A stretch of DNA of 11,307 nt from Candidatus Hodarchaeota archaeon. Its GTDB lineage: Archaea > Asgardarchaeota > Heimdallarchaeia > Hodarchaeales > Hodarchaeaceae. A program made the translations under genes and the position numbers. The stretch spans positions 1 through 11,307 of the forward strand of contig JAEOTM010000117.1 in NCBI GenBank assembly GCA_016839815.1, read 5' to 3'. Under the pieces are notes generated by a model that had not been told where the DNA came from, searched no databases, and saw nothing but the letters and a program-made list of their open reading frames with translations. Shown one piece after another: positions 1-11,307 of this stretch (the stretch's first letter is position 1; the number at the start of each line of letters is the position of its first letter).

Positions 1-537
1 AGGAAGTCCCCCAGCGAGTCCTCCAAAAATAATTGAGAACCTAGTTTTCCTTTTCAGCAAAAGAGAATAAATAATCACGTCAAAAAATGCACCAAGGAAG
101 ACAACAACAAACGTAACATAGTCTACGAAGATGGCAATGGCAATTAGGCCAGTAACTGTGAATATCAATCCATGACGTAGAACAGTACCCGGAGAGATCT
201 TTCCCATAGGTAGTGGTCGATCTCTGGTTCTGTCCATTAACGCATCAATATCTCTATCGATATACATATTCAGCAATGTGCTTCCTGAAATGGCAAAGAA
301 GATACCCACATTCAACCATAAGAATATGCTCAAATTGATACCAGTATGCCAAGCACTGATGAGATAAGCGAAAAATGTTGTATACGCTAGTAAAAACGTC
401 TGTTTGCTTTTAATCAACTCTCCGTAGAGAAAAAAGGGAGTTGATGTAGTAGTCGCTATTGTTGGATGCTCATATGCCTGTAATTGTTCGGGGGTATCTA
501 TATCTGGCATGTGTCTCTGTTTTCCTTGTTTTGGCAT
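1..537 (-). CDS. cyoE: Protoheme IX farnesyltransferase (heme O synthase, UbiA family), 3' end runs off the window
   Basis: Manual minus-strand translation from ATG 537 (alternative in-frame ATG 510) is open to base 1: MPKQGKQRHMPDIDTPEQ...ELIKSKQTFLL...GSTLLNMYIDRDIDALMDRTRDRPLPMGKI...IIYSLLLKRKTRFSIIFGGLAGGLP. It contains the CyoE/CtaB signature NxxxDRDIDxxMxRTxxRP and the Y..LKR.T...GG..G..P segment. Confidence 0.93.
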   Translation of the reverse strand, partial: MPKQGKQRHMPDIDTPEQLQAYEHPTIATTTSTPFFLYGELIKSKQTFLLAYTTFFAYLISAWHTGINLSIFLWLNVGIFFAISGSTLLNMYIDRDIDALMDRTRDRPLPMGKISPGTVLRHGLIFTVTGLIAIAIFVDYVTFVVVFLGAFFDVIIYSLLLKRKTRFSIIFGGLAGGLP

Positions 538-551
538 TTTTCTTTTGGTAT

Positions 552-2180
552 TTACTCAGGGAAATCTTTCACATCATGTCGACCCTTGATAATCTGAACC
601 AATTGATGGAAACAAAAGATGGCTAATGCAACCACAAAAAGCATAATGCCAAGATCCATGACAATCGGTAACCAATTCCCGAATCCTAATATCTCCTGAG
701 CCTTCCAGTATTCAGCCACATCCGCATACAAATTATGATCGACAGCCCAATTTGGGTTAAAGTGTGGATAATACAGATAGATAGCCCCAAGGCCAAACGC
801 TATAAGACTTCCAGCAAGGAATAACCAACCCATTGCATTTCTTATCGATCCTTTTATATCTAGGACATCAATTAGGAGTAACACTAGCATGACTGCTGAT
901 AGAGTAGCTAAAATATGCCAATGACCCCGAGCTACTGTTGTTTCAATTTCCAAAGGCCCTTCTCGAAATGCAATGATATCCAAAGCTTTTGTGAGAGGTG
1001 AAGGACCATGCTCTAGATCAGCTGGACCCCGAAGACTGAGAGCAAGGAATATACCACCAAATGTCATTACAAAGTTAACCCAGATGAAATGGAAGTAGAG
1101 GGAGAATTTCACAGGATCTCTGAATAGAACCTTTGTTCGTGTAAGCCACGAAGCAGACTCATACTCATCACCCAGAAACTCTTTACTCATTTTCTGCCAA
1201 CCTGTTAAAGCTAGTATGAGACCAACAGTAACCAGAATAGCAGAACCTGCATAGATCAAGTAATGCATATCAAAGGGCCAATCAAGAACCTCATTGAAAG
1301 TAACTGCCCAAGAGCCAATTGACATAATCAACATTCCTGGCATAGCAAGAGCCATTGAGATGGCATACCACTTTCCTTTTTGATCACGTGTGGTATATCT
1401 ATAGACAACGAGAAGGATTATGACATCGATTAGAGCTAGCATGATGTGTAGATGGGCTTTCACAGCATCCACTAAGACATGATTATATCCAGCAGGAAAT
1501 GGTTCTCGAAGGAAATATTCGGCTAATAATGGAAGCATACCATTTCCAAAGAATGATCCAATGATACCTCCAAGTATCACACTGACAAGAATACAAGCAG
1601 TGAGTAGAGTTAATGCATATTGACCAAGTAAAACATTCCTTCTATTCTCAGAATCTCGTTTCGGAAAAGTACCTGTTGGAAAAACACCCAAGAGTAACAT
1701 TATGCCTCCATAAAAGCATAATGATAGACCTACAAGATAAAGACCGTGCCATATCCATCTAAGATTAAGATCATGCCATAATCCCCCGTCCTGAAGAAAA
1801 ACATAGGTAAAAAGAATCCCGCTTGCAGAGGCTAAGATGCTTCCGATGAAGACAGGCCATTTTACCCTAGATTTGAACTTCTCTTTTACATCCATAAACA
1901 TAAGAACGAAATATGTGCAAACGGCTACCACTGGTACCGCTATACTGTGGTAGAGTATGATAATTCGTCCTGCTCTCTCTTCAAAACCGTCAGATAACTC
2001 AATTGGCAATAATGGCTGGCCAAAGATTAATTTTATCGGTTCGGAGAATGTAGAGAGAAATAGTACAATTACAAAAAGCCATACGAGGGTAAAAGTGATC
2101 ATTCCTTTGTAGGTAGCACCATAATTTATCTTTTTCTTTAACCAATCAACTTTTGAATTAGTAGTAGCTACTGTATCCAT
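552..2180 (-). CDS. 12-TM His-rich integral membrane protein, putative heme/metal-binding, heme-copper oxidase subunit I-like architecture (function unknown)
   Basis: 542 aa with about 12 hydrophobic segments. His motifs: LYH78S (TM2), WH145G (TM4), AH243LH245 (TM6), MH306Y (TM8), GH420WH422 (TM10). An SD-like AGGTGA overlaps the upstream stop codon, and the gap to cyoE is 14 nt. The CDS is well supported; the functional call is inference. Confidence 0.8.
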   Translation of the reverse strand: MDTVATTNSKVDWLKKKINYGATYKGMITFTLVWLFVIVLFLSTFSEPIKLIFGQPLLPIELSDGFEERAGRIIILYHSIAVPVVAVCTYFVLMFMDVKEKFKSRVKWPVFIGSILASASGILFTYVFLQDGGLWHDLNLRWIWHGLYLVGLSLCFYGGIMLLLGVFPTGTFPKRDSENRRNVLLGQYALTLLTACILVSVILGGIIGSFFGNGMLPLLAEYFLREPFPAGYNHVLVDAVKAHLHIMLALIDVIILLVVYRYTTRDQKGKWYAISMALAMPGMLIMSIGSWAVTFNEVLDWPFDMHYLIYAGSAILVTVGLILALTGWQKMSKEFLGDEYESASWLTRTKVLFRDPVKFSLYFHFIWVNFVMTFGGIFLALSLRGPADLEHGPSPLTKALDIIAFREGPLEIETTVARGHWHILATLSAVMLVLLLIDVLDIKGSIRNAMGWLFLAGSLIAFGLGAIYLYYPHFNPNWAVDHNLYADVAEYWKAQEILGFGNWLPIVMDLGIMLFVVALAIFCFHQLVQIIKGRHDVKDFPE

Positions 2181-2190
2181 TGATTCTCAC

Positions 2191-2871
2191 CTAAAATAAG
2201 CCACTGATAACAGGAATTTCGACTTTCCATTTCTTTGGAAGACCGATACCTAGGACAAATAAAACTCCTACGACTAAAAGGAGATAAGGAAGGACATCAA
2301 AGACCAAATCAAGTAAGTCCGTATTCCCATCTCCGACTGTAGCCATGGCTAATAAGACTCCACCAAAGGAAATCAGTAACCCACCTATTCCAAAGAAGGC
2401 GCTAGTCCACTCTGTTTCCTTTGTATATGCTGTGTATAATGGTACGAACGAAATAATTAAACCAGAAGGAATATGTACAGCCATAATTACCATAGAGGCA
2501 ATATTCAAATCTAATATGCCTGTTTTAATTAGCGTTATAAGAGCAATAACAACTAGCGAATATATTGCGTATACTAATCCATATTGTTTATCATCATATA
2601 CAGCATAGAGTAGTCCAACAGCAAGTCCTGCTGGAATTAATGCAGCTACAGGAGGAACTAGATCTTGATCTAATATTGCCTCTTCCCATCCGAGGAGAAT
2701 AATTATTACTCCCGAGATAAAAAGGACTAAGAAACTAATAGCCCAAGCCAAGTGATATGGTTTCTTTGATTCTAAATATTCCTTAATTAGGAGAAGGGCT
2801 AAGATAAGTGCCACAACACCTACTACTAGAAGCACAAGTGCTCCAATCATATTATCTTCAAGTAATGACAT
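2191..2871 (-). CDS. Hypothetical 7-TM membrane protein, first gene of the cyoE operon
   Basis: Seven hydrophobic segments with one intramembrane His (AVHIPSG) and a Gly-rich GIGGLLISFGG helix. The ORF-track start at 2901 is a TTG; the in-frame ATG at 2871 (MSLLEDN) is preferred. The gap to the next gene is 10 nt. Confidence 0.8.
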   Translation of the reverse strand: MSLLEDNMIGALVLLVVGVVALILALLLIKEYLESKKPYHLAWAISFLVLFISGVIIILLGWEEAILDQDLVPPVAALIPAGLAVGLLYAVYDDKQYGLVYAIYSLVVIALITLIKTGILDLNIASMVIMAVHIPSGLIISFVPLYTAYTKETEWTSAFFGIGGLLISFGGVLLAMATVGDGNTDLLDLVFDVLPYLLLVVGVLFVLGIGLPKKWKVEIPVISGLF

Positions 2872-2941
2872 AATTTTCAACTCAAATTCTGATATAGTCA
2901 ATATTTCTTTTCATAAATAGTGATTTTTTGTGATTTTACAG

Positions 2942-2994
2942 AAGATTATTGTCACTTATTTGTTTCATTCCGATGAAACCAAGCAAGTAATCTT
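2942..2994 (-). other. Long imperfect stem-loop upstream of the membrane/cyoE operon (possible 5' leader structure or operator)
   Basis: Core perfect inverted repeat GTTTCAT-TCCG-ATGAAAC (2962-2979), extended by ACTT/AAGT (2954-2957/2985-2988) and AAGATT/AATCTT (2942-2947/2989-2994). Confidence 0.4.
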
Positions 2995-3057
2995 GATGTG
3001 AATCGACAAAACAGGAAAAAACGAAGATTTTAGGTTTTGCGTATAATAACCCCATCA

Positions 3058-3075
3058 ACTAACAAAATAGTAAGT
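3058..3075. promoter_or_regulatory. Candidate operator for the adjacent HxlR-family regulator
   Basis: Near-palindrome ACTAAC-AAAATA-GTAAGT (one mismatch) in the divergent intergenic region. ACT...AGT-type inverted repeats are known for the HxlR-family member YodB. Confidence 0.4.
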
Positions 3076-3158
3076 GAACAAATAACACAGTTGTTGTTGA
3101 AAAACGGATAAATAAGTCTGAGAGCCTAATAATATCTGAGTAATCTCCTTACTTAACT

Positions 3159-3174
3159 CGATACCCTTTTAATA
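3159..3174 (+). promoter_or_regulatory. Putative archaeal BRE/TATA promoter of the HxlR gene
   Basis: CGATACCC followed by TTTTAATA (3167-3174), about 50 nt upstream of ATG 3223. The same GATACCCTTTT 11-mer precedes the SCP2 gene. Confidence 0.4.
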
Positions 3175-3222
3175 GAGACAAGCTATTAATCTATAAGTCT
3201 AAAAATTCGAAGGTAACAACCA

Positions 3223-3660
3223 ATGAGTGAAGAACAACTCGAGGAATGTGCAGCAAGCCTTGCAATGCAGATTTTAGGCCGAAAGTGGACATTGTATATT
3301 ATTTGTGAATTATTAATGTGCCAAGAGCTCTATTTTAGCCAGCTTCAAGAGCAAATTCTTGGCCATTATCGTGAGAAGATCTCTGCAAGAGTCTTATCCG
3401 AAGCGTTAAGTCGGTTAGAGGAGAATGGAGTGGTTAATCGTACTGTACATAGTGAAAGTATGCCTATACGCGTCGGATATTCTTTAACAGACAAAGGTGA
3501 GGATTTTGCTGTTATTTTTAGTGCTTTGAAAGGGTGGGGAGTAAAATGGGGTGGTGTTACGATTAAGCGATGTAAATCATTTGCCTGTATTCATAATGCC
3601 GTCCCAATCATCGATATTGATGAGGCTAAATCCCTATTTCAAATTCAGGAATGTGATTAA
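3223..3660 (+). CDS. HxlR-family (MarR/DUF24) winged-helix transcriptional regulator
   Basis: Motifs C-x6-ILGRKWTLYII, FSQLQ, ISARVLSEALSRLEENGVVNR, PIRVGYSLTDKG and L..WG are typical of HxlR. It has an N-terminal Cys plus an extra C-terminal CKSFACIH. AAGGT lies upstream. Confidence 0.92.
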   Translation: MSEEQLEECAASLAMQILGRKWTLYIICELLMCQELYFSQLQEQILGHYREKISARVLSEALSRLEENGVVNRTVHSESMPIRVGYSLTDKGEDFAVIFSALKGWGVKWGGVTIKRCKSFACIHNAVPIIDIDEAKSLFQIQECD

Positions 3661-3678
3661 AGCCTAAAAAAGGGTTTA

Positions 3679-3700
3679 TAGAAGATCGAATGATCTTCTA
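3679..3700. terminator. Perfect inverted repeat between convergent genes, possible bidirectional terminator
   Basis: TAGAAGATC-GAAT-GATCTTCTA (9-bp stem, 4-nt loop) in the 60-nt gap between the stops at 3660 and 3721. A T-run follows on the minus strand (complement of the A-run at about 3666-3671). Confidence 0.5.
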
Positions 3701-3720
3701 ATCCAAGTATTTTGGCATAT

Positions 3721-4533
3721 TTATGCTGGAGTTGGTTTGGGAGTGTGAATACTTTTAATAATTTGTCCTACAAATCGTAAGAATATTCCGACAACAATAG
3801 ATAAGAAACCAATAAAGTATTGGAATGCTTCTAACCAATTCCCTGTAAATGTATACACACTCGCATCTATTGGATGTGTTATTGGCATAATAATTGGTTG
3901 AATTATCAATAATACTCCAAAACTTAGGGCTACAGTTGAAAAGTACGCAACCTGAGAACCAATACTTCCCCCACCGGTACCCGTTTCTTCCGCCATATGG
4001 GCTTCAAGATTTCGTCTTGTTCCAGATAGTAGCAAAACAATTAGAAGGAACAGATTTCCTATCACTCGAGCCCAAGAAGGTGTGAAAGGCATTCCATTAA
4101 CTCCGTAGGTGGCCCACCATTCATAAAAGAGAATCCAAACTGGAATAATTCCACTAATAATTCCTGCCACACTGTTAATGATAGCTACATTATAAAACCA
4201 GGATTTCTTTTCTCTAAGAGCCCAATATAAGGCCACCCATACAATAGCTACGAGCCAAGTTACAATGTAACTTGCAATAAAAGCTGGCTGATTGGTACCA
4301 ATAATCGCAAATGTATAACCACCTTTATCATTTGGCATTTTCCACCAATTACCTAGTAGGTTAAAAGTTGTACAAGAACTTCCAATTCCAGAGATAACTC
4401 CAATCGCAGCGGCCAAAGCCATCAGGATAAACAGACTTTTCATTGTCTGTATTCCTACATAAAATCTTCGTATTAATGATTTAATCTTATCTAGTATACT
4501 CAAATTTCTCACAAACCATTTTCTAGTTTTCAT
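3721..4533 (-). CDS. Hypothetical multi-pass membrane protein (about 6 TM)
   Basis: 270-aa ORF with a basic N-terminus and about six hydrophobic segments. No family motif recognised. An alternative start lies at MKSLF (ATG 4443). Confidence 0.75.
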   Translation of the reverse strand: MKTRKWFVRNLSILDKIKSLIRRFYVGIQTMKSLFILMALAAAIGVISGIGSSCTTFNLLGNWWKMPNDKGGYTFAIIGTNQPAFIASYIVTWLVAIVWVALYWALREKKSWFYNVAIINSVAGIISGIIPVWILFYEWWATYGVNGMPFTPSWARVIGNLFLLIVLLLSGTRRNLEAHMAEETGTGGGSIGSQVAYFSTVALSFGVLLIIQPIIMPITHPIDASVYTFTGNWLEAFQYFIGFLSIVVGIFLRFVGQIIKSIHTPKPTPA

Positions 4534-4704
4534 CGTTTAATTTCTTTAACTAGATAGTTTAGTTTTGACGTAAATATCACCGTAGTTTCAGTTTTAAAAT
4601 TCGTCCTAATCTTTGAGTAACCTACGAAGTAGCATCAATCAATATTGAATTAAAGATATCAAAATTGTTGTGAAAAAAATGGCTAGTTTAAAGGTAGACC
4701 AAAT

Positions 4705-5097
4705 ATGACAAAGAATTTTCCTTTTAAAACAGAATATCTGTATTTTCAGTATCACGTTCTTGATATTGAAAGAGCTAAAGATTTTTATGTGAATACTTTT
4801 GATTTTAAAGTGGCTTATGATGGAGGCACGGATATTGGTTGGTGTGAACTTGATCTTCCAGTAAAAGGAACCAGATTAGGATTAAATCTTCTTCCTGAAG
4901 GATCTAAATTAGTATCAGGTTCAGGAGTTTTATCATTTGAAGTTACTGACTTAGAAAAAGCAAAAAGTGTCTTGGAAAATAAAGGAGTTCCTTCTGATGA
5001 AATTATTGACATACCAGAATTAGTATCGTACTTCAACGCTGTTGATTCAGAAGGGAATAAAATCCAATTTGTGGAAGAACCAAGGATTAAGGACTAA
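4705..5097 (+). CDS. VOC family (glyoxalase/bleomycin resistance-like) protein
   Basis: V.DIERAKDFY...F.F, LSFEVTDLE and F..VDSEGNKIQF motifs match the paired beta-alpha-beta-beta-beta VOC fold. AAGGT lies upstream. Confidence 0.9.
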   Translation: MTKNFPFKTEYLYFQYHVLDIERAKDFYVNTFDFKVAYDGGTDIGWCELDLPVKGTRLGLNLLPEGSKLVSGSGVLSFEVTDLEKAKSVLENKGVPSDEIIDIPELVSYFNAVDSEGNKIQFVEEPRIKD

Positions 5098-5567
5098 TCT
5101 CTATTTAACTTGATCTTCTCTTGAGCGAGTAGTGCTGCATCTACGATTGGTTGATATCCCGTACATCGACATAAGTGTGGTTCGAGTGCTTCAAAAATCT
5201 GGTCTTTATTTGCATTGGAATTAGAGGTAAACAGCGCATATAATTCCATAACGTATCCAGGGGTACAAAATCCACACTGAATACCACTAGCCTCAACAAA
5301 CGCCTTTTGAATTGAGTGAAGCTGAAAATTATCTGATATTCCCTCAATTGTGATAACTTCCACGTTTTCCAATTTTCTAGCTTTAGTGATACAGCTTTTT
5401 ACAGCTTTTCCATTGACAACAACTGTACACGCTCCACAATGTCCTTGTTTACAGCCATTCTTAGTACCGGTCAGAGCTAGATTTTCTCGTAGAATATCAA
5501 GTAGGGAATCAGAAGGATCCACGATTAGCATGTAATCTTTCTTATTCACTCTTATTTTCAGTTCCAT
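5094..5567 (-). CDS. Xanthine dehydrogenase-family small subunit, 2x[2Fe-2S] (CoxS/CutS-like)
   Basis: GTKNGCKQGHCGACTV...SC, IQCGFCTPG and HLCRCTGY supply all eight Cys ligands. It has a strong SD (AAGGAGG) and starts 1 nt after the large-subunit stop. Confidence 0.95.
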   Translation of the reverse strand: MELKIRVNKKDYMLIVDPSDSLLDILRENLALTGTKNGCKQGHCGACTVVVNGKAVKSCITKARKLENVEVITIEGISDNFQLHSIQKAFVEASGIQCGFCTPGYVMELYALFTSNSNANKDQIFEALEPHLCRCTGYQPIVDAALLAQEKIKLNRD

Positions 5568-5568
5568 T

Positions 5569-7902
5569 TCAGATTCCTCCTTCTTTGAGGGCTTGTAACA
5601 TCCACTCCTGAGTTACTGGAATACTTCTAAATGAAACACCGGTTGCTCTCTGAATTGCATTTAAAATTGCTGATGGTGGTCCTAATGCAGGATGTTCAGC
5701 GATAGGACGAGCTCCATAAGGCCCATCTGGTTGGGGAGTTTCCACGAAGATACAACTATATTTTCTTGGCATATCTGATAATCTCGGTATAGCATATCTT
5801 CGTAAATTGGTAGTTGTCATAATTCCAGATTCATCGTAGATAATTTTTTCTTTTAATGCCTGACCAATTCCCTGCATCACTCCACCAGTGACTTGACCTT
5901 CTGCTAATCTTGGATTGATTATTTTTCCAGCATCAAGAGCTGTTACAAAATGGAGAACAGTGATTTTTCCAGTATTCTTGTTGACCTTCAGATCAACACC
6001 TTGACTACCATAAGTCCACTCATAAGGTTGATATTGGCCTGTCTCAAGATCTGGAAATGTGACATTACGAACAACGGATGATCCTGTGCTTAGTATAGGA
6101 TTCCCTACGGTATGGCCATCTGGATATTGATATCCTAATACTAAGTCTTTGAGATCAATGGTTTTATCTTGATAACTTACTTTAGTACCATCATAGACAA
6201 TATCAGTTAAAGAACAATTCCATACTTCGGCCGCATTCTTCTTAAATTTCATTATTGCTCGATCACATGCTGCAATAATCGCATTACCAACGCGCATAGT
6301 TGTCATACTAGCAACTGTCTGCCATTCATATGGGGTTAACTGTGTATTGATCTCATAATTAATTCTAATATCATCTACAGACTTTTGTAGTTTATCAGCG
6401 GCTATCTGTGCTAAAACGGTTAAACATCCCTGACCCAATTCGACTCCTCCGATAGAGATGTTAATGGTTAAATCTTCATTAAATTTTAAAAATACGTTGG
6501 AGGAGGCATTGGCAGTTTGAACAGGTGATTTAATTAGCCCTACTACCGCCCGACCGTAGTAATACTTCTCATCTTCAGGAGGAAGGGAGATTTCATCAAG
6601 TTTTGCTACTGTTTGAGTAAAACATTTTCTAATATCACCATTATGATCGGTAATTGCTTGTCCAAGCGAATTCGTATCTCCTGGTTTCAAAAAATTCTTC
6701 ATTCTTAGATCATTGGGATCTATATTCAATTCTAAAGCTAATTTGTTCAATAATCGCTCAATCATAAATTGTCCTTCGGGATGACCGTAACCACGAAAAG
6801 CACCAACAGGTGTAGAATTGGTATATACACCAAACGATTTAAGATCACAATTAGGAAAAAAGTAGGGGCCTACACAATTATGCCCTGCTGCTAATACTAC
6901 ATTACAACCTGTATCGCCATATGCACCATCTGAGAAGTATTGAGTTGCTTTTATCCCCGTGAGTGTTCCATCAGCTTTAGCACCTATTTTCATACGCCCC
7001 TTCATACCACGTCCTAACACTGATCCAATAAAAACTTCTTTTCGAGTCAGTACAAATTTGACATGATATCCTGGTACCTGTCGCGCAGCTAGAACTACAA
7101 GGGGTTCGATTGTATAATCACTTTTTCCTCCAAATCCCCCACCAAGATAAGGAATATGAATGTGAATTTTTGTCATCTGTTTAATCTTGAAATAATCTGC
7201 AAGTACTTCTCGTAAGACGAAAGGCGCTTGAGAGCTACTCCAAAGATGGAGTTCACCAGTATGATCCCAACGGGCAATCGCACCGTGAGGTTCAATTGCA
7301 GCATGATTCATTAAAGGATATTCGAATTTATCCTCAACTGTAACCTCGGCATCTTTGAAAACATTCTCATACTCCCCTTTTTTGAGTTGATACTTATAGA
7401 ATATGTTTGTTTCAGGAATTGGGACAAATGTAGGAACATGACGATAATGACCATTTTTCTCATGAATTAGTGGGGATTCTTTCCTCGCAGCAATAATTGG
7501 ATCCAGCACAAAGGGTAATTCCTCTAGGTCCACCTCTATTTTTTTGATTGCTGCTAGTGCTTGCTTCTCTGTCTCTGCAATAACAACTGCTATGACCTCT
7601 CCCGCATGTCTTACTTTATCTATAGCTAGTGGTGGTTGATCAAAAATACAAGTTCCAAATAAATGATTTTTATCTAGATTGAGGGACTTTCCTGTAAACA
7701 CTTTATGTATTCCTGGCATGGATTGTGCTTTACTGATGCTAAGTGATTTAATGTTGGCAGCTGGAACACCAGCTCTCATAACCTTCATTATTAATGTTCT
7801 AGGAAAGCGTAAATCATCAATGAATAATGCAGAACCTGTTACTTTTTCTAAAGCGTCTGCTCGTGGAACGCTAGTTCCTACTACTTTACTGAACAACTTC
7901 AT
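5569..7902 (-). CDS. Xanthine dehydrogenase-family molybdopterin-binding large subunit (CoxL/CutL-like aldehyde/N-heterocycle oxidoreductase)
   Basis: Motifs: EKVTG, HAAIEPH, SSSQAP, LGGGFGGK, GAFRGYG, ELGQG..T...QIAA, DAGKIINP...GQ..GG..QGIG and GPYGARPIAE (catalytic Glu present). Confidence 0.95.
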   Translation of the reverse strand: MKLFSKVVGTSVPRADALEKVTGSALFIDDLRFPRTLIMKVMRAGVPAANIKSLSISKAQSMPGIHKVFTGKSLNLDKNHLFGTCIFDQPPLAIDKVRHAGEVIAVVIAETEKQALAAIKKIEVDLEELPFVLDPIIAARKESPLIHEKNGHYRHVPTFVPIPETNIFYKYQLKKGEYENVFKDAEVTVEDKFEYPLMNHAAIEPHGAIARWDHTGELHLWSSSQAPFVLREVLADYFKIKQMTKIHIHIPYLGGGFGGKSDYTIEPLVVLAARQVPGYHVKFVLTRKEVFIGSVLGRGMKGRMKIGAKADGTLTGIKATQYFSDGAYGDTGCNVVLAAGHNCVGPYFFPNCDLKSFGVYTNSTPVGAFRGYGHPEGQFMIERLLNKLALELNIDPNDLRMKNFLKPGDTNSLGQAITDHNGDIRKCFTQTVAKLDEISLPPEDEKYYYGRAVVGLIKSPVQTANASSNVFLKFNEDLTINISIGGVELGQGCLTVLAQIAADKLQKSVDDIRINYEINTQLTPYEWQTVASMTTMRVGNAIIAACDRAIMKFKKNAAEVWNCSLTDIVYDGTKVSYQDKTIDLKDLVLGYQYPDGHTVGNPILSTGSSVVRNVTFPDLETGQYQPYEWTYGSQGVDLKVNKNTGKITVLHFVTALDAGKIINPRLAEGQVTGGVMQGIGQALKEKIIYDESGIMTTTNLRRYAIPRLSDMPRKYSCIFVETPQPDGPYGARPIAEHPALGPPSAILNAIQRATGVSFRSIPVTQEWMLQALKEGGI

Positions 7903-8065
7903 TTCCCAAAAAACATGGTTGATTCTCTGTATAAAAAATCTTGTTTCTAAAAGGTTGTGAGATTATAATTCATTGGTTTCTCTTATATTGTGGGAAAGAT
8001 AGAAATTTTTAGGTTTTACTATTATTAAACGAGCTATAAATTTTTTTGAAGATAGGTTTTGACCT

Positions 8066-9988
8066 ATGGCTGACATTAATCACATAAAAATAGGAATACT
8101 TGATTTAACGTCAGGTGAAATCAATTCTGAAGATTATTCCTTCGATAGTGGAGAATTTAAAAGATATCTGGGAACTGAAGGTCTTGTTGTTTACTATCTG
8201 TTGAAGAATATGCCAGTTAATTGTCATCCCTTATCTGCGGATAACCATTTATGTTTTATTACTGGTATATTGAGTGCTACTAAAGTTCCATTCTCTGGTC
8301 GATTTACTGTAGTCTGTAAATCTCCTCTTACAGGTGGATGGGGTGAAGCCAACGCAGGGGGCCGTTTTGGACCTGAATTACGAAAGACAGGCTTTGATGC
8401 TCTTATCATCAAGGGAAAAGCCAAGGAATTATCAACTATTGTTGTAACAGATGATTCTATTGCAATCAGAAAAGCTGATAAGCTTAAAGGTTTGGATTGT
8501 ATCCAAACAGAAAACATTCTGAAGGAAGAATTTGGTAAAAAAGCTCAAATCGCAAGTATTGGATTAGCAGGGGAAAATTTAGTATTAATTTCTGGTATTG
8601 TCACTGATAAGGGGAGAATTGCTGCTCGAAGTGGCGTAGGAGCAGTTATGGGCTCAAAAAATCTTAAAGCAGTAGTAGTTAGAGGTACTAAATCTATGAA
8701 AGTAGCTGATCCAGCGGGCCTGAATGAACTACGGAAATTAGTAAATAAACGTATAACTAAGGGAATTAGTCCTCTAATGAAACCAGGATTAAAGGCTTCA
8801 ACAACATTTGCACCGTGGATTCGGAGATTCCGTATAAAGAACTATGGCTCGATGAGTCCAAGCAATATGATCATTGAAACTTATCGTCGATGGGGAACAT
8901 GTGCTGGAAGCGCTATTTGCATTGAAACTGGTGATGCGCCTGTTAAGAACTGGAAAGGATCATATCTTGATTTTCCTCTCAAAAAAAGTTCTAAAATCAC
9001 TGGAGATAATGTAACAAAGTTTCAAATTAGAAACTATGGCTGTCATAGTTGTCCTATGGCCTGTGGGGGAATAATGAGGTATACAGATGAGAATTTCACT
9101 CTCGAGGAAACACACAAACCTGAATATGAGACATTAATCATGCTTGGTGCCAATTTGTTAAATGATGATCTTGGTGCGATCTATCAATTAAATAATTATT
9201 GCAATCGTCAAGGTTTGGATACCATTGCAGCTGGAGCTCTCTTAGCATTTATTATTGAAATATTAGAAACAGGAAATATTACACAAGAGCATTTGAATGG
9301 ATTGAATCCAACGTGGGGTGATCCTACAGATTATCTTGCAGTACTAAAGTTGATAACGGAGAGAAAAGCGGGAGGAGATATATTTGCAGATGGTTTTATA
9401 CGAGCTTCGGAACAATACAAGACTTCTAGCGGGATTCATATTCAAAATCAAGCCTTACCTGCTCATGATCCACGATTTTCTAATAGTATTTTACTCTCTT
9501 ATCGATTAGATCCTGCACCAGGAAGACATACTCCATTCATAGAACTAATGCTTGATCTGGCGAAATTTAGTCAAATGTTTCCTCACCTCCCTAAAACCGA
9601 CCGTCTACCAAATTTTTATTGTTATCATAAGACGGTATCTGCATTAGGTCTGTGTCAATTTAGTTTATTAACAGGTAATTTTCCTGTGGTGGAATTTGTA
9701 AATCTAGTAACTGGATTTAATTTTTCAATTGAGGACATCGTAATTATCGGTGAGCGAATTTTAACTTTGAAGCATATATTCAATTTGAGGGAGGGAAAAA
9801 ACCCTCTTGATTATCATCTGCCCGCTAGAGCCATGGAGAATGCCGATCGTGGACCTAATAAAGCAATTTCAGATATAACGGAACAAAAATTAATTACTGA
9901 ATTTCTAGAATCGTTACATTGGGACACTTCAACAACTATTCCGAAAAAAGAGCGATTGGAGGAACTAGGATTAGATGGACTTATCTAA
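8066..9988 (+). CDS. aor: Aldehyde:ferredoxin oxidoreductase family protein (tungstopterin, 4Fe-4S)
   Basis: Motifs: KSPLTGGWGEANAGG, GFDALIIKGKA, ARSGVGAVMGSKNLKA, CHSCPMAC (three 4Fe-4S ligands), PEYET, GLDTI, HDPR and LGLCQF (fourth Cys). Confidence 0.94.
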   Translation: MADINHIKIGILDLTSGEINSEDYSFDSGEFKRYLGTEGLVVYYLLKNMPVNCHPLSADNHLCFITGILSATKVPFSGRFTVVCKSPLTGGWGEANAGGRFGPELRKTGFDALIIKGKAKELSTIVVTDDSIAIRKADKLKGLDCIQTENILKEEFGKKAQIASIGLAGENLVLISGIVTDKGRIAARSGVGAVMGSKNLKAVVVRGTKSMKVADPAGLNELRKLVNKRITKGISPLMKPGLKASTTFAPWIRRFRIKNYGSMSPSNMIIETYRRWGTCAGSAICIETGDAPVKNWKGSYLDFPLKKSSKITGDNVTKFQIRNYGCHSCPMACGGIMRYTDENFTLEETHKPEYETLIMLGANLLNDDLGAIYQLNNYCNRQGLDTIAAGALLAFIIEILETGNITQEHLNGLNPTWGDPTDYLAVLKLITERKAGGDIFADGFIRASEQYKTSSGIHIQNQALPAHDPRFSNSILLSYRLDPAPGRHTPFIELMLDLAKFSQMFPHLPKTDRLPNFYCYHKTVSALGLCQFSLLTGNFPVVEFVNLVTGFNFSIEDIVIIGERILTLKHIFNLREGKNPLDYHLPARAMENADRGPNKAISDITEQKLITEFLESLHWDTSTTIPKKERLEELGLDGLI

Positions 9989-10029
9989 ATTGTTCCCCCT
10001 TTATTACAGTTTAATGACAGAATGCTTTT

Positions 10030-10057
10030 GTAATCATCAATTCCCCGTTGAGATTAC
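10030..10057 (+). terminator. Stem-loop downstream of aor (possible terminator or regulator site)
   Basis: GTAATC-A-TCAA-[TTCCCCG]-TTGA-GATTAC forms a 10-bp stem with a 1-nt bulge, 42 nt after the aor stop. Confidence 0.3.
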
Positions 10058-10104
10058 TTCCTAATGCTGTATTGGATACCCTTTTTAGATAATGGTGAAC
10101 AATT

Positions 10105-10440
10105 ATGACAGAATCTGAGCATGTAGCAATGATAAACAAAATGAGGGAGAATTTCTTAACAGATAAAGCTAAGAAAACTTTCAGAAAATGGAACAAAACC
10201 ATGGCTTTTGAATTTACCGATTTGGAACAGATTTTTTACTTTCCTATAGAAGCTGGAACTCCCAATGAAATAGTAGAAGGAGAACCAGAGAAAGCAGACA
10301 TCAAAATCATTACAGATTCAAAAACGTGGGTAGGAGTTATGAAAGGGGAGATCGGAGGTATGAAAGCATATACTTCCAAGAAATTAAAAGTTAAGGGAAA
10401 AATGCCTGATCTTTTAAAGCTTCAAAAACTAATGAAGTAA
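10105..10440 (+). CDS. SCP2 sterol/lipid-binding domain protein
   Basis: 111 aa. The C-terminal pattern ADIKIITDSKTWVGVMKGEIGGMKAYTSKKLKVKGKMPDLLKLQKL matches the SCP2 consensus (D..i......f.....G.l....Af..gklKv.Gd...l.kl). SD GGTGA at 10094-10098. Confidence 0.88.
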   Translation: MTESEHVAMINKMRENFLTDKAKKTFRKWNKTMAFEFTDLEQIFYFPIEAGTPNEIVEGEPEKADIKIITDSKTWVGVMKGEIGGMKAYTSKKLKVKGKMPDLLKLQKLMK

Positions 10441-10487
10441 TTCTTACTCGCTTTTAAAGAAGTATCCATAAATTTGGTGACAGTACC

Positions 10488-11111
10488 GTGTCAGATCACG
10501 AAAGAAAAGTCGCTTTATGTAATACAATGAAAGAACTATACAAAGAAAAAATTCTCACTGATATAGGAGGTAATCTAAGTTTTCGCTCAAATGAAGAGTC
10601 GGAAAAATATTTTTGGATCACTCCCTCGGGGATGAAGAAAGACATTGTCGAACCAGAGCATCTAATCAAAATGACTATGGATGGTGAAGAAGTAGATAAT
10701 GATGGTGATCTTTCCCCAAGTGTAGAATGGCCGATTCATCTTCGGATATATCAGGAAGATGAGGATTTTCAATTTGTTATTCACTCACATGCTCCCCTTG
10801 CCACAGCCTACTCTATCTTGGCAAAACCTCCAGAAATTCCTCCACTAACAGCTGAATTAGGATTTTTAGTTCCTGAAATAATTATTGTGCCTTATCAACA
10901 AAGTGGATCAAAGGAATTAGGAGAAGCTGTAGCTGAATTACTATGGGACAGTCAAACCCTTGTCTTGGAGAACCATGGGGTTGTAGCAGTTAGTGAAGAA
11001 TCTTTTGAAAATGCAGCAATAAAAACACGTGCTTTAGAAGAATATCTTCAACTTTATCTCACTATTAAGAAATTTGGCGGAGATATCCGTCCTTTTCCAG
11101 GTTTTGAATAA
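10488..11111 (+). CDS. Class II aldolase/adducin family protein (FucA/RhaD/MtnB-like)
   Basis: GGNLS, ITPSG, PSVEWPIH, HSH and LENHG retain the catalytic Glu and three Zn-binding His. GTG start with GGTGA upstream. Confidence 0.93.
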   Translation: MSDHERKVALCNTMKELYKEKILTDIGGNLSFRSNEESEKYFWITPSGMKKDIVEPEHLIKMTMDGEEVDNDGDLSPSVEWPIHLRIYQEDEDFQFVIHSHAPLATAYSILAKPPEIPPLTAELGFLVPEIIIVPYQQSGSKELGEAVAELLWDSQTLVLENHGVVAVSEESFENAAIKTRALEEYLQLYLTIKKFGGDIRPFPGFE

Positions 11112-11125
11112 AGAGTGAAAGGAAT

Positions 11126-11307
11126 ATGCCAGAATACTATTTTTCTCTTGACGCAGGTACGAGTGGAGGAAAAGCAGCTGTTCTTGACGATCATGGATAC
11201 ATAGTAGGGTTTTCTAAAACTCCATGGAGCCATCACTACTATATACCTGAAGATCTAGATCCTTATGGAAATGAATTCGACCCAAATCAATTCTGGGATA
11301 TTCTCCT
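11126..11307 (+). CDS. FGGY-family carbohydrate kinase, N-terminal fragment (runs off the window)
   Basis: Manual translation gives MPEYYFSLDAGTSGGKAAVLDDHGYIVGFSKTPWSHHYYIPEDLDPYGNEFDPNQFWDIL, with the D-x-G-T-x-x-x-K phosphate-1 motif and the E-x-D-P-x-x-x-W motif of FGGY kinases. It starts 14 nt after the aldolase stop. Confidence 0.88.
   Translation, partial: MPEYYFSLDAGTSGGKAAVLDDHGYIVGFSKTPWSHHYYIPEDLDPYGNEFDPNQFWDIL

Follow-up and report, generated by a model that had tools for sequence, protein, structure and literature searches.

The locus described here raises the question of what a 12-helix membrane protein does when its predicted structure resembles that of subunit I of the haem-copper oxidases (HCOs) and nitric oxide reductases (NORs) and its sequence cannot be matched to theirs. 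The protein, hereafter called T, is unannotated and is encoded in the window, that is, the whole 11,307-nt stretch of Asgard archaeal DNA that was analysed. The HCO superfamily is among the best-charted enzyme families in bioenergetics and, of the HCO families described so far, only gNOR departs in an active-site His, which it replaces with Asp (PMC11214002). A literature description of the T family was not found. A preliminary description, made from the sequence, had proposed a deeply divergent HCO-fold protein with a rebuilt active site; the fold is supported by the predicted structure reported below, while haem binding and the rebuilt site are what we infer from the conserved residues.

Results

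Helix architecture and conserved histidines of T

The translation of the T gene gives 542 aa without stops, and its AF2 model (pLDDT 87.9, pTM 0.89) contains twelve long helices, in agreement with the number previously proposed: TM1 24-45, TM2 66-95, TM3 100-127, TM4 140-166, TM5 180-210, TM6 234-263, TM7 270-293, TM8 306-340, TM9 356-381, TM10 410-439, TM11 445-474 and TM12 503-532. The helix limits of the model also place the histidines where the preliminary description had put them, namely in TM2, TM6 and TM10 and at the outer starts of TM4 and TM8, and the codon positions given for H78, H243/H245 and H420/H422 proved correct. Specifically, the TM2, TM6 and TM10 histidines lie 9-12 residues from the outer helix end. 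Conservation was then assessed on an alignment of 203 distinct T homologues, with identity down to ~30%. The seven named histidines are 98.5-100% conserved, far beyond chance, and no further conserved His appears in these 203 sequences. The gene and its conserved positions are the following:

552..2180, minus strand: T, 542-aa 12-TM protein with a predicted HCO subunit-I fold (ORF, AF2 model, alignment, repeats)
1947..1949, minus strand: codon of H78 in TM2, 203/203; presumed low-spin haem axial ligand, equivalent to H74 of the COX1 of the same genome
1446..1454, minus strand: H243-L-H245 in TM6, H243 203/203 and H245 202/203, followed by M247 (95%)
915..923, minus strand: H420-W-H422 in TM10, 201/203 each; counterpart of the HCO HxH that ligates both haems
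1746..1748, minus strand: codon of H145 at the outer start of TM4, 200/203; absent from the three most divergent members
1263..1265, minus strand: codon of H306 at the outer start of TM8, 202/203; beside the TM7 outer end, the expected place of the CuB HH

The two sequences without H420/H422 are truncated. The conserved Met four residues after H243 completes an H-x-H-x-M motif, and within the alignment this Met is specific to TM6. The intramembrane D252, also pointed out earlier, is not a family feature: Asp occurs in 78/203 sequences, and most bacterial members carry Ala or Gly.

The likeness noted between TM6 and TM10 turned out to be part of a true internal repeat. When the 4-helix units of T were compared by hhalign, unit 2 aligned with unit 3 at a probability of 95.9% (E 5.9e-9) and unit 1 with unit 3 at 91.5% (E 8.5e-7); in these alignments H243/H245 of TM6 are the repeat equivalents of H420/H422 of TM10, and H145 pairs with H306. 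The 4-helix triplication of T is detectable at the sequence level.

The predicted fold and its relation to haem-copper oxidases

In a wide structural search (VIA) with the T model, the ten best-scoring families were all HCO/NOR (Z 13.9-18.7; rmsd 4.0-5.2 over 396-433 aligned residues), after which the results dropped to partial matches at Z 11. The best 50 Foldseek matches were all HCO/NOR subunit I. Structure prediction and fold search thus bear out the resemblance put forward in the preliminary description, as the full-length structural matches of T come from HCO/NOR subunit I alone.

By sequence, T found no match in Pfam, NCBIfam or the PDB, and PF00115 in particular gave none at E <= 0.1; an alignment of the T family with a 13-sequence HCO alignment reached a probability of 0.7% (hhalign), which is not significant. 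The link between T and the HCOs is one of predicted structure, with no demonstrable homology at the sequence level. As side observations, the best local alignment in that non-significant comparison set the GHWH of T (H420/H422) against the TM10 HxH of the HCOs (H384/H386), and W291 of T stood opposite the Trp that precedes the HCO HH pair; we regard both as leads only. Two candidates were rejected: MrpB, a PDB sequence/profile match to T at E 0.031, was spurious, no oxidase being found, and a 489-aa divergent oxidase-like ORF from Symbiobacteriaceae (L104; 30 bits with PF00115), considered as a bridge, was unrelated to T.

In HCOs the low-spin haem is ligated by the TM2 His and the second His of the TM10 HxH, and CuB/FeB by a TM6 His together with the TM7 HH. 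The TM2 His and the TM10 HxH, already recognised in the preliminary description as matching HCO ligands, are retained in T at the same depth and with HCO-like spacing, and would presumably serve as ligands here as well. The second HxH reported in TM6 is also present and, judging by linear spacing, H243-L-H245 stands at the place of the single CuB His of HCO TM6. As had been stated, the TM7 HH pair is missing: TM7 holds no His and no HH dipeptide occurs anywhere in T, hence the CuB/FeB pair is absent, and of the TM6-His plus TM7-HH set only the TM6 His is found, in the form of an HxH. The cross-link Tyr is missing too, no conserved Tyr being found in TM6/TM7 of the 203 sequences, and these helices likewise contain no conserved Glu corresponding to the FeB Glu of NORs.

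CcoN of the cbb3 oxidase and NorB of cNOR are minimal 12-TM catalytic subunits of the HCO superfamily. T resembles both CcoN (3mk7_A, Z 18.7) and NorB (4xyd_A, Z 18.4) in the 12-TM fold, with ~400 residues aligned, in the TM2 His and TM10 HxH at the same depth, and in a TM6 His at the CuB/FeB position. Unlike them, it lacks the TM7 HH, the cross-link Tyr, the FeB Glu motif and a PF00115 match; it has the second HxH in TM6, extra conserved histidines at the starts of TM4 and TM8 and a triplication visible by sequence, and its gene module is without a subunit II, NorC or CcoO/P gene. The A-type COX1 encoded in the same genome (G000, contig C96, locus L003) has the same number of helices as T and nearly the same ligand spacing (74/246/295-296/384-386, compared with 78/243-245/291-293/420-422 in T). 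This COX1, however, scores 450 bits with PF00115, whereas T gives no score, and its HPAVY and WGHH are replaced in T by HLHIM and WAVT.

A further comparison concerns the single repeat unit. Styrene oxide isomerase (SOI, 8pnu) is a trimer of 4-TM subunits with three interface haems b, one His each (PMC11374702). Residues 20-169 of T, corresponding to one 4-helix unit, overlay a whole SOI subunit with Z 9.0 over 141/155 residues, a middling match; in this comparison T appears as three SOI-like 4-helix units in one chain, with His in the second helix of each. Unlike T, SOI is a Lewis-acid isomerase that carries haem b and is without a haem O link.

A conserved gene module with a linked putative haem O synthase

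The genes surrounding T in the window are the following:

1..537, minus strand: putative CtaB/CyoE-like haem O synthase, N-terminal 179 aa (TIGR01473, E 4.5e-40)
2191..2901, minus strand: c3, 7-TM protein of ~230 aa with an invariant mid-membrane H143; kept in archaeal and bacterial modules
3223..3660, plus strand: RrpB-like regulator of the HxlR family (redox type), oriented divergently to the operon and in the same place in other Asgard loci
3721..4533, minus strand: c4, polytopic membrane protein with invariant C54 and H220; kept in archaeal and bacterial modules

The neighbourhood survey covered 78 T loci with fetched flanks. A conserved module, present in Asgard archaea and in many anaerobic bacteria, combines T with c3 and c4, both of them small membrane proteins, with a regulator of the redox type and with a distinct lineage of putative haem O synthases. 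The regulators are of the Crp/Fnr type in bacteria and HxlR/RrpB-like in Asgard loci. Over the 78 loci, the recurring partners of T are c3, c4 and CtaB, joined in bacteria by a lipoprotein with an FGE-sulfatase domain, which adjoins T and in P0133 is fused to it; an FGE-like gene was not found in Asgard T modules, nor did the survey show any recurrent ORF cluster next to T that would encode a cupredoxin or cytochrome c subunit II. Multihaem c-type cytochrome genes lie near T in subsets of both bacterial and Asgard loci, a minority overall. In the window, 10 nt separate the end of c3 from the start of T. The c3 model (pLDDT 91) matched generic 7-TM bundles only, for example GPCR-like folds, with Z 12-14, and oxidase subunit III did not stand out among its structural matches. 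A complex prediction of T with c3 gave a score of 0.00, which counts neither way on binding.

The CtaB-like ORF begins 14 nt past the T stop and continues beyond the window edge, so that the window contains a truncated copy (138 bits, with half of TIGR01473 covered); the genome holds no second CtaB-like gene. Such an ORF occurs in the flank at 61/78 loci, within 2.5 kb of T at 57 of them, and eight of the 78 loci carry a divergent T without a nearby CtaB. Five T-linked synthases checked against NCBIfam scored 206-214 bits with TIGR01473, far above other UbiA models. The full-length T-linked copies range from 204 to 223 bits, on either side of the equivalog cut-off of 210.3, their haem O product being putative, with the next best UbiA model at 70 bits or less. 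Four genomes that lack a canonical oxidase, namely two single chromosomes, a complete genome and an assembly containing a 3.7-Mb contig, have their sole CtaB-like gene within ~1.1 kb of T. Bacteria with both T and an A-type oxidase carry two synthases: the copy next to the oxidase scores 313-347 bits, the copy next to T ~205-215 bits. In addition, a branch with an SH-aLRT of 100 sets the 57 T-linked synthases apart from the others. By this tree, T and a lineage of putative haem O synthases are inherited together.

Distribution of the T family

Genomes of at least 593 species, for the most part Asgard archaea and Anaerolineae, carry a member of the T family. Among 40 T-carrying genomes sampled, 15 are without a canonical oxidase, including three of Heimdallarchaeia (two as single-chromosome assemblies, one as a complete genome) and an Anaerolineaceae chromosome, and 12 contain T together with a canonical CtaA. 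In the genome from which the window derives, 89.5% complete, a canonical COX1 is present and a PF02628 CtaA was not found.

Discussion

Taken together, these results lead us to regard T, at a probability of about 55%, as the core subunit of an HCO-fold branch that lacks CuB/FeB and is so far undescribed, that is, a haem-O-dependent and probably oxidant-handling membrane redox enzyme; in broader terms, T probably stands for a redox enzyme in the membranes of anaerobes that depends on haem O and is as yet undescribed. By its position, a low-spin bis-His haem would be held by H78 (TM2) and H422 (TM10), as in every HCO, and a second haem, most likely haem O from the dedicated synthase next door, would sit on H420 (TM10). 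The distal side of the latter would then face Val/Thr in place of the TM7 HH pair, and H243-x-H245(-x-M247) of TM6, perhaps with H306, may supply a sixth haem ligand or a new metal site; a third haem is possible in the glycine-rich pocket between TM3 and TM6. The oxidant-handling redox role is suggested by the c3/c4 partners, the nearby multihaem cytochromes and the oxidant/redox-type regulators. In its anaerobic or microaerophilic hosts T would most likely act on O2, on NO or on an oxidant related to them, the substrate itself being a guess from the regulators and the host lifestyle alone. A bolder version, which we consider rather unlikely, sees in T a relative of the ancestor of the oxidases that is free of copper and almost symmetric, in which three fused units like those of the SOI trimer would carry as many as three haems, including at least one haem O, and would reduce an oxidant at a haem-only or new His/Met metal site.

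The same histidines could be read in other ways. Five conserved His at one depth would suffice for a pair of bis-His haems, H245 being the sixth ligand of the second one, and together with the absent CuB/FeB ligand set and the multihaem cytochrome c genes that recur near T in both domains this is compatible with a non-catalytic protein in which all haems are six-coordinate and which would relay electrons between periplasmic multihaem cytochromes c and either quinol or small partners in the membrane. We find this doubtful, since haems bound by histidines all at one depth cannot span the membrane, cytochrome c genes accompany T at a minority of loci, and catalytic high-spin sites are where a dedicated farnesylated haem is known to occur. 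The tight linkage with the haem O synthase also favours an enzyme acting on haem O itself, as an alternative haem A synthase or in the formation of another haem O derivative, in which His-bound haem(s) would oxidise the substrate haem. CtaA/COX15 (PF02628) is similarly a His-rich, haem-binding membrane protein of helical bundles whose gene often lies beside ctaB, and the genome of the window has a COX1 and no PF02628 CtaA, which at 89.5% completeness is weak evidence. CtaA, however, is an 8-TM two-bundle protein, unlike the 12-TM T, which has no PF02628 match, and T is found both with canonical CtaA and in oxidase-free genomes: 15/40 have no canonical HCO to use a modified haem, 12/40 already possess CtaA, and every full-length structural match of T is an oxidase/NOR subunit I. 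Haem modification downstream of the haem O synthase is thus the least supported of the three options offered in the preliminary description, and an alternative haem A synthase is unlikely.

A stress or maturation protein like NnrS (PF05940), a 12-TM protein that binds haem and copper and responds to NO, is a related proposal, according to which T would bind haem and possibly copper and serve NO protection or metal/haem handling rather than respiration. Both are orphan His-rich 12-TM proteins tied to oxidant/NO regulators, and they share an overall predicted shape: in an ESM Atlas fold search the NnrS cluster gave TM 0.54/0.63, against 0.52/0.63 for the COX1 cluster. The Met of the H-x-H-x-M motif, peculiar to TM6, and the bacterial lipoprotein adjacent or fused to T point the same way, FGE being a copper enzyme. 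We nevertheless judge this reading improbable: PF05940 matched neither T nor, in 18 genomes, anything at the T locus, the Asgard modules are without the FGE-like gene, and NnrS is not, to our knowledge, linked to haem O synthase or in need of haem O; we also know of no solved NnrS structure for comparison. As convergence is possible among helical membrane folds and the sequence-level HCO link is not significant, T might even be a transporter or channel that binds no cofactor and has nothing but the arrangement of 12 helices in common with oxidases. Seven invariant intramembrane histidines at haem-ligand depth with HCO-like spacing, a Z of 18.7 over ~400 residues with the top ten matches from one superfamily, and co-inheritance with a haem O synthase lineage make this very improbable indeed.

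Should the reading of T as an HCO-fold protein with haem ligands, no CuB/FeB and its own haem O synthase be right, the family would represent a new type of membrane haem enzyme. T would also offer a candidate view of the origin of the oxidase fold from a triplicated 4-helix haem unit, and it bears on the debate over oxygen use in the closest archaeal relatives of eukaryotes, in which haem O synthase (COX10) serves as an aerobic marker (10.1101/2025.02.26.640444; 10.1101/2024.07.04.601786). If the bolder version above is true, haem O synthase across Heimdallarchaeia and many strict anaerobes would report T, not aerobic respiration. In the T genomes the marker gene is linked to T, and it is present even where there is no oxidase at all.

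A conserved gene array around T

The 542-aa protein with 12 transmembrane (TM) helices, here called T, is encoded next to a gene for a putative haem O synthase (CtaB-like). The genes annotated in the window are the following.

Genes of the window (coordinates, strand, description)
1-537, minus: putative haem O synthase, starting 14 nt downstream of T and incomplete at the edge of the window (TIGR01473, E 4.5e-40)
552-2180, minus: T, 542-aa ORF with an ATG start
2191-2901, minus: c3, 236-aa membrane protein, ending 10 nt upstream of T
3223-3660, plus: HxlR-family regulator, divergent, upstream of c3; best NCBIfam match the redox regulator RrpB
3721-4533, minus: c4, 270-aa membrane protein, upstream of c3
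4705-5097, plus: glyoxalase-fold protein
5094-7902, minus: two-subunit molybdenum hydroxylase (2Fe-2S small and XdhA-like large subunit)
8066-9988, plus: tungsten/molybdenum aldehyde:ferredoxin oxidoreductase
10488-11111, plus: class II aldolase

The genes for c3, T and the synthase thus form a tight array on one strand. Xdh in Hodarchaeales has been discussed as a trait for aerotolerance (10.1101/2025.02.26.640444). The window's genome (89.5% complete) encodes one canonical COX1, on a separate contig, and its sole CtaB-like synthase is the one linked to T; haem A synthase (CtaA, PF02628) gave no match in this 89.5% complete assembly. A 474-aa ORF of the same genome (contig C33:17209-17439) matches the NnrS profile weakly and below threshold (19 bits, E 1.4e-3); it is possibly a further polytopic His orphan.

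T belongs to a widespread family with highly conserved histidines

Profile searches against Pfam and NCBIfam gave no match for T, PDB sequences searched with the T family profile yielded no oxidase, and we found no published description of the family in the literature. A word-indexed search returned 394 homologues, all labelled 'hypothetical' and devoid of Pfam domains, of which about 50 close ones belong to Asgard archaea (Hodarchaeales, Heimdall-, Hermod-, Odin- and Thorarchaeota) and many, at ~30% identity, to Chloroflexi/Anaerolineae. Only 112 clusters were matched by an exhaustive phmmer search of 1.84 billion cluster representatives. Scanning one genome per GTDB species, we detected relatives in at least 593 genomes, the hosts being Asgard archaea, many Anaerolineae and other Chloroflexota, Symbiobacteriaceae, Spirochaetota, Aminicenantes, Thermodesulfobacteriota and others. 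In two sequences of the phmmer set, T is naturally fused to another domain: FGE-sulfatase at the C terminus in P0133 (785 aa) and a PD40/beta-propeller in P0230 (777 aa).

The preliminary description had singled out seven histidines, and the codon coordinates it gave all proved correct. All seven are invariant in a 36-sequence alignment, and among 203 distinct sequences H78 and H243 are present in every one, H245 and H306 in 202, H145 in 200, and H420 and H422 in 201 each, both exceptions being truncated sequences. The intramembrane D252, named alongside them, did not hold up, being Asp in only 78 of the 203. Further near-invariant residues are R72, Y77, E221, M247, W291, R406, E413, W421, R447 and W452, together with many glycines in TM3-TM5, TM7 and TM9.

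T is predicted to adopt the fold of oxidase subunit I

An AlphaFold2 model built from the alignment (mean pLDDT 87.9, pTM 0.89) shows 12 long helices. With this model, the top 50 Foldseek matches in the PDB were exclusively subunits I of haem-copper oxidases and NO reductases (HCO/NOR), with E values from 4e-3 and TM scores of about 0.5. In a Foldseek-independent search of 48,161 representative chains, ten different HCO/NOR families led the ranking, with 396-433 residues aligned at 4.0-5.2 Å each; they ranged from cbb3 (3mk7_A, Z 18.7) and cNOR (4xyd_A, Z 18.4) via bo3, aa3, caa3 and ba3 to qNOR (Z 13.9). Below them stood partial matches with Z of 11 or less. Since the entire chain matches and one superfamily tops both searches, the model strongly supports an HCO/NOR subunit I fold, in agreement with the scaffold first proposed. 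An hhalign comparison with an alignment of 13 diverse HCO/NOR proteins gave a probability of 0.7%, so the relationship is not demonstrable from sequence and the fold is assigned on the predicted structure.

The putative ligand set departs from that of canonical oxidases

The loop charges fit the positive-inside rule with both termini cytoplasmic. Counted from the outer ends of TM2, TM6 and TM10, H78, H243/H245 and H420/H422 therefore all sit 9-12 residues deep, which is where oxidases hold their haem irons. We compared T with the canonical COX1 of the same genome (L003), which carries H74 (TM2), H246 in HPAVY (TM6), W293-G-H295-H296 (TM7) and H384-F-H386 (TM10). The counterparts in T are H78, H243-L-H245-I-M247, W291-A-V-T and H420-W-H422, with linear spacing equal to within ~5 residues as far as TM7. 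Specifically, the TM2 and TM10 haem ligands and the TM6 His all have counterparts, whereas Val and Thr stand in for the TM7 HH pair, and neither the cross-link Tyr nor the FeB Glu has a conserved Tyr or Glu substitute. T additionally has a second TM6 His, a conserved Met four residues past H243, and one His each where TM4 and TM8 begin on the outer side. The earlier account of matching TM2 and TM10 ligand positions, a second HxH in TM6 and a missing TM7 pair and Tyr is borne out. Published new HCO families retain the active-site His set, gNOR alone swapping one His for Asp (PMC11214002); T therefore falls outside the diversity described so far.

Internal symmetry is detectable in the sequence

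The 203-sequence alignment was cut into three 4-helix units, which were compared by hhalign. Units 2 and 3 matched with a probability of 95.9% (E 5.9e-9), pairing H243 with H420, H245 with H422, the two KG loops, and H306 with D509; the resemblance between TM6 and TM10 noticed previously is therefore real. Units 1 and 3 matched at 91.5% (E 8.5e-7), Y77-H78 aligning with W421-H422, while units 1 and 2 matched weakly (23%). To our knowledge, canonical oxidases reveal their threefold symmetry in structures only, which makes a triplication that shows at sequence level unusual. In the predicted model, unit 1 can be superposed on an entire styrene oxide isomerase subunit (Z 9.0, 141 of 155 residues), the isomerase being a trimer of 4-TM subunits with three interface haems b, each held by one His (PMC11374702). 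This overlay and the glycine-rich TM3-TM5 make a third haem conceivable in the pocket filled by side chains in canonical oxidases.

T is linked to a separate lineage of CtaB-like synthases

ORFs of 80 T loci were clustered. Asgard loci run c4, HxlR (opposite strand), c3, T, CtaB. Bacterial loci begin with a Crp/Fnr-type regulator, after which multihaem cytochromes c are sometimes encoded, and continue with c3, T, a lipoprotein carrying an FGE-sulfatase domain, CtaB, a second c3 and c4. The fusion partner in P0133 matches this lipoprotein, a separate gene after T in most bacterial modules. c3 has one invariant His (H143), and c4 an invariant Cys (C54) and His (H220). In some Asgard loci, multihaem cytochromes c and a haem-handling protein resembling CcmF are also encoded near T. 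A few kb upstream of the T module in L016, L017, L020, L023 and L024, a conserved Asgard block encodes a multihaem cytochrome c and two proteins of ~740 aa each, one GH76/GlcNAc-epimerase-like and one CcmF-like and haem-handling.

A CtaB-like ORF flanks T in 61 of 78 loci, within 2.5 kb in 57; most of the remainder stop at a contig edge, and eight loci that lack it have a more divergent T. No PF00115 (HCO subunit I) protein scored above cut-off in 15 of 40 T-carrying genomes; among these 15 are two single-chromosome assemblies (CP070760, CP070695), the complete Ca. Heimdallarchaeum aukensis genome and an Anaerolineaceae chromosome (CP070708). In four of the oxidase-less genomes the sole CtaB-like gene lies within ~1.1 kb of T. 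Bacterial genomes that encode an A-type oxidase in addition to T have two synthases, a canonical one by the oxidase (313-347 bits) and a lower-scoring one by T (about 205-215 bits). In a quick maximum-likelihood tree, unrooted and with a small outgroup including some long branches, a branch with SH-aLRT 100 separated the 57 T-linked synthases of both domains from the 14 others of the same genomes; archaeal and bacterial T-linked synthases formed separate subclades. We read this most simply as a dedicated haem O synthase whose client is T itself or its module.

Two or three CtaB-like genes stand close to T in some Asgard genomes: in CP070695 there are three within 25 kb (1572142-1597093), one adjoining T, and in locus L012 a tandem pair directly after T (9646-11696), which suggests recent duplication of the T-linked synthase. 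The modules of the MAG loci L062 (labelled Methanosarcinales; CtaB branch lengths 0.02-0.03) and L073 (labelled Bacteroidales) are nearly identical to those of Anaerolineales and look more like binning error than gene transfer.

Proposed function

The data show a conserved residue set, a predicted fold and a CtaB linkage with lineage structure. We favour, with a probability of roughly 0.55, a haem-O-dependent redox enzyme built on an oxidase fold without CuB; any particular substrate is proposed with far less confidence. H78 and H422 would hold a low-spin haem and H420 a second one, probably haem O, and the TM6 pair H243/H245, with or without M247 and H306, would lie on the distal side where CuB or FeB would be. 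Such an enzyme may reduce O2, NO or a related oxidant, as suggested by its Crp/Fnr-type and RrpB-like regulators, by the multihaem cytochromes and by hosts that are mostly anaerobic. The preliminary observation of an oxidase-like scaffold with an unusual histidine set stands, and its interpretation as a divergent haem protein with a rebuilt active site is partly supported.

Other roles were weighed. A haem protein serving electron transfer only is unlikely. Slightly less probable is a haem-modifying enzyme; the synthase next door would suit such a role, canonical CtaA occurs in 12 of the 40 T-carrying genomes, and T seems not to be a substitute for it. In the ESM Atlas a COX1 cluster (TM 0.52/0.63) and an NnrS cluster (0.54/0.63) are equally close to T; an NnrS-like protein for stress or metal handling is a little more doubtful again. 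A cofactor-free transporter, set against the near-invariant histidines, is very improbable.

Elsewhere, a 489-aa ORF of a Symbiobacteriaceae genome (G027, contig C1, L104:1049-2518) matched PF00115 along almost the full model with a score slightly below cut-off (30 bits). It showed no relation to T by hhalign and represents another, distinct type of strongly divergent oxidase-like protein.
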